Virus record (IMG/VR): IMGVR_UViG_3300032288_004964 | Location: 62,001-126,000 of that record | DNA length: 64,000 bases | Reading direction: 5' to 3' (one strand) | Shown here: one piece after another, positions 1 to 64,000 of the stretch | Layout of the letters: every line of letters starts with the position of its first letter | How positions within the stretch are numbered: the stretch's first letter is position 1 | Program-made: the position numbers and the translations under genes | The notes under the pieces: generated by a model | What the model was told of the DNA's origin: nothing | Databases searched by the model: none | What the model saw: only the letters and a program-made list of their open reading frames with translations

Positions 1-729
1 GTTAGACCGGCACAAGTAAAAGAAATTCAATCATATTCTATGGTAGATGATAATAACTTCTATGATATTGTAGAAAAAATGAATGATATGTTGCAATCTT
101 GTGTTAGATTAAAATATCCCGATGGTAAGATTACCTCATTTTTAGAAATTAAAGATCAAGACCGTTTATTCTTAATCTTTATGATTAGAGAATTAACATT
201 CCAGCAAGGTAATTCACTAGCAGTTAATGCTAGATGTTCTTGTGGTAATGATATGCAAATTGAAATGAAGAGAGATAATTTTGTATTTCACGAGTTTGAT
301 GAGAAATTGGAAAGATTTTTTGACCTATCAACAAAATCATTTAAATTCAAAGTTCAAAATGGTAAAGATTATGAACTTTCTCCACCTTGTATTGGTATTC
401 AAAAATCATTTACTGATTATATTATTAAAGAAAATAATGAAAAAAGAACTCCTAATTTGGCTTTCTTAAAAATCATTCCTTTTATGTTGAATGGAAGATC
501 TTCTATTACAATTGATGGTATCAAAGCTAAACTTCAAGAATTTGAAAAGATAGATGATATCTCATTTCAATTCCTTAATGCAGCTGTTGGTAAAATGACA
601 TTTGGATTGAAGGAGTTAAAGAAAACTTGTAGCTGCGGGTTGGAGGTGCGCAGCGAAATGACATTTCCCAACGGAGCGTCAGGTATTTTCGTTATTCATG
701 ATGCCTTTGAAGCATATATTAAAGAATAA
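1..729 (+). CDS. Baseplate hub assembly protein, T4 gp26-like (5' truncated by window)
   Basis: Frame is open from base 1 (VRPAQVKEIQ, like gp26 RPFxVKE). Contains DRLFLIFMIRE, two CxC pairs and a C-terminal G..GIF. Lies next to the tube gene. Confidence 0.6.
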   Translation, partial: VRPAQVKEIQSYSMVDDNNFYDIVEKMNDMLQSCVRLKYPDGKITSFLEIKDQDRLFLIFMIRELTFQQGNSLAVNARCSCGNDMQIEMKRDNFVFHEFDEKLERFFDLSTKSFKFKVQNGKDYELSPPCIGIQKSFTDYIIKENNEKRTPNLAFLKIIPFMLNGRSSITIDGIKAKLQEFEKIDDISFQFLNAAVGKMTFGLKELKKTCSCGLEVRSEMTFPNGASGIFVIHDAFEAYIKE

Positions 730-949
730 GTTACTTTTACAGAAACACTTTAATACACAAGAAATTTCAATGGATGAATGGCCTTATTGGTTATTAGAAG
801 AGAATATTAAAATAGTTAATGAAATCATAGAAGAAGAGGAAAAACAAAAGAAAAAGGATGAAGAAAAACAACAAGCAGGAATGCCTAACTTTAATCCTGG
901 ATCAATGATGAAAAATGCTTCAAGTATGATGGGTAATATTAAGAGATAA
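698..949 (+). CDS. Small baseplate/tail assembly protein, gp51-like
   Basis: LLLQKHF...MDEWPYW resembles gp51-type LMQHH...MMPWER. Overlaps the gp26-like gene in the +1 frame. Confidence 0.5.
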   Translation: MMPLKHILKNKLLLQKHFNTQEISMDEWPYWLLEENIKIVNEIIEEEEKQKKKDEEKQQAGMPNFNPGSMMKNASSMMGNIKR

Positions 950-978
950 AAAAAGAGAGACAAATGTCTCTCTTTTTT
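948..978. terminator. Bidirectional intrinsic terminator
   Basis: AAAAAAGAGAGACA-aa-TGTCTCTCTTTTTT between convergent genes. Confidence 0.85.
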
Positions 979-995
979 GTTTAGTATTTTTACTA

Positions 996-1613
996 TTAGT
1001 ATCCAGAAATAAGTGGAGGGTTAATAGAGAAGTTATTATCAATATATTCATCAATCCAGTAATCTGCTATGAAGTCTGCATCACAAGACCAGATATCACT
1101 TCCTTCCCATTTAAGAGAAATACCACTTACTGATTTAATTTGACAGTTTTGGAAAGTTACCCTTCTAAGAACAAATCCTTTTTTATCATGTTGATTTACA
1201 ATAATAGTTCCAATAATGTCACTCTTATAATGTAAGTAACCTGTTTGAGAATTCCAAACTAAATCATACCATGATTTTAATGTATTCCAGTTTTCCATTG
1301 AACCTCCTTGATTAACATTAACTTGGAAGTTAATTTTGAAGTCAATAGTTGTTTTAGCTGGACCAGCTGCCATAAAAGCTCTAGTTGAATACTTGAACCT
1401 TTGTTCTTTAGTTTCAATTGCTTCTGTTAAGTTTACATCAATTGATGTTGCGTTTTCTAATAGCAATAGGGTATTTCTACCTTGTGCTTGTAATAAAGTC
1501 GGTAATACAAATGTTATTTCAAACAAATTAGTATATACTGGTTCTTCTGGTGACGTACCTGGTCCACCTGGTGAACCTACGTTTGAGATATTTGTAAAAT
1601 GTGGTAATGGCAT
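996..1613 (-). CDS. Tail tube protein, T4 gp19-like
   Basis: EPVYTNLFEITF, LKSWYDLV..SQTG..YKSD, IVNQHDKKG, final F.ADYW pattern. Confidence 0.75.
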   Translation of the reverse strand: MPLPHFTNISNVGSPGGPGTSPEEPVYTNLFEITFVLPTLLQAQGRNTLLLLENATSIDVNLTEAIETKEQRFKYSTRAFMAAGPAKTTIDFKINFQVNVNQGGSMENWNTLKSWYDLVWNSQTGYLHYKSDIIGTIIVNQHDKKGFVLRRVTFQNCQIKSVSGISLKWEGSDIWSCDADFIADYWIDEYIDNNFSINPPLISGY

Positions 1614-1726
1614 ATCTTTTTTAATTATTTTTTATAAATTATATATTATTACTCACATTCTCTTTATCTCCATTTATTATAATTATGTTGTTAAAAATGC
1701 CATTTCCACTTTTTAATAGATAGATT

Positions 1727-2074
1727 ATGAACTGTAACTATAGATTTTGCAATAAAGAGATTAAATGGGGTAGACCAGACAGAAAGTTTTGTAATAAAAA
1801 TTGCAAGTCAAAGGAAAATGCTATAATAAAAGAACTAAAGTCACTCAGTAGAAGAAATAAAAGAAACAAAGAATTTGTTGAAAAATCAAATATTAAACAT
1901 AACTATAAATATAATTATGATTTAACGCTTTATGAAAATTGCAGAAGTAAAGTTAAAATAATATGTCCAATACACGGAGAATTTGAACAAACACCAAACG
2001 CTCATTTATACTCTGGTAGTGGTTGTGAAAAATGCGCTAGAGAAGCTAGAAGAAAAGAAACAATATCGCAATAA
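1727..2074 (+). CDS. Zinc-binding protein with DUF723-like repeat, no nuclease domain
   Basis: CxxxxC...FCxxxC plus KVKIICPIHGEFEQTPNAHL..SGCEKC. Confidence 0.6.
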   Translation: MNCNYRFCNKEIKWGRPDRKFCNKNCKSKENAIIKELKSLSRRNKRNKEFVEKSNIKHNYKYNYDLTLYENCRSKVKIICPIHGEFEQTPNAHLYSGSGCEKCAREARRKETISQ

Positions 2075-2084
2075 TTTCATATAA
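2058..2084 (+). promoter_or_regulatory. Phage bipartite promoter AAAC-N17-ATATAA
   Basis: Same motif precedes about 9 transcription units. Confidence 0.55.
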
Positions 2085-2102
2085 AAAGAAAAACTAGTTT
2101 TA

Positions 2103-3221
2103 ATGAAAGTTTTTATAACAACTGATTGGCATTTTGGTGTTTATCTTAATAATTTAGACAAATGGTTGAATATGATGGAAGATTATTTCTATAATTCATT
2201 TATACCATATATAAAAGCAAATGCCGAACCAGGTGATATTCTTATTCACTGTGGTGACCTTTATGATAATAGAACATCTATTCCTATTATAGCTTCTTAC
2301 AAGGCGGAAAAGATACTTATAGAGATATCTAAGATACTCCCACTTCACATTATAGTTGGTAATCATGATCTTTATAACAAAGGAACTAATGATATTAACT
2401 CGGTTAGATTATTCAACCATGTTCCTAATATATCTGTTTATACCGACACTACATCTATTGAAATAGGTGGTCAAAAATTAGTACTTATGCCCTGGGTTGA
2501 AAAAAGATTAGATATGATTAAAGAGATTGATAATAATCCAGGTGATTATCTTTTCTGTCACTCTGATTTAAATGGATGTTTAATGCACTTAAACTCTGTA
2601 GCCCACAGAAATGCTGATAAAATTGATGTTGATAACTTTGGAAAGTATAAACATGTATTCAGTGGACACATACACATTAGACAAACCAATAAAAACTTCT
2701 CATTTATTGGATCTCCCTATCAAATGGATAGAAATGATATGGGTGATCAAAAAGGAATAACTATACTTGATCTATCAAATGATAAAATTAACTTTGAACC
2801 AAATAAATACTCTCCAGTATTTAGAAGATTTAGTGTTTCTAATGAAGATGATATTGATAGACTAGATGAATTAAAAGATACTAAAGATTACATAGATTTG
2901 TCTATATCAAACAATCTCCTAATTAGTAATAGAAAGCTTCGCCGAAAACTAGAAGTGATGTTAGAGAAAGGTAATTTTGCTTCTGTTGACTATATTGATG
3001 ATATTACAAAAGAGTTAGTTGAAGGTGAAGAAGTGAATGAATCTGTTGAATTGGATGAGAACGGAATGGAGATATCTGTTCAATTAGAATATGAAGATTA
3101 TATTAAAGAATATATCTTAAAACAAAAATATGATAATGATAAATTCAAATCTGGAGTTATTTCTGAATTTGATGAAGTTATTAAAATCTATAATGAAAAT
3201 TATAAAGTAAAAAGTGAATAA
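2103..3221 (+). CDS. Recombination nuclease subunit, T4 gp47/SbcD/Mre11-like
   Basis: Metallophosphoesterase motifs DWHFG, GDLYD, GNHD, SGHIH, GSPYQ. Confidence 0.9.
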   Translation: MKVFITTDWHFGVYLNNLDKWLNMMEDYFYNSFIPYIKANAEPGDILIHCGDLYDNRTSIPIIASYKAEKILIEISKILPLHIIVGNHDLYNKGTNDINSVRLFNHVPNISVYTDTTSIEIGGQKLVLMPWVEKRLDMIKEIDNNPGDYLFCHSDLNGCLMHLNSVAHRNADKIDVDNFGKYKHVFSGHIHIRQTNKNFSFIGSPYQMDRNDMGDQKGITILDLSNDKINFEPNKYSPVFRRFSVSNEDDIDRLDELKDTKDYIDLSISNNLLISNRKLRRKLEVMLEKGNFASVDYIDDITKELVEGEEVNESVELDENGMEISVQLEYEDYIKEYILKQKYDNDKFKSGVISEFDEVIKIYNENYKVKSE

Positions 3222-3224
3222 AAC

Positions 3225-3252
3225 AAAAACCCATCTTTAAGATGGGTTTTTT
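3225..3252. terminator. Bidirectional intrinsic terminator
   Basis: AAAAACCCATCT..AGATGGGTTTTT. Confidence 0.85.
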
Positions 3253-3512
3253 ATTAACTTTATTTTCAAATCACCAGTTCCTTTTATTAGTCTATGATAA
3301 ATACCCATTGGTATAAATACTTCTCCTTTTATTTCTTTGGGTAATTCATTATCTATTTGAATCATCCAATCTGTTTTACCAATAGATTCGATTATTCTAT
3401 CTTCTCTATCACGATGCCACATAAATTCACCAGAATCAGTATCATTATGGAACTCTCTGATAAAGATATTATCACTTAATTTATTTTCTTGAAATGGTAA
3501 CATATGAATCAA
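3237..3512 (-). CDS. Small cupin-fold protein
   Basis: WHRDREDR...FIPMGIYHRLIKG cupin motifs. Confidence 0.6.
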   Translation of the reverse strand: MIHMLPFQENKLSDNIFIREFHNDTDSGEFMWHRDREDRIIESIGKTDWMIQIDNELPKEIKGEVFIPMGIYHRLIKGTGDLKIKLIKNPS

Positions 3513-3928
3513 TTATGCTTTGTAAATGAAATTTGTAAATGGTGAAAATTATCAACTTCCTTACCAAAGAAATACAATCTATGATTTTTATACTTTACAA
3601 GATTATGACTAGCTGGATCTTCCGTTGTAGAATAAAACATATTTAAAATATAAAAATCTTCGCTTTCCATGTAATCAATCATCCTTTCAAAAACTTCCTT
3701 TACATCATCATAGGTAAAAGACTTAGAACGTTCTTCATAATAGCCTGAATTTTGTACAACTCCAACAAATACTCTTATAGAGTCAGGACTAAGAACTCCA
3801 CCAGTTCCTTTCATCTCACGAACATCTACAAAATAACCTAAATCTGTTAGTTCTAATAAAATATCATTTAACTCATTAGTATTTTTATTAAAAGATTCAA
3901 ATATTTTATATTTTTTTAAGTGTTTCAT
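3509..3928 (-). CDS. Hypothetical, putative head-packaged protein
   Basis: N-terminal MKHLKKYKIFES; TATATA promoter 4 nt upstream of ATG. Confidence 0.55.
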   Translation of the reverse strand: MKHLKKYKIFESFNKNTNELNDILLELTDLGYFVDVREMKGTGGVLSPDSIRVFVGVVQNSGYYEERSKSFTYDDVKEVFERMIDYMESEDFYILNMFYSTTEDPASHNLVKYKNHRLYFFGKEVDNFHHLQISFTKHN

Positions 3929-3931
3929 ATA

Positions 3932-5269
3932 CTATATATAAAAATAATCAGTATAATTATTTGACTTTAATCGGTATCTCATAATTTGTCTATCTATTCC
4001 CGATCCATCAACTGCTTTTGATATAGATTCATAAATAATTCCATTTATAGAGACCGATTTTAGTTTTGGTATGCCTGTTTCTTTTAACTCGACCACTTTA
4101 TCCAAATAAAACCAACTTGGATATGATTTTGAGTTAAGTCTCCAATTTATATAATCATGTGTTTTTTTTAATTCTTTTACAGCTTCTGTTATTGACCCAT
4201 ATTCTTTTCCTTCTATTGATATTCTTTCTTTTTTTGACAGATGTGGATCAACTTCAATAAATTTATTATACTTTATGTTTAGATCATTATCTTTGAATAG
4301 ATAGTTTTTGAAGTGAGATGACTTTAATCTTGAACGTATTAAAGACCTATCAATACTAAGTCTTTCAACAGATTCGGAAATAGATTTATATTCTATATTA
4401 TCAATGATTATTTCTTTTTTAGTCTCCTGGTCAAACTTTTTTCTTTTTTCTTGAAGTCTAATCTTTATTTTTAATTTTAAATCTTCGCCAATATATTCAT
4501 AAAATTTATATCTTCTTTTAAAAAATCTATTCGGTACACAATCAATATATAAAATTAAACCATCTATATCTTTTTCAATAATTAGTCTATCGATCTTATC
4601 AAATTCCTCATTTTCTCTAATTTTTAATTTTCCAAAAATATACCTTAAATCCTCCCCAAAGAACTCGTAAAAACCATAAGCATTTTTAAGAAAATTATGG
4701 TCTACTCTTTTTTTAATTAATGATAGTTCGTTTAGATAATCATCAATATTTCCAAATTTTATCTCGTTTCTAATAAATTCACATCTTTCTTTAAATTCAT
4801 CATTATATTTCTTCCACTTTTTTTCATTTTTTAATTTAGATTCTGTAGATAAAATACTCTTATGTATATTTTTTTTAAGATTTTCTTTGTATATCTTAGC
4901 TTTTTCCAAACCAAATGCTTCTTCATAGGTTTTACCCTTTTTGGGACTATTTTTAGATATCTTCTCTCTTATTAATTCTAAATCAGGATGATTAGATAGA
5001 GTATCTCCTCCATCACCACCAGGAGCGATATTATATCCTATTTTTCTATCAGTTGATTTATAATATGATATCCAATAAATCTCCTTCTTTGAAAGTACAT
5101 TATAGTCATCAGTTTCATCAATAATTTCTTTGATGAAATTTTCCATTCCATATTTTTTTAAAGACCTACTAATTATCAATCCTGATCCAAAATAGTTGGG
5201 ATCTGATGTGGTGTCTTTGCCTATATAAATTTTATTATTTACAAGATTGGTTATTTTATATATTTGCAT
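3932..5269 (-). mobile_element. Free-standing GIY-YIG (Seg-like) homing endonuclease
   Basis: QIYKITN..N.KIYIG, YFGSG, GYNI..GGDGG; three C-terminal Y.SI..A...L NUMOD1-like repeats. Confidence 0.85.
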
Positions 5270-5322
5270 AATGATAATTTTTTATTTACCATTATATATT
5301 AAATGTCTTCTCCTCCCTTAAA

Positions 5323-5901
5323 TTACCAAAATCCCGGGTAGGATTTATTGTTCCACAAGTGACCAAATTTATTAATTCTACACGCCCAGTAACCAGCAGT
5401 AGTTTTGTCTTTTTTTGCGGGGCAATTCATGCGACTGGAAAATGCTTTTCTTGCTTTAGGATTACTAACTTTAGCAGTCAATCCACCTTTTATATCACCA
5501 AATGAAATCTTTTTAACCCTGCCAGTTTTAGGATTTTTAACATAAACATAATATTTTTTACCCGATCCGGTGTTTCTCATTGGGTAATTTAATTTAACTT
5601 CTTTTCCGTGATATTCAGCCTCATTTAGTTCTTCAATGTTTTCCATTGGTATATCTAAAGGAACTAACTCACCGTTGTACATTCCAAACTTACCAATATC
5701 AGTTGATTCATATAATTCTTTATCAACATCACATAGATTAACTCTACCTAAGTCAAATAGTTCTCTAGCTTCTTTGATAACCTCATAAAAAGCTTCTGAG
5801 CCTGGTCTGAATATATTTTCAGTAATAGGTTTATTATTCTCTAAATGATATTTAAGAGATTCTGATACATTTATAGATTCTGTGAATTTTCTAATTTGCA
5901 T
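5323..5901 (-). CDS. Putative head protein with conserved viral C-terminal domain (DUF5754-like)
   Basis: KKYYVYV..KKISFGD..ARKAF..R..C..AGYWACR; N-terminal MQIRKFTES; internal LNEAE. Confidence 0.5.
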   Translation of the reverse strand: MQIRKFTESINVSESLKYHLENNKPITENIFRPGSEAFYEVIKEARELFDLGRVNLCDVDKELYESTDIGKFGMYNGELVPLDIPMENIEELNEAEYHGKEVKLNYPMRNTGSGKKYYVYVKNPKTGRVKKISFGDIKGGLTAKVSNPKARKAFSSRMNCPAKKDKTTAGYWACRINKFGHLWNNKSYPGFW

Positions 5902-5910
5902 AGTTAGTTA

Positions 5911-6105
5911 TTATTTTAGTTCATTGAACTTTTCAATTTTGTTCTTTTTAACTTTTTCGAGTTCTTTTTCATCATGTTCAACTGGTTCAGTTTTGATATC
6001 AGGATTTAAATCCTTTTCCATTTCTAAAGAATCAGCATTAAATTCCATTTCTTGGTCTTTAGCTTTTTCTTCTTTAGTTTCGTTAAATCTTTTGATGTGT
6101 GTCAT
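5911..6105 (-). CDS. Small charged protein, putative head-packaged
   Basis: MTHIKRFNE N-terminus; in operon. Confidence 0.55.
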   Translation of the reverse strand: MTHIKRFNETKEEKAKDQEMEFNADSLEMEKDLNPDIKTEPVEHDEKELEKVKKNKIEKFNELK

Positions 6106-6107
6106 TT

Positions 6108-6431
6108 TTATTTACTAATTTTTTTAAGAACTTTAGCGCATTTTTCATACTCTTCATTTTCTTCCAGTTCTTTAAGATATTCTCTTAATTGTTCTTTATT
6201 AGATAATTCTAATTTTAGATTAAATCTAACTTCACCTAATTCTTTCATATCTTTTACTTGTTTATCTATTATTTTATTAATAACATCTCTTTTGAATTGT
6301 GACATTTTTGCAAATTCATTCCAATCATTTACACCATTATCTTTTAGAAAGTGTAAAATACCATCGGTACAAGAAGTTATTCTATCTATTGTAGATTCAA
6401 GTAAAAATTGATTATAATTATTTATTTTCAT
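6108..6431 (-). CDS. Hypothetical protein with C-terminal UVR-like motif
   Basis: MKINNYNQFLLES; EENEEYEKCAKV. Confidence 0.55.
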   Translation of the reverse strand: MKINNYNQFLLESTIDRITSCTDGILHFLKDNGVNDWNEFAKMSQFKRDVINKIIDKQVKDMKELGEVRFNLKLELSNKEQLREYLKELEENEEYEKCAKVLKKISK

Positions 6432-6473
6432 TAAAAGTATATATTATTTTTCCTTATCAAGAAATGTAAAATT

Positions 6474-6481
6474 AATATATA
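6474..6481 (+). promoter_or_regulatory. Late-type promoter AATATATA (divergent copy at 6438-6445)
   Basis: Motif recurs before most virion genes. Confidence 0.6.
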
Positions 6482-6504
6482 CTTAAAACTATTAATAAGC
6501 ATAG

Positions 6505-9500
6505 ATGTCAAATCATAAAAATTTAATCTGGTACAATAAAGAAGGTGATTATTTAAATTTCCGATACAGTGATACAACTGACAGATTTGAGGGTAATATT
6601 CTTTTTCACGAAAATTCAACAGATACATTTAAAACATATGGTTTGTATATGTTCGAAAGGATACCTGCCTTTGAATATGAGGTTCCTGGTATTTTAACAT
6701 TAGCTAAATTTCAATTATTTAATGAATATGGTATGGATATTCATGGTGCTAAGTATGCTACTCAATCTGTTACATTAATAGAACCAGTTAATAATGATCC
6801 TGATTTCTTTTCAAAGTGGATATATGGTGTTAATTTTGAATCTAAGTTTCCTATTGGAACTCATATAGTTTTTGATACTCCTTTTTTAGAGTTTACCAAT
6901 TCTCAACAAACTTATATAGTTGTTGCTTCTAAGAAAAATGCTATTATGGTTATAAGTTTGATGGATAATCAAACATTTGAAACAACATTTTACACAACAT
7001 ATAGTGATCCAACTCAATATGGTAATATTTATATTTCTGGTTTAAATTTAATAGGTGTTTATAATTATATTGATAATTTTTATAATAATAATTTATCTAA
7101 TTGGAATGAGCCTAATTTTTATGATAAGTATACTAAAGGTAGAAGATTGAATATAGTAAATTCTACTAAGAATAAAAATGCTGATAATAGATTTACACAA
7201 AAAGTTGTAACTGTTGTTGATGATAATTTAACTGATACTATTTATTTTGAGTATGATTTACCTAGTGTATCTTTACCAACTAATACTGATTTAATTATAG
7301 AGCTTGTTACTAAAACTGATTTACCACTAATTTATACTGGTCCATTATCAATATCAACAAATTCTATTTCATTTGGAACATCTACGGTTCCTATAATATT
7401 AAAACCAGGTATAGTTTTTAAGATTAATGGATCTGTTAATAATACATCATTTTATACAGTAGATTCAATACTTAATTTTACATCTAACAATCAGTCTATA
7501 TACTATGCTACGCAATCTTTAGTTACCTACGATAATAGAATATATGAATGTATTCAGGCATATACTCAGAGTGGTGTATCTCCTGATATTAGTGAGTATT
7601 TTACAAATAAAGTAGGACTATCAACAGGATATGAAATAACTCCTGATAATACGGTATATTGGAAATTAGCAACATATATACCGGTATCAGAAACATTAGT
7701 TTCTGAGAATTTATTGTCTTCTCAAATTTATCTTGATAGTAATAAATTATATTTCACACAAGGATTTACTCAAAGTCAAGCAATAACATTAGCATCAGTA
7801 GCTGAGAACTATGCTGATCAATTTAAATTATTTAATGTTGATTTATATTATTCAGTTAATAAATTAAAAGCTGATTTAATGTATCCAACTAGATATGTAG
7901 ATGTTAATTATTATCATACACAAGTTGGTGCTACTTATAGTATAGGTAGTGGTTTTGTTATAAACTATGAAAGAGTTGTTAGAGTTGAGCAAGAGTTAGT
8001 CACTGAATTAAACTATGACATTTCTGAAAATTTTGATTATAATATAGTTTTCACTGATTTAGATGAGTATGGATTAATTATTAAGATTAATAAAATGGTT
8101 TATCAAGAAGAGATAGACTGGGTTTATTCTGGTATAGCTGTTGATATGGTTAGAACAATAGATAGAACACTTAGAAATTGGTTAACTAGAAATCATCCAA
8201 GATTAGTCACATTAGGTATATTTGCTACTTTACAATATATTGGATCTGGTTATTCAATCTTTTTTAATTCTATTAAATTAACTACTGAATATCCAAATGT
8301 TCCTATTGATTTCACTGTCCAAGTTGGTACAACTGCTGATTTTTATATAGAACACTCTAGAGTTTTATTTAATGAAATGGGTAGTTATTTAGGTGTTAAG
8401 ATAAACAATAGAGATTATAGTATAGGTGTTACTTATTCTACTTATCCAACTACTGTTGATATTCCAGGAACACTTCAATTATGGAGTGATGAATATTCTG
8501 ATACATTACAAGATTTTGGAATTTATACAACTATTATCAATAATATGATAAAGTTTGATGTTAAAGAACAGGATCAAAGATTAGAGTATGAATTTTCTAT
8601 AGGTAAGAGTACTTTACCTGGTCTTCCTGGCTATTCTATAATCAGAAAGATGAAAGGTAATGTAGGATTAATAATAACATCTAATCAAATACAACTTCCA
8701 GGTCCTACATATTCTTTAGAAGAAGCTGGATTTGCAACTGGTATGGTTGTTGCTATTAATAATACAATTCATCCATATAATAATCAAGAGTTTGTTGTTT
8801 TAGGATTAGATCCAGATAGAATAGATTTGAGTTATGAGGGTCCTTTCTGGGGATTGACAAATGATATTTGTAGTGTTTCCCCTTTTGTTAATATTGCGTT
8901 TAATCTTGGTTTTGGTGCTACTGGTTGTCCTACACCTGTTGGTCCTACTGGTGCTGGGGGCGGTCCATTTAATCAGTATCAATTTAGTAATTTAATGTTT
9001 AGTATCTCTTATAATCCTAATAGTTATATAATTAACACTTATAATCTAAGTTCATATCAGGGAACTTCTAATATGGTTGATATTACTTATGTTCAGTTAT
9101 CTAATTCCATTTATGCGTTGGGTGATGATATTACAGTAATGGATTCTTATTTTGCTGATTATTTAACTACTATTTCTCTACCGGGTAACACTCAAAGTTT
9201 ACATTTAAAGTTTAATAGTATTAATAATTATCTTTATTCATTATCTAAGAATATACTATATGTCATAGACCCATTATTGAATACCGTTATATCTACTATT
9301 ACTTTAGCAAATGATGCTTTTGGTATTGAGATAAACACATTTAATGGTGATATCTATATCTCATATCAAAATACAAATAGAATTGATATTTATAATTATT
9401 TAAATGTTCTTGTAACAACATTAACATCTGGTTTATCTTGGTCAACCGGTAAAACATATAATATGGCTTTTAATGAGTTTGAAAAAGACATGTATGTTAT

Positions 9501-12348
9501 TACTGATGATTTAAATGATATTGTTCTTAGAATAGATGGTACTACTAGAACACTTCAGACCACTTATGGTATTCCTGGATTGTCCAGTATGTTATCATCC
9601 GCTTACAATATCTATTATGAGCCGGTAAATGAATCTGTTTATGTTTGGGGTAGTGCTAGTCTATATAAAATAGATAATAGTTCTCCCATTTCTATTCCTA
9701 ATGTGATTACTCAGAATTTTAATGAAATACTATTTAATAATTTGACAGGTCAAATGTATATTTCTGACTCATCATTGTCATTTCAATCATTAGATCTTAA
9801 TACGAATGCTACTTTATTTAACACTGGTCCTTCTACATATGGTTACTTAGCTCTTAATCAATATGATAGTGATATTTATTTATCATCTCTTACTACAAAT
9901 ACTATTAAAGTGATGAGTTCTATTAATGGTAGTGTTTTATATACGGCTGCTTTAACTGACCAAACTACAAAAATTATTTATGATCCCGACAGAAAGAGTG
10001 TTTGGGCTATTCAACCTAATACAAACTCCATAATAGAGATAGTTGTTAATTTGACAAGTTTTATTTCTACTTATGTTATTCCTACATCAAATATATCCGA
10101 AAATCAATATGGTACTTTAGATCCTAATTATGTTCAGAAAAATGATCTTTGGTTGAAGACAAGAGACTATATTAGAGCTCCTAGAGAGAACTTCTTAGGT
10201 GAACCAAGAGTAACATATTATTACAGATGGATGACTGATAATGTTCCTGAGATTTTCTTATATGATTTCTCTGGTGATCAACTACCAATAACTGGATCAT
10301 ACGCATATATTGGTGTTAAGCCACTTACTGAAGTTAATCTTAATAAAGTCCCTAATAGAAATTTAAATAATATTTCTTTGCCTCAAGCTCAACAAACAAT
10401 ATTTGATAGAGTTTATTATAGCTTAGACCATATTGATGAAGAAACTACTAATATTTATTTAGATCCAACTCCAATAGAGACATTTATTGGATTTAATTCA
10501 CCACAAGAAGGTGCTATAAGATCTATACTACAATTATTTAAAAGAGAGAATGTTAGTTTTGAAATTAACACAAACTCTACTAATAATGATATTATAACAT
10601 TTAAAACATTTGTTGACATTGATGGCGTTAGTAGAGGTGAAATTAAGTTGAATATCGCATCAAGTAAATACTTTGTTTATGATAGTAATGGAAATAAAAG
10701 AGGTCTTAAGTCCGGTCAGTTATTAAGAATTGATGTTAAAGATAAAACAAATACAAAGAAGCAGTATATTTCTGGAAATAGTGGTAGAATATTTAGAATA
10801 AAAAATGTTTATAATAGAACTATAGTTGTTGATTTTCTAAGAACTTCAGATTCAATGCTATTTGAAACTACCATCATCAGTAACTATCCGAAGATTGGTA
10901 AAACAACATACTTAGGTGTGACGTTTACAGCCTTAGATAGAGAGATTGGTAGATTTAATGTACTTGGCCAAACAGAAGAAGAAGATGTTAGATTTAGGGT
11001 AGAGTTGGGTAATGTTGGTAAGAACATAGGTTCTGATGAGACATTTATTTTCAAAGAATATGATATTTATGAAGGTGGTATTGATTGGACCTACTTAAAT
11101 AAAAAGAGAAAAGAGATGTTAATGCAAAAGCACCTGATATATCCATATATTGGTTCTTATAAATCAATTATAAATGCTATTAACTTCTTTGGATATAATG
11201 ACTTAGAACTAAATGAATATTATAGAAATATAAATGAGGCATCTGATAATTTTAATAAATTATTTAAGGTGGAAATTCCAGATATTTTTGATAATACTGT
11301 TGAGGGTTGGACAGAAAATGACTTTATTAAACATACTTTTCCAAATCCTAATTATGAGACTACTAATTTATTTAATCTAACTTTTAGAATAACAGATAAA
11401 GAAGGTAATAATGTTTTACTCTATAGTTTAGCTGAAGTTCAGATTAAATTACAAGGTCTAAAGTATTGGTTACAAAGAAATATAATTCCATTAACTCATA
11501 AGATATTAGATATAACAGGAAGAGCTGACTTTGTTGGTGTGAAAACCATAGAACACCGTTCTTTTGATATACATCAATTTAATGTAAAACAGAATATGTC
11601 TCCAGTTTCATTTAAATTAAATGAAGCTTACTTGATGCCGGTTAATAGTGGATCAACTCAATATACTTGTGTACTAGATTTTAACTTATTATCATCTTCT
11701 ACATATTCAAGTAGTTTATCAACATATCCAAGTGCTTCTACCGCTTCTATTCCTGACTTTTATAATATTTCTATAAGAACTTATAAGACATATCCAGAAT
11801 GGAATCCATTTGTTACTTATCAAACTGGTGATAATATTATCTATTATAATAAATTATATCAATCTGTTATTGATAACAATAGAGTTAAGAATCCTAGAAA
11901 ATATGATTCTTCTATTGAATGGTCTTATCCATCTGGTACATATAGTTTTACAGTTGGTCAAGTTTATAAATATGATAGAGATTATTATGTTTATAGCGGA
12001 ATAGGAGTTTCATCTGCTACTTCATCAACATATTCAACAATTACACCTAATAAAGACAGTAGTAATTGGTTAAATGTTACAGAATGGAGAGAAATGGATT
12101 TTATGCCTGTTCAAAGTTTCTCAGAGTTTAGGGGAATTGATAATTTATATCCTTATAACTTTACAATAGATTCAAATATAGATCCTTTCTTAGTTATTGA
12201 AATAACATCTGATAATGGTTATGGTCAGACTTATAGAGATAGAAAGAACTATGAGATAAGAGGATTACTTGATATAAGAAATGGAATAGTTACCTATGAC
12301 CCAATTGGTCCATTTGTTCCAATTAATCAAATAACAACTTTACCTTAA
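6505..12348 (+). CDS. Large virion (baseplate/fibre) protein with beta-propeller region
   Basis: 1947 aa, S/T/N/Y-rich. YVTN-like blades (FNSINNYLY, INTFNGDIY, FNEFEKDMY); baseplate-wedge-like GSYKSIINAINFFGY. Confidence 0.65.
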   Translation: MSNHKNLIWYNKEGDYLNFRYSDTTDRFEGNILFHENSTDTFKTYGLYMFERIPAFEYEVPGILTLAKFQLFNEYGMDIHGAKYATQSVTLIEPVNNDPDFFSKWIYGVNFESKFPIGTHIVFDTPFLEFTNSQQTYIVVASKKNAIMVISLMDNQTFETTFYTTYSDPTQYGNIYISGLNLIGVYNYIDNFYNNNLSNWNEPNFYDKYTKGRRLNIVNSTKNKNADNRFTQKVVTVVDDNLTDTIYFEYDLPSVSLPTNTDLIIELVTKTDLPLIYTGPLSISTNSISFGTSTVPIILKPGIVFKINGSVNNTSFYTVDSILNFTSNNQSIYYATQSLVTYDNRIYECIQAYTQSGVSPDISEYFTNKVGLSTGYEITPDNTVYWKLATYIPVSETLVSENLLSSQIYLDSNKLYFTQGFTQSQAITLASVAENYADQFKLFNVDLYYSVNKLKADLMYPTRYVDVNYYHTQVGATYSIGSGFVINYERVVRVEQELVTELNYDISENFDYNIVFTDLDEYGLIIKINKMVYQEEIDWVYSGIAVDMVRTIDRTLRNWLTRNHPRLVTLGIFATLQYIGSGYSIFFNSIKLTTEYPNVPIDFTVQVGTTADFYIEHSRVLFNEMGSYLGVKINNRDYSIGVTYSTYPTTVDIPGTLQLWSDEYSDTLQDFGIYTTIINNMIKFDVKEQDQRLEYEFSIGKSTLPGLPGYSIIRKMKGNVGLIITSNQIQLPGPTYSLEEAGFATGMVVAINNTIHPYNNQEFVVLGLDPDRIDLSYEGPFWGLTNDICSVSPFVNIAFNLGFGATGCPTPVGPTGAGGGPFNQYQFSNLMFSISYNPNSYIINTYNLSSYQGTSNMVDITYVQLSNSIYALGDDITVMDSYFADYLTTISLPGNTQSLHLKFNSINNYLYSLSKNILYVIDPLLNTVISTITLANDAFGIEINTFNGDIYISYQNTNRIDIYNYLNVLVTTLTSGLSWSTGKTYNMAFNEFEKDMYVITDDLNDIVLRIDGTTRTLQTTYGIPGLSSMLSSAYNIYYEPVNESVYVWGSASLYKIDNSSPISIPNVITQNFNEILFNNLTGQMYISDSSLSFQSLDLNTNATLFNTGPSTYGYLALNQYDSDIYLSSLTTNTIKVMSSINGSVLYTAALTDQTTKIIYDPDRKSVWAIQPNTNSIIEIVVNLTSFISTYVIPTSNISENQYGTLDPNYVQKNDLWLKTRDYIRAPRENFLGEPRVTYYYRWMTDNVPEIFLYDFSGDQLPITGSYAYIGVKPLTEVNLNKVPNRNLNNISLPQAQQTIFDRVYYSLDHIDEETTNIYLDPTPIETFIGFNSPQEGAIRSILQLFKRENVSFEINTNSTNNDIITFKTFVDIDGVSRGEIKLNIASSKYFVYDSNGNKRGLKSGQLLRIDVKDKTNTKKQYISGNSGRIFRIKNVYNRTIVVDFLRTSDSMLFETTIISNYPKIGKTTYLGVTFTALDREIGRFNVLGQTEEEDVRFRVELGNVGKNIGSDETFIFKEYDIYEGGIDWTYLNKKRKEMLMQKHLIYPYIGSYKSIINAINFFGYNDLELNEYYRNINEASDNFNKLFKVEIPDIFDNTVEGWTENDFIKHTFPNPNYETTNLFNLTFRITDKEGNNVLLYSLAEVQIKLQGLKYWLQRNIIPLTHKILDITGRADFVGVKTIEHRSFDIHQFNVKQNMSPVSFKLNEAYLMPVNSGSTQYTCVLDFNLLSSSTYSSSLSTYPSASTASIPDFYNISIRTYKTYPEWNPFVTYQTGDNIIYYNKLYQSVIDNNRVKNPRKYDSSIEWSYPSGTYSFTVGQVYKYDRDYYVYSGIGVSSATSSTYSTITPNKDSSNWLNVTEWREMDFMPVQSFSEFRGIDNLYPYNFTIDSNIDPFLVIEITSDNGYGQTYRDRKNYEIRGLLDIRNGIVTYDPIGPFVPINQITTLP

Positions 12349-12349
12349 T

Positions 12350-12379
12350 AAAAAACCTCTTATAATTAAGAGGTTTTTT
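12350..12379. terminator. Bidirectional intrinsic terminator
   Basis: AAAAAACCTCTTA..TAAGAGGTTTTTT. Confidence 0.85.
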
Positions 12380-12380
12380 A

Positions 12381-13709
12381 TTATTTATTAGGTGTTTCGC
12401 TTGGGAGTGGCTTTTTTCCACCACCTTTACCACCTTTTTTATTCTTTTCTTCAGGTACTCCCTTTTCAAATTCAGAGTAAACATCAGGATAAACATCACC
12501 TTCAGCATCTTGGTCATATTTTATCTCAAAAAAATCACCAAAGTCAAGAAGACCAGCTCTTGTTAATTCAACCTCTTGTGCTTTGTTTAGATATTTTTCA
12601 ATATAAACATTTATATCATCAACAAATTTATTAAATAAAATAACTGTATTATCTGTGAATAAACCAATAGGCTTTTTTCTCTTCTTATTAAAAGAACCAA
12701 GTACAACTTTAAAAATGTATTCTAGTTTAGAATCTTCTTTAATATAATCTTTAGTTAGTTTATTATTAATAAGTTCTGTGTTAATTTTAAATTTATCTTT
12801 ATCAAAGAATTGAGGAACTACAAAATCAAATTCAATAAGATCTTGTTTAACTTCAGAAACATAAATATTAAATAATTTGGAAATCAAATAGATATAAATC
12901 TCATCTTTTTTCTCACCTTTTAGTTTAATATCTTCAATGTTTACTGATTGACAAAAATTTAAGAAGTTAATTAATATAAGAGTGTATATTTCAACAAAGT
13001 CAGTTGAATTATTATCACTAATTCTCTTATAAAGTGGATTTAATAACTCAAATGAAATATCTTTATCATCACTTCTGATAATTAACTTTTCTAAGTTTTT
13101 CTGGAAGTCTTCTTCCATTAAAAATGAATTAGTGGAAGTAGGATTTAATATTTTATAGAAGAAGAAAGCAAATGATTTTTCACCAAAAATATATTCTAAG
13201 TCATCATCACTAGTATTAATAAAATACTTAATAGCTTCTTTCATTCTCTCAGTTAATTTACCTTGAAATAAAATAGGAATCATATCAACATCAAATAACC
13301 TAGCATATTCATCTAACTCATCTATTGAAAATTCATACTTACCACTTTTATTAATAGCAGTAATAACTAAGTTGTTTTTAGGGACTTTAGAATATTCTAT
13401 ATTAGCTGGTTGATTATCAGGAAAGTATTCAAAACAAAACCACCATTTTTTATTTAGTAGAGATTTAACTCTTTGATCCAATGAATTAAAATAATTAATA
13501 GCAGGGTTGTAATAGTTTTGCATAGCTAAGTCAATTAGATTTATTGACTCATTTCCAATTGATTTTGGTTTGATAGTAAATTCATTACCATCCCAACTTA
13601 CCCAAATTTTACTACCTTGTATATCTTCAAATACTGTTATTTCAGAATCAAATAGATTGTTTATTAAAGTCTCATCATTTAACCCATTCAGTGTTACTAG
13701 TTTACTCAT
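12381..13709 (-). CDS. RNA-ligase (Rnl2)-fold protein with degenerate catalytic motifs
   Basis: VFEDIQGS (cf. TEKIHGT), FCFEY, IPILFQG, LEKLIIR (cf. EGvVIR) in ligase order; motif I Lys absent. Confidence 0.45.
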   Translation of the reverse strand: MSKLVTLNGLNDETLINNLFDSEITVFEDIQGSKIWVSWDGNEFTIKPKSIGNESINLIDLAMQNYYNPAINYFNSLDQRVKSLLNKKWWFCFEYFPDNQPANIEYSKVPKNNLVITAINKSGKYEFSIDELDEYARLFDVDMIPILFQGKLTERMKEAIKYFINTSDDDLEYIFGEKSFAFFFYKILNPTSTNSFLMEEDFQKNLEKLIIRSDDKDISFELLNPLYKRISDNNSTDFVEIYTLILINFLNFCQSVNIEDIKLKGEKKDEIYIYLISKLFNIYVSEVKQDLIEFDFVVPQFFDKDKFKINTELINNKLTKDYIKEDSKLEYIFKVVLGSFNKKRKKPIGLFTDNTVILFNKFVDDINVYIEKYLNKAQEVELTRAGLLDFGDFFEIKYDQDAEGDVYPDVYSEFEKGVPEEKNKKGGKGGGKKPLPSETPNK

Positions 13710-13763
13710 AATTTTTATACTTTGTTTTTGATTTTTGTTTTATATCAAATTATATATTAATAA

Positions 13764-14078
13764 TTACTTATTACTTAAAAAATTGGTAATTATAATCAAA
13801 TCTTCTTCATAATTACCTGTTAGATTACTCTCTAATCCACCCGCTTTTAGATATTCATTATGTAATCTTATATAATCATCTTCAAAGAATAAGTCTTTTG
13901 TTAGATCATTTTTAGAACTACTATTTTCAACATCTTTAACATTAACTAATGATGTATCTGTTTGAGTAATTGTTTTATTTTGAAGTCTTGTTTCACCGTA
14001 AGCTGGCCCAATCGGACCTACCAATTCTGTTCCCGATACTTCTTCATTTATAAAATCATTAAATTTTTTAATCTTCAT
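13764..14078 (-). CDS. Hypothetical, putative head-packaged protein
   Basis: Likely start at 14078: MKIKKFNDFINEE. Confidence 0.55.
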   Translation of the reverse strand: MKIKKFNDFINEEVSGTELVGPIGPAYGETRLQNKTITQTDTSLVNVKDVENSSSKNDLTKDLFFEDDYIRLHNEYLKAGGLESNLTGNYEEDLIIITNFLSNK

Positions 14079-14526
14079 CTTTAGTTGGTATTTTTTCAAA
14101 ATATTCATCTTGTTCTTGTAATGAATATTCATCTTTTTTGGTGTTATAGATTATATTGTAAAGGAATTTATCTTCTAATTTATGTTTATTGTCTCCTTTC
14201 ATGATAACTATACAAGATTCATCTTCAAATGAGTTAGTTATTCCAATTATTGGCAAACCTATTTTACCATTTCTATCATGTAAGTCACATATTACCTTTT
14301 TACCTTTCTCTAAAAGAGAAGATATTTTACTAAAAGTAGTATTTTTTGAAAGATATAAGAAGTCTTTCATATCATCATCTTTGGTGTTTTGATATAAATC
14401 TAAAAACCTTTTCTCTCTTTCTGATAATTTAGATTTACCAGAAACTTTATCCAATATTCTATTCATTTCTATTTCTTTAACAGATTCACCAAATAAATAA
14501 TATTTAAGTATTTTTTTAATTTTCAT
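14068..14526 (-). CDS. Hypothetical protein
   Basis: ORF after TATATA promoter; MNRILDKVS..LSEREKRFL motif. Confidence 0.55.
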   Translation of the reverse strand: MKIKKILKYYLFGESVKEIEMNRILDKVSGKSKLSEREKRFLDLYQNTKDDDMKDFLYLSKNTTFSKISSLLEKGKKVICDLHDRNGKIGLPIIGITNSFEDESCIVIMKGDNKHKLEDKFLYNIIYNTKKDEYSLQEQDEYFEKIPTKDED

Positions 14527-14610
14527 ATTATAAAAATTCTTTTACTTTAAGTTATATATTAATTAAGGATATATGTTTTTTTATATATACTATGTAAAAT
14601 TAATTTTTAA

Positions 14611-17600
14611 ATGGATAAGCAACTACTACAAGCTCTCGATAATCTATCTATCGCATTAGAGAAGATATCCGATACTCTAAATAAGAAGGATTCAAAATCA
14701 TCTACTGGGAAGGCTATGGAGAGTGGTAATTTTGGAGGTCAGCTAAAAGAGATAAGTAATGGTATTAAAAAATTGATATCTGATAATCAAAAAATTCTTA
14801 AGAATCAGGATACTATTATAGCTCTATCAAAGAAAAAAGAGTCTGATAAAAAGACTGGTGTTTTAGAAGAAGCGGGTGGTGATAAGAAGAAGGAAAGCAA
14901 TATTAAAAAAGGTGTTGGTACTATACTTTTAATTGCGGTTGCTGTTTTAGCAATTGGTATGGCATTTAAATTAGTTGGTAATGTAGACTTCTTATCGGTT
15001 GTTGGTCTGGCCTTAGCCATGACTCTTGTATCAATAGCTTTTGAAAAAATATCTAAGTTAAAAATATCTACAAAAGATGCACTTAACACTTCTTATGTTT
15101 TACTAATTATAGCTGGTGTTATAACAATATCATCTTGGATATTAGCCTTAGTTATACCTCTTAGTTTTGGTAAAGCACTAACCGCGATATTAATTGCTGG
15201 AGTGTTTACTATTTTATCATACGGATTAAAGAATATAATAACTGCTTTAAAGGGTGTTAATATATTTGCCTTAATGACAACTATGGAGTATTTACCATTT
15301 ATATTCTTTGCTTTATCAACCGCAATCGCTTTATCATCATATGTATTGGCATTGGTTTTACCACTTAGTTTTAGCAAGGCTATAACCGCTATTTTAATTG
15401 CGGCTGTATTTGCGGTAATATCTTATGGGTTGAAAAATATAATGACAGCTTTTAAAGGTGTTAAAATACTTGATATATTCGCAGCTGCTGAGTTTATACC
15501 TATGATATTTTTATCACTATCAACCGCTATAGCTTTGTCTTCATATGTATTAGCATTAGTTATGCCTATTGGACTTGGTCAGGCAATAACTGCTATTTTA
15601 ATTGCGGCTGTATTTGCGGTAATATCATATGGATTAAAAAATATAATGAAATCATTTGAAGGTATTTCGGTTGACTCAATAGCTGAAGCTATTGTTGCAA
15701 TACCATTTATATTTATAGGTCTTTCTTTTGCTATTGCTGCTTCATCTTGGTTATTAGCGATGGTTGTTCCTATAACATTTGCACAAGCTTTGACATCTAT
15801 AGCTATATCTGTTGTTTTTGTTGTCTTATCATTTGCAGCGTCTCTTATATTAAAGGCAATTAGTGGAATAAGCAATTCTAAGTTGATAGCAGCATCTATA
15901 ATAATGCCAATTTTATTCACTGCTATGTCACTTGCAATAATGGTTTCTTCATATTTACTTGCTCAGACACAGGAGATACCATTCATGAAATTACTTAGTA
16001 TTCTTGGACTAGCAGTGACCGTTGCTGTCGCTGCCGTGGTTCTTGGATTAGCAGCCATAATACTAAATAAATTAGGAGGGATAACAGATTATATAAAGGG
16101 TGGAATAGCAATACTTATAATATCTGCTACTATTATGGCAGCATCTTTAATTTTAAGTTATGGTACATATGATGAGGGTAAATATCCTAGCTGGGAATGG
16201 GCTCTTGGTGTTGGAATGAGTTTAGCCGCTTTTGGAATTGGTGCTGTTTTATTAGGAACACAAGTACTTAATCCTTTCTTCTATGCTGGGTTAGGTGTAA
16301 TTTTACTTGTATCTGCTACTATTCTTGCAACATCACTAATATTAGCTGAGGGTGAATATAATGAAAGTAAATTTCCATCAATGTCTTGGATGTTAGGTGC
16401 TACCGGAACTATATTAGCAATGTCTCTGGTGGCCGTTGCTATAGCATTCCTTTCACCTCTAATTGTACTTGGTTCTATTGCAATAATGACTGTTGCTCTA
16501 ACTATTATGTTAGTAGATAAAGCATTATCGGAAGGTAAATTCAAATCATATCCATCAGATAAATGGATGTTAGGTGCTGTTAAAACGATACTTGAAATGT
16601 CTATGGTGGCTGTAGCATTGGCTATCTTCACGCCTTTAATTATTTTAGGATCTATTGCTATAATGACATCAGCTTTAACTATAATGTTGATTGATAAAGT
16701 ATTTTCAGAGGGAAAATTTAAATCATATCCATCAGATAAATGGATGAGTGGATCTACTAAATCAATATTGAAGATTGCTATGATATCTGTTGGGTTGGCT
16801 TTCTTCCTTCCTTTAATTATTTTAGGAGCTATTTCAATATTATTAACAGCCGCAAGTATAAAAGAAGTTGATGATATACTTAGAGAAGGTGAGTATAAAA
16901 AATATCCATCAAAAGAATGGATTGATGGTGTCTCGGAAACACTAACAAAGTGGACGGGTCTAATGGATAATATTTCATTTGGAGATGTTGTCGGTGGTGC
17001 GATAGCTGACTTTTTTGGTGGTGGATTAGGTGACATAGCTGAGTCAATAGTATCAGTTGATAATATTCTAAAAACAGGAGATTATAAAACATATCCATCT
17101 AAACAATGGATAGACGGTGTGGGTCTTTCTTTAATGTCAATGAGTAGTATAATGGCCGGTGATTTAGAGGTTGATGACGATATACTTGGTGTTGCTGATA
17201 TGTTAGTTTTAATAGCAGCTAAGATAAAGGCTAATATTGCGGTATTCAATTCTAGTATTAATCCTGGTTTTATGAAATCAATAGCATCAAATATAACATC
17301 ATATGTTGAATTAGCTAAATATGTAGCTGGTAACTATCCAGGTCAAAAAGGTGGATTGGTTGGTGCTGTTCAGGGTATGTTATTTGGAGCAGATTCGACT
17401 CAAGATCCAATGGATAGAGTAGTTAATGGAATGGTTAAATTAGGAAATGCTTATGCTAAATTAAGTCAGTCTATACAGAATTTTGGTAATGCGATTAATG
17501 CTATTGATGCTGAGAAATTATCAGCTATTAAATCATTCACATCAAATGTAATTTTAATGTCTTTAATGGATCCTGATATGTTTGAGGACATGTTAGATAG

Positions 17601-17853
17601 ATTAGAGGATAAAGCAGGTGTATTTGTTGATGCTATAAATGAAATAGACTCGGATAAAGAGGATGTTAAAAAACCAGCAAGTGTTAATGCTGGCAAGGGA
17701 GCAAAAACACCACCAGATCCAAATCAACAAAAAATGATTCAGTTATTAACCGCTATGGATGCTAAGTTAGGTACAATTGCTAAAAACTCTGGAACATTAG
17801 CAGACTACACAAATGAGTTAAGAACATCTTCTGGTGTTAAAGTAAAAAAATAA
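14611..17853 (+). CDS. Tape-measure-like protein with hydrophobic repeats
   Basis: 1080 aa; ~68-aa Ala/Ile/Leu repeats and YPSxxW repeats; coiled-coil termini. Confidence 0.6.
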   Translation: MDKQLLQALDNLSIALEKISDTLNKKDSKSSTGKAMESGNFGGQLKEISNGIKKLISDNQKILKNQDTIIALSKKKESDKKTGVLEEAGGDKKKESNIKKGVGTILLIAVAVLAIGMAFKLVGNVDFLSVVGLALAMTLVSIAFEKISKLKISTKDALNTSYVLLIIAGVITISSWILALVIPLSFGKALTAILIAGVFTILSYGLKNIITALKGVNIFALMTTMEYLPFIFFALSTAIALSSYVLALVLPLSFSKAITAILIAAVFAVISYGLKNIMTAFKGVKILDIFAAAEFIPMIFLSLSTAIALSSYVLALVMPIGLGQAITAILIAAVFAVISYGLKNIMKSFEGISVDSIAEAIVAIPFIFIGLSFAIAASSWLLAMVVPITFAQALTSIAISVVFVVLSFAASLILKAISGISNSKLIAASIIMPILFTAMSLAIMVSSYLLAQTQEIPFMKLLSILGLAVTVAVAAVVLGLAAIILNKLGGITDYIKGGIAILIISATIMAASLILSYGTYDEGKYPSWEWALGVGMSLAAFGIGAVLLGTQVLNPFFYAGLGVILLVSATILATSLILAEGEYNESKFPSMSWMLGATGTILAMSLVAVAIAFLSPLIVLGSIAIMTVALTIMLVDKALSEGKFKSYPSDKWMLGAVKTILEMSMVAVALAIFTPLIILGSIAIMTSALTIMLIDKVFSEGKFKSYPSDKWMSGSTKSILKIAMISVGLAFFLPLIILGAISILLTAASIKEVDDILREGEYKKYPSKEWIDGVSETLTKWTGLMDNISFGDVVGGAIADFFGGGLGDIAESIVSVDNILKTGDYKTYPSKQWIDGVGLSLMSMSSIMAGDLEVDDDILGVADMLVLIAAKIKANIAVFNSSINPGFMKSIASNITSYVELAKYVAGNYPGQKGGLVGAVQGMLFGADSTQDPMDRVVNGMVKLGNAYAKLSQSIQNFGNAINAIDAEKLSAIKSFTSNVILMSLMDPDMFEDMLDRLEDKAGVFVDAINEIDSDKEDVKKPASVNAGKGAKTPPDPNQQKMIQLLTAMDAKLGTIAKNSGTLADYTNELRTSSGVKVKK
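15382..15649 (+). repeat. Near-identical 64-nt direct repeat (204-nt period) within the tape-measure-like gene
   Basis: ataacYgctattttaattgcggctgtatttgcggtaatatcWtatgg at 15382 and 15586. Confidence 0.85.
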
Positions 17854-17854
17854 T

Positions 17855-17880
17855 AAACAAATAATACTTATTTCATATAA
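17855..17880 (+). promoter_or_regulatory. AAAC-N16-ATATAA promoter
   Basis: Recurring motif. Confidence 0.55.
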
Positions 17881-17885
17881 TTGAT

Positions 17886-18317
17886 ATGAAGAACATTTCT
17901 TTATTCAAGAAAATTAAACTTTTTAGAGAGTTTAAAAAGCAGATTAAAAACAGTAAAGAAGATTTAGAAAGAACTCTAAATATAAGAGTTGATAAGTCTT
18001 ATAGACTATACACTGTTTTAAACATACCTGAAGACTTGGTAGGTGAGGCTTATAGTCTTAAAAAATCCGATATTGATAGAATATCTGAAAATTTTACAAG
18101 AGAATATACACTTGGTGTGTCTAGATTTTTAGATACAAAGGGATTAAAAGAACTTTATGAGATATATGAGATTAGAAAAGTTGATAAATATTCTTATCTA
18201 ATTGTTATAGGATATTCTTTATTTAAAAGTAATAAGTATTATGATACTTTATATTATAGAGTTATACCTGGTGGTATTATACTTTCTATTATTTTATCTC
18301 TTATTTTACTACTATAA
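17886..18317 (+). CDS. Hypothetical protein with C-terminal membrane anchor
   Basis: Ends GGIILSIILSLILLL. Confidence 0.6.
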   Translation: MKNISLFKKIKLFREFKKQIKNSKEDLERTLNIRVDKSYRLYTVLNIPEDLVGEAYSLKKSDIDRISENFTREYTLGVSRFLDTKGLKELYEIYEIRKVDKYSYLIVIGYSLFKSNKYYDTLYYRVIPGGIILSIILSLILLL

Positions 18318-18369
18318 CTAAACTTTTTAATCATTTTCAATTATAAAAAAAAACAAAAACAAAATAAAT

Positions 18370-18801
18370 ATGGATAATTTCTATGAATTGTCGGAAGACA
18401 CAATATCTAAATTTTTAGAGGTTTTTAATAAAAAAACTTTCCCAGTTTCTATCAAATTTCAATTTGAAGGAGATGAAAAACAAAAAGAACTTATTAAAAT
18501 ATCAGTAATCCCACCAAAGTACCAATTTATAATTGGTAAGGATTTATTAGTATCAATTAATGAAGATATTCTAAATGTATTTGATGACGAATCAGTAACT
18601 ATTTTACTTGAACAAGAAATTGACAAAATCAATATGAATATTGAGACTGGTAAAATTAAACTTGTTAAAACAGATTTAAATACATTCTCATCACTTGTAA
18701 ATAAGTATGGTGTTGAAAAAGTAGCTAGAGCTAATAAGGTTGAAGAACTTTATAAAGAACAACAAAAAGATGCTGCTCAAGACGAAGAATTTATTGTATA
18801 A
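18370..18801 (+). CDS. Putative phage-metallopeptidase-like protein lacking HExxH
   Basis: LLEQEIDKI...DLNTFSSLVNKYG parallels HELxHI...HDvEeF..iv.ryG. Confidence 0.35.
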   Translation: MDNFYELSEDTISKFLEVFNKKTFPVSIKFQFEGDEKQKELIKISVIPPKYQFIIGKDLLVSINEDILNVFDDESVTILLEQEIDKINMNIETGKIKLVKTDLNTFSSLVNKYGVEKVARANKVEELYKEQQKDAAQDEEFIV

Positions 18802-18815
18802 AAATATAAATCAAA

Positions 18816-19067
18816 ATGAGTATTACACACGGACAACATCACGGTCAAAACTATGTTTCGGCTTTGAAGAAGAAATATGAGTTTCAAATGGAAGAAGCAA
18901 AGGCAAATTTAGCACTTTACTTTTCAAATACAAATCTTGCAGCAATTGGAGAACACTCTGATCTATTAACAGAACATGATAAGTGGATTGAACAATATGC
19001 AAATGCTAAAGATAAATTAGAGACACTGATGTCTTTGTATGACACAGTAACCAATATTAACGGATAA
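18816..19067 (+). CDS. Conserved small myophage protein
   Basis: A.AN...Y....AIGEHSDL..E.DK pattern. Confidence 0.55.
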   Translation: MSITHGQHHGQNYVSALKKKYEFQMEEAKANLALYFSNTNLAAIGEHSDLLTEHDKWIEQYANAKDKLETLMSLYDTVTNING

Positions 19068-19085
19068 AAATAAAAAATAAATAAT

Positions 19086-19724
19086 ATGAAAATAGAAACT
19101 AATGTAATTAAACCAGAAATTAAATTTCTTGAGAATGATGTTGAAAATATCATCATTACTCCTGAATATGAATCACCGCTTGATTCTAAACTTCAAGGAG
19201 TTGAAGAATTTATGAAGGCTAATGGTGGTAAAGGAAAGTCAGAATCTGAAAAAGATGAACTTTATAAACAATCACAACAATTGTGGCAAGATTTAGCTCT
19301 TTGTTTAAGAGATACAAAATATAATTTCCATCTTAACAGACCACAGTGGAAATTTTTAACTGATTTAGTTCTGGTTAAACTAGAATATGATGTGAATACT
19401 GTTTTCTTTGCAATAGAACTAACAGATCTTTTGGGCTCTATGAAAGATGTTAAATATTCAAATGATAAAGACCTAATTGCTTTTCCAGTTAATGCAACTG
19501 AAATCACTTATATCTATCATTTAATATCAAAACACAATGTAAAGGGTTTATCAAAAGATTCTTATACATTCGCACAGATTCTTAAAAGAATTGGTGCTAT
19601 CAGTAAGGTATTTAATTACTATGATACAACAATTAAAAATCTTTCAACTGAAATCCAAGATTGGATTACTTCACTTGAAGATGGTGTTACCATAGAAGGT
19701 AAAGCAGAATCAGAAACTGTTTAA
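19086..19724 (+). CDS. Hypothetical protein
   Basis: 212-aa ORF in operon, followed by a terminator. Confidence 0.6.
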   Translation: MKIETNVIKPEIKFLENDVENIIITPEYESPLDSKLQGVEEFMKANGGKGKSESEKDELYKQSQQLWQDLALCLRDTKYNFHLNRPQWKFLTDLVLVKLEYDVNTVFFAIELTDLLGSMKDVKYSNDKDLIAFPVNATEITYIYHLISKHNVKGLSKDSYTFAQILKRIGAISKVFNYYDTTIKNLSTEIQDWITSLEDGVTIEGKAESETV

Positions 19725-19743
19725 TATAAATAAAATAGAAATT

Positions 19744-19777
19744 AATAAAAGTGGTACTTATTAGTACCACTTTTATT
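19744..19777 (+). terminator. Intrinsic terminator
   Basis: AATAAAAGTGGTACT..AGTACCACTTTTATT. Confidence 0.85.
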
Positions 19778-19790
19778 ATATATACTAATA

Positions 19791-19994
19791 ATGAATTCAA
19801 TACATGTTACATCTAAAACAAGTTCTATTAGAGCTACTTGGACTCGTGAATTATCAGAGGATTTGAATATGTATCATGGGTTGGATTTTGAAGATGAGCT
19901 ATCTCAAATTCTAAAGAAAGAACTACTAAAAGAAAGATGTAGTGATAGAAAAAAATCTATTAATAAAATTTTCAAACTACAAAAAACATCATAG
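19791..19994 (+). CDS. Mini-protein: major capsid (gp23-like) fragment plus basic tag
   Basis: VTSKTSSIRATWTRELSEDLNMYHGLDFEDELSQIL matches the gp23 block VxAKxRxLKAxWxxELAQDLxAxHGLDAExEL..IL. Confidence 0.65.
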   Translation: MNSIHVTSKTSSIRATWTRELSEDLNMYHGLDFEDELSQILKKELLKERCSDRKKSINKIFKLQKTS

Positions 19995-20014
19995 TAAATT
20001 TTGATATAAATACT

Positions 20015-21253
20015 ATGAATGTACTCAGTGTTGTTAATTACTCTAAAATAAATCCCAATATATCAGTTATTAAATCTAAACTAGAAAACAAAAACAATAG
20101 TTTACAATTTCTTCCTCAAATTTTAGATAATTTATCAAAAGATAAAAACTTTAATTATAAAAATCAAAAATTAAAATCAGCTTATGCAATAGATATTGTT
20201 CATAATTTGATTTTAAAATATTATTTCAAAAAAGAAAATAAATTTCATTTACTAGCAACTATTCTTAAAGAGAAGTATGGTTATCTTTATAACTACTACA
20301 TTGATTACTTAATTGAGAGAAATATTATATTACTTCTTTCAAATCACCAGAAAGGTAAAAGTTCAAGAGTGTATTCGATAAATGAATCAGTTCTTAGAGG
20401 CAAAATCACAAGATATAATAATAAAGACAAAGTACTCCTAAAGAAGTATAAATCTAAAGTATCTCAAATAGAAGAAAATGATATTGAAAGTTCTTTAATA
20501 GATGTTGATATTAAAAGAAAACTAGTTAGTGATTTATTTGGTATTCAAATAGAATTTGATAGGTCAATTTTCTATTTAGATAGTCTTAAAAATGAAGATA
20601 TGGATATTTATAATAGAAATAAATATTCAGTAGAATGTGTTAAAGAAGGTCATATATTTTATCACTTTGATAATTATGGCAGAATGCACACTAACTTTAC
20701 TATACTTAAGGCTTTTATTAGAAAGAATTGTTTATTAATTGATGGTGAAGAAACTTGTGAAATGGATATTAAAAATAGTCAGCCTCTTTTCTTATCAAAA
20801 TTAATACAAGATAGTAATACAAAGTGGGTTGATAAAGATGAATTTGAGTTATTCAAGAGTCTAACTATTAACGGTAACTTCTATCAATATATTATGGATA
20901 ACATTAAAACAAAAGATAGAGGTATGGTTAAAGAATTAACATATAAAGTTCTCTTTGGTAGAAATGGTGCTACTAGCAAAGCTGATAAGATATTTATTAG
21001 TTTATTTCCCACAATACATAACTTTATTAAGTTATATAAAAAAGATCATAATGATTATAAAATATTAGCCTATGATTTACAAAAAGCTGAATCTAGTTTA
21101 ATATTCAATAAGATAATTAGACAAGTTATGAACTTATATCCAGATATTAAGATTGTTACAGTTCATGATAGTATAATTGTACCTAAAAAAAATAAAGAAG
21201 AGGTTTTGGCTATTTTTCAAACTAAACTTTATGAAGAATTCGGATTAATATAG
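20015..21253 (+). CDS. Minimal family-A polymerase-like protein
   Basis: GRMHT, motif A DIKNSQP, motif B R..VK...Y.VLFG, LQKAES, motif C VHDS. Confidence 0.6.
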   Translation: MNVLSVVNYSKINPNISVIKSKLENKNNSLQFLPQILDNLSKDKNFNYKNQKLKSAYAIDIVHNLILKYYFKKENKFHLLATILKEKYGYLYNYYIDYLIERNIILLLSNHQKGKSSRVYSINESVLRGKITRYNNKDKVLLKKYKSKVSQIEENDIESSLIDVDIKRKLVSDLFGIQIEFDRSIFYLDSLKNEDMDIYNRNKYSVECVKEGHIFYHFDNYGRMHTNFTILKAFIRKNCLLIDGEETCEMDIKNSQPLFLSKLIQDSNTKWVDKDEFELFKSLTINGNFYQYIMDNIKTKDRGMVKELTYKVLFGRNGATSKADKIFISLFPTIHNFIKLYKKDHNDYKILAYDLQKAESSLIFNKIIRQVMNLYPDIKIVTVHDSIIVPKKNKEEVLAIFQTKLYEEFGLI

Positions 21254-21254
21254 T

Positions 21255-22211
21255 ATGAAAAAGATTTTATTTCTATGTGCTCAACCAGATGTACCTTATT
21301 TTCATTGGCAGGTTGAGGTTATGATTCATAACTTTATGAAAGTTGGAATAAATCCAAATCATATTGAGATTTTATTTTCATATGATTCATCTCCATCTAA
21401 TCAAGGCAGAGAACTAGCCAGTAGATATCCTTATGTTAGATTCTTCTTTTACAAAAGAACAATTTTAGATAATGGTGGTTATATACCTATACTTAGACCA
21501 GATATCATAGAACAACATTTTATGAGTTATCCAGAGTTATCTAATGAAACTATTTTTTATCATGATTCGGATATTGTATTCAGAGAACTTCCAGATTTTA
21601 ATTCTATGAATAATGATGATATATGGTACCTAAGTGATACTATATCTTATATATGTGCTGATTATATAAAATCTAAATCAACTGAATTATTTATTGAGAT
21701 GTGTAGAATATCCGATATTGATCCTCAATTAGTAGAATCAAATAATTCTAATTCAGGTGGTGCTCAGTATCTAATGAAAGGTGTTGATTCTGAATATTGG
21801 AGAGAAGTTAAAGAAAAGGCTTTAGCTTTATATAAATATATGTCTAATAGAGAAAACATTGAAAGAAGGTCATTAACACCTGAAAAACTAGTTAATTATA
21901 ATCCTATACAAAAATGGTGTGCTGATATGTGGGCTGTCCTATGGATGTCTCTAAAAAGAGGAAATAAAGTTCAAATATCCAAAGAGTTAAATTTTAGTTG
22001 GGGAACATCACCAATTTCCGATTATAATTCATGTAAGATATTTCATAATGCTGGTGTTACAACATCTAGTGGTGGTTTATTTTATAAAGGCGAGTTTATT
22101 AATAAGAATCCATTTGAAGAGGATCTTTCCTTTGTTAAAAAAGACACCGCATCTTTTAAATATGTAGAGGCAATTTTATATGCTAAAGATATGAGAAATA
22201 AGCCTTTATAG
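21255..22211 (+). CDS. GT-A glycosyltransferase resembling peptidyl O-glycosyltransferases
   Basis: YFHWQ, Y.P.LRP, DSD (DxD), GGAQY, WCADMWA. Confidence 0.6.
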   Translation: MKKILFLCAQPDVPYFHWQVEVMIHNFMKVGINPNHIEILFSYDSSPSNQGRELASRYPYVRFFFYKRTILDNGGYIPILRPDIIEQHFMSYPELSNETIFYHDSDIVFRELPDFNSMNNDDIWYLSDTISYICADYIKSKSTELFIEMCRISDIDPQLVESNNSNSGGAQYLMKGVDSEYWREVKEKALALYKYMSNRENIERRSLTPEKLVNYNPIQKWCADMWAVLWMSLKRGNKVQISKELNFSWGTSPISDYNSCKIFHNAGVTTSSGGLFYKGEFINKNPFEEDLSFVKKDTASFKYVEAILYAKDMRNKPL

Positions 22212-22235
22212 TTTTTTAAATAAATATATACCTTT

Positions 22236-22385
22236 GTGAAAAGGTTTTATCTAAAATATAAACATGAGACTATAAATGTAGTTGATTTGAATACTTTAGA
22301 AGAAGCTATTTCCTATTTCAGTAAGATAAAAAAATTATCTGTAAGTAATTTGTTGAAAATCTATATTGTCACAGACCAACATTAG
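22236..22385 (+). CDS. Small 49-aa protein (not in ORF track)
   Basis: GTG start after AAATATATA; MKRFYLKYKHETINVVDLNTLEEAISYFSKIKKL... Confidence 0.5.
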   Translation: MKRFYLKYKHETINVVDLNTLEEAISYFSKIKKLSVSNLLKIYIVTDQH

Positions 22386-22403
22386 ACTTTTAATATATAC
22401 ATA

Positions 22404-22940
22404 ATGAATCTTCAAGGTCAAAATATATCTTATGTTATTTTATCATCCGATAGATTAGATGATATGATTTCTATTCTTTATGCTAAAGAATATCAAGTAA
22501 TTCCGATTAAAGGATATTATAGGGGTCAATATGAGGATTCGGTTATGGCTTTTGGTATGGTTGATAATGATAATTTAAGAAAAGATGTTTTATTTTTATT
22601 AAATCATTTTCATCAGGATTGTGCGATTATAAAATACTTAGGTGAACCATCAGCTAGAAAGATTTTTAAAGATGGATCCGAAAAACCACTTGGTATAGTA
22701 ATGTATAATACCGATGCTGAGAATGTTTCTTACTTATACAATGGTCATTCATTCTCATTTATAGAACAAGTTAGATATTGGAAACCTACTAAGAAAGAAG
22801 ATTTCAGAGTGGGTATGATTGTTGAGTATTTTAATAAAGATAAATGGTATGAGAGATTAGTTGAGAATCCTCATGATGAGTATGAAAAACTTTATAAATT
22901 ACTTATAAAGTATGATAAAGTTAGAGTAGCCTCTAAATAA
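22404..22940 (+). CDS. Hypothetical protein
   Basis: G.Y.GQ.EDS, F.QDC motifs; AATATATA promoter. Confidence 0.6.
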   Translation: MNLQGQNISYVILSSDRLDDMISILYAKEYQVIPIKGYYRGQYEDSVMAFGMVDNDNLRKDVLFLLNHFHQDCAIIKYLGEPSARKIFKDGSEKPLGIVMYNTDAENVSYLYNGHSFSFIEQVRYWKPTKKEDFRVGMIVEYFNKDKWYERLVENPHDEYEKLYKLLIKYDKVRVASK

Positions 22941-23721
22941 TCTCAAACCACTTTATACACCTTTCCCAAGACCCTGGAGTTTCTGACATAAAATAAGTAG
23001 AATCACTTATATTATTAATAACATTTAAACCTATTTCTGGTTTATTTATATTTCTCATCAATATAACCTTTTTAGGATTAATCAAATGAGATGGTATGAT
23101 ATCAATTCCTGATATATTACCAGTTACTGTTGTTCCATTATTTTGAATAGTAAATGTATTACTTTTCAATAAATACATATAAACATCTAAACCAACCAAC
23201 ATTGAATTAGCTGGTCCTATTCTGCTATCCATAGCAATCATACTATTCAACATCATTATCTTAGATACTATTTTTCTAAAATTAGAATTATCATTATCAT
23301 AACTTGATAAAGTAGGATCATTCTTAATAGTGACATTCATACTTTGATTATTAGATGAAGTCATTGGATTTAAAGTCAATGATTCTAGCTTTTTTACTAT
23401 ATCATAATAAAGTGATTGATTATCTATCAGTTTTTGAGATTTAACAGTCAAACTTTTCATTTGAGTTGATACAGACATTATATAACTTTCTTCTTCTAAT
23501 CCCCATTCATTTGACTCTTTTTCATTATTCCATTCATCAACTTTATTCTCAAGAATTGCGTCAATTGTTAAATCTCTTCTTTTACTTTTCAGAATATTTT
23601 TATAATCTTCTGTGTCAGAATAAACATATTCTAAATAGTAAATAATCCCGCTAGGTAAAGATGGTTTTGAATTTTCTGAGTAATTACAGACTTTTTCTAA
23701 ATCATATCGAGTAACTGTCAT
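22933..23721 (-). CDS. Protein with major-capsid C-terminal-like segment
   Basis: KI...NSMIA..SRIGPANSMLVG...G.ISGI resembles gp23 N.IA..TRRG.gNf; also RRDLTIDAIL tag. Confidence 0.45.
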   Translation of the reverse strand: MTVTRYDLEKVCNYSENSKPSLPSGIIYYLEYVYSDTEDYKNILKSKRRDLTIDAILENKVDEWNNEKESNEWGLEEESYIMSVSTQMKSLTVKSQKLIDNQSLYYDIVKKLESLTLNPMTSSNNQSMNVTIKNDPTLSSYDNDNSNFRKIVSKIMMLNSMIAMDSRIGPANSMLVGLDVYMYLLKSNTFTIQNNGTTVTGNISGIDIIPSHLINPKKVILMRNINKPEIGLNVINNISDSTYFMSETPGSWERCIKWFEII

Positions 23722-24469
23722 ACTTATTCTTCATTCCATTTTTCTGAGCTTGTGCGTTAGACATCTTCATTATTTCATCTTTACTCATTGCTGATGTTTT
23801 TTGCAATAATTCTAGGTTTCTCTGATAGTATTTCATATCAGGTGCTGTTCTTGAATGATATAAGTGATAACATTTATTAGGAAGTTCAATCCAATTTAAG
23901 AAGTGTTTAACTTTTAGAGATACAAAATCATCTTCAGCTCCCCATCCAACGAATGATTCGTTCCATCCACCAATTCTCATGATGGCATCTTTTCTAAACA
24001 CACAGATACCACCACAAAGAGGAACCTTTTGATGGTCTAATTCGCCTCTACCAGGTCTATTAATTTGTAGTATTTGTTCAAATCTTAATCCAGATTCATT
24101 TTGGTCTAAATCAATAACTGATTTATATGGATTCACCATTTCATATTGTTCTATTGCTTTAAGAGATTCTATAAATTGATTAGGATCCATTATTAAATCA
24201 GAATCTGCAAAAACTATGATATTTGAGTTTGAGTTTTTAATTGCTACATTAAATCCCCAAGATTTATTATAAGGTAATGTTGATTTTAAGAAAATATGTT
24301 TAGCTTTAAGATTTAAGTGTGATATTTTTGAATGTTTATCTTGTTCAACTATAATAACTTCAGACCCGACAAATCCATTTACCCAGTCTAATGTTTTTCT
24401 TAGATTTTGTAATCTATCTGGTGAGTGTCTGTAACCTATTACATAAGTAAAAGCATGTGTATAATTCAT
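23702..24469 (-). CDS. Glycosyltransferase GT2/GT7-like
   Basis: IIVEQD, YNKSWGFN, DSD, GGWNESFVGWGAEDD, HLYH. Confidence 0.85.
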   Translation of the reverse strand: MNYTHAFTYVIGYRHSPDRLQNLRKTLDWVNGFVGSEVIIVEQDKHSKISHLNLKAKHIFLKSTLPYNKSWGFNVAIKNSNSNIIVFADSDLIMDPNQFIESLKAIEQYEMVNPYKSVIDLDQNESGLRFEQILQINRPGRGELDHQKVPLCGGICVFRKDAIMRIGGWNESFVGWGAEDDFVSLKVKHFLNWIELPNKCYHLYHSRTAPDMKYYQRNLELLQKTSAMSKDEIMKMSNAQAQKNGMKNKYDSYSI

Positions 24470-24488
24470 TAATGATATTATTTTTTAA

Positions 24489-25217
24489 TTATACTATAGA
24501 TATGTTGATTTGTTTTGATTCTATAAACTTTTTCACATCTAACTTTCCACTTTTTTCAGAACTATAGAAATTAGACAATGGTAGTGTTTTATCATATCCA
24601 AGTAAATCCACAATTATATCATTATATAGCGATTCACCAAATTTAAGCCAAATGTTATAATCATAATTTGTCTCATGTGTTGTGTGATATATCAGTTCAT
24701 CTTTTATATGATATAGATTTAGACCATTTTTAACACAAGATATTGGAACCCAGTAGTCCCACCAAGGCATTCCAATTACATACTTGTCATTTTTAAAAAT
24801 GTTTGTATATTTAGAATCAAATATAAAGATATCATATCCATATATAAATGGATATTTTTTATCACCATCTAATTCATATCTAGTTCCTATAAAAACTCCA
24901 TTCTTTAGGTATCTTTTATTTATGTTAATTTCACTATCCTCTTTTAATTTAATATCTGAATTTATTATAGCAACTATACCTGATGATTTTTCTTCTATAG
25001 CTTCTAATATAGCGTCCAGCTTAATAAGTCTTTTATTTTTATAATTAAATGTATTATTCGTTTCTATAAATATTACATTAGGATATATATCTTTTATTTT
25101 TTCAATTTCTTCTTTTAGGTTAACTGAATAAACTTGATAATACTTAGACCAAGTATTAATTGAATGACTTTGAACTTCAAAGTTTCCATATGGATTTATT
25201 GTTGTAAATATTTTCAC
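24489..25217 (-). CDS. Putative glycosyltransferase
   Basis: IINSDI, GYDIFIF, IGMPWWDYW, H..H; same domain as C-half of 28032..30125. Confidence 0.55.
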   Translation of the reverse strand: MKIFTTINPYGNFEVQSHSINTWSKYYQVYSVNLKEEIEKIKDIYPNVIFIETNNTFNYKNKRLIKLDAILEAIEEKSSGIVAIINSDIKLKEDSEININKRYLKNGVFIGTRYELDGDKKYPFIYGYDIFIFDSKYTNIFKNDKYVIGMPWWDYWVPISCVKNGLNLYHIKDELIYHTTHETNYDYNIWLKFGESLYNDIIVDLLGYDKTLPLSNFYSSEKSGKLDVKKFIESKQINISIV

Positions 25218-25260
25218 ATATTATATATTCAAAGACTTCTTGTTTGTAATATATAAATAC

Positions 25261-25869
25261 ATGAATATTATTTCCTTTCCTAGAAGTGGACAACATTTGA
25301 TAGAGAGTGTATTAAGACACTTATGTTTACAACATAACATTGATTTTACTTACTGTGAATATTATGGTTGTTGTAATACAATTCCATGTTCAAAAGGATA
25401 TTTAGTTAGTAAAAACCATGATTTTTCCTTGAACTTAGAGATAAAAAAGGATGTTAAATACATTTTACTTTATAGATCTGATATGATATTACAACTAGAA
25501 TCTTATTATAGATTTGCGATTAGAAATAAAGATGTGGAATACAACTATAATGACCTATTAAACTTCATAAAATCTAATACTAACTATTATAATAAATTTT
25601 TAAAAAAATGGGTAGAAAACAGTTATGATAATATAGTTAAAGTAGAGTATTATGATTTTGTTAATTATCCTGTTAAATATTCTAAAATAATTTTTAATCA
25701 CTTTTTTCCAAATTGTGAAATAAAGGAAGATGTATTTAATGATTTACCTAATTTGTACCTATCTATACATAGAGGATTTAAATCAACTAATTTGAATAGC
25801 AAAATTCAAATTTTGAATAAAATGAATGATGATTTGTATAATAGAATAAAATTAGACTTAATCGACTAA
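25261..25869 (+). CDS. Sulfotransferase-like protein
   Basis: PAPS-binding loop ISFPRSG, K.HD, LYR...S, V.YYDFV..P. Confidence 0.65.
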   Translation: MNIISFPRSGQHLIESVLRHLCLQHNIDFTYCEYYGCCNTIPCSKGYLVSKNHDFSLNLEIKKDVKYILLYRSDMILQLESYYRFAIRNKDVEYNYNDLLNFIKSNTNYYNKFLKKWVENSYDNIVKVEYYDFVNYPVKYSKIIFNHFFPNCEIKEDVFNDLPNLYLSIHRGFKSTNLNSKIQILNKMNDDLYNRIKLDLID

Positions 25870-26430
25870 TTTTTGAAAAATACATTTTTTATATTCTATA
25901 TTAGTTTTCATATTTTCTTTTGTGAATTTATGAACAAATCCAGACTCTGAAAATTCACTAACCGGTTTATATTTTTTTGAAACTTCAGTATCTTCAAACA
26001 TAAAGTTTGAGTTGTATATCACAATAAACCCATCTTTATTTAATTTCTCATCTAACCGAATGATAATATCATTAAATTGATTAAAGTTATAAATATCAGT
26101 TGAGTTATTAATTGATGATGTATCTGGCCATCTACAAAGTACACTCATACAGAATATGATATCAAATTTTTCATCTGGTATAATATTTGATATTTTAATT
26201 CTATCTACATTTTTAGTATATTTTTTACTAGTTTTTATTGATTTTTCATCTACTTCAACTCCAAATATCTCAGAATTGCCAAAAAACATAGCTAGTGTTA
26301 CTAATTCTTCACCACTTGAGCTACCAAAGCTTAGAATCTTACAGTTATATTTCTTTCTATTATCATAACAAAATTTAAATATATCAGGGTATCTATTTAT
26401 ACCGGTAGTTGTCATTTTTTGATGTAACAT
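25858..26430 (-). CDS. SAM-dependent methyltransferase
   Basis: ILSFGSSSGEE, GVEVD, FDIIFCMSVL. Confidence 0.7.
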   Translation of the reverse strand: MLHQKMTTTGINRYPDIFKFCYDNRKKYNCKILSFGSSSGEELVTLAMFFGNSEIFGVEVDEKSIKTSKKYTKNVDRIKISNIIPDEKFDIIFCMSVLCRWPDTSSINNSTDIYNFNQFNDIIIRLDEKLNKDGFIVIYNSNFMFEDTEVSKKYKPVSEFSESGFVHKFTKENMKTNIEYKKCIFQKLVD

Positions 26431-26431
26431 A

Positions 26432-27052
26432 CTATTTATCTTTTAATATTTTTCTCATAGCTTCTGATTTAGTCATTGAATTATCTGAACAATGTTTAAA
26501 TGAGCAATGTATTAAACTTGATTCAATTGGAAAATCTTCTACTAAATTATATGATTTTATAAATTCATTTTTTTCGCTAATTAGATTCATCATAATAATC
26601 ATATCAGATGTATGTTTTTTTCCATTATAATCTATAAAATAATCTTGACCTCTTTCACAAAATATATTAAAGATATTACCATAATGTTCACTATTTCCAT
26701 AGACTAAACAAGGAACATGTCCTTGTAATATAGAAAGTGACTCATACTTAATAGCATCATTTGGAGTAAAACCATTGTTTACTACGTCATAATCCGACAT
26801 CCAACCTCCACCTATCTGACTCATAGCTTTCCACCTTATATAACAAGTTATTTCATAATCTATGTTATTTACAGTTGGTATTTTATAGATTAAGTTATAC
26901 TCTTCATCTGTTATCAACACATCTTTTTTTGTGAGAACAATTGGCTCCCATCCAAATTTAATCCAGGAACATTTCCATAAGTCTATTAACTCTTCTTGAT
27001 TTGATCCATTATTAATAAAATCAATATTTTCATAAAATGTATATACTTTCAT
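26432..27052 (-). CDS. Putative DxD glycosyltransferase (GT32-like)
   Basis: W..SW...GW, CYIRW, GGGWMSDYDV. Confidence 0.55.
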   Translation of the reverse strand: MKVYTFYENIDFINNGSNQEELIDLWKCSWIKFGWEPIVLTKKDVLITDEEYNLIYKIPTVNNIDYEITCYIRWKAMSQIGGGWMSDYDVVNNGFTPNDAIKYESLSILQGHVPCLVYGNSEHYGNIFNIFCERGQDYFIDYNGKKHTSDMIIMMNLISEKNEFIKSYNLVEDFPIESSLIHCSFKHCSDNSMTKSEAMRKILKDK

Positions 27053-28035
27053 AATTTATCAATTATTTTTTCATAAGAGTTATATTCAAAGTTTAAATTA
27101 GATTTTAACATGAACTTCTCTATTTTATCTAACATTGATGCTTTTAAATGATTGAATTTATCAATATCTTTATTCTCAAATACCTCATAATTTATTTGAT
27201 TATTTGAATATTTTGATATATCATAAAAGTTTTTAAATAAATTGGACAATCCTTTTAGTCTCCAGTCTCCTTCCCACCAAATAAATATAACAGGTGTATC
27301 AAGAGCTAAACAAGGAAGAGCCGTGTGTAGTCTTGATGTTATTACTAAATCCGCACTATTATATTCATCTAGCAATTTTACACAAGTTTCCATAGAGTCT
27401 TTGTATGTTCCCTCTCTTAACTCATATATATCATGGTCTGTGAAGATTGCATTATCTAATATATTTTTAGGTATTCTTCCCTTCATATTATTGTAATATT
27501 GATCACTTGGTATTTCATAGATAAAGTCTTTTTTAAATTTATTTAAATTGTCTTTACCCATTTGACTAACTGGTCCGTCTCCATTCCACATTCTATCTAA
27601 TTCATTTATAATTATCTTACCTGTTTTATTTTTTGGCTTATTAGATTTTAATAATAATGTTAAACAAGATGAAAAATATGAGTTTGTGTTGATTTCTTTT
27701 AACTTTTCATATGAATTAATATCTCTTAATCCAACTTCATTTGTTTTAAAAAAATTAGGCATTTCATCAAAACATTTAGGTTGTAAGTTTACTGATATAG
27801 GTAATATGTTTCTCATATTTTCTAAATATGAGAAATCACCAACAGCTGTATTTGTCCACCCATTGTATATCATGAAACTTTTCTCATCATATTTAAAAAT
27901 ATCATTAGTCCTATCTAACCTACCATTGTCTCTGTTTATTGTATGTGTCACTTCTGGATAGAACTGTAGTGTTGCTAATGATTGAATCCAATCACCCGCG
28001 TTTATTGAGCTGTAATCTAAAGAATAATAATTCAT
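27049..28035 (-). CDS. Polysaccharide pyruvyl transferase
   Basis: NAGD.IQ, GLRD..S, VITSRLH.ALP.LA..TP. Confidence 0.8.
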   Translation of the reverse strand: MNYYSLDYSSINAGDWIQSLATLQFYPEVTHTINRDNGRLDRTNDIFKYDEKSFMIYNGWTNTAVGDFSYLENMRNILPISVNLQPKCFDEMPNFFKTNEVGLRDINSYEKLKEINTNSYFSSCLTLLLKSNKPKNKTGKIIINELDRMWNGDGPVSQMGKDNLNKFKKDFIYEIPSDQYYNNMKGRIPKNILDNAIFTDHDIYELREGTYKDSMETCVKLLDEYNSADLVITSRLHTALPCLALDTPVIFIWWEGDWRLKGLSNLFKNFYDISKYSNNQINYEVFENKDIDKFNHLKASMLDKIEKFMLKSNLNFEYNSYEKIIDKL

Positions 28036-30125
28036 TTATCTAATAATATTTTTTTATCATATGTCTTTTCCATCCAGTCTTTTCCGGTAAATTTAAAATT
28101 AGGAGACTTTTCTGACATCCAATTATAAGCTATTTTTATATTTTTAATATTTGTTTCTGAAAACATATTTTCTTTTTTTTGCCAATATGATTCATGTTTT
28201 TCGTGATATGATACATTGGGTGTTTCACAGACTAATCCTTGTTTTTCAAATTGTTGTTTGAAAACTATATCTCCTTCTATACTTTTACCCATTGTTATTC
28301 TAAAAATCCAATCCCAACTAGGTCTACCTATTATTTGACCATCTGGTATATAGTCTCTCCATTCCCTCCACCATGATTTAGTTACTGCGAACAAATCAGC
28401 ACCTTTTGGATGATCACCACAATCTGACCATTTAGCTAACTCTACTTCCTCTTTACTCATTTCTCTTTCTAACTTAAATGGGAAGTCTTTTCTAAATGAA
28501 AATGTACACTTCCACCTATTACAAGATTCTACTATTTTTTCATATAAATCATCTGTTAAACATATATCACAATTAGTGTACATGACTATATCATTATCAT
28601 TTTGGCACATATTATATCCATAATCAAACAAATCTTTTATCATTGGTATCTCTAAATCATCTATCCTGTTATATCTTAAACAAGGAATAATTTTTTTATT
28701 TTCATATAATTTTTTCCAAGTTTTCTGTGCAAATTCTATTCTTTTATTGGTTTCAACATCATATGATTTGTACAAGGATGATACATGATATATAAATTGT
28801 TGACAATCTTCTATATCAGATTCCATATCCGTTTTTAATTTCTCTCCAAAAAACAAAATATCACTTAAAGATTCTAAAACATTCTTATGAGATTGACTAT
28901 GAAATAACTCATAGAATTCAGAATCTGATAAAAACCTATCTGTCTTTCTTCCTTTCCAGTTTTTATAAGCATCTCCTAAGTGTATAACTGACTTCTCAAA
29001 CTTACCTCTTTTTGTAAATTTGTCTCTAAATTGTAAATCACTCCATGCAGCATCATCTGAAAACTCAGGAAATGGTAATTCCTTATTAATATTTGAATTG
29101 TTAATATTAAATAGTTGGAAAAATCCTAATCCTTTATTTATTTCATATTTTCCTAATTTTTCTATTTCTATTTTACCTTCTTCCCAATCTCTATAAGTAT
29201 TATAATCTTTACATATATACCTATCTGATGTGTATAATAAATCAATATCAGTATCAATATTTATTTTTTGAGTTATTATGATATCAGCATCTAATAGTAA
29301 AATCCAATCTGGATTTTCAATTGATTTTATACCATCATTTATAGCTTTTCCTTTATTAAAAGTAGCTCCATTTTCATACATTCTATCTGTGACCACACAT
29401 TTAACTCCAAACTTATCACATATTTTTTGACACATTAAATCATCAGCTGATGTTACTACTGTTATGTCCTCAAAATATTTAATATTATTACTTAAAGAGA
29501 GTAATAAGTAATCATTATAGTTAACTGAGACTATAATAACAGATATTTTATTAATTTCATTTATTGGATTTACTACAATTGATTCTATACTATTTGATAT
29601 AGTTCTTCTAGATACCGGCTTTGAAACCTTAACCATTACTGATTCTTTATCTGGATTTATATTAGGTCTTTTATTTATAACATTAATATCTAATGTTATT
29701 TTATTAGAAATTATAGAATCTATTACATTAACATTATCTTCTATTTTAGAACTTGAATTGAATATTAATGCGTCTAGTGAATTTTTATTTTCTTTTCCAT
29801 TAAATTTTGAATTTACATAAATTAAATTTTCAATTAGGTTAATTTTATTAACTTTAAATAAACTATTATCAAATTTTGCAAACTTATTTGCCCATATTAT
29901 AGTTTTATTTGGATATATTTTATGTACAGCCTTTAGTAGCTCTATATCAGTACCTTTGTTTTCAAAAACAACAACTTTATTTTTATTTAAATTAAAATAT
30001 GGAAAATTAACAAAGATGATTATTCTAGATATCAATGAATTGGATATATTATAATCCAGTGAGTTTATAAATTCTGGTCCAAAATCATCAAATTCTTTTT
30101 CTGTTAATTTAATTACAAGTATCAT
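28032..30125 (-). CDS. Multidomain glycosyltransferase (GT2 plus second GT domain)
   Basis: ISVIIVSVNY, FNKGKAIN, LLDADI, GFFQLF; then YTNCDI, GADLF, IGRPSWDW. Confidence 0.75.
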   Translation of the reverse strand: MILVIKLTEKEFDDFGPEFINSLDYNISNSLISRIIIFVNFPYFNLNKNKVVVFENKGTDIELLKAVHKIYPNKTIIWANKFAKFDNSLFKVNKINLIENLIYVNSKFNGKENKNSLDALIFNSSSKIEDNVNVIDSIISNKITLDINVINKRPNINPDKESVMVKVSKPVSRRTISNSIESIVVNPINEINKISVIIVSVNYNDYLLLSLSNNIKYFEDITVVTSADDLMCQKICDKFGVKCVVTDRMYENGATFNKGKAINDGIKSIENPDWILLLDADIIITQKINIDTDIDLLYTSDRYICKDYNTYRDWEEGKIEIEKLGKYEINKGLGFFQLFNINNSNINKELPFPEFSDDAAWSDLQFRDKFTKRGKFEKSVIHLGDAYKNWKGRKTDRFLSDSEFYELFHSQSHKNVLESLSDILFFGEKLKTDMESDIEDCQQFIYHVSSLYKSYDVETNKRIEFAQKTWKKLYENKKIIPCLRYNRIDDLEIPMIKDLFDYGYNMCQNDNDIVMYTNCDICLTDDLYEKIVESCNRWKCTFSFRKDFPFKLEREMSKEEVELAKWSDCGDHPKGADLFAVTKSWWREWRDYIPDGQIIGRPSWDWIFRITMGKSIEGDIVFKQQFEKQGLVCETPNVSYHEKHESYWQKKENMFSETNIKNIKIAYNWMSEKSPNFKFTGKDWMEKTYDKKILLDK

Positions 30126-30155
30126 AAAGTTATATATAAAGAAAAATCATTTCCA

Positions 30156-30560
30156 ATGAAAAAAACTATAGGCAGATGTGAAAAAATTTCACTTGTGGAT
30201 TTAGGATTAGATTCTAAGGCTAAAATAGACACAGGTGCTTATTCAACCGTTATTCATGTTGATGGTGTTAAAGTTATAGATAATAAATTGCAATTTTGGA
30301 TTGGTGATAAATCAAACAAATTTACTTTTTATGATTATAAAAAAATAACAGTAAGAAGTTCCTTTGGAAAAAAACAAAAAAGATACAGTATTTTAACTAG
30401 ATTAAAAGTAGGTAATAAAGTTTATAAAATTTATGTATCTTTAACAGATAGAAAAAAAATGAAATATCCAATATTAATAGGTAGAAGATTTCTCCATAAG
30501 TTTGGATATATTGTTGATGTAACAAAGAAAAATATTTATGATACCACTAAAAAGGTGTAA
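30156..30560 (+). CDS. Retropepsin-like aspartic protease (RimK-associated/DUF785 type)
   Basis: AKIDTGA, LTDR..MKYPILIGRRFL. Confidence 0.85.
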   Translation: MKKTIGRCEKISLVDLGLDSKAKIDTGAYSTVIHVDGVKVIDNKLQFWIGDKSNKFTFYDYKKITVRSSFGKKQKRYSILTRLKVGNKVYKIYVSLTDRKKMKYPILIGRRFLHKFGYIVDVTKKNIYDTTKKV

Positions 30561-31056
30561 TTATATCACCGGTGATAGTTCCTCAGTATCTTATGGATTA
30601 GATAAGATAATTAATTTTCTAGAATTAGAAGGTAAAAATATTATTGTTTTTTTCCCTAAACCAAAATCATATTACAATTCTCTTACTTATTTCGTGAATA
30701 ATAGAAAAGAGTATGATGGATTTGATAACCTAAAGTCATTCATAGAAACCGAAGGAACTCTTTTTAGAGTTAATTTAATAATTTTAGATATTTGGCATTT
30801 AAGAAATTTAAGTAAAGAATATATTGACTTAGTAAAATCAACAGGAATTGATTTTATATTAGTATCTAGAAATTATCATTATACTTCTTCAGAAGATGTT
30901 TGTGATTATCACATAAAAAGAGAATCTGTTTCACATAGAAATTCAGACCAATTTTTCATAACAGATAAACTAAATGGTTGGACTACCGATTTAGATGCTC
31001 TTAGAATATCATATATTAGAGATATTAAAATAAACAAATTATTTGACAAAGAATAG
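30538..31056 (+). CDS. Possible degenerate P-loop protein with RDxKI tag
   Basis: YITGDSSS, LIILD, C-terminal IRDIKINKLF. Confidence 0.45.
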   Translation: MIPLKRCNYITGDSSSVSYGLDKIINFLELEGKNIIVFFPKPKSYYNSLTYFVNNRKEYDGFDNLKSFIETEGTLFRVNLIILDIWHLRNLSKEYIDLVKSTGIDFILVSRNYHYTSSEDVCDYHIKRESVSHRNSDQFFITDKLNGWTTDLDALRISYIRDIKINKLFDKE

Positions 31057-31110
31057 TTAAATTTGTTAAATGTTAAATTTATCCGTATATTTATATTAAA
31101 TATAAACTAA

Positions 31111-32202
31111 ATGAGAATTAGAAAAAAGTTTTTAAAACTTACAAACTACACCTATCCACATGGAACAGAAGGATTTTTGAAAGGATTCCTACCTCAAGGA
31201 TATCAAGAAGATGGATATGGTAATTATTACTATCTAATCGGAGATAATCCATCTACAATGTTTACTTGTCACTTAGATACTGCTTGTAGAGAACAAGAAA
31301 GAGTAAAACATATTTTCAGTGGTAATATGATTATGACTGATGGTAAAACAATATTAGGAGCCGATGATAAAGCGGGAATGGTTGTTATTCTTAATATGAT
31401 TGAGAAAAAAGTACCAGGTCTCTATTTATTTTTTATAGGAGAAGAAGTTGGATGTATTGGCTCTGGTTTATTAGCTGATAATTGGAGTAAATTTCCACAT
31501 TCAAAATCTATAACTAAAGTAGTTTCATTTGACCGAAGAGGTACATCATCTGTTATTACTCATCAATTTTGGGGAAGATGTTGTTCAGATGAGTTTGGTA
31601 AGATATTAGCTGGTAGATTATCTTCAACAAGTGATAGATTAATGTTAGATATTGATGATACTGGTGTTATGACTGATTCTGCTAAGTTTATGAGATTAGT
31701 TCAAGAATGTACCAATATATCAGTTGGTTATTATAATGAACATACATTCAAAGAGTGTCAAAATATTGAGTATCTACAAATATTGTGTGATGCTGTTGTT
31801 CAAATTGATTGGGAAACCCTACCAATTGTTAGAAGTGTTGATGAAATTGATTTTGAAGAAGAAGATGAATATGATTATATTGACTCTGATGATTTTGAAA
31901 TGAAAGATGAGTATGAAGAAGAATTCTTTTCACACTTTAAGTATAAAGATGGTGTTAAGAAAATGTTTATTTCAAAAAGACATATTTCAAAAGAAAGATT
32001 AATTATTTGGAATTGGATTAATTCAAGATGTGAATATAGTGGTGTTAGTTCTTTTACTTGGAATGGAAACTCTCTTCATATTGATAATGAGTTTGTTGGT
32101 AATAGAATTGACCTAATAGATATGATTAGTCAATTATCATCTGTTCCTACATCTGAATTATCTCCAGTTCCTACAAGGATATCAAAAAAAATCCTGATGT
32201 AA
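31111..32202 (+). CDS. M28/M20-clan zinc peptidase
   Basis: CHLDT, GADDKAG, GEEVG, FDRRG, NISVGY.NEH. Confidence 0.85.
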   Translation: MRIRKKFLKLTNYTYPHGTEGFLKGFLPQGYQEDGYGNYYYLIGDNPSTMFTCHLDTACREQERVKHIFSGNMIMTDGKTILGADDKAGMVVILNMIEKKVPGLYLFFIGEEVGCIGSGLLADNWSKFPHSKSITKVVSFDRRGTSSVITHQFWGRCCSDEFGKILAGRLSSTSDRLMLDIDDTGVMTDSAKFMRLVQECTNISVGYYNEHTFKECQNIEYLQILCDAVVQIDWETLPIVRSVDEIDFEEEDEYDYIDSDDFEMKDEYEEEFFSHFKYKDGVKKMFISKRHISKERLIIWNWINSRCEYSGVSSFTWNGNSLHIDNEFVGNRIDLIDMISQLSSVPTSELSPVPTRISKKILM

Positions 32203-32213
32203 ATCAGGATTTT
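32188..32213. terminator. Bidirectional intrinsic terminator
   Basis: AAAATCCTGAT..ATCAGGATTTT. Confidence 0.75.
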
Positions 32214-32218
32214 AATTT

Positions 32219-32407
32219 TTAACCTAGAATTAAACCAGGTGTTTTGTATTCTTTTTGAGAAACTATTTCTAACATTTGACTAGTTGATAGTTCTTTAGGA
32301 TTCCAACCTTTAGTTTTAGAGTATTCACTGATGAATTTTTCTCTTAGAAGATCTATTTCTTCTTTCTTTAGTCCTTGGTTTCCCTTAATTAGTTCTTTAT
32401 TTTTCAT
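32219..32407 (-). CDS. Small hypothetical protein
   Basis: 62-aa ORF, KGWNP..L...Q. Confidence 0.5.
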   Translation of the reverse strand: MKNKELIKGNQGLKKEEIDLLREKFISEYSKTKGWNPKELSTSQMLEIVSQKEYKTPGLILG

Positions 32408-32423
32408 AAAATTAATTTATTTT

Positions 32424-32858
32424 TTACTGTAGTAAGAATATATATACAAATATTTGAATTAGCAAACCTAACACCATTAAAACAGTTCTTTTATTATATC
32501 TCATCAATCCAGAATAGAATACTGGTAAAGTCTTAGACTCATCTTTCCACTTCATTGGATACATTTTATCATCTAATTTATTTCTTGTTAAGTAGTAAGT
32601 TCCGTTGTGGAAGTAACTAAATAACATAACCATAGAAACTGTTGATATTAATGAATACCATCCTAAAGTGTGTACTAAAAATCCAGCAATTAGTAATATA
32701 ACAAGTGATCTTTGTAAAGAGAAAATTCTGTTAATTTCAAATTCACAAGTTCTTCTGCTATTATTTCTATAGTGCCAATAGAATCCTTCTCTGAATCCAT
32801 CCATCATTGAATAAGCTATCCAGATTAAATTTGCTAATAATAATGTAATTATAATCAT
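32424..32858 (-). CDS. Membrane protein
   Basis: 3-4 hydrophobic segments; late-type promoter. Confidence 0.6.
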   Translation of the reverse strand: MIIITLLLANLIWIAYSMMDGFREGFYWHYRNNSRRTCEFEINRIFSLQRSLVILLIAGFLVHTLGWYSLISTVSMVMLFSYFHNGTYYLTRNKLDDKMYPMKWKDESKTLPVFYSGLMRYNKRTVLMVLGLLIQIFVYIFLLQ

Positions 32859-32882
32859 ATTGTATATATTAAAATAATTTTG

Positions 32883-32890
32883 TATCTTTG
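32883..32890 (+). promoter_or_regulatory. Bacteroidota-type -7 promoter element TATCTTTG
   Basis: Matches TAnnTTTG, just upstream of ATG 32895. Confidence 0.45.
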
Positions 32891-32894
32891 TTCT

Positions 32895-33374
32895 ATGTTT
32901 GAGTTAATAGGAAAAATAGAATTTGACCCAGTAAATGTTACTAAAAAACACAATAAACAAGCTTCTTGGAAGAAAACTGCTATGGTTAAATTTGACTGTG
33001 ATATTTGGGAATATTACTCTTGGTTTCTACAAAAAAGATTTAACTTATACTTAAATAAGCCTTTAAGAGGAACTCACTTAACTATTATTAATGATAAATT
33101 TGACCCAGAGACTGAACATTTCTATGACCAAGGTCGTCAATTATTTCACGGTAAAGAAATAAGAATACAATATGATCCTACTTTAATTAGAGCTAATGAT
33201 AAAGGACACTGGTGGATAAATGCTAAGTGTGATGATGCTAGAAATATTAGAAGTGTTATGGGGTTAACTCCAGATCCTTATTTTGGGTTTCACATTACTA
33301 TTGGTTTGGCTACTCACTTACAATTAGAACACTCTAAGTATATTTTAAAACAATGTCTAAAATACAATCTGTAG
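32895..33374 (+). CDS. 2H phosphoesterase-family protein
   Basis: Two HxT motifs (THLTII, FHITIG) about 70 aa apart. Confidence 0.65.
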   Translation: MFELIGKIEFDPVNVTKKHNKQASWKKTAMVKFDCDIWEYYSWFLQKRFNLYLNKPLRGTHLTIINDKFDPETEHFYDQGRQLFHGKEIRIQYDPTLIRANDKGHWWINAKCDDARNIRSVMGLTPDPYFGFHITIGLATHLQLEHSKYILKQCLKYNL

Positions 33375-33380
33375 TTAATA

Positions 33381-33731
33381 ATGGATGATTTTTTTGATAG
33401 TTTTAAGGGTAGACCTAAATATGACCATAAAGTCAGAGTAGTTCATTTTAAGAAAGAACCTTTTGATATTTATATCGGTAGACTACCAAATGGTAAGTTC
33501 AATAAGTGGGCCTACCCAAAAGAACTACGTGATACTTTCCCAGAAGGAACTCCAAGAAAAACAATTGTAGATGCTTATGAACAGTATCTAATTTCTAATC
33601 AGGAATTAATGAATGACTTACATGAGTTAAAAGATAAAGTTCTTGGTTGTTGGTGTAAAGATATTGGTGGAAAAGGAAAATCTTGTCACGGTGATATTTT
33701 AGTTAAATGGGTAAAGAAAACTTGTAATTAA
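33381..33731 (+). CDS. DUF4326-family protein
   Basis: DIYIGR...KW..P...L.EL..K.LGCWC...CHGDIL. Confidence 0.8.
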   Translation: MDDFFDSFKGRPKYDHKVRVVHFKKEPFDIYIGRLPNGKFNKWAYPKELRDTFPEGTPRKTIVDAYEQYLISNQELMNDLHELKDKVLGCWCKDIGGKGKSCHGDILVKWVKKTCN

Positions 33732-33766
33732 AATTTGATATAATAATAGTATTAAATTTATATTAC

Positions 33767-34552
33767 ATGCCAGAATTAGCAGAATTAAAAATCATGTCTG
33801 ATTATATCAATCAGAATGTAAAAGAAAAAACATTTACAAAACTATATCACGTTGAAAAGGGAAATAATCCCGTAGATTCAAATCTAATTGAAAACTTCAA
33901 AGTAGAATCCGTTTCTAACGGTAAAGAATTAGTATTAAGAGTCTATCATGATGTTGCAGATCTAAAATTTTCTGTCTTTATGGGTATGTCTGGTAACTGG
34001 AAGTGGGTTCCAACTGAAAAATGGAATGATACTAAATTTATCAGAATGAGATTAGATTCAACAGATGGTCATTCACTTCTTTTATATGGTTCCTATATGG
34101 GTCCTAAATATAGATTAGGTGGATTTACTGGTGTTAAAAGAGGACCAGATCCAACAAAAGAATTTGATAAATTTAAACAAAATATATTAGATAATCTTCA
34201 TACTAAATTATTTGATAAACCAATTTGTGAAGTAATTTTAGACCAAAAATACTTTAATGGAATTGGTAATTATTTAAGAAGTACCATATTGTTTTATTTA
34301 GATGTCAATCCATTTGAATCTGCTAGAAAAGTTATTACTGACAATCCTAATATTTTAGATTTATGTAAAGATATTCCTCTAAAAGCATATGAGTTAAATG
34401 GTGGTCAATTACAAGACTGGATTAATCCGTTTGATACTGATTATGATGAATTCAAAAAGTGGGTTTTTTATCAAAAAGGACTTAAAGTAAAAGATAAAAC
34501 AGGTAGAACTTTTTGGTTCCATGATAAATGGAAAGATTTCTGTCCTTACTAA
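33767..34552 (+). CDS. nei: Fpg/Nei family DNA glycosylase (NEIL1-like)
   Basis: N-terminal MPELAE, GKEL, GMSG, H2TH LDQKYFNGIGNYL, GRTFW. Confidence 0.85.
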   Translation: MPELAELKIMSDYINQNVKEKTFTKLYHVEKGNNPVDSNLIENFKVESVSNGKELVLRVYHDVADLKFSVFMGMSGNWKWVPTEKWNDTKFIRMRLDSTDGHSLLLYGSYMGPKYRLGGFTGVKRGPDPTKEFDKFKQNILDNLHTKLFDKPICEVILDQKYFNGIGNYLRSTILFYLDVNPFESARKVITDNPNILDLCKDIPLKAYELNGGQLQDWINPFDTDYDEFKKWVFYQKGLKVKDKTGRTFWFHDKWKDFCPY

Positions 34553-34583
34553 ACAATTAGTATCCGTTTGGATATAAAAGATA

Positions 34584-35078
34584 ATGTTTGGTAAAAATTT
34601 CAATATAGTTATAGGAGATAGAGCTTCTGGTAGAACTACATTTCTATTTGAGTTGGCTAGACTGATTAAAAGTTTTGATAAAAAAATATGTTATGTCGGT
34701 GGTACTGATGAATTCTTTGAATTTGCTAATAATTCAGTAGAAAGGATTTATGATTCAGCTTTTTTCTATAAAAATGACATTAGACTATTTCAAAATATAA
34801 AAGAAATAACCGAAAGAGATAATTATGAATACATATTTGTGGATGATATAGATTATATCTCACATGATTGTATAGATATATTAAGTAGTATTAGAATAAA
34901 TAAAATAGCTACTTGTTTAACTGATAATTTACCAATCTTTAATCAAGATATTAATTGTTATGAAATTAAAAGCGATAAAAATACACTTTTATTAAAAATC
35001 GGAGAAGAATTAGTAAAAACAAAAGATATAATAACTACTTTAAGTAGAGACCAAAAAATAAAATCAGTATTAAAATGA
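34584..35078 (+). CDS. Small P-loop-like protein with RDxKI tag
   Basis: GDRASGRTT (Walker A K to R), IFVDD, C-terminal RDQKIKSVL. Confidence 0.55.
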   Translation: MFGKNFNIVIGDRASGRTTFLFELARLIKSFDKKICYVGGTDEFFEFANNSVERIYDSAFFYKNDIRLFQNIKEITERDNYEYIFVDDIDYISHDCIDILSSIRINKIATCLTDNLPIFNQDINCYEIKSDKNTLLLKIGEELVKTKDIITTLSRDQKIKSVLK

Positions 35079-36130
35079 ATTCGGTAGATAAACAATATTT
35101 TGAACTATTAAACCACTTATTAAAGAATGGTGTTACTAAAAAAGATAGAACCGGAACCGGGACTATATCTGTATTTGACTATACTATGAGATTTAATATG
35201 TCTGAGGGATTTCCTTTATTGACTTCTAAAAAAATGTTTACTAAGGGTGTAATACTTGAGTTAATATGGTTTCTAAGAGGTGATACTAATATTAAATATC
35301 TTGTTGAGAATGGTTGTCATATTTGGGATGGAGATGCTTATAAGAGATATTCCATCATCGCTGGTGTGTCTACTCAAGTTCAAACCTTAACAAAAGAAGA
35401 ATTCATAAATAAAATCAAAACCGATGATGAGTTTGCTAAGAAGTGGGGTGAATTAGGACCTGTTTATGGTAAACAGTGGAGAGACTGGCAAGGGTTTAAG
35501 CAAGGTTGGGATTCTATGGCTAATACAGAATATTCTGGTGAGTTTGATACTAAAGGTGTAGACCAAATTTCAAACTTAATTAATGATCTTAAAAACAATC
35601 CAGATTCAAGAAGACTAATGGTTTCAGCCTGGAATGTTGGAGAATTGGATTCAATGGTACTTCCTCCTTGTCATTATGGTTTTCAATGTTATACACATGA
35701 AATGAATACATATGAAAGAAAGATGTGGTGGTGTAGTTCTTTAGGTAAGAATATTAGTTATGCTGAAGACTTAGAAGAAACTGAATTAAATTCATTAAAT
35801 ATTCCTAAAAGAAAATTAAGTCTTAAATGGACTCAAAGAAGTGTTGATTCACTACTTGGTTTGCCATTTAACATAGCTTCTTATGGTTTGTTATTACATC
35901 TTTTAGCTAAGGAAGTTAATATGGTTCCAAGTGAATTAATTTTCTCTGGTGGTGATGTTCATTTATATACTAATCATATTGAACAAGCTAAAGAACAATT
36001 AACAAGACAAACATTTAATCTACCTACATTAGAATTAACTAATACATCATTAGACAATCTAAAGTATGAAGATATTAAAATTCTAAATTACCAATCTGAT
36101 AAGGTATTAAAAGCAGAATTATCAAATTAA
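35075..36130 (+). CDS. thyA: Thymidylate synthase
   Basis: DRTGTGT, LGPVYGKQWR, LPPCH, QRSVD..LGLPFNIASY. Confidence 0.97.
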   Translation: MNSVDKQYFELLNHLLKNGVTKKDRTGTGTISVFDYTMRFNMSEGFPLLTSKKMFTKGVILELIWFLRGDTNIKYLVENGCHIWDGDAYKRYSIIAGVSTQVQTLTKEEFINKIKTDDEFAKKWGELGPVYGKQWRDWQGFKQGWDSMANTEYSGEFDTKGVDQISNLINDLKNNPDSRRLMVSAWNVGELDSMVLPPCHYGFQCYTHEMNTYERKMWWCSSLGKNISYAEDLEETELNSLNIPKRKLSLKWTQRSVDSLLGLPFNIASYGLLLHLLAKEVNMVPSELIFSGGDVHLYTNHIEQAKEQLTRQTFNLPTLELTNTSLDNLKYEDIKILNYQSDKVLKAELSN

Positions 36131-36138
36131 TTAAATAA

Positions 36139-36630
36139 ATGAGTAATATAACATCAAATAATTATTTAGACAACATAGTTGAACTAATTAAATCAATAGA
36201 TACTACTGAGTTAACAGACATAGTTGACCAAACTGCTATGTCAAAAGTAACAGAAGAGCAAAAAGTTTACTTTTGGATTAGACTTTATCTTAAAGATGAT
36301 AATATTAATGCTGAGATTGGAGATGATATTAGCATTAATTGGAAACAATCAGGTGAAAAATTAGTAACTAAGTTTATTTGTTATGGTAAAAAAGGATTAA
36401 ATAAAGATTACAATGATCAAGTAACAAATTATAATTCAGAAGATGATAAAAAATGCCTTTGTTTAATGATTGATACTAAAATGGTTAATTTTAATGATGA
36501 TATTCCTTTTATTAGATCTTTATTTAAAACCGGATATCACTATAAATATCAATTGGTGAAAAGAGAAGATTTACAATTTATTATTGACAAAAATGGAATG
36601 ATTTTAGATTACTTTGATTGTGATTTTTAA
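36139..36630 (+). CDS. Hypothetical protein
   Basis: 163-aa ORF after thyA. Confidence 0.55.
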   Translation: MSNITSNNYLDNIVELIKSIDTTELTDIVDQTAMSKVTEEQKVYFWIRLYLKDDNINAEIGDDISINWKQSGEKLVTKFICYGKKGLNKDYNDQVTNYNSEDDKKCLCLMIDTKMVNFNDDIPFIRSLFKTGYHYKYQLVKREDLQFIIDKNGMILDYFDCDF

Positions 36631-38234
36631 GAACAATCTGGGCAATCTACATTACCACTTCCATCACAAGAATAGCACTCAACCTGGCCTCTTTCATCAC
36701 AGTCAACACAACCTAATTCACCATCACCATCACAGTCTTCACATTTTATATAACCATCTTTACATTCGGTGCATTCAACTTTTCCACTAGCTGAACATTC
36801 ATCGCAATCAGTTTCATTTCCTTCTTCATCTTCGACATGACCAGTTCCGTCACAGTTAGAACAATCTATTTCACCTGAGGCATCACAATTAGTACACTCA
36901 TGTTGTCCTTCTCCAGAACATTCATCACATCTTGTATTTCCTCTGCCATCACATTCTATACAATCTACTTCTCCATCTCCTCCACAATCATGGCATTCTA
37001 TTCTACCACGACCACCACAATACTCACAAGAACCATTACCACCGTCAGTTTCTTCTAAATTATACTCATAACTTCCGTCATTATAATTTGATAATTTTCC
37101 TGTATTAGGATTATAATTTTTGAATGTATCCATATAAGGATAGTAATTATAATCATAACTTGGTAATTCAATTACTATTTCTTGCTCATCTACTGGTTTT
37201 CCATTTAGTAAAAACTTTGTAGCTTCATTACTATCTTGTCTTTCTTTATATAAGAATTCATTCTTAATTGCATATTCTTTGAATAATGTTTCATCTGCCG
37301 AATTATTAGTATAGATTCTGTCCATTATTTTTCTACCTAATTTATCAGTCCATAAAAGAGCTCTTCCTGTTATAGATGTTCCATCTTTTTTATTCATCAA
37401 AACAATCATTGAAACTTTTTCTGGATTTCTAACATAGATATCTAAGAATTTTTGACATTTTTTATGTCTCATACAAGAATTGCCTAATGTCCCATCCATA
37501 CTTTCATAATTTTCAGAAGAATAAAAATCTCTAATTTCTTCACCAGATACTATTTTAAATCTTAAGAAAGCTTCTTTTCTTATTTGTATTATTGATTTGT
37601 ATTTATTAACAAATTCTTCAAGATCTTTATCACTTACTTTCACACCTGCCTTATCCAATATTCTTCTTGCGAATCTACCTACTCCGATTTCACTTTTAAC
37701 TAAATTATCTGTTTGATAATCTAATCCTTGATCACCCATTATAATTTCACCATCACCATCACTATCAGTGTATTTAAAATGAACTACTCTAAGACCATTT
37801 GCATATGTATTTCTCCAGTATGATTTATTTGTGTTGCTTAAAGATGCCATCTCATCAGCTGTTAGTTCTTTTACAATTTGACCTATAGCTCCATTTAGTG
37901 GAATTCTAACATTCTTTATTTCATATTCTCCGTTTTTTTCTAAATTCTCAGATAAAGTATCATATGAAGTTCCTGGATTTATAACTTTTACTTTTAATGA
38001 TTTTAATTTATTCTCAGGTATAAATTTTATCATATCTTCTCTGTCTTTATCTATATCAATGTAATTCGTATTAACATCTACTTCCTTACCATTTAAAGAT
38101 AGTAGTTTACTGGATAAATCTGAATTGATATCATTAAGAACATTCATAAAGTCCTTAGTGTATTTAATATTGGCTTCTAAAAGTAGTTCTAATTTACTTT
38201 CATTTATAAAGTCAATGTATCTGTTAATTTTCAT
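36627..38234 (-). CDS. Putative packaged protein (SCM/GRALxW/MDRIY family) with C-terminal CxxCxGxG zinc-finger array
   Basis: MKINRYIDFINES; LGNSCMR, GRALLW, MDRIY, YPYMDTF; about 11 DnaJ-like CxxCxGxG units. Confidence 0.6.
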   Translation of the reverse strand: MKINRYIDFINESKLELLLEANIKYTKDFMNVLNDINSDLSSKLLSLNGKEVDVNTNYIDIDKDREDMIKFIPENKLKSLKVKVINPGTSYDTLSENLEKNGEYEIKNVRIPLNGAIGQIVKELTADEMASLSNTNKSYWRNTYANGLRVVHFKYTDSDGDGEIIMGDQGLDYQTDNLVKSEIGVGRFARRILDKAGVKVSDKDLEEFVNKYKSIIQIRKEAFLRFKIVSGEEIRDFYSSENYESMDGTLGNSCMRHKKCQKFLDIYVRNPEKVSMIVLMNKKDGTSITGRALLWTDKLGRKIMDRIYTNNSADETLFKEYAIKNEFLYKERQDSNEATKFLLNGKPVDEQEIVIELPSYDYNYYPYMDTFKNYNPNTGKLSNYNDGSYEYNLEETDGGNGSCEYCGGRGRIECHDCGGDGEVDCIECDGRGNTRCDECSGEGQHECTNCDASGEIDCSNCDGTGHVEDEEGNETDCDECSASGKVECTECKDGYIKCEDCDGDGELGCVDCDERGQVECYSCDGSGNVDCPDCS

Positions 38235-38316
38235 ATAAGTATATATTTAATATCCTAATTCAAAATAACTTTTTTTATAAAAATGATATAACACATGTAA
38301 TAAAATAAAAAAATTC

Positions 38317-40017
38317 ATGCTCGTAGAGACACAATATTTAAGTAATAGTAAGAAATTAGTAGTAAGTTATGTTGATAAATCCGGTGAAATCAAACTAAAA
38401 TACTACAATTGGGATAATCCAATGAAGTATATTTCTTGTGAGGATAATGATCCTCTAAAGCATCCTACATTTAGATCTTGGGATGGTAAGTCTGTTAAAC
38501 AAATAGAAGTTAGTCACCCAGATAGATACGCTATTTATGAGTTTTTAGATGACTTGCCTGAAGCAGAAAGAAATGAAATATTTGAATTTAATTTACCAAA
38601 AATATTTTTTATAGATATTGAAACTGAAATTGTTGATGGATTCCCAGAGGCGGCTGATGTTTTAGACCAACATGGTAATGTTACTAAAGAAGGAGCATCA
38701 ACTCAAGTTCTTTCTATATCAATTGTTTATGATGATAAAATCATTTTATTAGGTCTTAAGGATTTAAGTGAAGATGCTCAATTAAGAATAAAAAATAACA
38801 GTAACAAATACTTTGAAAAGTTTGGTGCTGATTATAAATTCAAATATATCAAGTATGATGATGAGTTTGATATGTTATATGCTTTCTTCTACAAGATGAT
38901 TCCAAAAATGCCTATACTAACCGGTTGGAACTTCCTTAAATATGACTGGTTATATTTAGTAAACCGTTCAAGAAAAATATCTAAGTGGACTAATGGTAAA
39001 GAATATAAAATTGATCCAGCAGTTTCTTCCCTAACAAAAAGATTAAATAAAATCTGGTCAACTGATTTTGAAGTTCCTGCCCATAGAATGATATTTGACT
39101 ACATGCAATTGTATGAAGTTTGTGATACTTCTATTAAAGTAAAGGAATCATCAGGGTTGGACTTTGTGGCTAGTAAATTAGTAGGCGTTGAGAAAGTTAA
39201 ATATGTTAACTCAATTTATAAATTGAAAGAAGACTCTACTATTAACGGGTATTCTTTTAAAGAAGGTGACATTTGTAGAACAGAAGGAGATACTTATTAT
39301 ATGTATGTTGGTACTGAGAGAGTAATATTTACAAAAGAAAACTTTTCAAAGCATAAAAGTCTTTTCAAAGAAGTAAATGTTTCTAACCTACAGAAGTTAT
39401 ATGAAGAAGATTTTGAAATCTATATGTACTATAACGCGGTTGACTCGGTTTTAGTTCAAAAGATTCATGATGCTCGTAATTACATTTCAATTATTTATGC
39501 GATTTCATCATTGGCTAAGATAAGAATTGTTGATGTTGTTTCTCAAATGAATAACGCTCTTGGTTCATTAGCTATTACAGAAGGAGTTTTAAGAAATAGA
39601 TTCCGTGAGATGGATAATATTGTTCTTTTCCGTGATGAAAAAGGAGATGCTGAATCAACTATCGCTGGTGGGTGGGTAAAGGATCCTGTTGTTGGTATGA
39701 ATCAGTGGTGTGTTTGTTATGACTTTGCGTCACTATATCCAACAACACAAAGACAATTCTTTATAGCACCTGAAACATTTGTCGGTGTTCAAGATGAGAA
39801 AGATAAATCTAAATGTTCAAATGGTAGACCAATTGATTTGGATAAACATGTTTTATGTGTTAATGGTGTTGTTTTTGAGAAAAGAGTATCACCAACTTTA
39901 ACTATGTTAGAGGATGTTTATGCTGATAGAAAGAAGGCTAAGAAAGTGATGATGGATAAAAAAGAAGAATTGAAATCTATTATAGATGAGATTAAACAGT
40001 TAGAAGCAGAATTATAA
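38317..40017 (+). CDS. DNA polymerase B, N-terminal part (exonuclease plus motif A) of a split gene
   Basis: DIETE, TGWN...YD, YNAVD, GGWV, DFASLYP; ends in fingers helix without NSxYG or YGDTD. Confidence 0.85.
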   Translation: MLVETQYLSNSKKLVVSYVDKSGEIKLKYYNWDNPMKYISCEDNDPLKHPTFRSWDGKSVKQIEVSHPDRYAIYEFLDDLPEAERNEIFEFNLPKIFFIDIETEIVDGFPEAADVLDQHGNVTKEGASTQVLSISIVYDDKIILLGLKDLSEDAQLRIKNNSNKYFEKFGADYKFKYIKYDDEFDMLYAFFYKMIPKMPILTGWNFLKYDWLYLVNRSRKISKWTNGKEYKIDPAVSSLTKRLNKIWSTDFEVPAHRMIFDYMQLYEVCDTSIKVKESSGLDFVASKLVGVEKVKYVNSIYKLKEDSTINGYSFKEGDICRTEGDTYYMYVGTERVIFTKENFSKHKSLFKEVNVSNLQKLYEEDFEIYMYYNAVDSVLVQKIHDARNYISIIYAISSLAKIRIVDVVSQMNNALGSLAITEGVLRNRFREMDNIVLFRDEKGDAESTIAGGWVKDPVVGMNQWCVCYDFASLYPTTQRQFFIAPETFVGVQDEKDKSKCSNGRPIDLDKHVLCVNGVVFEKRVSPTLTMLEDVYADRKKAKKVMMDKKEELKSIIDEIKQLEAEL

Positions 40018-40665
40018 TACTCTAATTGTCTTAAAATCTATATTTGGAAGTTTTTCTTTTACTACTCTTGTTGCTTTTGTTATGTATTTAGCATTATCAT
40101 CGTAGAAAATAGCTTTTTTGAATCCAGTTTCATTAAGTATTTCAACTATCTTCTCACCTTTCCAGTGTCCAGCATTTTTAGTATTATCAGGTATCATGTG
40201 TAATCCAAACTTAGGAGTTTCTAATCCAAATTCTTTTAGTTTGGATTCTATTTTACTTCTTAGACTTTCGGGTCTTGCTGTTACAATACATTTGTTTTTA
40301 ATTGACGAGTATAGATTAGATAATTCTTTAATGCTGGTAGGTAAACTTATATCAGATAAATGAAAAACATTAGGAGTTACTAAATAAACTCTTTTACCTT
40401 TTCTTACCCAGTTACCAAATTCTTTAATTTCATCTTTAGGGTCATTTACATATATTCTACCATTTTCCCATTTTAAGTCTCTTAAATTAACTCCTATTCT
40501 TCCTACAGATGTTTTAAGCATATCACCAATACTTAAATCTTCTTTTAGAAATTCAATAGCTAGCTCTTCAAAACTTGGGGAATTAACAAGCGTGTCATCA
40601 AAGTCAAAGATGTATAAGGTATCTTTGTTTTCTAAAAACTCATTAAATTTTTTAATCTTCATCAT
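40012..40665 (-). CDS. HAD phosphatase (Swiss-Army-knife RNA repair-like)
   Basis: IFDFDDTLV.SP, VTAR, K, FYDD. Confidence 0.7.
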   Translation of the reverse strand: MMKIKKFNEFLENKDTLYIFDFDDTLVNSPSFEELAIEFLKEDLSIGDMLKTSVGRIGVNLRDLKWENGRIYVNDPKDEIKEFGNWVRKGKRVYLVTPNVFHLSDISLPTSIKELSNLYSSIKNKCIVTARPESLRSKIESKLKEFGLETPKFGLHMIPDNTKNAGHWKGEKIVEILNETGFKKAIFYDDNAKYITKATRVVKEKLPNIDFKTIRVL

Positions 40666-40834
40666 TGAATAATTTATCTATAATATCGGTATATCCACCT
40701 CCAAAGTGGGTTATACACATAGTATATATTTCTTCTTTGATCTCATATCCTTCTGATATAAGTGCATTTACATAATTTTCAACATCTTCAATTGTAGTGT
40801 AGATGTTAAATTCATCGTAGTCGGTGATTAACAT
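40652..40834 (-). CDS. Small hypothetical protein
   Basis: Likely start MLITDYDEF; overlaps the next start. Confidence 0.45.
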   Translation of the reverse strand: MLITDYDEFNIYTTIEDVENYVNALISEGYEIKEEIYTMCITHFGGGYTDIIDKLFNDED

Positions 40835-40947
40835 GGTTGGTAGATTATTTTTATATACTATATATTTATAAAAAACCATCAAAAAACCTATTTTTCAAAC
40901 TATTTTCAAAAAAATTATATAATTTTATATAAAAAATTCCATCTATA

Positions 40948-42615
40948 ATGTCATTAAAGAAAGACCTACTAAAATATAAGCCCAGAAAGGAACAGAAAGA
41001 AGCACTTGATTTCATTGATTCTGAATATCAAAAAAATAAATTGAATAAGTTTTTCTTACTTAATTTACCTGTTGGTTCAGGTAAAAGTCATTTAGCCTTA
41101 ATGATTGCTGATTGGTATAAAAAGAATGTTAACAAGATGGCTAGAGTTGATATTATCACTAATAGTAAGATTCTTCAAGATCAATATGCAAATACATATC
41201 AGTCAATATCTGATTTGAAAGGTAAAGAAAATTATGAATGTGAAACTTATGCTTGTTCTTGTGCACAAGGATCGGAATTTAATAGATTAAACAAAACTTC
41301 TTGTGAAAGTTGTCCTTATTCTTCAGCTAGAGAATCTTACCAAAGTGGTGGTATTTCTTTAACAAACTTTTATCTTTATATTCTTTATGCTATCTATAAT
41401 CCTAAGTTAATGGAAAGTAGAGATGCTAGAGTTTTAATTGTAGATGAAGCTCATGAATTTGATGATGTTATGTCTGACTTTATTACTATTAAAATCACAG
41501 AGACTTCACTTAAGAAATACAAATTTGCAAGTGAGTATGACCTAATTAAAAGATTAAAGGCTGTTAAATCTATTACTGATTATGTTGAGTTCTTAAAGCA
41601 CTATAATACTGAGATAATAAGCACTATGGATTCGATGGCAAATGGTATGGCTTCTGTGCCTAGAAATGTAACAGAAGATAAAAGAGATTTAAAGATATCT
41701 AAGCTATTGAAAACTAAAAATAGCGATGTTAAAATGATGCAGTTAATTACTGATTTAAAACAACAACAATCAAAAATTGATGTTTTCTTAACTGAATATA
41801 AAGCAAATCCTAACAACTGGGTACTTGAAACAAGTTATAATGAAAAGTTAAGACAGAAAGAATTATCATTGGAGCCAATCTGGGCATATGATTACTTAGA
41901 TAAGTATGTATTTAGTCATTATGATATGGTATTTCTGATGTCTGGTACTATCTTAGATAAGAATCTTTTCTGTCAACTAAACGGATTAGATGTTAGTAAG
42001 GCAGTTTACTATTCTATTTCTTCACCATTTCCACTTAGAAATAGAATGATATATTACATGCCAATAGGTAAGATGTCCTATAAGTCTAAAGAAGAAACAT
42101 TTAAGAAGTATATCCCTTATATTAAGAAGTTATTAGATAAGTATAAGGGTAAGAAAGGTATTATACATACTAACTCATTTGAATTAGCAAATTGGATAAA
42201 AGATTCTATTAAGGACTCAAGATTAATTTTTCATGACTCATCAAATAAAGATGAAATGTTAAGATTGCACATTGAATCAGAAGAACCAACTGTAATTGTT
42301 AGTCCTTCTATGGATACTGGTGTCAGTTTTGATAATGATTCTGCTAGATTTCAAATAATTGCTAAAGTTCCTTATCCAAGTTTAGCCTCACAAAAGAATA
42401 AAATGAGACAATCTAATAATCCTGATTGGTATTCTTGGAAAACAGTTTCGGGTTTTATTCAAATGACTGGTAGAGCTGTTCGTTCAGATATGGATTATGC
42501 AGATACAATAGTTATTGATGGGGGTTTTGGTGATGTGATAAAACACAGTTCACACTTTTTACCTGATTGGATTCAAGAAGCAATTAAGAAAATTAACATT
42601 AAGATAGAAGCATAA
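40948..42615 (+). CDS. DinG/XPD-like SF2 helicase
   Basis: PVGSGKS, Cys cluster, DEAH, MSGT, KVPYP, QMTGRAVR. Confidence 0.9.
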   Translation: MSLKKDLLKYKPRKEQKEALDFIDSEYQKNKLNKFFLLNLPVGSGKSHLALMIADWYKKNVNKMARVDIITNSKILQDQYANTYQSISDLKGKENYECETYACSCAQGSEFNRLNKTSCESCPYSSARESYQSGGISLTNFYLYILYAIYNPKLMESRDARVLIVDEAHEFDDVMSDFITIKITETSLKKYKFASEYDLIKRLKAVKSITDYVEFLKHYNTEIISTMDSMANGMASVPRNVTEDKRDLKISKLLKTKNSDVKMMQLITDLKQQQSKIDVFLTEYKANPNNWVLETSYNEKLRQKELSLEPIWAYDYLDKYVFSHYDMVFLMSGTILDKNLFCQLNGLDVSKAVYYSISSPFPLRNRMIYYMPIGKMSYKSKEETFKKYIPYIKKLLDKYKGKKGIIHTNSFELANWIKDSIKDSRLIFHDSSNKDEMLRLHIESEEPTVIVSPSMDTGVSFDNDSARFQIIAKVPYPSLASQKNKMRQSNNPDWYSWKTVSGFIQMTGRAVRSDMDYADTIVIDGGFGDVIKHSSHFLPDWIQEAIKKINIKIEA

Positions 42616-42641
42616 AAAAACCCACCATATGGTGGGTTTTT
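42616..42641. terminator. Bidirectional intrinsic terminator
   Basis: AAAAACCCACC-atat-GGTGGGTTTTT. Confidence 0.9.
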
Positions 42642-42649
42642 AGTTATAT

Positions 42650-43108
42650 TTATTTCTTTTTAGCTTTTGCTTCTTTTGCTGCTTTTTTCATTGGTTCCTT
42701 TTTATTACCGTCTTTATCTAAATCTAAGAAATCAGGTTTAGCTTTTTTACCACCCTTTTTTTCTTCTTTATCATCTTCTTTCTTATCTTCCTTTTTAGCC
42801 TTTTGTTTATCTAAGAACGCTTGAAACCCTTTATTAATTTTTTTCTTTTCAACTACTATAGGATTAACTTCTTCATCTCCCCAAGTTTCTTCTTCTTTTT
42901 CTTCTTCTTTTTCTTCATAGTTTCCACCACACTCACAATCAGTGCAATTACATCCACATTCTGGACAATTTTCTTCACCATTTCCAGGCATTACCTCATC
43001 ATTACCATCTTCTGGCATTACATTAGGCATTACTTCTTCAGGCTCATTTGTAAATCTATCACCAAGATCTTGTCCAGAGAAGTGTTCGAATTTTTTTAGA
43101 TATTTCAT
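42650..43108 (-). CDS. Charged head/core-like protein
   Basis: MKYLKKFEHF; Cys cluster; KPDFLDLDKDGNKKEPMKKA EF-hand-like motif. Confidence 0.55.
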   Translation of the reverse strand: MKYLKKFEHFSGQDLGDRFTNEPEEVMPNVMPEDGNDEVMPGNGEENCPECGCNCTDCECGGNYEEKEEEKEEETWGDEEVNPIVVEKKKINKGFQAFLDKQKAKKEDKKEDDKEEKKGGKKAKPDFLDLDKDGNKKEPMKKAAKEAKAKKK

Positions 43109-43180
43109 ATCGGCTATATTATTTTTATAAAGTATATATAAATGTTTTATTTTCATTTTGTTGATTTTAATATATACTTT

Positions 43181-44506
43181 ATGAAAATATTTAATTTTTT
43201 AGATTTTATTTTAGAAGCAAAAGAAGAATTACTTCTTCCTATTATAATATCTGAAGAATTTTATGAAAAACTTAACAGAATAGATTCACCAATTGCTAGT
43301 AAATTAAAAGCAATTAAAAAAGACAGACCGTTAGGTGAATATTCTTTTATATCCTCTGGTAGTTCTGAAGAAACTGTTAAATATACAGATACCTATAAGT
43401 TAGATAAGTATCTTAGAGATAAATATGATACTAGTATAGATTTTGATACATCTAAATATTTAAAAAGAGTTGTTGAGTGGGATCCATCGGATGGTATATG
43501 GAATGAAAATAGAACAGAAATTAGAATAGGTAGATTTATTAAAAGATTTTTTGGAACAGAATATACTGATGCTGAGATTGAAAAATTTGTTAATCAATGG
43601 AAGTCTTTAGAAGAAAACTCAACATTCGAATCATGGGAAGGTTGGAAGATTAAAGACGGATATAGGTCTAATAAGTACTTCTTTGCTGAGAATAGTTCTA
43701 ATCCTCTTATAAATTCTTGTATGAATGACCAAATTCATTTAGTAGAATTCTATCAATATTGTTCTTCTGCTAAATTACTTGTGCTTCTAGATGAAGATGG
43801 TTTGATATTAGGTAGAGCTTTAGTTTGGACTGATTATATGAATAGAGTAATAATGGATAGAGTTTATTATGCTTTAGATAAAGATTATCATAAATTTGTT
43901 GATTATGCTAAAAAGAATGGTTGGTTTTATAAAAAGAGAAATATAAGTGGAGGTTCACCATTTATTAAAGATGGTAAAGAAGTTTCTCTTAAAACTAAAG
44001 TAAGTGTTACTAATGTATTTAACTATCAAGATGAGTGTGAAGATTCCTTTCCATATATGGATACTTTTTATTATGCTCAAGGTGAGTGGTGTATGAATTA
44101 TGAGCCATCTAATGGTGAATATTATAAACTAAATGATACAGACGGTGCATTTGAACACCATAATAACTTATATGATGTTCACGGCCAATCAATATCTCAT
44201 GATATTGAGGATTATTATGTTCATTCTAATGAACAAGATGGTTTAATTTATAGAGATGATTCTATCTATGTTGATTATAGTGGAGGTCAAGGATTTAATG
44301 ATTACACATTTAGTGATTGGATTGAGAAGTCATACTTAGAAAATCCAAAGAATGGATTCGTAAAATCTGGAGAAGAATGGTATAATAAAAACCATTGTGT
44401 TTGGTCTGAGAAAGAAAAATCTTGGATTTATAGACCTGATGCTATTTGGGTTAAAAATGATTGGGTTAGTTGGGATAATTTTAACCCTGGTGGAAATAAT
44501 ATATAG
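43181..44506 (+). CDS. Paralog of 36627..38234 (putative packaged protein)
   Basis: MKIFNFLDFILEA; IGRF, EKFVN, NSCM, GRALVW, MDRVY, FPYMDTF. Confidence 0.65.
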   Translation: MKIFNFLDFILEAKEELLLPIIISEEFYEKLNRIDSPIASKLKAIKKDRPLGEYSFISSGSSEETVKYTDTYKLDKYLRDKYDTSIDFDTSKYLKRVVEWDPSDGIWNENRTEIRIGRFIKRFFGTEYTDAEIEKFVNQWKSLEENSTFESWEGWKIKDGYRSNKYFFAENSSNPLINSCMNDQIHLVEFYQYCSSAKLLVLLDEDGLILGRALVWTDYMNRVIMDRVYYALDKDYHKFVDYAKKNGWFYKKRNISGGSPFIKDGKEVSLKTKVSVTNVFNYQDECEDSFPYMDTFYYAQGEWCMNYEPSNGEYYKLNDTDGAFEHHNNLYDVHGQSISHDIEDYYVHSNEQDGLIYRDDSIYVDYSGGQGFNDYTFSDWIEKSYLENPKNGFVKSGEEWYNKNHCVWSEKEKSWIYRPDAIWVKNDWVSWDNFNPGGNNI

Positions 44507-44509
44507 TAT

Positions 44510-45295
44510 ATGGAAATTATTAAATTTAAAAAATATTCTTTACAAGATTCAATTTTGAATGACTTTTTAACCTCATTTGACAAAATGATTGTTGAATCCG
44601 ATGAAACTGGTTATAAGGAAATGGAGAAAAAGATAATATCTGACCTAAAATTGAATACTAAATTAGTTTTTACATTCGGTGCTGGTATTGGAGCTTTTTA
44701 TCCTATTGTTGATAAATTAATGAAGAATATGAATATAGATTCTATTGAACTAACTCCAGATAGAATTGTTTTATTAACTATAGCCGCTGTTACTATTATA
44801 TTTATAGAAGAAAAGAAATTCAAATCAGCTGAAGAAGAAGCAATTTTAGTTAAAGATTCTAAGTCAATGTTGGAAGAGTTAAAGATGATGGGTATTGGTA
44901 ATGGAATAGTTAAGAAATTAATAAAAGGATTAAAGTCTATTACAAATATATTTTCACTTATTGGTAAGCACTTAGGTGCTGTTGTTGGTGGATTTATTGA
45001 TATGTTTGCTTATACAGCTATGTTAATACCTATAATGAATGGTATCTCCTATATTATTGGTAAGTATGATATGAATTTAGATACTATATGTGATAATTTT
45101 ATGGGGTTAGCTATGGGTGTTGGTACGGTAATTGCTAAACATGGTATAGTAGAAATATTGAATAAGATAAAAGACAAGTTTCCTATTAGTAAGAAAAAAG
45201 TTATTGATGAAATAGAAACTCCAATCATTCAAAAGTTTGGTGATATTAAGGATAACAGTCCAGAGCAACAAGGTGATTTAATTAAGGAGCAGTAA
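44510..45295 (+). CDS. Hypothetical protein with hydrophobic helices
   Basis: TFGAGIGAFYP and several hydrophobic stretches; late-type promoter. Confidence 0.55.
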   Translation: MEIIKFKKYSLQDSILNDFLTSFDKMIVESDETGYKEMEKKIISDLKLNTKLVFTFGAGIGAFYPIVDKLMKNMNIDSIELTPDRIVLLTIAAVTIIFIEEKKFKSAEEEAILVKDSKSMLEELKMMGIGNGIVKKLIKGLKSITNIFSLIGKHLGAVVGGFIDMFAYTAMLIPIMNGISYIIGKYDMNLDTICDNFMGLAMGVGTVIAKHGIVEILNKIKDKFPISKKKVIDEIETPIIQKFGDIKDNSPEQQGDLIKEQ

Positions 45296-45361
45296 TTGAG
45301 TTTTTTATTTAAACTTAAATTATAGATCATATATAATATAATACAAAAAATATGAACATCA

Positions 45362-46690
45362 ATGACTCCACAACTAGAGAAAGTCTTCTTTAATTTTATA
45401 CTTAAAAACAAGAAGTTTTTCGACATAGTAAAGCCTTACTTTTTTAGAAATTCCGAGATACAATTTGTTTACGGTGTTATTAGAAACTATATGGTTAATA
45501 ATAATGACACACAAATTCCAAGTCCTCGTCAAATTCTAGACATGGTTGCTTTAGAAGATAAAGAAGGAGTAATAACAAAAGAAATCCTAAAGTCTATATT
45601 ACAAGTTGATCTTAAAGAATATGATGAAAAGAATTTTATTGAACCTAAATTTAATGCTTGGATTCTTTCTAATAGATTAAAAACAGGAACTGTTGATATT
45701 ATTGATGAAACAAGAAATTTAGATTCTATATCTGATTTTGAAAAAGCTGTTGAGGCAGCAAATAGAATAAAAGGTATAGTTGATGAAATGTCTTCAACAA
45801 ATTTTATTCAAGATGATGACTTAGGTTCAGATTTTGATGATGCTGAAAATCATGTTCAAGATTCTTCTAAATTTAAAGTTAAGTGTGGTTTTGAAAGTAT
45901 AGACCATATGTTAGGTGGTGGATGGGATATATCTACACTTAATGTAATTATGGCTGAAACTAATAATGGTAAATCATTATGGATGCAAAACTTTGCAGTT
46001 AGATCAGCTGATATGGGATTTAATGTTCTTTATGTAACTCTTGAGATGAGTGAAAGAAAAGTTATGAAAAGAATGGGAGCTATGCGTCTTAAACTTCCTA
46101 TCAATGATTATGATAAATTATCAAAAGATACTGATATGATTAAAAAGAGAATTGCTGCCTTATCTAAAGCAGATGGTGGTGATATCTTTGATAAAAAAGT
46201 TGGTAAGATTATTACTAAGTTTTGGGCAGCTGGTACTGCTACTGTTGCTGACTTTGATAATTATTTACAAAAATTAAAAGAGAAAAAAGATATTAAGATT
46301 GATTTAGTCATTGTTGATTATATTACTCTTGTGGCTGCTGCTAAAGGAACGGCTTCTGATAACCTTTATTCAAAAGGTAAACAGTTGGCTGAGGGATTAA
46401 GAGCAGTTGGTGCTAAATATAAGTGTCCAGTTATTACTGGTGTTCAAGTTGCTAAAGATGCTTGGAATGCTTCTGATATTACATTAGAAAGTGTACCAGA
46501 ATCTAAAGCAATTGCTGAAACAGCAGACACTTTCTTCGCTATAATAAGAACAGAAGAAATGAAAAGACAGAACTTATACAGATTTAAGTTATTGAAACAA
46601 AGAGATGGTGACTTTTTAAAGTCTCAAATTAGGTTAAGCTTGAATCCTATATATTTAACACTAGAAAATGATCAATTTATTGATCAATAA
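45362..46690 (+). CDS. Replicative helicase, DnaB/T4 gp41-like
   Basis: AETNNGKS, YVTLEMSE, VIVDYI, AEGLRA, ESKAI..TAD, LKQR. Confidence 0.9.
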   Translation: MTPQLEKVFFNFILKNKKFFDIVKPYFFRNSEIQFVYGVIRNYMVNNNDTQIPSPRQILDMVALEDKEGVITKEILKSILQVDLKEYDEKNFIEPKFNAWILSNRLKTGTVDIIDETRNLDSISDFEKAVEAANRIKGIVDEMSSTNFIQDDDLGSDFDDAENHVQDSSKFKVKCGFESIDHMLGGGWDISTLNVIMAETNNGKSLWMQNFAVRSADMGFNVLYVTLEMSERKVMKRMGAMRLKLPINDYDKLSKDTDMIKKRIAALSKADGGDIFDKKVGKIITKFWAAGTATVADFDNYLQKLKEKKDIKIDLVIVDYITLVAAAKGTASDNLYSKGKQLAEGLRAVGAKYKCPVITGVQVAKDAWNASDITLESVPESKAIAETADTFFAIIRTEEMKRQNLYRFKLLKQRDGDFLKSQIRLSLNPIYLTLENDQFIDQ

Positions 46691-46706
46691 TAAAAATAAA
46701 CTATTT

Positions 46707-47669
46707 ATGGCAAAAAAAGTTAGAGATGATGACGAATTCGAAGATGAATTTGAAAATGATAATGATGAGGTAGAAAATACCGAAGACATTCAAGATGAAC
46801 CAGATGATGAATCAGATGACTCTGATGATGACGGTAGTTCATCTATTATCAATGATGATGAAGATAAGATTGATATAGTTATCGAGATAGATGAGGATGA
46901 TCTTGATCTAAATGATGATGATGATATTAAAGAAGATTCTTCTGAAGAAGATGAGATTGTTCTTTCTAAACACAAAATGGAAGGAAAACACTCTCTTAAA
47001 TATGATTCAATCTTTAAGGGTAAAAAAGAAGATCCTTTAGATGAAGATAATCCGGATGGGTCAGCTCTTTACTACAAAGAATCAATAGAAGTTGATAAGT
47101 CATCAAACTACTATTTTGAGTCTATGGATAATGAAAACTACATTAGAACCAAATTAATAAAAGAAAAAGTTTATGTAGTTTTAAAAGATCATACAAGTAT
47201 GAACTTCTTAAATAATAGAAGAAAGCCTTCTAGAATTGACTTTAATAATTATTATGAGTTGTTAAAAACTAATCTAAAAGAAGAAAGTTTTACCAACATT
47301 GAGTTGTTTAATGAGTTGTCAGTTTACTTTTCGGATAATTTATTTAACATGTTTAAGTTATTGGATAATAAATGGAGAAACTTAATTATTAATGAGTTAC
47401 AAGAGCATATAGGTAGAACTAAAAATTCTAAGGAAATTTCAAATAGAAATATTTATATAGGAACAGAATTAGAATTTGATTGGATTGATAATGGTGAAGA
47501 TAAATTAATAACAGGTGTTGTAGTTGAAGTTGATTATGTTAATTCCGTATTTAAAATAGATTCTTATGAAAATATTTATGAAGTTGATATAAAACAAATC
47601 ACAAAAATATTGAATAATACTAAATTCAAGTATAATCTTAACAAATTAAACAACATAGATTTTCTTTAA
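46707..47669 (+). CDS. Hypothetical protein with very acidic N-terminus
   Basis: About 85-aa D/E tract; directly after helicase. Confidence 0.6.
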   Translation: MAKKVRDDDEFEDEFENDNDEVENTEDIQDEPDDESDDSDDDGSSSIINDDEDKIDIVIEIDEDDLDLNDDDDIKEDSSEEDEIVLSKHKMEGKHSLKYDSIFKGKKEDPLDEDNPDGSALYYKESIEVDKSSNYYFESMDNENYIRTKLIKEKVYVVLKDHTSMNFLNNRRKPSRIDFNNYYELLKTNLKEESFTNIELFNELSVYFSDNLFNMFKLLDNKWRNLIINELQEHIGRTKNSKEISNRNIYIGTELEFDWIDNGEDKLITGVVVEVDYVNSVFKIDSYENIYEVDIKQITKILNNTKFKYNLNKLNNIDFL

Positions 47670-47779
47670 AATTTTTATTTTTTAGGGTCATAAAAAACCT
47701 TAAAAAAAATAAGATGATGAAAATTGAGTTGAAACTTTAAATCGATATATAAAAAACAAAAAATTAAAATAATAAAAAT

Positions 47780-50332
47780 ATGAGCAGTATAAAAGTAATA
47801 AAAAGAAATGGAAAGAAAGAACCGGTGATGTTAGACAAGATTCTTGATAGAATCACACAACAAACTTATGGTCTTGATACTAAGTGGATTGTTCCATTTG
47901 AAATCGCACAGAAAGTTATAGAAGGTATTATGCCTGATATTAAAACATCTGTTTTAGATCAATTAGCTATGGAAACAGCAGCTTCATTGACTACAAAACA
48001 TCCAGATTATTCTGTCTTAGCAGCAAGATTAGCTATTACAAACCTACACAAAGAAACTAAAAAGAGTTTTTCAGAAACTGCTGAAGATTTATACAAATAT
48101 GTAAATCCAAAAACTGGAAAACACGCACCAATTGTTTCAGAATCTTTTTATAGCATTGTTAAAAAACACGCTGATGAATTAGATTCAGCTATTGTTCACT
48201 CAAGAGACCACAATTTTGATTACTTTGGTTTCAAAACTTTAGAAAAGTCTTATCTACTAAAAATTGATGGTAAAGTTGCTGAAAGACCTCAATATATGTA
48301 TATGAGAACTGCCTTACAAATATGGGGTGAGAATATTGAAAAGGTAGTTGAAACTTATAATACACTTTCTGAAGGATATTATACACATGCTACTCCAACT
48401 TTATTTAACTCTGGCACAACAAGACCACAATTATCATCTTGTTTCTTACTTGATGTTGAAGATGATTCAATTGAAGGTATCTTTAATACTCTTAAAGAAT
48501 CTGCTCAGATTTCTAAGAATGCTGGTGGTATAGGTATTGCTTTCTCTAAAGTTAGAGCTAAAGGAACTTATATTGCTGGTACTAATGGTACATCAAATGG
48601 TATTATTCCTTTCTTAAAAATCTACAATGAAACTGCAAGAGCTGTTGACCAAGGTGGTGGAAAAAGAAAAGGTTCAATCGCTATTTATATGGAACCTTGG
48701 CATTCAGATATTTTTGAATTCTTAGATTTAAGAAAGAATCAAGGTAAAGATGAAATAAGAGCTAGAGATTTATTTTTAGCTATGTGGATGAATGATTTAT
48801 TTATGGAAAGAGTTGAATTAGATGCTGATTGGTCATTAATGTGTCCACATGAGTGTCCTGAGTTAACAGAAACTTTTGGTGATGAATTCCGCAATATCTA
48901 TTTAAAATATGAATCTAGTGGAAAAGCTAAAAAAGTAGTTAAAGCAAGAGAAGTTTGGAATAAAATTCTTGAATCTCAAATTGAAACTGGAACTCCTTAT
49001 ATTCTTTATAAAGATGCTATTAATGAGAAGTCAAATCAAGCTAACATTGGTGTGATTAGAAGTTCCAACTTATGTGCTGAGATTGTAGAAGCAACTGGTA
49101 TTACTAAGATTCAAAATGAAATTTTACAAAATAAAGAATTACTTGAAAAAGCTGGACTTTCTGAGTTCTATGGTGAAGAATCGGTTAATGAAACTGCAGT
49201 TTGTAATTTAGCATCTATTGCACTTCCTAAGTTTGTTAATAAAAACAGAACTTATAACTTTAATAAGTTGTATGAAATTGCTTACTCAGCTATCATTAAC
49301 TTAAACAATGTTATTGATGTTAATTATTATCCATCTAGAGGTGCTAAGTTTTCTAACTTATTACACAGACCAGTTGGATTAGGTGTTCAGGGATTAGCTG
49401 ATGTTTTCTTCTCAATTGGAGTATCTTATGACTCAGATGAGGCAAAACAATTAAACAAGGAAATCTTTGAAACTATCTATTATGCTTCAATTAAAGCTTC
49501 TTGTGATTTAGCTAAAGAACAAGGGACTTATGCTACTTATGCTGGTTCTCCTATATCTCAAGGTAAATTCCAATTTGATTTATGGAATGTTAAACCAACT
49601 AAGAGATGGGATTGGGATAAATTAAGAGAAGAAGTTAAAAAACATGGTGTTAGAAACTCTTTAACAACTTGCATCATGCCAACTGCTTCTACTGCATCTA
49701 TTTTAGGTAATGAAGCTTCTTGTGAAGCACAAACATCTAATATGTACACAAGAGGTGTTCTTTCTGGTACCTTTATCTTAGTAAATAAATACTTAGTTAA
49801 GGAATTAGTTAAGTTAGGATTATGGAATGATAATTTGCGTAAGAAGATTATCAATGAGAATGGTTCAGTTCAGAATATTCCAGAAATTCCAACAGGATTG
49901 AAAGAGATTTTCAAAACAGTTTATGAAGTTAAACAAAAAGATGTTATTGATATGGCAGCTGATAGAGGAGCATTTATTGACCAAACGCAATCAATGAATA
50001 TCTTTATGGATTCTCCAAACTTTGCTAAATTAACATCAATGCACTTTTATGGTTGGGGTAGAAGAAACTTTATAACTGGAACTGATGGTCAACCTATTAT
50101 TCCACAAGGAAGTGATATTCAAGTTATCTATGATAAAGATGGTAACCCAAGATGTTATAGAGATAAGAAAGTTTCTCTTAAAACAGGAATCTACTATCTG
50201 AGAAATAAATCAGCAACTGATGCTGTTAAGTTTACAGTTCAAGAGGAACAAAAGAAATCAGTTGAAGAACAAATGGCTGAAATCAGTTGTTCACTTGACA
50301 ACCCAGATGATTGTTTAGCTTGTGGATCATAG
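47780..50332 (+). CDS. nrdA: Ribonucleotide reductase class Ia alpha subunit
   Basis: ATP cone VIKRNG, ATPTLFN, SSCF, SNLCAEI, MPTAST, TGIYYLR, C-terminal CLACGS. Confidence 0.97.
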   Translation: MSSIKVIKRNGKKEPVMLDKILDRITQQTYGLDTKWIVPFEIAQKVIEGIMPDIKTSVLDQLAMETAASLTTKHPDYSVLAARLAITNLHKETKKSFSETAEDLYKYVNPKTGKHAPIVSESFYSIVKKHADELDSAIVHSRDHNFDYFGFKTLEKSYLLKIDGKVAERPQYMYMRTALQIWGENIEKVVETYNTLSEGYYTHATPTLFNSGTTRPQLSSCFLLDVEDDSIEGIFNTLKESAQISKNAGGIGIAFSKVRAKGTYIAGTNGTSNGIIPFLKIYNETARAVDQGGGKRKGSIAIYMEPWHSDIFEFLDLRKNQGKDEIRARDLFLAMWMNDLFMERVELDADWSLMCPHECPELTETFGDEFRNIYLKYESSGKAKKVVKAREVWNKILESQIETGTPYILYKDAINEKSNQANIGVIRSSNLCAEIVEATGITKIQNEILQNKELLEKAGLSEFYGEESVNETAVCNLASIALPKFVNKNRTYNFNKLYEIAYSAIINLNNVIDVNYYPSRGAKFSNLLHRPVGLGVQGLADVFFSIGVSYDSDEAKQLNKEIFETIYYASIKASCDLAKEQGTYATYAGSPISQGKFQFDLWNVKPTKRWDWDKLREEVKKHGVRNSLTTCIMPTASTASILGNEASCEAQTSNMYTRGVLSGTFILVNKYLVKELVKLGLWNDNLRKKIINENGSVQNIPEIPTGLKEIFKTVYEVKQKDVIDMAADRGAFIDQTQSMNIFMDSPNFAKLTSMHFYGWGRRNFITGTDGQPIIPQGSDIQVIYDKDGNPRCYRDKKVSLKTGIYYLRNKSATDAVKFTVQEEQKKSVEEQMAEISCSLDNPDDCLACGS

Positions 50333-50351
50333 TATTCAAAAAATTATTAAA

Positions 50352-50386
50352 AAAAATAGGGAAAATTAAAAACTTTCCCTATTTTT
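50352..50386 (+). terminator. nrdA terminator
   Basis: AAAAATAGGGAAA..TTTCCCTATTTTT. Confidence 0.85.
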
Positions 50387-50471
50387 GTGCTATAATTAAT
50401 CCACCCTTGAAAAAACTGAAATTTTAAGGGTTGATATATACAATCAATCAGAAATATTTTTATAGTCTTAT

Positions 50472-50497
50472 AAACTTTTAGAAAATTCTGAATATAA
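50472..50497 (+). promoter_or_regulatory. AAAC-N16-ATATAA promoter upstream of the non-coding unit
   Basis: Exact motif, with no credible + strand ORF before the terminator. Confidence 0.55.
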
Positions 50498-50530
50498 ATA
50501 AACCGTTCTTTAAAATACAATTAAATTACT

Positions 50531-50595
50531 CCAGTAGTAAATTGAAGTGTTACTTCGCAGGATATGAAAAAACACACTTTGATGATTTCCTCTGG
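50531..50595 (+). ncRNA. Candidate Y-RNA-like module 1
   Basis: CCAG/CTGG outer stem, internal loop TAGTAA/GATTTCCT, 10-bp stem ATTGAAGTGT/ACACTTTGAT, loop starting TACTTCG; upstream of Ro60. Confidence 0.55.
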
Positions 50596-50615
50596 TCAAT
50601 ATAATTAAAAGCAAA

Positions 50616-50661
50616 CATAGCGATAGTTTGAGATACTTCGATAAATATCAATTCAACTATA
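50616..50661 (+). ncRNA. Candidate Y-RNA-like module 2 (partial)
   Basis: TAGCG, stem ATAGTTTGA/TCAACTAT, second TACTTCG. Confidence 0.4.
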
Positions 50662-50676
50662 CAGAAAAAGTGACAA

Positions 50677-50881
50677 GCGACAGCAAGTCTACTGTATTCA
50701 AATAAAACCGAAAGGAGATTTGAATTAAAGTGAAAAAGTCCGAAAAGCAACCCCCGTTAAGGTCTAAGGAATTCAGCTGATTTTCCTTTAAATAAAAAGC
50801 TGAGTGATATGGTCACTACAACTATAGGCAAAGTTTAGGAGAGAATTCTTTGTAACGCTTAGGCTAAATTTACTTGTTTGC
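50677..50881 (+). ncRNA. Candidate long Y-RNA-like module 3
   Basis: Ends pair (GCGA/TTGC; AGTCTA/TAGGCT) around loop CAGCA/AAATTTACT; inner hairpins ATTCAAAT..CCGAAAGG..ATTTGAAT, ATTCAGCT/AGCTGAGT, AGTGA/TCACT. Confidence 0.5.
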
Positions 50882-50888
50882 AAATTAT

Positions 50889-50929
50889 AAAAGACCAGAT
50901 TAACATATGTTACTCTGGTCTTTTTTTTT
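50889..50929 (+). terminator. Strong intrinsic terminator between the ncRNA and the Ro60 gene
   Basis: AAAAGACCAGA-TTAACATATGTTAC-TCTGGTC followed by a long T tract. Confidence 0.85.
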
Positions 50930-50965
50930 GTAATTAAATTAAAATTAAAAATTAAAATATAGATT

Positions 50966-52417
50966 ATGTCAAAATTTAACACAACTGCCCCAAAGGCAAA
51001 AACTTTAACTGAAAACCTAGCAGGTGGTCAGGCTTACAAACAATCTGATGAACTAGCATTAGTATCATTGTTATTAACTTCATTTGTTAATGATCAATTC
51101 TATAAAAATGCTCAAACAACTCTTGAAGATTTAAGAAAACTTTCTGAGAAAGTAAAAGATAAAGAGTTTGTTGCGAAAGCCGCTATTTTCGCTCGTGACC
51201 GTTTTGGTATGAGAAGTATCACTCATGCTCTTGCTGGTGAATTAACTTCACAATTGAATGGTGCTGAGTGGGGTAAGAACTTCTATGATAAAGTAGTTGT
51301 CCGTGTTGATGATATGACAGAAATCATGTCATACTACTTAGCATATAAAACATCTAAGAATAATCCAAAGTTTCCAAATTCTTTGAAGAAAGGATTTGCT
51401 AAGGCTTTTGATAAATTTGACTCTTATCAACTTGCTAAATACAAAGGTGATAATAAGGAAGTTAAACTTGTTGACGTTGTGAACATTGTTCATCCAGTTC
51501 CAAATGCTAGAAACAAGTCTGCCTTAGAACAACTTATTAAAGGTGAACTAAAAAGCACAGATACTTGGGAATCTAAGTTATCACAAGCTGGTCAATTAGC
51601 TGAGTCTGAAGAAGATTTAACTAAATTAAAGTCTGATGCTTGGTCTGAGTTAATCATTGGTAAAAAGATTGGTTACTTTGCTCTTCTTAGAAATCTAAGA
51701 AACATTATTAACCAAGCTCCTACTGCTATTCCAGCAGCATGTGAGTTATTAGTTGATGAAAGAATGATTAAGAGCTCTAGGGTTCTTCCATTTAGATTCA
51801 CCACAGCTTATGATGAAATATCTAAGTTAGGTTCTTCTAAGGAAGTGCGTGATGTTTTAGTTGCTATCAATAAGGCTTTAGACATTTCAGTTTGTAATGT
51901 TCCAAAGTTTGATGGTGAAACATTAGTAGTTATGGATGTATCTGGATCAATGAGTGGTAAACCATCTGAAATAGCTTCATTATTTGGTGCTATTTTAGCT
52001 AAAGTTAATAACTCTGATGTTATGACTTTCTCTACTTCCGCTAACTATAAGCAATATAATCCAATGGATTCAGTATTGACTATTAGAGATGGATTTAGAT
52101 ATTCTGGTGGTGGAACAAACTTCCGTGCAATCTTTGAGAAGGCTAATAAGAAGTATGACAGAGTTATCATCTTGTCAGATATGCAAGGTTGGGTTGGTTA
52201 TGAAACACCAACTCGTCAATTTGCTGAGTATAAGAAAAAGTTTGGAGCTAATCCATTTGTTTACTCTTGGGATCTGGCTGGTCTTGGTACTTTACAGTTC
52301 CCAGAACAAAATGTCTTTGCTTTAGCCGGTTTTTCTGATAAAGTATTCGACATCATGAAGATGATGGAGTTGGACAAGAAAGCTCTTTACAATGAGATTA
52401 AGGATATACAGTTGTAA
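50966..52417 (+). CDS. rsr: Ro60/TROVE-domain RNA-binding protein with vWA domain
   Basis: N.AGG.AY, FY, YQLAKY, TWE..LS, ALLRNLRN, LPFRF..AY, MIDAS DVSGSM, GGT, ILSDMQ. Confidence 0.92.
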   Translation: MSKFNTTAPKAKTLTENLAGGQAYKQSDELALVSLLLTSFVNDQFYKNAQTTLEDLRKLSEKVKDKEFVAKAAIFARDRFGMRSITHALAGELTSQLNGAEWGKNFYDKVVVRVDDMTEIMSYYLAYKTSKNNPKFPNSLKKGFAKAFDKFDSYQLAKYKGDNKEVKLVDVVNIVHPVPNARNKSALEQLIKGELKSTDTWESKLSQAGQLAESEEDLTKLKSDAWSELIIGKKIGYFALLRNLRNIINQAPTAIPAACELLVDERMIKSSRVLPFRFTTAYDEISKLGSSKEVRDVLVAINKALDISVCNVPKFDGETLVVMDVSGSMSGKPSEIASLFGAILAKVNNSDVMTFSTSANYKQYNPMDSVLTIRDGFRYSGGGTNFRAIFEKANKKYDRVIILSDMQGWVGYETPTRQFAEYKKKFGANPFVYSWDLAGLGTLQFPEQNVFALAGFSDKVFDIMKMMELDKKALYNEIKDIQL

Positions 52418-52448
52418 AAAAAACCCACTCATTGAGTGGGTTTTTTTT
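52416..52448. terminator. Bidirectional intrinsic terminator
   Basis: AAAAAAACCCACTCA-t-TGAGTGGGTTTTTTT. Confidence 0.9.
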
Positions 52449-53202
52449 ATCCATTATCTTCTCTATAAGCATTTACAGAATCATTAATTTCTTGTCTATC
52501 TATTATAAATTTCTTAGTTTCTGTATCATATGAAGCTACTCCGTATAAGTCTTCGCTAATAAAAACTCCGATTAGAATATACCCTTCTTCATCATCAGTA
52601 GTATCCATATATTTATCAAAGTCTATCCCTTCTTTTCTATAGATATTTCTAAGTTTTTCTAGTCCTTCTAAGTATTCTTTATCTTTTGTTGAAATGTATT
52701 TATTATATATGTCTTTTAATTCTTTTGTATTTATCTCATCGCTTAAAAATGTTATAAAAAATTTATGATTGATACTTTCCTTTGTATTATCTACAGATTC
52801 TGGATGACCTACAGATAATGATGTAACTATATAAGTATTATCTTTTAATTCCAATCCTTTTGATTCCGCTCTACTAATCATTTCATCAATTGAGATATTA
52901 ATTGTATTTAGATTATCAATAACTTTACTAAAATCATTTTTACCTGATTTTATATTATATTGAATCAAGCAGTTATATAACATTCTATATGTCTCATTAT
53001 CATCAACTTCAGCGTTGACTGCTTTAAGTTTTGAATCAACTAAATATCTATATGTTCTAGCTGAAGCAAATTCTTTAACATCAAATAAACTATCATTGAA
53101 TGTGTCTAATGAAATAGATTTAAATGTCAAGAAGTCTTGATAATCTTTAGATGTTCCAAAACTTTCATTTATAGAAAAGTCATTATATCTTTTTAATTTC
53201 AT
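52447..53202 (-). CDS. Hypothetical, putative head-packaged protein
   Basis: MKLKRYNDFSINES. Confidence 0.55.
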   Translation of the reverse strand: MKLKRYNDFSINESFGTSKDYQDFLTFKSISLDTFNDSLFDVKEFASARTYRYLVDSKLKAVNAEVDDNETYRMLYNCLIQYNIKSGKNDFSKVIDNLNTINISIDEMISRAESKGLELKDNTYIVTSLSVGHPESVDNTKESINHKFFITFLSDEINTKELKDIYNKYISTKDKEYLEGLEKLRNIYRKEGIDFDKYMDTTDDEEGYILIGVFISEDLYGVASYDTETKKFIIDRQEINDSVNAYREDNG

Positions 53203-54035
53203 TTCTTAAAATTATTATTTAATATTATCATTTTAGTATGAGTAGAATGTTTAATAACAATTCCAAAATCTTCCATTACTTTTTCTTTAATAAAAGGAAC
53301 TATAAAGTCTTCCTCGGATATTATCTTATAAGAAGAAGGTATTTTCTTTTTAACAGTTTCTAATGATACTGGTAAATAATTTTCATTTAATTCTCTTTCC
53401 CAGTTATCAATATATCTATACTTTAGTAAGAAATGAACAAATGTTCTATAATTATTATCTATTGAATCCCATCTATCTTCAAATGATTTTAAATAGTATG
53501 GATTAGCTAATTCTCTAACTTTTTTAACATCTTCTTCAAATGACTTTCTTTCACCTTTGTGTATTTCAACAGAAGGTATCATATCTCTAATAGTTATCCA
53601 TTTGAATTGACCACCAAATACTTGTTGTTCCCAAAACTTTTTAATTACACTTGAATGTGAGTAAGAATAAACTTCGTGTATAACAGAACTTAAGTTAAGT
53701 AAAGGTCTTTTATATCTTGACAATTCAGAAACTACCTGGTTCCAATTACTTGTTAGTAAGGCATCTTCACCTAATATAGATTCTGCTTTTGAAAGCATTG
53801 TGTCATCTAAGTCATATCCAATTAACTTAACATCTGGTTTCATATTTTGAACAAGTGAAAGAAATGTTCCATTAGCGCATCCAAAATCTACAATAACATC
53901 AAAGTCTAATTTGTTTACAAAGAATAACTTGTCTTGCATTGACATTTTCATTCCCTCAATATATTCATCAAAGTCAGCGATTGGTTTATCACCTACTAAT
54001 TCTTCAAGAAATAGTTGCCAATTTAGTATTTTCAT
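53199..54035 (-). CDS. Class I SAM-dependent methyltransferase
   Basis: IVDFGCANG, GYDLD, LSSVIHEVYSY, IRD. Confidence 0.8.
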   Translation of the reverse strand: MKILNWQLFLEELVGDKPIADFDEYIEGMKMSMQDKLFFVNKLDFDVIVDFGCANGTFLSLVQNMKPDVKLIGYDLDDTMLSKAESILGEDALLTSNWNQVVSELSRYKRPLLNLSSVIHEVYSYSHSSVIKKFWEQQVFGGQFKWITIRDMIPSVEIHKGERKSFEEDVKKVRELANPYYLKSFEDRWDSIDNNYRTFVHFLLKYRYIDNWERELNENYLPVSLETVKKKIPSSYKIISEEDFIVPFIKEKVMEDFGIVIKHSTHTKMIILNNNFKK

Positions 54036-54050
54036 AGAGTATATATTAAA

Positions 54051-54818
54051 TTATTTCCAGATTTTTTCCAAATCTATCTTAGAATTTATATCTATGACTT
54101 TGCCATCTTTTTTAAGTGAGTATGTTTGTATAGGTTGAAACATCTTAACTATATCCTTTACTTTCTTTTTTTCTTCAGGTTCCATATCAAAGTTGAATAT
54201 TTGAATAAGATTTTCTATCTCATTAAATGTTAATTTGTTTTTATCTCCTGAAAAGAAGGTAAAATTATAACTATAGTTATTAAATTTAGCAGCATCTGGT
54301 TTATTTGATTTACTAATTAAAAATTTAGTTAAACAGTTTTCTAATCCAATTGATGGTAAAGAATATCTATATCCATTGATTATAAATTCTTTATTCTTAT
54401 TATCATAATGTCTCATTAACTCTTCAGTTATTATAAAGTAGTTAAAGTGTTTAGTATTAAATTCTATAACATCATTAATTCCTCTTTCATCATCAAAGTA
54501 TTGTAATTTTATTGACTCACCTTTTGTGAATCTAACAATTTCAAAAAATAAGAAGATAATATCAATACTTTTGATATCATTGAATGTATAACCTTTTGAT
54601 AGCTTAATATTTTTCTCAACAAGATGTTTTAATTTATTAATAACAACACCAACATTATCTTTAACATAATTGTGTTCATATTCTATAATATCTTCAACAT
54701 CTGCTCTTTTGATGGAAATTTCAAAGTCATCTTTATAGAATAAACCTTGTGATGGTAATATCTTAGTATCTATCTTTTTTGTTAGGTTAAGAAGTCCTCT
54801 TAGTAAATCCATTAACAT
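54051..54818 (-). CDS. Second gp26-like baseplate hub paralog
   Basis: LPSQGLFY, DIIFLFFEIVRFT, LPSIGL parallel to ORF 1..729; lacks the Cys pairs. Confidence 0.55.
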   Translation of the reverse strand: MLMDLLRGLLNLTKKIDTKILPSQGLFYKDDFEISIKRADVEDIIEYEHNYVKDNVGVVINKLKHLVEKNIKLSKGYTFNDIKSIDIIFLFFEIVRFTKGESIKLQYFDDERGINDVIEFNTKHFNYFIITEELMRHYDNKNKEFIINGYRYSLPSIGLENCLTKFLISKSNKPDAAKFNNYSYNFTFFSGDKNKLTFNEIENLIQIFNFDMEPEEKKKVKDIVKMFQPIQTYSLKKDGKVIDINSKIDLEKIWK

Positions 54819-54883
54819 ATTTAAATAATATTTTATTATTATATATTATTTCAATGAGGTTATGTTCATCTAATATATACATA

Positions 54884-55612
54884 ATGATAATTAATGATGA
54901 TTGTTTCAATTATATTACCACAATCCCTTCAAATTCAATTGATTTGGTGTTAGTAGATCCACCCTATCTTATATCTCGTTCATCTGGATTTACAAACTAT
55001 TCTGATGATGCTAATGATGATATGAAGACTAAATATGGTCAATTATCTATTGATTTTGGTGATTGGGATAAATCAGAAATTGATTGGAATAAATTATTTT
55101 CAGAATATTATAGAGTCCTTAAAAAAGGAGGAACTGTTATTTTCTTTTATGATATATGGAAATCAAATGAGATTAAAGAAGCAGCTGAATTAAGTAAGTT
55201 TAAACAACCAAGAGTTTGTCAGTGGCAGAAAACAAATCCTGTTCCTGTTAATTCTAAACTTAATTACTTGTCCAATGCCATAGAGTATTTCTTTACATTT
55301 GTTAAGAGTGGTAAACCTACTTTTAACTCTGAGTATGATAATGGTGTTTATAGATATCCGATTTGTCATGGTAAAGAAAGATCTGAACATCCGACTCAAA
55401 AGCCTTTAAGTTTAATATCTGACTTAGTTAAGAAACACTCTAATCCTGGTGATGTTGTGTTGGATACATTTGCTGGATCTGGAACTACTGGACACGCTTG
55501 TATTTTAAATGATAGAAAGTACATATTGATAGAGAAAGAGGAAAAATATTTTGAAATAATAAAACATAGATTAAAAAATCTATCAACAAATAGTAATTTT
55601 AGTAATATATAA
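54884..55612 (+). CDS. Orphan N6-A/N4-C DNA methyltransferase (beta class)
   Basis: DPPY ... HPTQKP ... VLDTFAGSGTT. Confidence 0.92.
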   Translation: MIINDDCFNYITTIPSNSIDLVLVDPPYLISRSSGFTNYSDDANDDMKTKYGQLSIDFGDWDKSEIDWNKLFSEYYRVLKKGGTVIFFYDIWKSNEIKEAAELSKFKQPRVCQWQKTNPVPVNSKLNYLSNAIEYFFTFVKSGKPTFNSEYDNGVYRYPICHGKERSEHPTQKPLSLISDLVKKHSNPGDVVLDTFAGSGTTGHACILNDRKYILIEKEEKYFEIIKHRLKNLSTNSNFSNI

Positions 55613-55631
55613 AAATAAAATATTAATTAAT

Positions 55632-56033
55632 ATGAGTATAATAGTAAAAAATTCACAACTTAATAATGAAACGGTTGAGGCTTTGAATATTTTAATTGAT
55701 TTAGATATAAATGCAACAGCTGCTTTTAGATTAACAAGAATAATTAAAGAATTGTCATCTATTGTTGATGATAAATTAAAAATGGAGAAAAGGATTCTTG
55801 ATAAATGGATTGAAAAAGATGAATTAGGTAACCCAGTTAGACCTAAAGATGAGACTGGTAATGTAGTTGAAGGAGCTGTTAATGTTACCAATGTTGAAGA
55901 ATTTACTAAAGAAATGAAGTCTCTTATGGAAATTGAGAATGAAATTTCTTATGATAAAATTAAGTTTGAAGAATTAAATTTAACAACTGCTAAGGTTAAA
56001 GATTTAATGAAACTAGAATTCTTATTTGATTAA
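55632..56033 (+). CDS. Hypothetical helical protein (possible fibre chaperone)
   Basis: 133-aa ORF just before the fibre genes. Confidence 0.5.
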   Translation: MSIIVKNSQLNNETVEALNILIDLDINATAAFRLTRIIKELSSIVDDKLKMEKRILDKWIEKDELGNPVRPKDETGNVVEGAVNVTNVEEFTKEMKSLMEIENEISYDKIKFEELNLTTAKVKDLMKLEFLFD

Positions 56034-56035
56034 CT

Positions 56036-56137
56036 ATGCCATTTCCACATTATAACATATATCTCAGTTCTATTCTAAAAAGAAATAGAAGAAGGAAATT
56101 TATTGAAAAATTATTTTCTAAAAAGTCTGATAAGTAA
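56036..56137 (+). CDS. 33-aa mini-protein: tail-tube-like N-terminus plus basic tag (not in ORF track)
   Basis: MPFPHYNIYLSSILKRNRRRKFIEKLFSKKSDK; ATG 2 nt after the upstream stop. Confidence 0.45.
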   Translation: MPFPHYNIYLSSILKRNRRRKFIEKLFSKKSDK

Positions 56138-56152
56138 TTATCAGACTTTTTT
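56121..56152 (+). terminator. Intrinsic terminator
   Basis: AAAAGTCTGATAA..TTATCAGACTTTTTT. Confidence 0.85.
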
Positions 56153-56200
56153 ATTTATACTATGATATTTTAATATATAGTATAAAATTATCAATTTTTA

Positions 56201-58585
56201 ATGCCAAGTACTTATAGTATAAATGTTGGTTCATCCACAGAAGCTCATAGATTAGCAACAATTGAAGATGTTTTAAATTTACTTCCAGATAATTTAGAAA
56301 AATTAGTCAATCCTATTGATGTCAGAAGTGTTGTTTATTCTACTTGGGAAAACTCAGTATTTAAACAATTAACCGGTAGTGCTTCAATTGAATATATTGG
56401 TATTCATAGAAATGATATTTATAATAAAATTTATTTTGGTAAGAAACAATTATCAAGTAATGATATAATGAGTTCATCTCTTCTTAATAGTGATGTTGAT
56501 ACATTCTTTTATAACACAAAATCTGATTCTAATTTATCAAACCAATATACTAAAATAAGTATTTTATCTGGTACAAATTCTGGTTGGTATAATATAGCTC
56601 CTTATATGAGATCTTATATAGCAATCAGTCCTCCTAATCCTGTGTTAGCCCCAAGTATTATTGGGAGTTCTATTGCTGTTGGAAATACACCTCAAGGAAT
56701 TGCGTTTAACCCTATTAGTAACACGATGTATGTATGTAATGCTTCATCGGCTACTATATCTGTTATAGATTGTGTTACAAATACAGTTATTTCTACAATA
56801 ATTTTACCTGCGAGTTATCCTCAAAGAATAGCTTATTGTTCAGTAAATAATACAATGTATATCGGTAATGCTCCTCCATCTATTAATGGCAACAATGTAT
56901 TTGTTATAGATTGTAATACAAATACACTTGTAGCTACTATAATAGGTTGTGGAGTAGCTTTGGCATATAATCCTGTTAATAATAAAATGTATTGTTGTAG
57001 AAATCTTACAGGGGTATCAGTAATTGATTGTAATACTAATACATTTACGAATATCGCAACTCCAAATTGTTCTAATATAGATTACAATTCTTTAAGTAAT
57101 ACTATGTATTTTACCACAGGAGCAAGTGGTAATGTTGTAGTTATAAATTGTGTCACAAATACTATTAGTTCTACTATATCAATAGGAGTTAACTCAACAT
57201 CAATAGTATATAACTCATTAAATAACACAATGTATGTTAGTAATCCTGGATTGTCTAGTATAAAGATTATAAATTGTAATACCAATACTGTAACATCTAC
57301 TATAACTACTTCGGGAAATGTATCTACCATGATTTACATTCCATTATTTAATTATATTTATTTTTCCAATTTTACATTGGATACTGTTGATATTATAGAT
57401 TGTAATACTAATTTAGTAGTAAATTCTTTACCAATTTTTAGTGTTAGATATTTATCATATAATTACTTAACTAATATCATATATGTTACAAATCAAAATA
57501 CTGCTAATGTCACATTAATTTCTGCTCCTCCTCCAGTGGGTTATAGTTTTTCACAAGTTATTCAGTATAGAATTACTAATCCATCATCTGGTAATGTTTA
57601 TGTTACCACAGATTCTGGTAGAGTTTATATAAATGATATAGGTTTACCAACTATCAATGAGACAATCGGATCAGCATCAAACAATGCTATTTTAGAATAT
57701 AGTAATGGTAATTTAAGTTGGACATTCAATAATTATACAGCAGCATCGATTGGTACACCTGGTCTTACTTTATCAATCTTGGGAAATCCAATTACAGTAA
57801 ATGGATATAATATAGAATTAACAGATAGTAGACCAATTATTCAAGATTCATTTAATAGTATTCAAAGTGGACAAACATTTTCTAAAGCCACTTTGGTTGA
57901 TGTGATAGAAAGAATGTTATATTCTTATATACCACCAATTGTTAGTTTATCTGTAAGTCCTTCTATTGGTGAGAAGGGTAATCCACCCACTATTACTGTT
58001 ACATATACTATTACAAAGGAAACTGATCCTGTAATTAATTGTCAGTTTCCATCTGGAAATGTTATTGGATTTTCAAGTCCGGCTCCTATAAATGCTCCGG
58101 GAACTTCTATAGTGAGTGGTAATGTTACCGGAATAGCTCCTTTTGGGTTTACATCTTCATACATATTTCAGGTTACTGATTCTGGAGTTTCTAATGGTAA
58201 TGTACCAACTACAGTTAGCACTTCAGCAACTTTTAATTTAGTTTATCCTTATTTCTGGGGTATTACTTCCTCAAATGCGGTAAATGCTTCTCAAATGAAT
58301 TCCATACTTAGTGGTCTATCAAAATCAGTTAGTAGTAAGTCTAATAAAACTGCTATTTTTAATGGTGTTGGATATGTTTATTTTGCTTATCCAAGTAGTT
58401 ATGGATATTTATCTCAAATTTTAGATGAGAATACTAATCCTGTTTCATTTACATATTCTATATATAGTGGACCAGGATTGACATCTCCAGGTTATTATTG
58501 GTCGAATGTTTCATACATAGTTTATAAAATTGGACCAACAACAGTCGGATTTCCAAATTCAGTTAGTTGGCAATTTGATTATTAA
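56201..58585 (+). CDS. Virion fibre/appendage protein with YVTN beta-propeller
   Basis: About 7 blades I.YN..NNTMYV...VIDC.TNT; C-terminal VYPYFWG...YFAYP..YG.L..I.D module. Confidence 0.7.
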   Translation: MPSTYSINVGSSTEAHRLATIEDVLNLLPDNLEKLVNPIDVRSVVYSTWENSVFKQLTGSASIEYIGIHRNDIYNKIYFGKKQLSSNDIMSSSLLNSDVDTFFYNTKSDSNLSNQYTKISILSGTNSGWYNIAPYMRSYIAISPPNPVLAPSIIGSSIAVGNTPQGIAFNPISNTMYVCNASSATISVIDCVTNTVISTIILPASYPQRIAYCSVNNTMYIGNAPPSINGNNVFVIDCNTNTLVATIIGCGVALAYNPVNNKMYCCRNLTGVSVIDCNTNTFTNIATPNCSNIDYNSLSNTMYFTTGASGNVVVINCVTNTISSTISIGVNSTSIVYNSLNNTMYVSNPGLSSIKIINCNTNTVTSTITTSGNVSTMIYIPLFNYIYFSNFTLDTVDIIDCNTNLVVNSLPIFSVRYLSYNYLTNIIYVTNQNTANVTLISAPPPVGYSFSQVIQYRITNPSSGNVYVTTDSGRVYINDIGLPTINETIGSASNNAILEYSNGNLSWTFNNYTAASIGTPGLTLSILGNPITVNGYNIELTDSRPIIQDSFNSIQSGQTFSKATLVDVIERMLYSYIPPIVSLSVSPSIGEKGNPPTITVTYTITKETDPVINCQFPSGNVIGFSSPAPINAPGTSIVSGNVTGIAPFGFTSSYIFQVTDSGVSNGNVPTTVSTSATFNLVYPYFWGITSSNAVNASQMNSILSGLSKSVSSKSNKTAIFNGVGYVYFAYPSSYGYLSQILDENTNPVSFTYSIYSGPGLTSPGYYWSNVSYIVYKIGPTTVGFPNSVSWQFDY

Positions 58586-58626
58586 ACTTTAAATAATTAA
58601 TATATACAAAAAAGATAAAATTATTA

Positions 58627-61611
58627 ATGCCAGCAACTTATAGTATAAATAATAATACAGCATATGAAGCGGTTAGATTAACCACAATAGGATCCGTACT
58701 TAATCTCCTACCTGATAATACAAATAAATTAATCTCACCAAGAGATACTAGAGATGCTATTTATTCATCATGGGAGGCATCTGTATTTAAACAATTAACC
58801 GGTAGCGCTTCCATTGAATATATTGGTATTGATAGAAATGGACTAAATAATAAAATTTTATTTGGTAAAAAACAATTAGCTGGATTAGATGTTCTTAATA
58901 GTACTTTATTAAATTATAATTTTAATGATACTGATATTTTCTTTTTTAATAACAAAAATGGTATTACACCAAGTAATACAAAAATATCTTTTTTAGCTGG
59001 TACAAATTCAATTTTATATCCATATGCTCCTTATATAAACTCATATCAAGGAACATCATCTTTGCATTTAGAAATTGTTAATCAAACAGGTGATATAACA
59101 ATTGATAGTAGTATTGGTAGAGTTTCAATTAATAATGTAACTTTTCCTACAAAATTAGAAACCGCGTCGGCGTCAAATGGTCAAATATTAAAATACTATA
59201 ATGGTAGATTAATTTGGGATAATAACACAATTAATCTTGCTTCAATTGGAAGTACCAACTCTGTTACTAATATTTATGGTAGTCCAGTTTTAGTGAACGG
59301 ACACAGTTTAGAATTAACTGAGTCTTCTCCTATAATTGCAACATTTGGGAATATAGAACCAGGTCAAACATTTAGTAGTGCTCCTTTAACAGAAGTTGTT
59401 AGACAAATGTTATACCCACATTTAGGTCCTGATGTTAGTTTATTAATTAATGTTAGTCCTTATAATGAAACACCTAGTGGTTATACTACATCAGCAGTTG
59501 CTGAATTTGGAAATATATATGTTTCGGATATTGAATTAGCTTGGTCTATTACTAAAAAGTCAGATCCTGTTATATTTGCTGGATTGAGTAATTCTTATGT
59601 GGGTGGGTTTGCTCCTACTTTACCTATTAGTTATCCGGGATTAACATCTATTTCTGGTGTTTCTTTAGGATACACTCCTTCTACTTCAATGACTTATACT
59701 TTAAGTGTTTATGATAGTGGTGTTACTAATTATCCATTAGATAATATGGCAATTGCTACTGGATCAAGTACTGTTACTTACGCTACTGCCTCAGTTACCT
59801 TAGATTTGGTTTATCCATTCTTTTATGGCGTTTCCACTTATAGTGTTGTTTCTGGGACATCCAATTTTGTTAGATCTCAGTTAGATTTAATTATACCCAC
59901 TCTTAATAAACTAATTGAAAAAGAATCTGATAAGTCTGTTCCACTAAGTGGTACAGGTTATATTTATTATTGTATACCAGAGACATATCAATCATTGGTT
60001 CAAGTAATTGATCAGAATGGATTTGATATCACTACATCATTTGAACAAATTTTAAGATATATTGGACCTAATGAATATAACCCACTTATAGAATCCCCTG
60101 ATTCATATTGGGATAATATTGGATATGAAATTTGGAAACATGGACCAACTACTGTTGTTCCTAGTTTAACTGACTGGCAATTTAAATTAGCGGCTCCTAC
60201 TACTACAACTACAACAACTACTGCTGCGCCAACTACAACAACTACAACAACTGCTGCACCAACAACTACAACAACAACGGTAGCTCCTACTACAACAACT
60301 ACAACAACTGTGGCTCCGACTACAACTACAACTACAACTGCAGCACCTATACCTGATTTTGTATATGGTCAGTCTATTATGTATGATGTAGCTGGTGCGA
60401 TTGATATAAGTTCACCCTTGAATATAATTGTGGCTAGTCCATCAACTGTAAAAGTTATATCTACACAAGGTCAGAGAACTCCAATTAATACAATTGGTAC
60501 TGGATTATTCTTATTTACATATGTTCCGAATGATCCATTAGACTATGGTAATTATAATATCCAATTAGATTCAAATACATATACAAATGCTATGATTATT
60601 AATACTAATCTTACTCCACCTACTGCTCCTATGCCTAATTGTGCTATAGATACTGCAATTTGGGATAGTATAGATACTGTAAACTTTACAAGTTTGCAAA
60701 TTTGGGATCCAACTTCTGTTGTAGTATATGATCCAAACTTTAACATAGTTAGTAGCACAGTTACTAGTTTATTACCAGCATCTATACAGTTTACTCCTAC
60801 TATGTTAGGTACTTATAGTGTGGCTTTAGATTCATTTAATGTTCCTTTTTACTCGGATCCACTTAGACCTAATCCTTGTGTATATAGATTTGATATAGCT
60901 ACTTATTCACCTGCTACAACAACTACTACAACAACTGCGGCACCGACTACAACTACAACAACGGCAGCTCCAACTACAACAACTACAACAACTGCTTATG
61001 TATGTCCATCTGGTGATTTTTATTCATATGTAAGTCCTACTAGCTCTAATTATATTACAATAGTTTCTGCTGGTAATATTCAATTAGTTGATGACAATTT
61101 ACATTCTGGTAATATTACTGTTTTGGGCCCACCATCAAATACTAATCCTCTTACTAATGTTTATCCACTTCAATCGGGAACATTCTCATTTACATTTGAT
61201 ATCTTTGATCCTAATTTTTCTCAGTATGGACTATTCTGGATTGTAATTAGTGATGGTACTTATAGTTGTACTTATAAACAAATGCCTACTCCTCCACATA
61301 GTCCAGTAGATGCTGGTGTTTATATTCCGGATTCAGAGCCGGCTCCAATAACTTCAGGTAATGGCTCTTTAGAATGTGCTGTAAATGACTTAATTGCTGA
61401 TACTGGTACTAAAAATATTGCTAGTCCAACTAACATTAATGTAGTTGATGTAAACTCAGTTATTTTCTGGGATGAGTCTTATAATGTAATAACTCCTATC
61501 ACACCAATAGTTGTCGGTCATCTAAATGCTACATTTACAAGTTTAAATCCTTTATCAAATTATTACATTAGTGTGGATGGATGTTTATATAATGTTGTTA
61601 GTTCTGCATAA
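58627..61611 (+). CDS. Paralogous virion protein with mucin-like Thr tracts
   Basis: Shares N- and C-terminal modules with 56201..58585; (A/V)APTn repeats. Confidence 0.7.
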   Translation: MPATYSINNNTAYEAVRLTTIGSVLNLLPDNTNKLISPRDTRDAIYSSWEASVFKQLTGSASIEYIGIDRNGLNNKILFGKKQLAGLDVLNSTLLNYNFNDTDIFFFNNKNGITPSNTKISFLAGTNSILYPYAPYINSYQGTSSLHLEIVNQTGDITIDSSIGRVSINNVTFPTKLETASASNGQILKYYNGRLIWDNNTINLASIGSTNSVTNIYGSPVLVNGHSLELTESSPIIATFGNIEPGQTFSSAPLTEVVRQMLYPHLGPDVSLLINVSPYNETPSGYTTSAVAEFGNIYVSDIELAWSITKKSDPVIFAGLSNSYVGGFAPTLPISYPGLTSISGVSLGYTPSTSMTYTLSVYDSGVTNYPLDNMAIATGSSTVTYATASVTLDLVYPFFYGVSTYSVVSGTSNFVRSQLDLIIPTLNKLIEKESDKSVPLSGTGYIYYCIPETYQSLVQVIDQNGFDITTSFEQILRYIGPNEYNPLIESPDSYWDNIGYEIWKHGPTTVVPSLTDWQFKLAAPTTTTTTTTAAPTTTTTTTAAPTTTTTTVAPTTTTTTTVAPTTTTTTTAAPIPDFVYGQSIMYDVAGAIDISSPLNIIVASPSTVKVISTQGQRTPINTIGTGLFLFTYVPNDPLDYGNYNIQLDSNTYTNAMIINTNLTPPTAPMPNCAIDTAIWDSIDTVNFTSLQIWDPTSVVVYDPNFNIVSSTVTSLLPASIQFTPTMLGTYSVALDSFNVPFYSDPLRPNPCVYRFDIATYSPATTTTTTTAAPTTTTTTAAPTTTTTTTAYVCPSGDFYSYVSPTSSNYITIVSAGNIQLVDDNLHSGNITVLGPPSNTNPLTNVYPLQSGTFSFTFDIFDPNFSQYGLFWIVISDGTYSCTYKQMPTPPHSPVDAGVYIPDSEPAPITSGNGSLECAVNDLIADTGTKNIASPTNINVVDVNSVIFWDESYNVITPITPIVVGHLNATFTSLNPLSNYYISVDGCLYNVVSSA
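60190..60348 (+). repeat. Coding tandem repeat (A/V)APT6-8, five units
   Basis: ACT/ACA tracts separated by GCN CCN. Confidence 0.9.
60910..60996 (+). repeat. Second poly-Thr/AP repeat block
   Basis: PATTTTTTTAAPTTTTTTAAPTTTTTTTA. Confidence 0.9.
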
Positions 61612-61643
61612 ATAGTAAAATAAAAAAATGAATATATAGTAAT

Positions 61644-63608
61644 ATGGCAATAAATATAACAGATGGTTTTAATCTAAATTACGCAGCTCCAGTTGATTAC
61701 AGAATGGTAGTTGCTGACTCTACTGCTAGAATAGCACTTACATATAAATATGATGGATTAAAAGTATTCCAATCTGATAATAGAAATACTTATATCTATA
61801 ATTTATCCTCTACTAGTTGGGAAATTGAAAATTCTGATAAGATTACAGCATCGGGATCAACTAACTATATTCCTAAATTCACAGGAACTAATTCAACAAC
61901 CGGAGCTTGGATACTTGGAAATTCACCTATCTCTGCTATTGGTGGTAATGTTGGTATTAGTACAAATAATCCAACAGGAGCGTATACCTATTTACAAATA
62001 GGAGGTACTAGTCTAACAGAAGATCCATATTGGTATTCTGGTCAATCTTTACCTTTAATAATTCATAAAGGTGGTGTTGCTGTAATTGGATATAATTGGT
62101 ATTGGTCAGGTGTTGCTGATGCTTATTTTGATAGTGCTGTTGGATCATCAACAATATCATTTTTTGATAGTGCTATTGGATTTAGAACAAGACCTGGATC
62201 AGGATCTTTTGTTTATAGTATGTTTGTTTATCCAGGATATGTTGTCTTTTCAGATGCTCTAACTAGTGGTTCAACTAAATCTCCTATGATTAGATCTCAA
62301 GGATCTACTTCACATTCTACACAAACAACACCAGATTTTACTTGGTACAACAATGATCAAACTGGTATTTTTAGACCATCAGCTAATGTTATAGCTTTTA
62401 CTAATGATGGTTCTGAGTCGGCTAGAATTACAGCAGATGGATCTGTTATTATTGGAACATCTACTGTTACTCCTACTCCTATTCATACACTTACTCTTTC
62501 TGAATTACTACTTGGTTATTCTAGTATGTTTCCATCTGTTACTCCAAAATTAAATATTCTTGTTGGTAATTCAATCTCAAATTATGAAGAGCTTATGGTT
62601 TTAAGAGGACTTAAAGGTTCTGTTAGTAATACATTAACAAGATTAGGTATTATTATGAAACTTTCTGATGAGTATGATGCTAATGAGTCTAGTAAAATGG
62701 GTGGTATGATTTTAGAATCAACACAAGGATACTCTAATTCACCATCATTGTATTTGACTACTGCTAATTCAAAAAGATTGGGTATAGATTATTATGGTAA
62801 TGTCCTTATTGGAACAACAACTCCATTTTCATTAGGTACTGGTCAGGATTCTTTATTTACTCTTAATGGTACAGCCAGTGTTACTGCTGTATATCATGGC
62901 ACTGGAACTAATAATTGGCCATCTATATCTTTTAAAAATGACCAAAGCACTGGTATTTATTGGGCATCTCCTTATACAATTGGTTTCTCTACTGCTGGCT
63001 CTCAAAGAATGACAATCAGTAATAATGTTGGTATTGGTTTATCAAGTCCTACTTATAAACTTACCGTAAATGGTGTAATACAAGGCAAATCTATTACTTC
63101 AAAAGTAGTTAGTGGGACTACATTAAATGTAGGTGGTAGTTTTTATAATGGTGATGTGCATTTATTATTTGGTCAAGTAAATGGGTCTAATAATTCATTT
63201 ATACAATCTACTTCAGGTGATGTGACTTATAGTGGATCTAATATTGGTACAGCTTCTTACACATTGATGTTAAATCCAGGTGGTGGTGTAGTTCAATACT
63301 TGACTGGTAATCTTGTAGCTATATCAGATTCTCGTGAAAAGAGAGATATAAATTATACATTTAATTATGGCTTAGATGAAGTTAATTTATTAAAACCAGC
63401 CACATTCAAATATCTTAACTCTGATGAATCAGTTATGGGATTTGTTGCTCAAGATATTATGGATATAATTCCTGATTTAATTTCTAAATATAAGATATCA
63501 GAAGATGAGGATAGATTATCATTAAAGGAAACTTCAATTATGCCAATTTTAGTAAAGGCTATACAAGAGTTATCAGATAGAGTTAAATACTTAGAATCTA
63601 ATAATTAA
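61644..63608 (+). CDS. Tail fibre with C-terminal peptidase S74 intramolecular chaperone
   Basis: GNVGI repeats; SDSREKRDI, L.P..F.Y, GFVAQD, LVKAIQEL. Confidence 0.85.
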   Translation: MAINITDGFNLNYAAPVDYRMVVADSTARIALTYKYDGLKVFQSDNRNTYIYNLSSTSWEIENSDKITASGSTNYIPKFTGTNSTTGAWILGNSPISAIGGNVGISTNNPTGAYTYLQIGGTSLTEDPYWYSGQSLPLIIHKGGVAVIGYNWYWSGVADAYFDSAVGSSTISFFDSAIGFRTRPGSGSFVYSMFVYPGYVVFSDALTSGSTKSPMIRSQGSTSHSTQTTPDFTWYNNDQTGIFRPSANVIAFTNDGSESARITADGSVIIGTSTVTPTPIHTLTLSELLLGYSSMFPSVTPKLNILVGNSISNYEELMVLRGLKGSVSNTLTRLGIIMKLSDEYDANESSKMGGMILESTQGYSNSPSLYLTTANSKRLGIDYYGNVLIGTTTPFSLGTGQDSLFTLNGTASVTAVYHGTGTNNWPSISFKNDQSTGIYWASPYTIGFSTAGSQRMTISNNVGIGLSSPTYKLTVNGVIQGKSITSKVVSGTTLNVGGSFYNGDVHLLFGQVNGSNNSFIQSTSGDVTYSGSNIGTASYTLMLNPGGGVVQYLTGNLVAISDSREKRDINYTFNYGLDEVNLLKPATFKYLNSDESVMGFVAQDIMDIIPDLISKYKISEDEDRLSLKETSIMPILVKAIQELSDRVKYLESNN

Positions 63609-64000
63609 TTATATCTTCTCAAACCACCAATTAAAGTAGATATAATTATCTCCAACTAAGTTGTAATAGTCAGGTCCATATTTTACTATGATTTTATCAT
63701 TATGAGATCTGATTAACTCAATCTCAATTCCTTTTTCCATTTTTAGTTGTTTACCAGTTTCTGTTGAATAACAAACTACTTCATCATTTAAAAGTTTATA
63801 CATTCCTGGCTCGGGTTTTAACCAAGCTTTAATAGTTTTAATTATTAAGCCTTTTGTTTTAATAATCCATTCTTTAGATTGATATAAGTCAAAATCTTTG
63901 AAAACTTCAGATTTGAACTCTGGATTATTCATAATATTTTTAATAACTCCCCAGTATTCTTCTTCTCCTATTATAAAACTAACATAAACATCATAATTAA
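63609..64000 (-). CDS. Hypothetical protein (5' truncated by window)
   Basis: Frame stays open upstream of ATG 63932 to the window end (NYDVYVSFIIGEEEYWGVIKNI). Confidence 0.6.
   Translation of the reverse strand, partial: NYDVYVSFIIGEEEYWGVIKNIMNNPEFKSEVFKDFDLYQSKEWIIKTKGLIIKTIKAWLKPEPGMYKLLNDEVVCYSTETGKQLKMEKGIEIELIRSHNDKIIVKYGPDYYNLVGDNYIYFNWWFEKI

What the first reader, a model, noticed from the sequence alone, without database searches (positions are those of the whole stretch)
50472..52417. Phage-encoded Ro60 ribonucleoprotein: TROVE gene with its own upstream non-canonical Y-RNA-like cassette
Seen: the only long (~630 nt) gap in an otherwise packed window sits directly before an intact Ro60/TROVE-vWA gene. 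It has a phage promoter (50472-50497), about 425 nt of relatively GC-richer hairpin sequence and a strong terminator (50889-50929). Known: bacterial Ro (Rsr) genes are typically flanked by Y RNA genes that tether Ro to effectors such as PNPase and are linked to RtcB RNA repair. Inference: the phage makes its own Ro RNP, for example to salvage or degrade RNA cut by host anti-phage ribonucleases. The RNAs lack the paired GUCCGA/UUGAC stem and a GTTCGA T-loop, so they would be a distinct class.
Basis: partly seen in the sequence, partly recalled or inferred. Interest (0 to 1): 0.85.

Follow-up and report, generated by a model that had tools for sequence, protein, structure and literature searches.

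The report
Phage Ro60 gene with two Y-RNAs
A large freshwater phage carries an intact Ro60 (TROVE) gene. Just upstream are two conserved, structured non-coding RNAs that look like its Y-RNA partners: a known kind of system in a new variant, because the larger RNA has swapped the usual tRNA-like part for a new, knotted module.

Summary
The 634-nt gap (50333-50965) is the largest ORF-free stretch in the window. It is followed by an intact 483-aa Ro60/TROVE-vWA gene, and it ends in a strong conserved terminator.

The gap is conserved upstream of TROVE in every related locus with enough flank (78 loci, 64 distinct sequences). It folds into two covariation-supported RNAs on the + strand:
- a 65-nt bulged hairpin (50531-50595);
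- a 271-nt RNA (50611-50881) closed by a 5'/3' stem, with internal hairpins and a pseudoknot.

Each carries an invariant UACUUCG at the top of its 5' stem strand. A covariance model of the hairpin finds the same stem next to distant (32-36% identical) TROVE genes of crAss-like phages. In one of these, the stem encloses a tRNA-like module that matches Rfam YrlA below its threshold, and UACUUCGA aligns with YrlA's proposed Ro-binding motif.

So these are Y-RNA-like genes of a phage subtype. The short one is a minimal Y RNA. The long one has a novel module in place of the tRNA mimic.

Phage Ro60 with upstream Y-like RNAs is already known (Chen 2014; Thermus phage phiLo 2025). This is a new variant, not a new kind. 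Binding and function are untested.

The parts
50390..50441 (+). Conserved upstream element: AATCCAC, then an imperfect hairpin (50404-50413 with 50422-50430), then GATATATAC. Function unknown; possibly a promoter or operator, or the 5' leader.
   Evidence: AATCCAC is present in 53 of 61 related loci upstream of the hairpin RNA. The element is unique in the window. There are some compensatory changes in the stem, which decays in divergent members.
50472..50497 (+). Promoter-like pair of boxes (AAACTTTT ... ATATAA)
   Evidence: AAACTTT is in 60 of 61 loci, with the ATAWAA box 18-20 nt downstream in most, at a median of 48 nt upstream of the hairpin. There are only 2 matches in the window against 0.64 expected. 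Function is inferred.
50531..50595 (+). Short Y-RNA-like hairpin (called HP1 here). From the base: stem 50531-34/50592-95, bulged U50535, stem 50536-40/50587-91, 3-nt bulge 50584-86, stem 50541-50/50574-83, then an apical loop.
   Evidence: On 51 sequences, 94.2% of cells are paired against 32-48% when the partners are slid. 100 cells have changes on both sides against 6-29, and the covariation score is 0.409 against at most 0.089. CM R1 scores 75.6 bits here and finds no other hit in the window.
50551..50557 (+). Invariant motif UACUUCG, copy 1, at the junction of the 5' stem strand and the loop
   Evidence: UAC[U/A]UC[G/A] is present in 63 of 64 homologues at this position, and the next base is A in about 60%. 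It matches the motif next to other phage TROVE genes.
50611..50881 (+). Long Y-RNA-like RNA (called domain 2 here). The closing stem has three parts: P1 50611-17/50875-81, P1b 50618-21/50863-66 and a motif-adjacent helix 50628-32/50858-62. The inner module holds hairpins P3 (about 50669-50693), P6, P7 and P8 (50828-33/50848-53), plus clade-variable hairpins at about 50695-50765.
   Evidence: P1 is 98.4% paired with 28 double-change cells. P1b is 98.4% paired, the top helix 96.6%, and P7 93.5% with 23 double-change cells. For P8, most pairs are canonical in at least 56 of 64 sequences, with CG/UA and AU/GC exchanges. G.U cells outnumber A.C cells 354 to 61, which indicates a + strand transcript.
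50634..50640 (+). Invariant motif UACUUCG, copy 2, in the same position relative to the 5' stem strand as copy 1
   Evidence: A profile of the HP1 5' strand has its second-best hit in the whole window at 50619-50642, in register (E 0.14).
50766..50817 (+). Hairpin P6 (50766-71/50783-88); pseudoknot between the P6 loop (50774-78) and 50798-50802; hairpin P7 (50803-06/50814-17), whose loop AUAUGGU (consensus AGAUGGU) recalls a D-loop
   Evidence: P6 is 99% paired. The pseudoknot is kept by at least 9 different complementary sequence sets. P7 pair types are AU, CG, GC and GU.
50893..50929 (+). Intrinsic terminator ending the RNA cassette, 36 nt before the TROVE ATG
   Evidence: Stem plus T9, conserved with compensatory changes in all homologues.
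50966..52417 (+). Ro60/TROVE-vWA gene, 483 aa
   Evidence: Pfam TROVE and vWA. Best solved relative is Thermus phage phiLo Ro60, 9KOP/9L5Y, at E 1e-23 over the full length. An AF2 model (pLDDT 75.8) matches phiLo, Deinococcus, Xenopus and human Ro60 at TM 0.61-0.74. The MIDAS residues D324, S326, S328, T384 and D405 are invariant.
52414..52450 (+). Terminator after TROVE, shared with the convergent gene 52447-53202 (-)
   Evidence: 17-bp stem flanked by A and T runs.

Best explanation
The gap encodes a transcription unit: a promoter-like site, then two non-coding RNAs, then an intrinsic terminator. Its RNAs are the Y-RNA partners of the Ro60 protein encoded immediately downstream.

Both RNAs have the Y-RNA layout. 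A long, bulged stem is made from the 5' and 3' ends. An invariant UACUUCG(A) sits where the 5' strand enters the loop, and I take it as the phage-type equivalent of the GNCGAA / GGUCCGA motif that Ro60 contacts. A loop module follows.

The short RNA (50531-50595) is a minimal, hairpin-type Y RNA, comparable to YrlB or Yrn2. In the long RNA (50611-50881), the tRNA-like module of YrlA is replaced by a pseudoknotted module of about 215 nt. That module presumably tethers the Ro60 ring to an effector, as Y RNA tethers Rsr to PNPase in Deinococcus and Salmonella, and as the phiLo Yrl RNAs form complexes with host PNPase.

Shown: conservation, structure, strand, linkage to TROVE, relationship to Y-RNA stems elsewhere, and the Ro60 fold of the protein.

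Inferred: transcription, Ro60 binding, effector recruitment, and any role in infection. One possibility is PNPase-mediated breakdown of structured host RNA into nucleoside diphosphates that feed the neighbouring ribonucleotide reductase.
For: 1. The element lies upstream of TROVE in all 78 related loci with enough flank (64 distinct sequences). It is there even where the RNR gene is not the direct neighbour, and it occurs once in the window.
2. Covariation supports the hairpin and, in the long RNA, the closing stem, P7 and the pseudoknot; P6 and P8 are almost fully paired with few or no double changes. G.U outnumbers A.C 354 to 61.
3. No conserved ORF: the longest stop-free stretch has a median of 55 aa, and the region has many indels.
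4. CM R1 of the hairpin hits only next to TROVE genes of distant phages, always on the TROVE strand. In the annotated records the hits lie in non-coding DNA: cr111_1 (39.9 bits), csAssE-Sib (38.1), cr112_1 (27.0) and IMG/VR locus L110 (24.0).
5. In L110, and by eye in csAssE-Sib, that stem encloses T- and D-arms. In L110, Rfam YrlA aligns over its full length (34.5 bits, below the 69-bit gathering threshold) and places its 5' 'ggCgaA' on ACUUCGAU.
6. The signature [UG][AG]G[UC]G[AUG]-N8-13-UAC[AU]UC[GA] has 30 matches on the TROVE strand and 0 on the other strand. Shuffles predict 0.6. This is across 16 diverse phage TROVE loci.
7. The protein is a full-length Ro60 by sequence and by predicted fold, and its closest solved relative is phiLo Ro60. 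phiLo Ro60 binds two Y-like RNAs encoded upstream of its gene (PMC12135203).
8. Two Y RNAs per locus, one a long hairpin and one carrying a module, both upstream of Ro60 and processed from one precursor, is the documented bacterial pattern (PMC4201824).
Against: There are no expression or binding data. The window copies do not match the published GNCGAA motif: copy 1 reads UUCGCA and copy 2 UUCGAU. No Rfam Y RNA or YrlA match was found even at E<=10, and there is no T-arm. The YrlA hit in L110 and the other phage YrlA hits are below Rfam's gathering score. R1 found nothing within 1.5 kb of TROVE in phiLo, Vibrio phage SRILMA, HGTV-1 or crAss001. A terminator 36 nt before the ATG, with no obvious promoter after it, would also fit a cis-acting leader. 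The effector for the long RNA is unknown, and I saw no PNPase, RtcB or RNA ligase among the window ORFs scanned.
Confidence: 0.75

Rival explanations
1. The cassette is a cis-acting leader (attenuator or riboswitch-like) of the TROVE mRNA. On this view the terminator at 50893-50929 controls read-through into TROVE, and the structured RNA senses a signal or is bound by Ro60 for autoregulation.
For: It is on the same strand, the terminator ends 36 nt before the ATG, and no recognisable promoter lies between them. The 5' half of the terminator (GACCAGA) is complementary to the 3' strand of the short hairpin (UCUGGUC, 50591-50597), so an alternative pairing is conceivable.
Against: In other phages the same hairpin RNA is not adjacent to the TROVE start. 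In cr111_1 it is about 670 nt upstream, separated by a tRNA-like element, its own terminator and an ORF. In cr112_1 it is downstream of TROVE. The hairpin and terminator changes are not consistently concerted. Leaders of 400 nt with two repeats of a protein-binding-type motif are not typical. The two readings are not exclusive, since Y RNAs can be processed from a Ro60 precursor transcript (PMC4201824).
Confidence: 0.1
2. The RNAs are structured phage non-coding RNAs whose function is unrelated to Ro60 (for example decoys, tRNA-related RNAs or replication elements), and they merely share a neighbourhood with TROVE.
For: There is no match to any curated Y RNA model. The inner module of the long RNA has no known counterpart. 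Phage TROVE genes often sit in tRNA and small-RNA clusters.
Against: The linkage to TROVE persists from 100% down to 32% protein identity, across very different phages and on the TROVE strand only. The motif aligns with YrlA's proposed Ro-binding motif. Experimental precedent exists in phiLo (PMC12135203).
Confidence: 0.12
3. The gap holds small protein-coding genes, or is non-functional spacer whose hairpins arise by chance.
For: Mechanical ORFs of 57-66 aa exist on the minus strand. The single-sequence fold z-score is only -2.0.
Against: None of these ORFs is conserved, and indels are frequent. There are many compensatory base-pair changes. Conservation extends to 56% identity over about 400 nt.
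Confidence: 0.02

Closest known systems
Thermus phage phiLo Ro60 with Yrl1 and Yrl2 (PDB 9KOP, 9L5Y; PMC12135203)
   Same: A phage-encoded Ro60 that is the closest solved relative of the window protein (E 1e-23; TM up to 0.74). Two Y-like RNAs are encoded directly upstream of the gene on the same strand, and a short CGA-containing motif is used to recognise them. In vitro the RNAs bind the protein and form complexes with host PNPase.
   Different: Protein identity is only about 25%. The phiLo RNAs were defined by a CGAA motif and RNAfold. My hairpin model R1 and the extended signature find nothing in the phiLo upstream region. In this work the RNAs are defined by covariation over 64 sequences, the motif is UACUUCG, and the second RNA is much larger (271 nt) and pseudoknotted.
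Bacterial YrlA/YrlB (Salmonella, Mycobacterium) and Yrn1/Yrn2 (Deinococcus); Rfam RF02553; PMC4201824
   Same: At least two Y RNAs per locus lie within 2 kb of Ro60. One is a long hairpin and one carries a large module. The Ro-binding motif sits on the 5' strand of the terminal stem. In M. smegmatis both lie upstream of rsr and are processed from one precursor. YrlA was also reported in 22 phages.
   Different: No tRNA-like T- and D-arm module and no Rfam hit at any threshold tried. The motif is UACUUCG(A) rather than GNCGAA. The short RNA's loop is A-rich and 23-35 nt long, not small and pyrimidine-rich.
Unannotated Y RNAs of crAss-like and related gut phages found here (cr111_1, cr112_1/crAss001, csAssE-Sib, IMG/VR locus L110)
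   Same: They share the stem signature (UAGUGA ... G[A/U]UACUUCR ... UUACUC) and the linkage to a TROVE gene of the same PHROG-type clade. R1 scores 24-40 bits.
   Different: In L110 and csAssE-Sib the stem encloses T- and D-arms (confirmed by a sub-threshold YrlA hit only in L110). In cr112_1 and crAss001 there are five copies downstream of TROVE. The window's long RNA carries a different inner module, for which nhmmer finds no counterpart there.

Membership tests
Ro60 / TROVE protein | TROVE domain detectable by profile | tested here: met
   Pfam PF05731 at 5.9e-17 (cut-off passed) and PHROG 850 at 3e-44 over residues 1-465.
Ro60 / TROVE protein | C-terminal vWA domain with the MIDAS motif DxSxS...T...D | tested here: met
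   VWA_CoxE and vWA_Ro60 hits. D324, S326, S328, T384 and D405 are invariant across homologues down to 27% identity.
Ro60 / TROVE protein | Overall fold of solved Ro60 (HEAT-repeat ring closed by vWA) | tested here: met
   AF2 model with pLDDT 75.8 and pTM 0.68. The top 13 Foldseek PDB matches are all Ro60: phiLo, D. radiodurans, Xenopus and human, at TM 0.61-0.74. This is a predicted, not a solved, structure.
Ro60 / TROVE protein | Binds Y RNA on its outer surface and misfolded RNA in its cavity | not testable with these tools
   Needs EMSA, RIP or a structure.
Y RNA (broad sense: Ro60-partner ncRNA) | Encoded close to the Ro60 gene | tested here: met
   The RNAs lie 85-435 nt upstream of TROVE on the same strand, in all 78 related loci with enough flank.
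Y RNA (broad sense: Ro60-partner ncRNA) | Long stem formed by the 5' and 3' ends, interrupted by bulges, with a loop module | tested here: met
   Covariation-supported stems in both RNAs.
Y RNA (broad sense: Ro60-partner ncRNA) | Ro-binding motif on the 5' strand (GGUCCGA in animals; GNCGAAN0-1G in bacteria) | tested here: inconclusive
   The literal motif is absent. The invariant UACUUCG occupies the same position, and in L110 it aligns to the YrlA model's 'ggCgaA'. The variant recurs next to TROVE genes of 10 of 16 diverse phage loci.
Y RNA (broad sense: Ro60-partner ncRNA) | Physically bound by Ro60 in vivo | not testable with these tools
YrlA (Rfam RF02553) | Score at or above the family gathering threshold (69 bits) | tested here: not met
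   No hit in the window at gathering, nor at E<=10 in 50300-51000.
YrlA (Rfam RF02553) | tRNA-like module with conserved T-arm and D-arm | tested here: not met
   ARAGORN finds nothing, and there is no tRNA-clan hit and no GTTCGA/GTTCAA T-arm. Only the P7 loop (consensus AGAUGGU) resembles a D-loop.
Hairpin-type Y RNA (YrlB / Yrn2) | [quoted passage not shown] | tested here: inconclusive
   The long bulged hairpin with the motif is present. The loop is 23-35 nt and A-rich, not small and pyrimidine-rich.

The most novel reading that the evidence does not exclude
Two linked readings remain open. First, the inner module of the long RNA (about 215 nt: P3, clade-variable hairpins, the P6/P7 pseudoknot and P8) may be a new effector-recruiting domain that has replaced the tRNA mimic of YrlA. 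It would then direct the phage Ro60 ring to a partner or substrate other than the PNPase/tRNA-enzyme set known for bacterial Y RNAs. Second, URGYGN-N8-13-UACUUCR may be a previously unrecognised, phage-wide Ro60 recognition code that also flanks genes now annotated as phage tRNAs.
Probability: 0.3. Interest if true: 0.7.

Novelty: new variant of a known kind. Interest (0 to 1): 0.5.

Why it matters
Ro60/Y RNA particles are conserved from bacteria to humans, yet what their RNA modules recruit is understood in only a few species.

This locus offers a compact natural experiment. One Ro60 comes with a minimal Y RNA and with a large Y RNA whose tRNA mimic has been exchanged for a different, well-conserved fold. 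There are 64 natural sequence variants to guide mutagenesis.

The UACUUCG stem signature also links Y RNAs of freshwater giant phages, gut crAss-like phages and several proteobacterial phages. It gives a simple handle for annotating phage Y RNAs that Rfam misses, and for re-examining 'tRNA' genes beside phage TROVE genes.

It does not change the general picture that some phages bring their own Ro RNP.

Tried and rejected
- Rfam at gathering threshold on the whole window, and at E<=10 on 50300-51000, gave only noise. ARAGORN found no tRNA or tmRNA.
- Single-sequence folding was uninformative (z -2.0 on the + strand, -3.3 on the - strand). The strand was settled instead by the G.U versus A.C counts and the terminator.
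- The GUCCGA at 50738-50743 looked like the animal Ro motif but is not conserved.
- Reading the long RNA as tRNA-like was rejected. P7 looks D-arm-like, but P6 and P8 are not T-arms.
- Helix P2 (50623-28/50655-60) has only partial support: 6 of 6 pairs in 31 of 64 sequences against 15% in shuffles. It crosses the motif-adjacent helix, so I report it only as possible.
- My first coordinates for P3 were off by one and were corrected.
- A truncated R1 search on the 5' part of the long RNA was uninformative. A sequence profile of the 5' strand gave the in-register second-best hit.
- The search for related loci with a diverse TROVE alignment failed because no stretch was conserved enough.
- Genome contigs held no close relative of the protein, so the host is unknown.
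I re-ran it with permitted rows only.
- Rfam found nothing in the extra insert between terminator and ATG in L015 and L016.
- The review PMC10870794 is not held.
Full report
**1. What is there**

With ORFs of at least 110 aa, the window is tightly packed. The stretch 50333-50965 (634 nt) is its largest ORF-free gap; the next largest are no more than 291 nt. It follows the large subunit of a ribonucleotide reductase (47780-50332; Pfam E 1e-199) and that gene's own terminator (about 50357-50386). It precedes an intact 483-aa ORF (50966-52417) that hits Pfam TROVE (5.9e-17) and vWA, and PHROG 850 'RNA-binding protein' (3e-44, full length). The window as a whole looks like a large phage: PolB, DnaB, a helicase, thymidylate synthase, a DNA methylase and a tail-fibre chaperone domain. 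Its only close GenBank relative is the 634,780-bp uncultured phage LR745206.1, with a TROVE 81% identical and the gap about 76% identical.

**2. The protein is a real Ro60**

- Its best solved relatives by sequence are the Ro60 of Thermus phage phiLo (9KOP/9L5Y; E 1e-23; residues 12-476 aligned), then D. radiodurans Rsr and human Ro60.
- An AlphaFold2 model (pLDDT 75.8, pTM 0.68) has Ro60 structures as its top 13 PDB matches: phiLo, Deinococcus, Xenopus and human, at TM 0.61-0.74.
- The MIDAS residues of the vWA domain (D324, S326, S328, T384, D405) are invariant down to 27% identity.

**3. The gap is conserved and travels with TROVE**

Protein-guided searches gave 20 IMG/VR loci and 78 metagenome loci, mostly from freshwater lakes, with TROVE 68-100% identical to the window protein, plus two partial loci at 46% and 53%. 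A profile of the gap's core finds the element directly upstream of TROVE in every locus with enough flank: 78 full-length copies, 64 of them distinct. It finds only one copy in the window, at 50527-50929. In many loci the RNR gene ends more than 1 kb further upstream, so the element goes with TROVE rather than with RNR. Identity to the window ranges from 0.56 to 0.96, median 0.71. No ORF is conserved; the median longest stop-free stretch is 55 aa, and there are many indels.

**4. First RNA: a bulged hairpin, 50531-50595**

From the base upward the hairpin has:
- a 4-bp stem (50531-34/50592-95);
- a bulged U50535;
- a 5-bp stem (50536-40/50587-91);
- a 3-nt bulge on the 3' strand (50584-86);
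- a 10-bp stem (50541-50/50574-83);
- an apical loop that begins with the invariant UACUUCG (50551-57), followed by a variable mini-hairpin and an A-run.

On 51 distinct sequences, 94.2% of cells are paired, against 32-48% when the partners are slid. One hundred cells have changes on both sides, against 6-29. The covariation score is 0.409, against at most 0.089, and no shuffle out of 500 reaches the observed value. G34, U35, A36, G37, A40, U87, C90, U91 and C92 are invariant. That pattern is what one expects of a protein-recognition site.

**5. Second RNA: 50611-50881**

The 5' and 3' ends form an interrupted stem:
- P1, 50611-17/50875-81: 98.4% paired, 28 double-change cells;
- P1b, 50618-21/50863-66: 98.4% paired;
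- a helix next to the motif, 50628-32/50858-62: 96.6% paired, with G.U, A-U and G-C exchanges but no A.C.

A second invariant UACUUCG (50634-40) follows immediately. The interior contains:
- hairpin P3 (about 50669-93);
- clade-specific hairpins (about 50695-50765);
- P6 (50766-71/50783-88; 99% paired);
- P7 (50803-06/50814-17; AU, CG, GC and GU types);
- P8 (50828-33/50848-53).

A pseudoknot joins the P6 loop to the 3-5 nt just 5' of P7, and at least nine different complementary sequence sets maintain it. A further helix, P2 (50623-28/50655-60), has only partial support.

Across the supported helices, G.U cells outnumber A.C cells 354 to 61, so the + strand is the RNA strand. This agrees with the terminator (50893-50920 plus T9), which also covaries. 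A profile of the first RNA's 5' strand has its second-best hit in the whole window at 50619-50642, in register (AGYGA ... GAGWUACUUCGA; E 0.14). The two RNAs therefore look like diverged copies of one design.

**6. Flanking signals**

AAACTTT followed 18-20 nt later by ATAWAA lies a median of 48 nt upstream of the hairpin in 60 of 61 loci. It is conserved but unproven.

Further upstream is a second conserved element (50390-50441: AATCCAC, an imperfect hairpin, GATATATAC). It is unique in the window and present in most loci. I cannot assign it a function.

**7. Is it a Y RNA? Direct tests fail**

No Rfam family matches, including Y_RNA, YrlA and tRNA, even at E<=10. ARAGORN finds nothing.

**8. 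Is it a Y RNA? Comparative tests succeed**

A covariance model (R1) built from the hairpin scores 75.6 bits on the window and has no other hit there. It does hit next to TROVE genes that are only 32-36% identical (tblastn 30-32%), always on the TROVE strand. In the annotated records the hits lie in non-coding DNA:

| Phage or locus | Coordinates | Score |
|---|---|---|
| crAss-like cr111_1 | L101:759-828 | 39.9 bits, E 1e-6 |
| csAssE-Sib | L114:1497-1630 | 38.1 bits |
| cr112_1 (downstream of TROVE) | L115:4122-4198 | 27.0 bits |
| IMG/VR locus | L110:2294-2444 | 24.0 bits |

Four cr111_1-like IMG/VR contigs are also hit.

In L110, and by eye in csAssE-Sib, the R1 stem encloses an obvious T-arm and D-arm. 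In L110, Rfam YrlA aligns over its whole length (34.5 bits; below the 69-bit threshold). It places its 5' 'ggCgaA', the GNCGAA motif that Chen et al. propose as the Ro60 contact (PMC4201824), onto ACUUCGAU. In cr111_1 the hairpin is followed by a tRNA-like element with a perfect T-arm.

The extended signature [UG][AG]G[UC]G[AUG]-N8-13-UAC[AU]UC[GA] occurs 30 times on the TROVE strand and never on the other strand. Shuffles predict 0.6. This is across 16 diverse phage TROVE loci (85 kb). These include crAss001 and cr112_1 (five copies each), csAssE-Sib, Caulobacter phage CcrColossus (five copies), Xylella phage Usme and a Microcystis phage. In L110 and Usme, a signature copy coincides with a sub-threshold YrlA hit; VanLee has YrlA hits and the short motif but not the extended signature.

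I conclude that UACUUCG(A) on a URGYGN-type stem is the phage-type version of the Y-RNA Ro-binding stem, and that both window RNAs carry it.

**9. Comparison with what is known**

Chen et al. 2014 reported YrlA next to Ro60 in 254 bacteria and 22 phages. [quoted passage not shown] In M. smegmatis both lie upstream of rsr and are cut from one precursor (PMC4201824).

In 2025, the Ro60 of Thermus phage phiLo was shown to bind two Y-like RNAs encoded upstream of its gene, and these RNAs form complexes with host PNPase in vitro (PMC12135203). Jumbo-phage surveys already list TROVE proteins (PMC7824862), and TROVE is an early gene in crAss001 (PMC10136315).

The idea that 'the phage makes its own Ro RNP' is therefore established. 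Three things are new here:
- the specific subtype, in which the short RNA is a minimal Y RNA shared with Crassvirales;
- replacement of the tRNA mimic in the long RNA by a conserved pseudoknotted module of about 215 nt, with no counterpart in Rfam or in the other loci;
- the breadth of the UACUUCG signature.

**10. Mechanism (inferred)**

By analogy with the Deinococcus and Salmonella Rsr-Y RNA-PNPase machine and with phiLo, the stem and motif would dock on the outer face of the Ro60 ring, and the loop module would recruit an effector. The conserved RNR-(0-2 genes)-Y RNAs-TROVE order and the surrounding nucleotide-metabolism genes suggest a role. The particle may help degrade structured host RNA, with PNPase phosphorolysis yielding nucleoside diphosphates that RNR can use. 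This is speculation.

A cis-regulatory reading (terminator 36 nt before the ATG) remains possible as an additional role. It is disfavoured as the sole explanation because the same RNA sits far from, or downstream of, TROVE in other phages.

**11. Verdict**

I classify this as a new variant of a known kind, with interest about 0.5. The main open points are expression, binding, and what the new module recruits.

Noticed in passing
L104:3020-3640 (crAss001) and L115:3940-4560 (cr112_1): There are five tandem copies of the Y-stem signature (UAGUGN ... UUACUUCA) downstream of the TROVE gene. One lies inside a tRNA-model hit of 142-144 nt whose anticodon region is replaced by a long insert carrying the motif.
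   Followed up: partly
L114:1645-1884 (phage csAssE-Sib): The annotated tRNA-Tyr and tRNA-Lys genes upstream of TROVE are each directly preceded by the Y-stem signature (UGGUGA ... GUUACUUCG). They may be modules of Y RNAs rather than free-standing tRNAs.
   Followed up: partly
L101:1040-1113 (cr111_1): A tRNA-like element lies between the hairpin RNA and TROVE. It has a perfect T-arm and a 6-nt anticodon-like loop (24 bits to tRNA-Sec; not called by ARAGORN). A terminator follows at about 1160-1198.
   Followed up: partly
L015:2884-2990; L016 and L019:about 2912-2995: In a few relatives, an extra insert of 80-90 nt with long complementary arms sits between the cassette terminator and the TROVE ATG. 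It has no Rfam match.
   Followed up: partly
window 50390-50441: This conserved element (AATCCAC, an imperfect hairpin, GATATATAC) lies upstream of the RNA cassette. It is unique in the window and present in most related loci, and its function is unknown.
   Followed up: partly
window 38317-40017: The family B DNA polymerase ORF (566 aa) covers only the exonuclease domain and about the first third of the polymerase domain profile. The gene may be split or interrupted; a 217-aa ORF lies on the other strand at 40012-40665.
   Followed up: no
window 3932-5269 (-): This ORF has an I-TevI-type DNA-binding domain at its C terminus and is probably a homing endonuclease.
   Followed up: no
window 18320-18348: This is the only other match in the window to the promoter-like pattern AAACTTTT-N-ATAWAA. 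It sits just upstream of the ORF starting at 18370.
   Followed up: no
L105:1079-1307 (Gordonia phage VanLee); L118:815-1820 (CcrColossus); L119:1265-1849 (Xylella phage Usme): Sub-threshold Rfam YrlA hits and one to five copies of the UACUUCG motif occur upstream of TROVE (the extended signature matches in CcrColossus and Usme, not VanLee). In VanLee an annotated tRNA-Arg (1204-1275) overlaps the region.
   Followed up: partly

What the first reader, a model, noticed from the sequence alone, without database searches (positions are those of the whole stretch)
50531..50881. Three modules share a stem/internal-loop motif, a candidate new Ro-binding element
Modules 1 and 3 have the same base architecture: outer stem, then an internal loop with 5' YAGYA opposite 3' RATTT(C/A)CT, then an inner stem. 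They enclose very different payloads (about 23 nt versus about 170 nt with a GAAA-tetraloop hairpin and more stems). Modules 1 and 2 both carry TACTTCG at or near the end of the 5' stem strand. This looks like a constant protein-binding handle with variable effector domains, processed from one precursor.
Basis: partly seen in the sequence, partly recalled or inferred. Interest (0 to 1): 0.72.

Follow-up and report, generated by a model that had tools for sequence, protein, structure and literature searches.

The report
Two phage Y RNAs beside Ro60
The stretch encodes two (not three) small structured RNAs of the known Y-RNA kind, sitting just upstream of a giant phage's Ro60 gene; both share a conserved docking stem found next to Ro60 genes in many phages and bacteria, and the larger one carries an undescribed 220-base pseudoknotted domain instead of the usual tRNA-like one.

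Summary
There are two RNAs, not three. Y1 is 50531-50595 (65 nt).

Both are closed by the same handle: terminal stem, bulged U, 5-bp helix AGYRA/UUHCU with a central mismatch, 3-nt bulge on the 3' strand, 9-10-bp helix, then (W)UACUUCG. Covariation supports this in 17-21 relatives and in 48 distinct family members.

The handle occurs in at least 62 distinct modules in phage contigs. It also lies beside chromosomal Ro60 genes in bacteria, usually on the same strand and often in tandem. Payloads fall into three size classes: 60-77 nt, 100-180 nt (many with the YrlA order T-arm, stem-loop, D-arm) and 250-280 nt.

So this is the Ro60-binding module of bacterial and phage Y RNAs (YrlA/YrlB kind), not a new element. 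New here are the cross-phylum consensus including UUACUUCR, and Y2's non-tRNA payload with a covarying pseudoknot.

A lake metatranscriptome holds a Y2 relative at about 790x while the flanking genes read 0. That contig carries a head-to-tail junction, which remains unexplained. Binding to Ro60 is inferred, not shown.

The parts
50359..50386 (+). Intrinsic terminator of the upstream ribonucleotide reductase gene (GGGAAA / UUUCCC stem plus U run). It separates the RNA unit from the RNR gene.
   Evidence: Sequence read. The RNR large subunit (47780-50332) was identified by Pfam.
50472..50499 (+). Candidate promoter of the RNA unit: conserved box AAACTTTT (50472-79) and a -10-like TATAAAT (50493-99).
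   Evidence: The box is at least 90% conserved in 19 relatives. The pattern is not enriched in the window: 2 matches against 0.83 expected. The promoter role is inferred only.
50531..50595 (+). Y1, a 65-nt hairpin Y RNA. P1 50531-34/50592-95; bulged U 50535; P2 50536-40/50587-91 (central U.C mismatch); 3' bulge 50584-86; P3 50541-50/50574-83; loop 50551-73 beginning UACUUCG and ending AAAAAAC.
   Evidence: Covariation. Covariance model R1 scores it 83.7 bits, E = 2e-16. Coordinates.
50551..50557 (+). UACUUCG motif of Y1, directly after the 5' strand of P3.
   Evidence: Invariant in 17 relatives. It reads WTACTTCG in 59 of 62 distinct modules; the other three read TTACATCG, CTACTTCG and TTACTTCA.
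50611..50881 (+). P1 50611-17/50875-81; bulged U 50618; P2 50619-23/50870-74 (central C.A mismatch); 3' bulge 50867-69; P3 50624-32/50858-66; then AUACUUCG 50633-40; payload 50641-50857.
   Evidence: Pair counts on 21 relatives: GCAAACA/UGUUUGC changes to GAGGACA/UGUCCUC and to GCAAGCA/UGCUUGC. The handle finder reports it. The junction in an RNA-run contig places the RNA ends just outside P1.
50696..50725 (+).
   Evidence: A hairpin is present in relatives, but its sequence, length and tip vary.
50766..50788 (+). Hairpin H-a (AAGGAA / UUCCUU). Its loop nucleotides 50774-78 form a pseudoknot with 50798-50802.
   Evidence: In a fixed register, loop positions 3-5 are paired in 14 of 14 relatives, with 4, 3 and 2 different pair types. 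That is 62 of 70 cells paired, against 19-33 of 70 when the register is slid.
50798..50817 (+). 3' strand of the pseudoknot (50798-50802), abutting hairpin H-b (AGUGA 50803-07 / UCACU 50813-17).
   Evidence: the H-b stem covaries: AGUGA/UCACU against CGUAU..ACACG.
50827..50853 (+). Hairpin H-c (GGCAAAG / CUUUGU) with a conserved 14-nt loop (50834-47, consensus UUUCGGGAGAAUU).
   Evidence: Six stacked covarying pairs.
50889..50929 (+). Strong intrinsic terminator (AAAAGACCAGA...UCUGGUC plus U9), 37 nt before the Ro60 start codon.
   Evidence: Folded. Conserved in all 19 relatives. RNA-run depth stops here.
50966..52417 (+). Ro60 ortholog (TROVE plus vWA domains), 483 aa.
   Evidence: Pfam TROVE, E = 6e-17. 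Best solved relative is Thermus phage phiLo Ro60 (9KOP/9L5Y), E = 1e-23 over the full length. It is the only TROVE gene in the 385-kb genome.

Best explanation
The gap between the ribonucleotide reductase gene and the Ro60 gene of this roughly 385-kb phage is one transcription unit encoding two Y RNAs: Y1 (65 nt) and Y2 (271 nt).

Each RNA pairs its 5' and 3' ends into the same conserved handle: terminal stem, bulged U, AGYRA/UUHCU helix with a central mismatch, 3-nt bulge, a helix of one turn, then UACUUCG. This handle is the docking site for the phage Ro60 ring. It corresponds to the bulged Ro-binding stem plus AC stem and YUAY kink of bacterial YrlA.

The apical payload is the effector module. 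Y1 has only a 23-nt A-rich loop. [quoted passage not shown] Through the payload the RNP would recruit or regulate a partner, for example a host exoribonuclease such as PNPase. The terminator before Ro60 would set a high RNA-to-protein ratio.

Shown here: the structures by covariation, the family, the genomic linkage to Ro60, and high RNA abundance of a Y2 relative. Inferred: Ro60 binding, processing, and effector recruitment.
For: - Structure. Y1: 95.7% of cells paired, 10 pairs with compensatory changes, 0 of 500 shuffles reach this. Y2 handle: 91.8% paired with 7 compensatory pairs, against 26-60% when slid. Family alignment of 48 distinct hits: 94.6% paired, 15 of 18 pairs compensatory.
- Linkage to Ro60 in phage contigs. 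Ro60 lies in 17 of 32 module-bearing pattern loci. A whole-contig TROVE search of 15 of the loci lacking Ro60 found it in 7, including all 3 complete genomes.
- Linkage in named phages. TTACTTCR clusters beside Ro60 in crAss001, Gordonia phage VanLee, csAssE-Sib, Microcystis phage Mvi-JY20 and Thermus phage phiLo.
- Linkage in bacteria. 30 of 62 genome hits have Ro60 within 8 kb, and 21 of those also have a full module. Some lie on Mb-size chromosomes.
- Same handle around YrlA-type domains (T-arm, stem-loop, D-arm), for example L128:8123-8245 and L054:2901-3053.
- Literature. Bacteria have at least two Y RNAs upstream of rsr, processed from one precursor. YrlA has GNCGAAN0-1G near its 5' end and YUAY at nt 22-25 (PMC4201824), and 23-UA-24 is a conserved kink (10.1101/312249). 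The phiLo Ro60, the closest solved relative, binds two upstream Y-like RNAs and host PNPase (PMC12135203).
- Expression. A 322-nt contig of a Y2 relative has depth 793 in a lake metatranscriptome, while the Ro60 and RNR bins read 0.
Against: - No binding data exist for this Ro60, and the complex prediction was not run by the tool.
- The exact published motifs (GGUCCGA, GNCGAAN0-1G, CGAA) are absent from Y1 (AGUAA) and only partly present in Y2 (AGCGA).
- In one complete 299-kb genome the modules lie about 73 kb from Ro60. One relative (L122) has Y1, Y2 and the terminator with no TROVE match in its 103-kb contig fragment, estimated 18% complete.
- In csAssE-Sib the handle surrounds ordinary-order tRNAs, so the handle could also serve tRNA-related processing.
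- Single-sequence folding z-scores are weak.
- The role of UACUUCG is unknown.
- The family alignment A3 was fitted to the model, which inflates the paired percentage.
Confidence: 0.8

Rival explanations
1. The handle is not a Ro60 site. It is a recognition or processing cassette for another factor, such as an RNase or a tRNA-maturation or repair enzyme, that flanks tRNAs, tRNA-like RNAs and other small RNAs. Ro60 is merely a frequent neighbour in the same RNA-repair neighbourhood.
For: - In csAssE-Sib the handle encloses the annotated tRNA-Tyr and tRNA-Lys.
- ARAGORN calls tRNAs inside three modules.
- Some modules lie 12-73 kb from Ro60.
- UACUUCG has no described role in Ro binding.
Against: - All complete genomes tested that carry modules also encode Ro60.
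- Modules are typically directly upstream of Ro60 and co-oriented with it, in hosts from many phyla.
- The bulged-helix layout and the positions of AGYRA and UA match the published Ro-binding stem of YrlA (PMC4201824; 10.1101/312249).
Confidence: 0.1
2. The region is a structured 5' leader of the Ro60 mRNA that regulates Ro60 expression in cis (attenuation or autoregulation), not a set of trans-acting RNAs.
For: - Only 37 nt separate the terminator from the Ro60 start codon, with no promoter-like site on the + strand in between. Ro60 is therefore probably expressed by read-through.
Against: - A Y2 relative accumulates at about 790x with Ro60 at 0.
- Modules occur downstream of Ro60 (crAss001) or tens of kb away from it.
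- The same handle carries YrlA-type domains known to act in trans (PMC4201824).
Confidence: 0.05
3. One reading: three independent modules, with module 3 (about 205 nt) closed by 50674-50680 pairing with 50874-50880, and module 2 a separate local hairpin.
For: - In the window itself CAAGCGA/UUGUUUG and AGUCUA/UAGGCU can pair.
- The local hairpin AUAGUU/AACUAU is 80.5% paired across relatives.
Against: - The local hairpin shows no compensatory change.
- The alternative P1/P2/P3 model covaries and reproduces the family-wide handle exactly.
- The RNA-run junction puts the ends at about 50607 and just past 50881, not at 50674.
Confidence: 0.03

Closest known systems
Bacterial and phage YrlA Y RNAs (Chen et al. 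2014, PMC4201824; Wang et al. 2018, bioRxiv 10.1101/312249)
   Same: - Encoded next to Ro60 (rsr) and co-oriented with it.
- Several Y RNAs per locus, made from one precursor.
- The 5' and 3' ends form a bulged stem (the Ro-binding module) that continues into an 'AC' stem and ends at a conserved YUAY / UA element about 22-25 nt from the 5' end.
- Many modules with the identical handle in other phages and bacteria carry the YrlA order T-arm, closed stem-loop, D-arm.
   Different: - Neither window RNA has a tRNA-like domain: ARAGORN finds none and the Rfam tRNA model gives no hit at E up to 10.
- The published motif GNCGAAN0-1G is replaced by U-bulge plus AGUAA (Y1) or AGCGA (Y2).
- The 8-mer UUACUUCR is much more strictly conserved than the published YUAY.
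- Y2's payload is a 220-nt pseudoknotted domain of unknown type.
YrlB / Yrn2-type short Y RNAs (PMC4201824)
   Same: Y1 is the short second Y RNA of the locus: a single long hairpin sharing the Ro-binding stem.
   Different: The described YrlB-type RNAs have a small pyrimidine-rich loop. Y1 has a 23-nt loop that starts with UACUUCG and ends in an A run.
Yrl1 and Yrl2 of Thermus phage phiLo with phiLo Ro60 (PMC12135203; PDB 9KOP, 9L5Y)
   Same: - This is the closest solved Ro60 (E = 1e-23).
- Two Y-like RNAs lie upstream of a phage Ro60.
- Stem-bulge-stem layout; binding to Ro60 and to host PNPase was shown in vitro.
   Different: - The phiLo RNAs were defined by CGAA motifs and single-sequence folding.
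- The phiLo upstream region also contains UUUACUUCGG (L149:1288). I could not fit a full handle around it.
- Ro60 identity to the window protein is only 25%.
Metazoan Y RNAs
   Same: Terminal stem with a single bulged nucleotide on the 5' strand and an asymmetric bulge on the 3' strand flanking a short conserved helix that Ro60 reads. The apical loop serves as the effector module. This comparison rests on PMC12135203, PMC4201824 and my own recollection.
   Different: Different conserved sequence (GGUCCGA), Pol III genes, and no UACUUCG element.

Membership tests
Y RNA (Ro60-associated ncRNA) | Gene lies next to a Ro60/TROVE ortholog and is co-oriented with it | tested here: met
   Y1 and Y2 end 371 and 85 nt upstream of the Ro60 start codon, on the same strand. 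The arrangement is the same in 19 or more relatives.
Y RNA (Ro60-associated ncRNA) | The 5' and 3' ends pair into a long stem interrupted by bulges | tested here: met
   Covariation for P1, P2 and P3 in Y1, in Y2 and across the family.
Y RNA (Ro60-associated ncRNA) | Conserved Ro-contact sequence in the 5' strand (GGUCCGA, GNCGAAN0-1G or CGAA) | tested here: inconclusive
   Y1 has U-AGUAA and Y2 has U-AGCGA (containing CGA) at the equivalent position. The family consensus is U-AGYRA. This resembles the published motifs but does not match them.
Y RNA (Ro60-associated ncRNA) | Bound by Ro60, and stabilised by it | not testable with these tools
   Complex prediction did not fold the protein-RNA job. 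No wet-lab data exist.
Y RNA (Ro60-associated ncRNA) | Accumulates as a discrete, abundant small RNA | tested here: inconclusive
   A contig of a Y2 relative has depth 793 in one lake metatranscriptome while flanking bins read 0. This is a relative rather than this genome, from assembled contigs only. Y1 was not seen.
YrlA | tRNA-like effector domain with the T-arm 5' of a closed stem-loop and the D-arm | tested here: not met
   There is no tRNA or T-loop signal in Y1 or Y2. The domain is present in other modules with the same handle.
YrlA | Conserved YUAY / UA at the top of the stem, about 22-25 nt from the 5' end | tested here: met
   Counting from the first base of P1, UUAC falls at nt 20-23 in Y1 and AUAC at nt 23-26 in Y2. 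Compare PMC4201824 and 10.1101/312249.
YrlB-type short Y RNA | [quoted passage not shown] | tested here: not met
   Y1 is a long hairpin, but its loop is 23 nt and A-rich.
Any Rfam family | Score at or above the family's gathering threshold | tested here: not met
   No hit in the window. Only chance-level hits at E up to 10. Rfam also gave no Y-RNA hit at a Gordonia phage YrlA-like locus, so it probably holds no YrlA model.

The most novel reading that the evidence does not exclude
Y2 is circularised in vivo. The P1 stem of the Ro handle brings the trimmed 5' leader and 3' trailer together, and a host RNA ligase (RtcB-type; the phage has none) joins them. This would give a nuclease-resistant circular Y RNA of about 290 nt.

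The evidence is a closed 292-nt assembly circle with a head-to-tail junction (50881 joined to 50607 through 9 extra letters), at depth about 790, in one metatranscriptome. No tandem Y2-Y2 DNA was found in 2.9 million viral contigs or 241 million metagenome contigs.

Not excluded: reverse-transcriptase template switching at the AAUUA microhomology shared by both flanks, with only a few junction reads closing the assembly graph.
Probability: 0.2. Interest if true: 0.8.

Novelty: new variant of a known kind. Interest (0 to 1): 0.5.

Why it matters
- It gives a sharp, testable consensus for the Ro60-docking module: bulged U, AGYRA/UUHCU, one helical turn, then UUACUUCR. The consensus holds from giant freshwater phages and crAss-like gut phages to actinophages and bacterial chromosomes. 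It can be used to find Y RNAs that tRNA-based searches miss.
- The docking module acts as a cassette carrying quite different cargos: a bare loop, permuted tRNA-like domains, ordinary-looking tRNAs, or a 220-nt pseudoknotted domain. Ro60 RNPs may therefore be aimed at more than one kind of partner.
- Several 'tRNA' annotations beside phage Ro60 genes are probably parts of Y RNAs.
- Cultured systems exist in which this could be tested, for example crAss001 on Bacteroides and Gordonia phage VanLee.
- If the head-to-tail junction reflects real circles, it would be a new way of stabilising a Y RNA.

Tried and rejected
- Rfam: nothing at gathering scores; only chance-level hits at E up to 10.
- tRNA or tmRNA: none in the window.
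- Model R1 on Y2, with filters off, did not bridge the 219-nt insert. Y2's handle was instead shown by pair counts and by my own finder.
- Complex prediction of Ro60 with Y1: the job was counted but not folded, so it is no evidence either way.
- The first DNA pattern for the handle was too loose. Of its 118 loci, 86 had no full module. The covariance model and the finder were used to separate real modules from chance matches.
It is kept only as a possible alternative conformer.
- Internal copy of W-AGCGA-N9-UAC at 50675-50693 as a nested second handle: no matching 3' half. In divergent relatives this region is a small hairpin.
- Pairing of Y1's CCAG with the terminator's CUGGUC: no covariation in L019 and L020.
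- Promoter box AAACTTTT...TATAA as a general phage promoter: 2 matches against 0.83 expected, not significant.
- RtcB in the phage genome: absent.
- Tandem Y2-Y2 DNA: absent from the viral and metagenome contig collections.
- Folding energy compared with shuffles: weak. The structures rest on covariation, not on energy.
- Vibrio phage SRILMA and Caulobacter phage CcrColossus Ro60 loci: no R1 hit.

Full report
**Setting.** The window is AT-rich (28% GC). It is bases 62001-126000 of a 385-kb virus record estimated 95% complete. Its nearest named relative is the 634-kb uncultured phage LR745206.1 (Ro60 81% identical), which appears in papers on marine and freshwater megaphages. The finding lies in a 633-nt gap between a ribonucleotide reductase large subunit (47780-50332) and a 483-aa TROVE plus vWA protein (50966-52417), both on the + strand. 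That protein is a Ro60 ortholog. Its best solved relative is the Ro60 of Thermus phage phiLo (E = 1e-23, full length), followed by Deinococcus Rsr and vertebrate Ro60. It is the only TROVE gene in the genome. The gap begins with the RNR terminator (50359-50386) and ends with a strong intrinsic terminator (50889-50929), 37 nt before the Ro60 ATG.

**Checking the observation.** Fetching Ro60 relatives from IMG/VR gave 19 loci, plus LR745206. All have a conserved upstream RNA region. TACTTCG occurs twice in the window (50551-57 and 50634-40) and is invariant in every relative.

Module 1 is real. It consists of:
- P1, CCAG/CUGG. This becomes CCG/CGG in two relatives, where one base pair has been deleted from both strands.
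- A bulged U.
- A 5-bp helix AGYRA/UUHCU whose middle position is always a pyrimidine opposite A, C or U.
- A 3-nt bulge on the 3' strand.
- A 10-bp helix in which 9 of 10 pairs show compensatory changes.

Overall 95.7% of cells are paired, against 31-51% when the partner is slid, and 0 of 500 shuffles reach the observed values.

**Two RNAs, not three.** Compensatory changes include GCAAACA/UGUUUGC to GAGGACA/UGUCCUC, to GACAAAUA/UAUUUGUC, and to GCAAGCA/UGCUUGC. In P3, UGAG pairs with CUUA, CUCA, or (as UAAG) CUUA. On 21 relatives this model is 91.8% paired with 7 doubly changed pairs. Y2 (50611-50881, 271 nt) thus has exactly the same handle as Y1. A handle finder written independently of the covariance model reports exactly these two modules in the 64-kb window, and none in shuffled sequence. 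Single-sequence folding energies are only weakly better than shuffles (z = -1.2 and -1.3), so the case rests on covariation.

**The handle is a widespread family tied to Ro60.**
- *Family and covariation.* A covariance model of Y1 (R1) and the finder detect 62 distinct modules in IMG/VR contigs, often 2-5 per locus on one strand. The outer stem varies freely (27 different 4-bp combinations). The core is nearly fixed: U-AG[UC][AG]A, (U/A)UACUUCG in 59 of 62, and UU[UAC]CU. On 48 distinct hits, 94.6% of cells pair and 15 of 18 pairs change on both sides, with the caveat that this alignment was fitted to the model.
- *Phage contigs.* Ro60 lies within 17 of the 32 module-bearing pattern loci. A whole-contig search of 15 loci without a nearby Ro60 found TROVE in 7, including all 3 complete genomes. 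In one 299-kb genome the modules are about 73 kb from Ro60.
- *Named phages.* TTACTTCR clusters beside Ro60, on its strand, in crAss001 (4 copies in the unannotated 900 nt after gp96), Gordonia phage VanLee (3), csAssE-Sib (2), Microcystis phage Mvi-JY20 (3) and Thermus phage phiLo (1).
- *Bacterial genomes.* A scan for handle plus T-loop gave 62 loci. Of these, 30 have Ro60 within 8 kb and 21 also have a full module, directly upstream and co-oriented. Some are on Mb-size chromosomes of Bacteroidota, Verrucomicrobiota and others.

**What it is.** Module sizes fall into three classes: 60-77 nt, 100-180 nt and 250-280 nt. Thirteen modules, nearly all in the middle class, contain a T-loop. Several of these show the YrlA order: handle, UUACUUCG, T-arm, closed stem-loop, D-arm, handle. 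Examples are L128:8123-8245, L054:2901-3053, L096:7776-7945 and VanLee.

Chen et al. (PMC4201824) describe YrlA as a Ro-binding stem plus a permuted tRNA-like module. It has GNCGAAN0-1G near the 5' end and a conserved YUAY at nt 22-25. They report at least two Y RNAs per species, encoded upstream of rsr and cut from one precursor. Wang et al. (10.1101/312249) show that 23-UA-24 is a conserved kink at the top of the stem. In the window RNAs, AGYRA occupies the position of the CGAA-type motif (Y2 actually reads AGCGA) and UUAC/AUAC occupies the YUAY position.

I therefore read the handle as the Y-RNA Ro60-binding module in a divergent, AT-rich form, with Y1 and Y2 as the locus's two Y RNAs. Neither has a tRNA-like domain, so neither is a YrlA in the strict sense. 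Rfam gives no hit. It seems to hold no YrlA model, because the VanLee locus is also silent.

**Y2's payload.** Downstream of AUACUUCG, relatives share:
- a small hairpin region (about 50671-50693);
- the conserved stretch GGUGAAAAAGUCC;
- hairpin H-a (50766-88);
- hairpin H-b (50803-17);
- hairpin H-c (50827-53).

The loop of H-a pairs with the bases just 5' of H-b in a fixed register. At the three central positions all 14 relatives are paired, using 4, 3 and 2 different pair types (UUCAG/CUGAG, AGUUU/AAACU, UUCAUA/UAUGAG, UUUAUC/GAUAGG, GUUUU/AAAAC). That is 62 of 70 cells paired, against 19-33 of 70 when slid. The payload is thus a folded, pseudoknotted domain of no recognised type. Three relatives lack H-a, so even this domain is modular.

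**Expression.** Four public RNA runs hold parts of the region. In one lake metatranscriptome a 322-nt contig of a Y2 relative (L005-like) has word depth 793, while the RNR and Ro60 bins read 0. That fits a stable, abundant RNA and efficient termination before Ro60. Low-depth contigs bridge the Y1 3' end and the Y2 5' end, consistent with a common precursor, although DNA carry-over cannot be excluded.

The abundant contig joins 50881 back to 50607 through 9 letters (GCAAATTAA), and its two ends overlap. It is therefore a closed circle of about 292 nt: Y2 plus a short 3' trailer and 5' leader. No tandem Y2-Y2 DNA exists in IMG/VR or in the JGI metagenome contigs. The junction thus arose at the RNA or cDNA level. 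Either way it places the RNA ends just outside P1, which independently supports Y2 as one molecule. The phage has no RtcB.

**Mechanism.**
- *Shown:* the structures, the family, the linkage to Ro60, and the abundance of a relative.
- *Inferred by homology of layout with Xenopus, Deinococcus, Salmonella and phiLo RNPs* (PMC4201824, PMC12135203): Ro60 binds the bulged handle. The strictly spaced UUACUUCR, one helical turn above, either completes the protein contact or forms the kink that orients the payload. The payload recruits a partner; host PNPase is the precedent.
- *Also inferred:* the terminator 37 nt before the ATG suggests Ro60 is made by read-through, giving an excess of RNA over protein.
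- *Attempted:* a protein-RNA complex prediction was not folded by the tool.

**Verdict.** The element belongs to a known kind (bacterial and phage Y RNAs). It shows a sharper and broader consensus than I could find described, a new type of effector domain, and an unexplained head-to-tail junction.

Noticed in passing
window 50607-50881 (RNA run X3): A 322-nt metatranscriptome contig of a Y2 relative (depth 793) closes on itself. It joins 50881 to 50607 through GCAAATTAA, giving a circle of about 292 nt. No tandem Y2 DNA was found in the viral or metagenome contig collections. It could be circular RNA or a template-switch artefact.
   Followed up: partly
L146:4637-4771 and L146:4790-4915 (phage csAssE-Sib): The annotated tRNA-Tyr and tRNA-Lys directly upstream of the Ro60 gene are each enclosed by a Y-RNA handle (U-GGUGA / U-GAUGG ... 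UUACUUCG ... UUUCC). They may be cargo or domains of Y RNAs rather than free-standing tRNA genes.
   Followed up: partly
L142:5900-6520 (Bacteroides phage crAss001, downstream of TROVE gp96): An unannotated 900-nt gap holds four (G)UUACUUCA motifs. Two are followed by T-arm-like GGUUCAAGUCC / GGUUCGAGUCC, and there is a 144-nt Rfam tRNA hit (6084-6227). This is a probable Y RNA cluster in a cultured phage.
   Followed up: partly
L144:4560-4900 (Gordonia phage VanLee): There are three GGUUACUUCR modules upstream of Ro60, two of them with a T-arm then a D-arm (YrlA order). The annotated tRNA-Arg(tct) at 4704-4775 overlaps one of them and gets no Rfam tRNA hit at the gathering score.
   Followed up: partly
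L149:1288 (Thermus phage phiLo, 190 nt upstream of Ro60): UUUACUUCGG occurs in the region from which the published Yrl1 and Yrl2 were defined by CGAA motifs. I could not fit a full handle around it.
   Followed up: partly
L122:5613-5968: A relative has Y1, Y2 and the terminator, but no Ro60 follows, and no TROVE match appears anywhere in its 103-kb contig (estimated 18% complete).
   Followed up: partly
L015, L016 and L018, between the terminator and the Ro60 start (alignment A1, columns about 810-900): Three relatives carry an extra stretch of about 70-100 nt with complementary ends (CUCGUG...CACGAG) inserted between the Y-unit terminator and Ro60. It may be a further small structured element.
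   Followed up: no
It has no matching 3' half. In divergent relatives the region forms a small hairpin (GGCU-GGUCA-AGCC).
   Followed up: partly
window 50655-50660 and 50820-50825: There are two conserved copies of AACUAU. Each is complementary to AUAGUU of P3's 5' strand (50623-28), so alternative conformers of Y2 are possible.
   Followed up: no
window 50550-50750 (-) and 50788-50982 (-): Two antisense ORFs of 66 and 64 aa overlap the RNA genes. They are listed only mechanically and are most likely not genes.
   Followed up: no
window 45362-50332: Upstream genes are a DnaB-like helicase (45362-46690) and a class I-type ribonucleotide reductase large subunit with an ATP cone (47780-50332). 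Caulobacter phage CcrColossus likewise has RNR genes shortly upstream of its TROVE gene.
   Followed up: no
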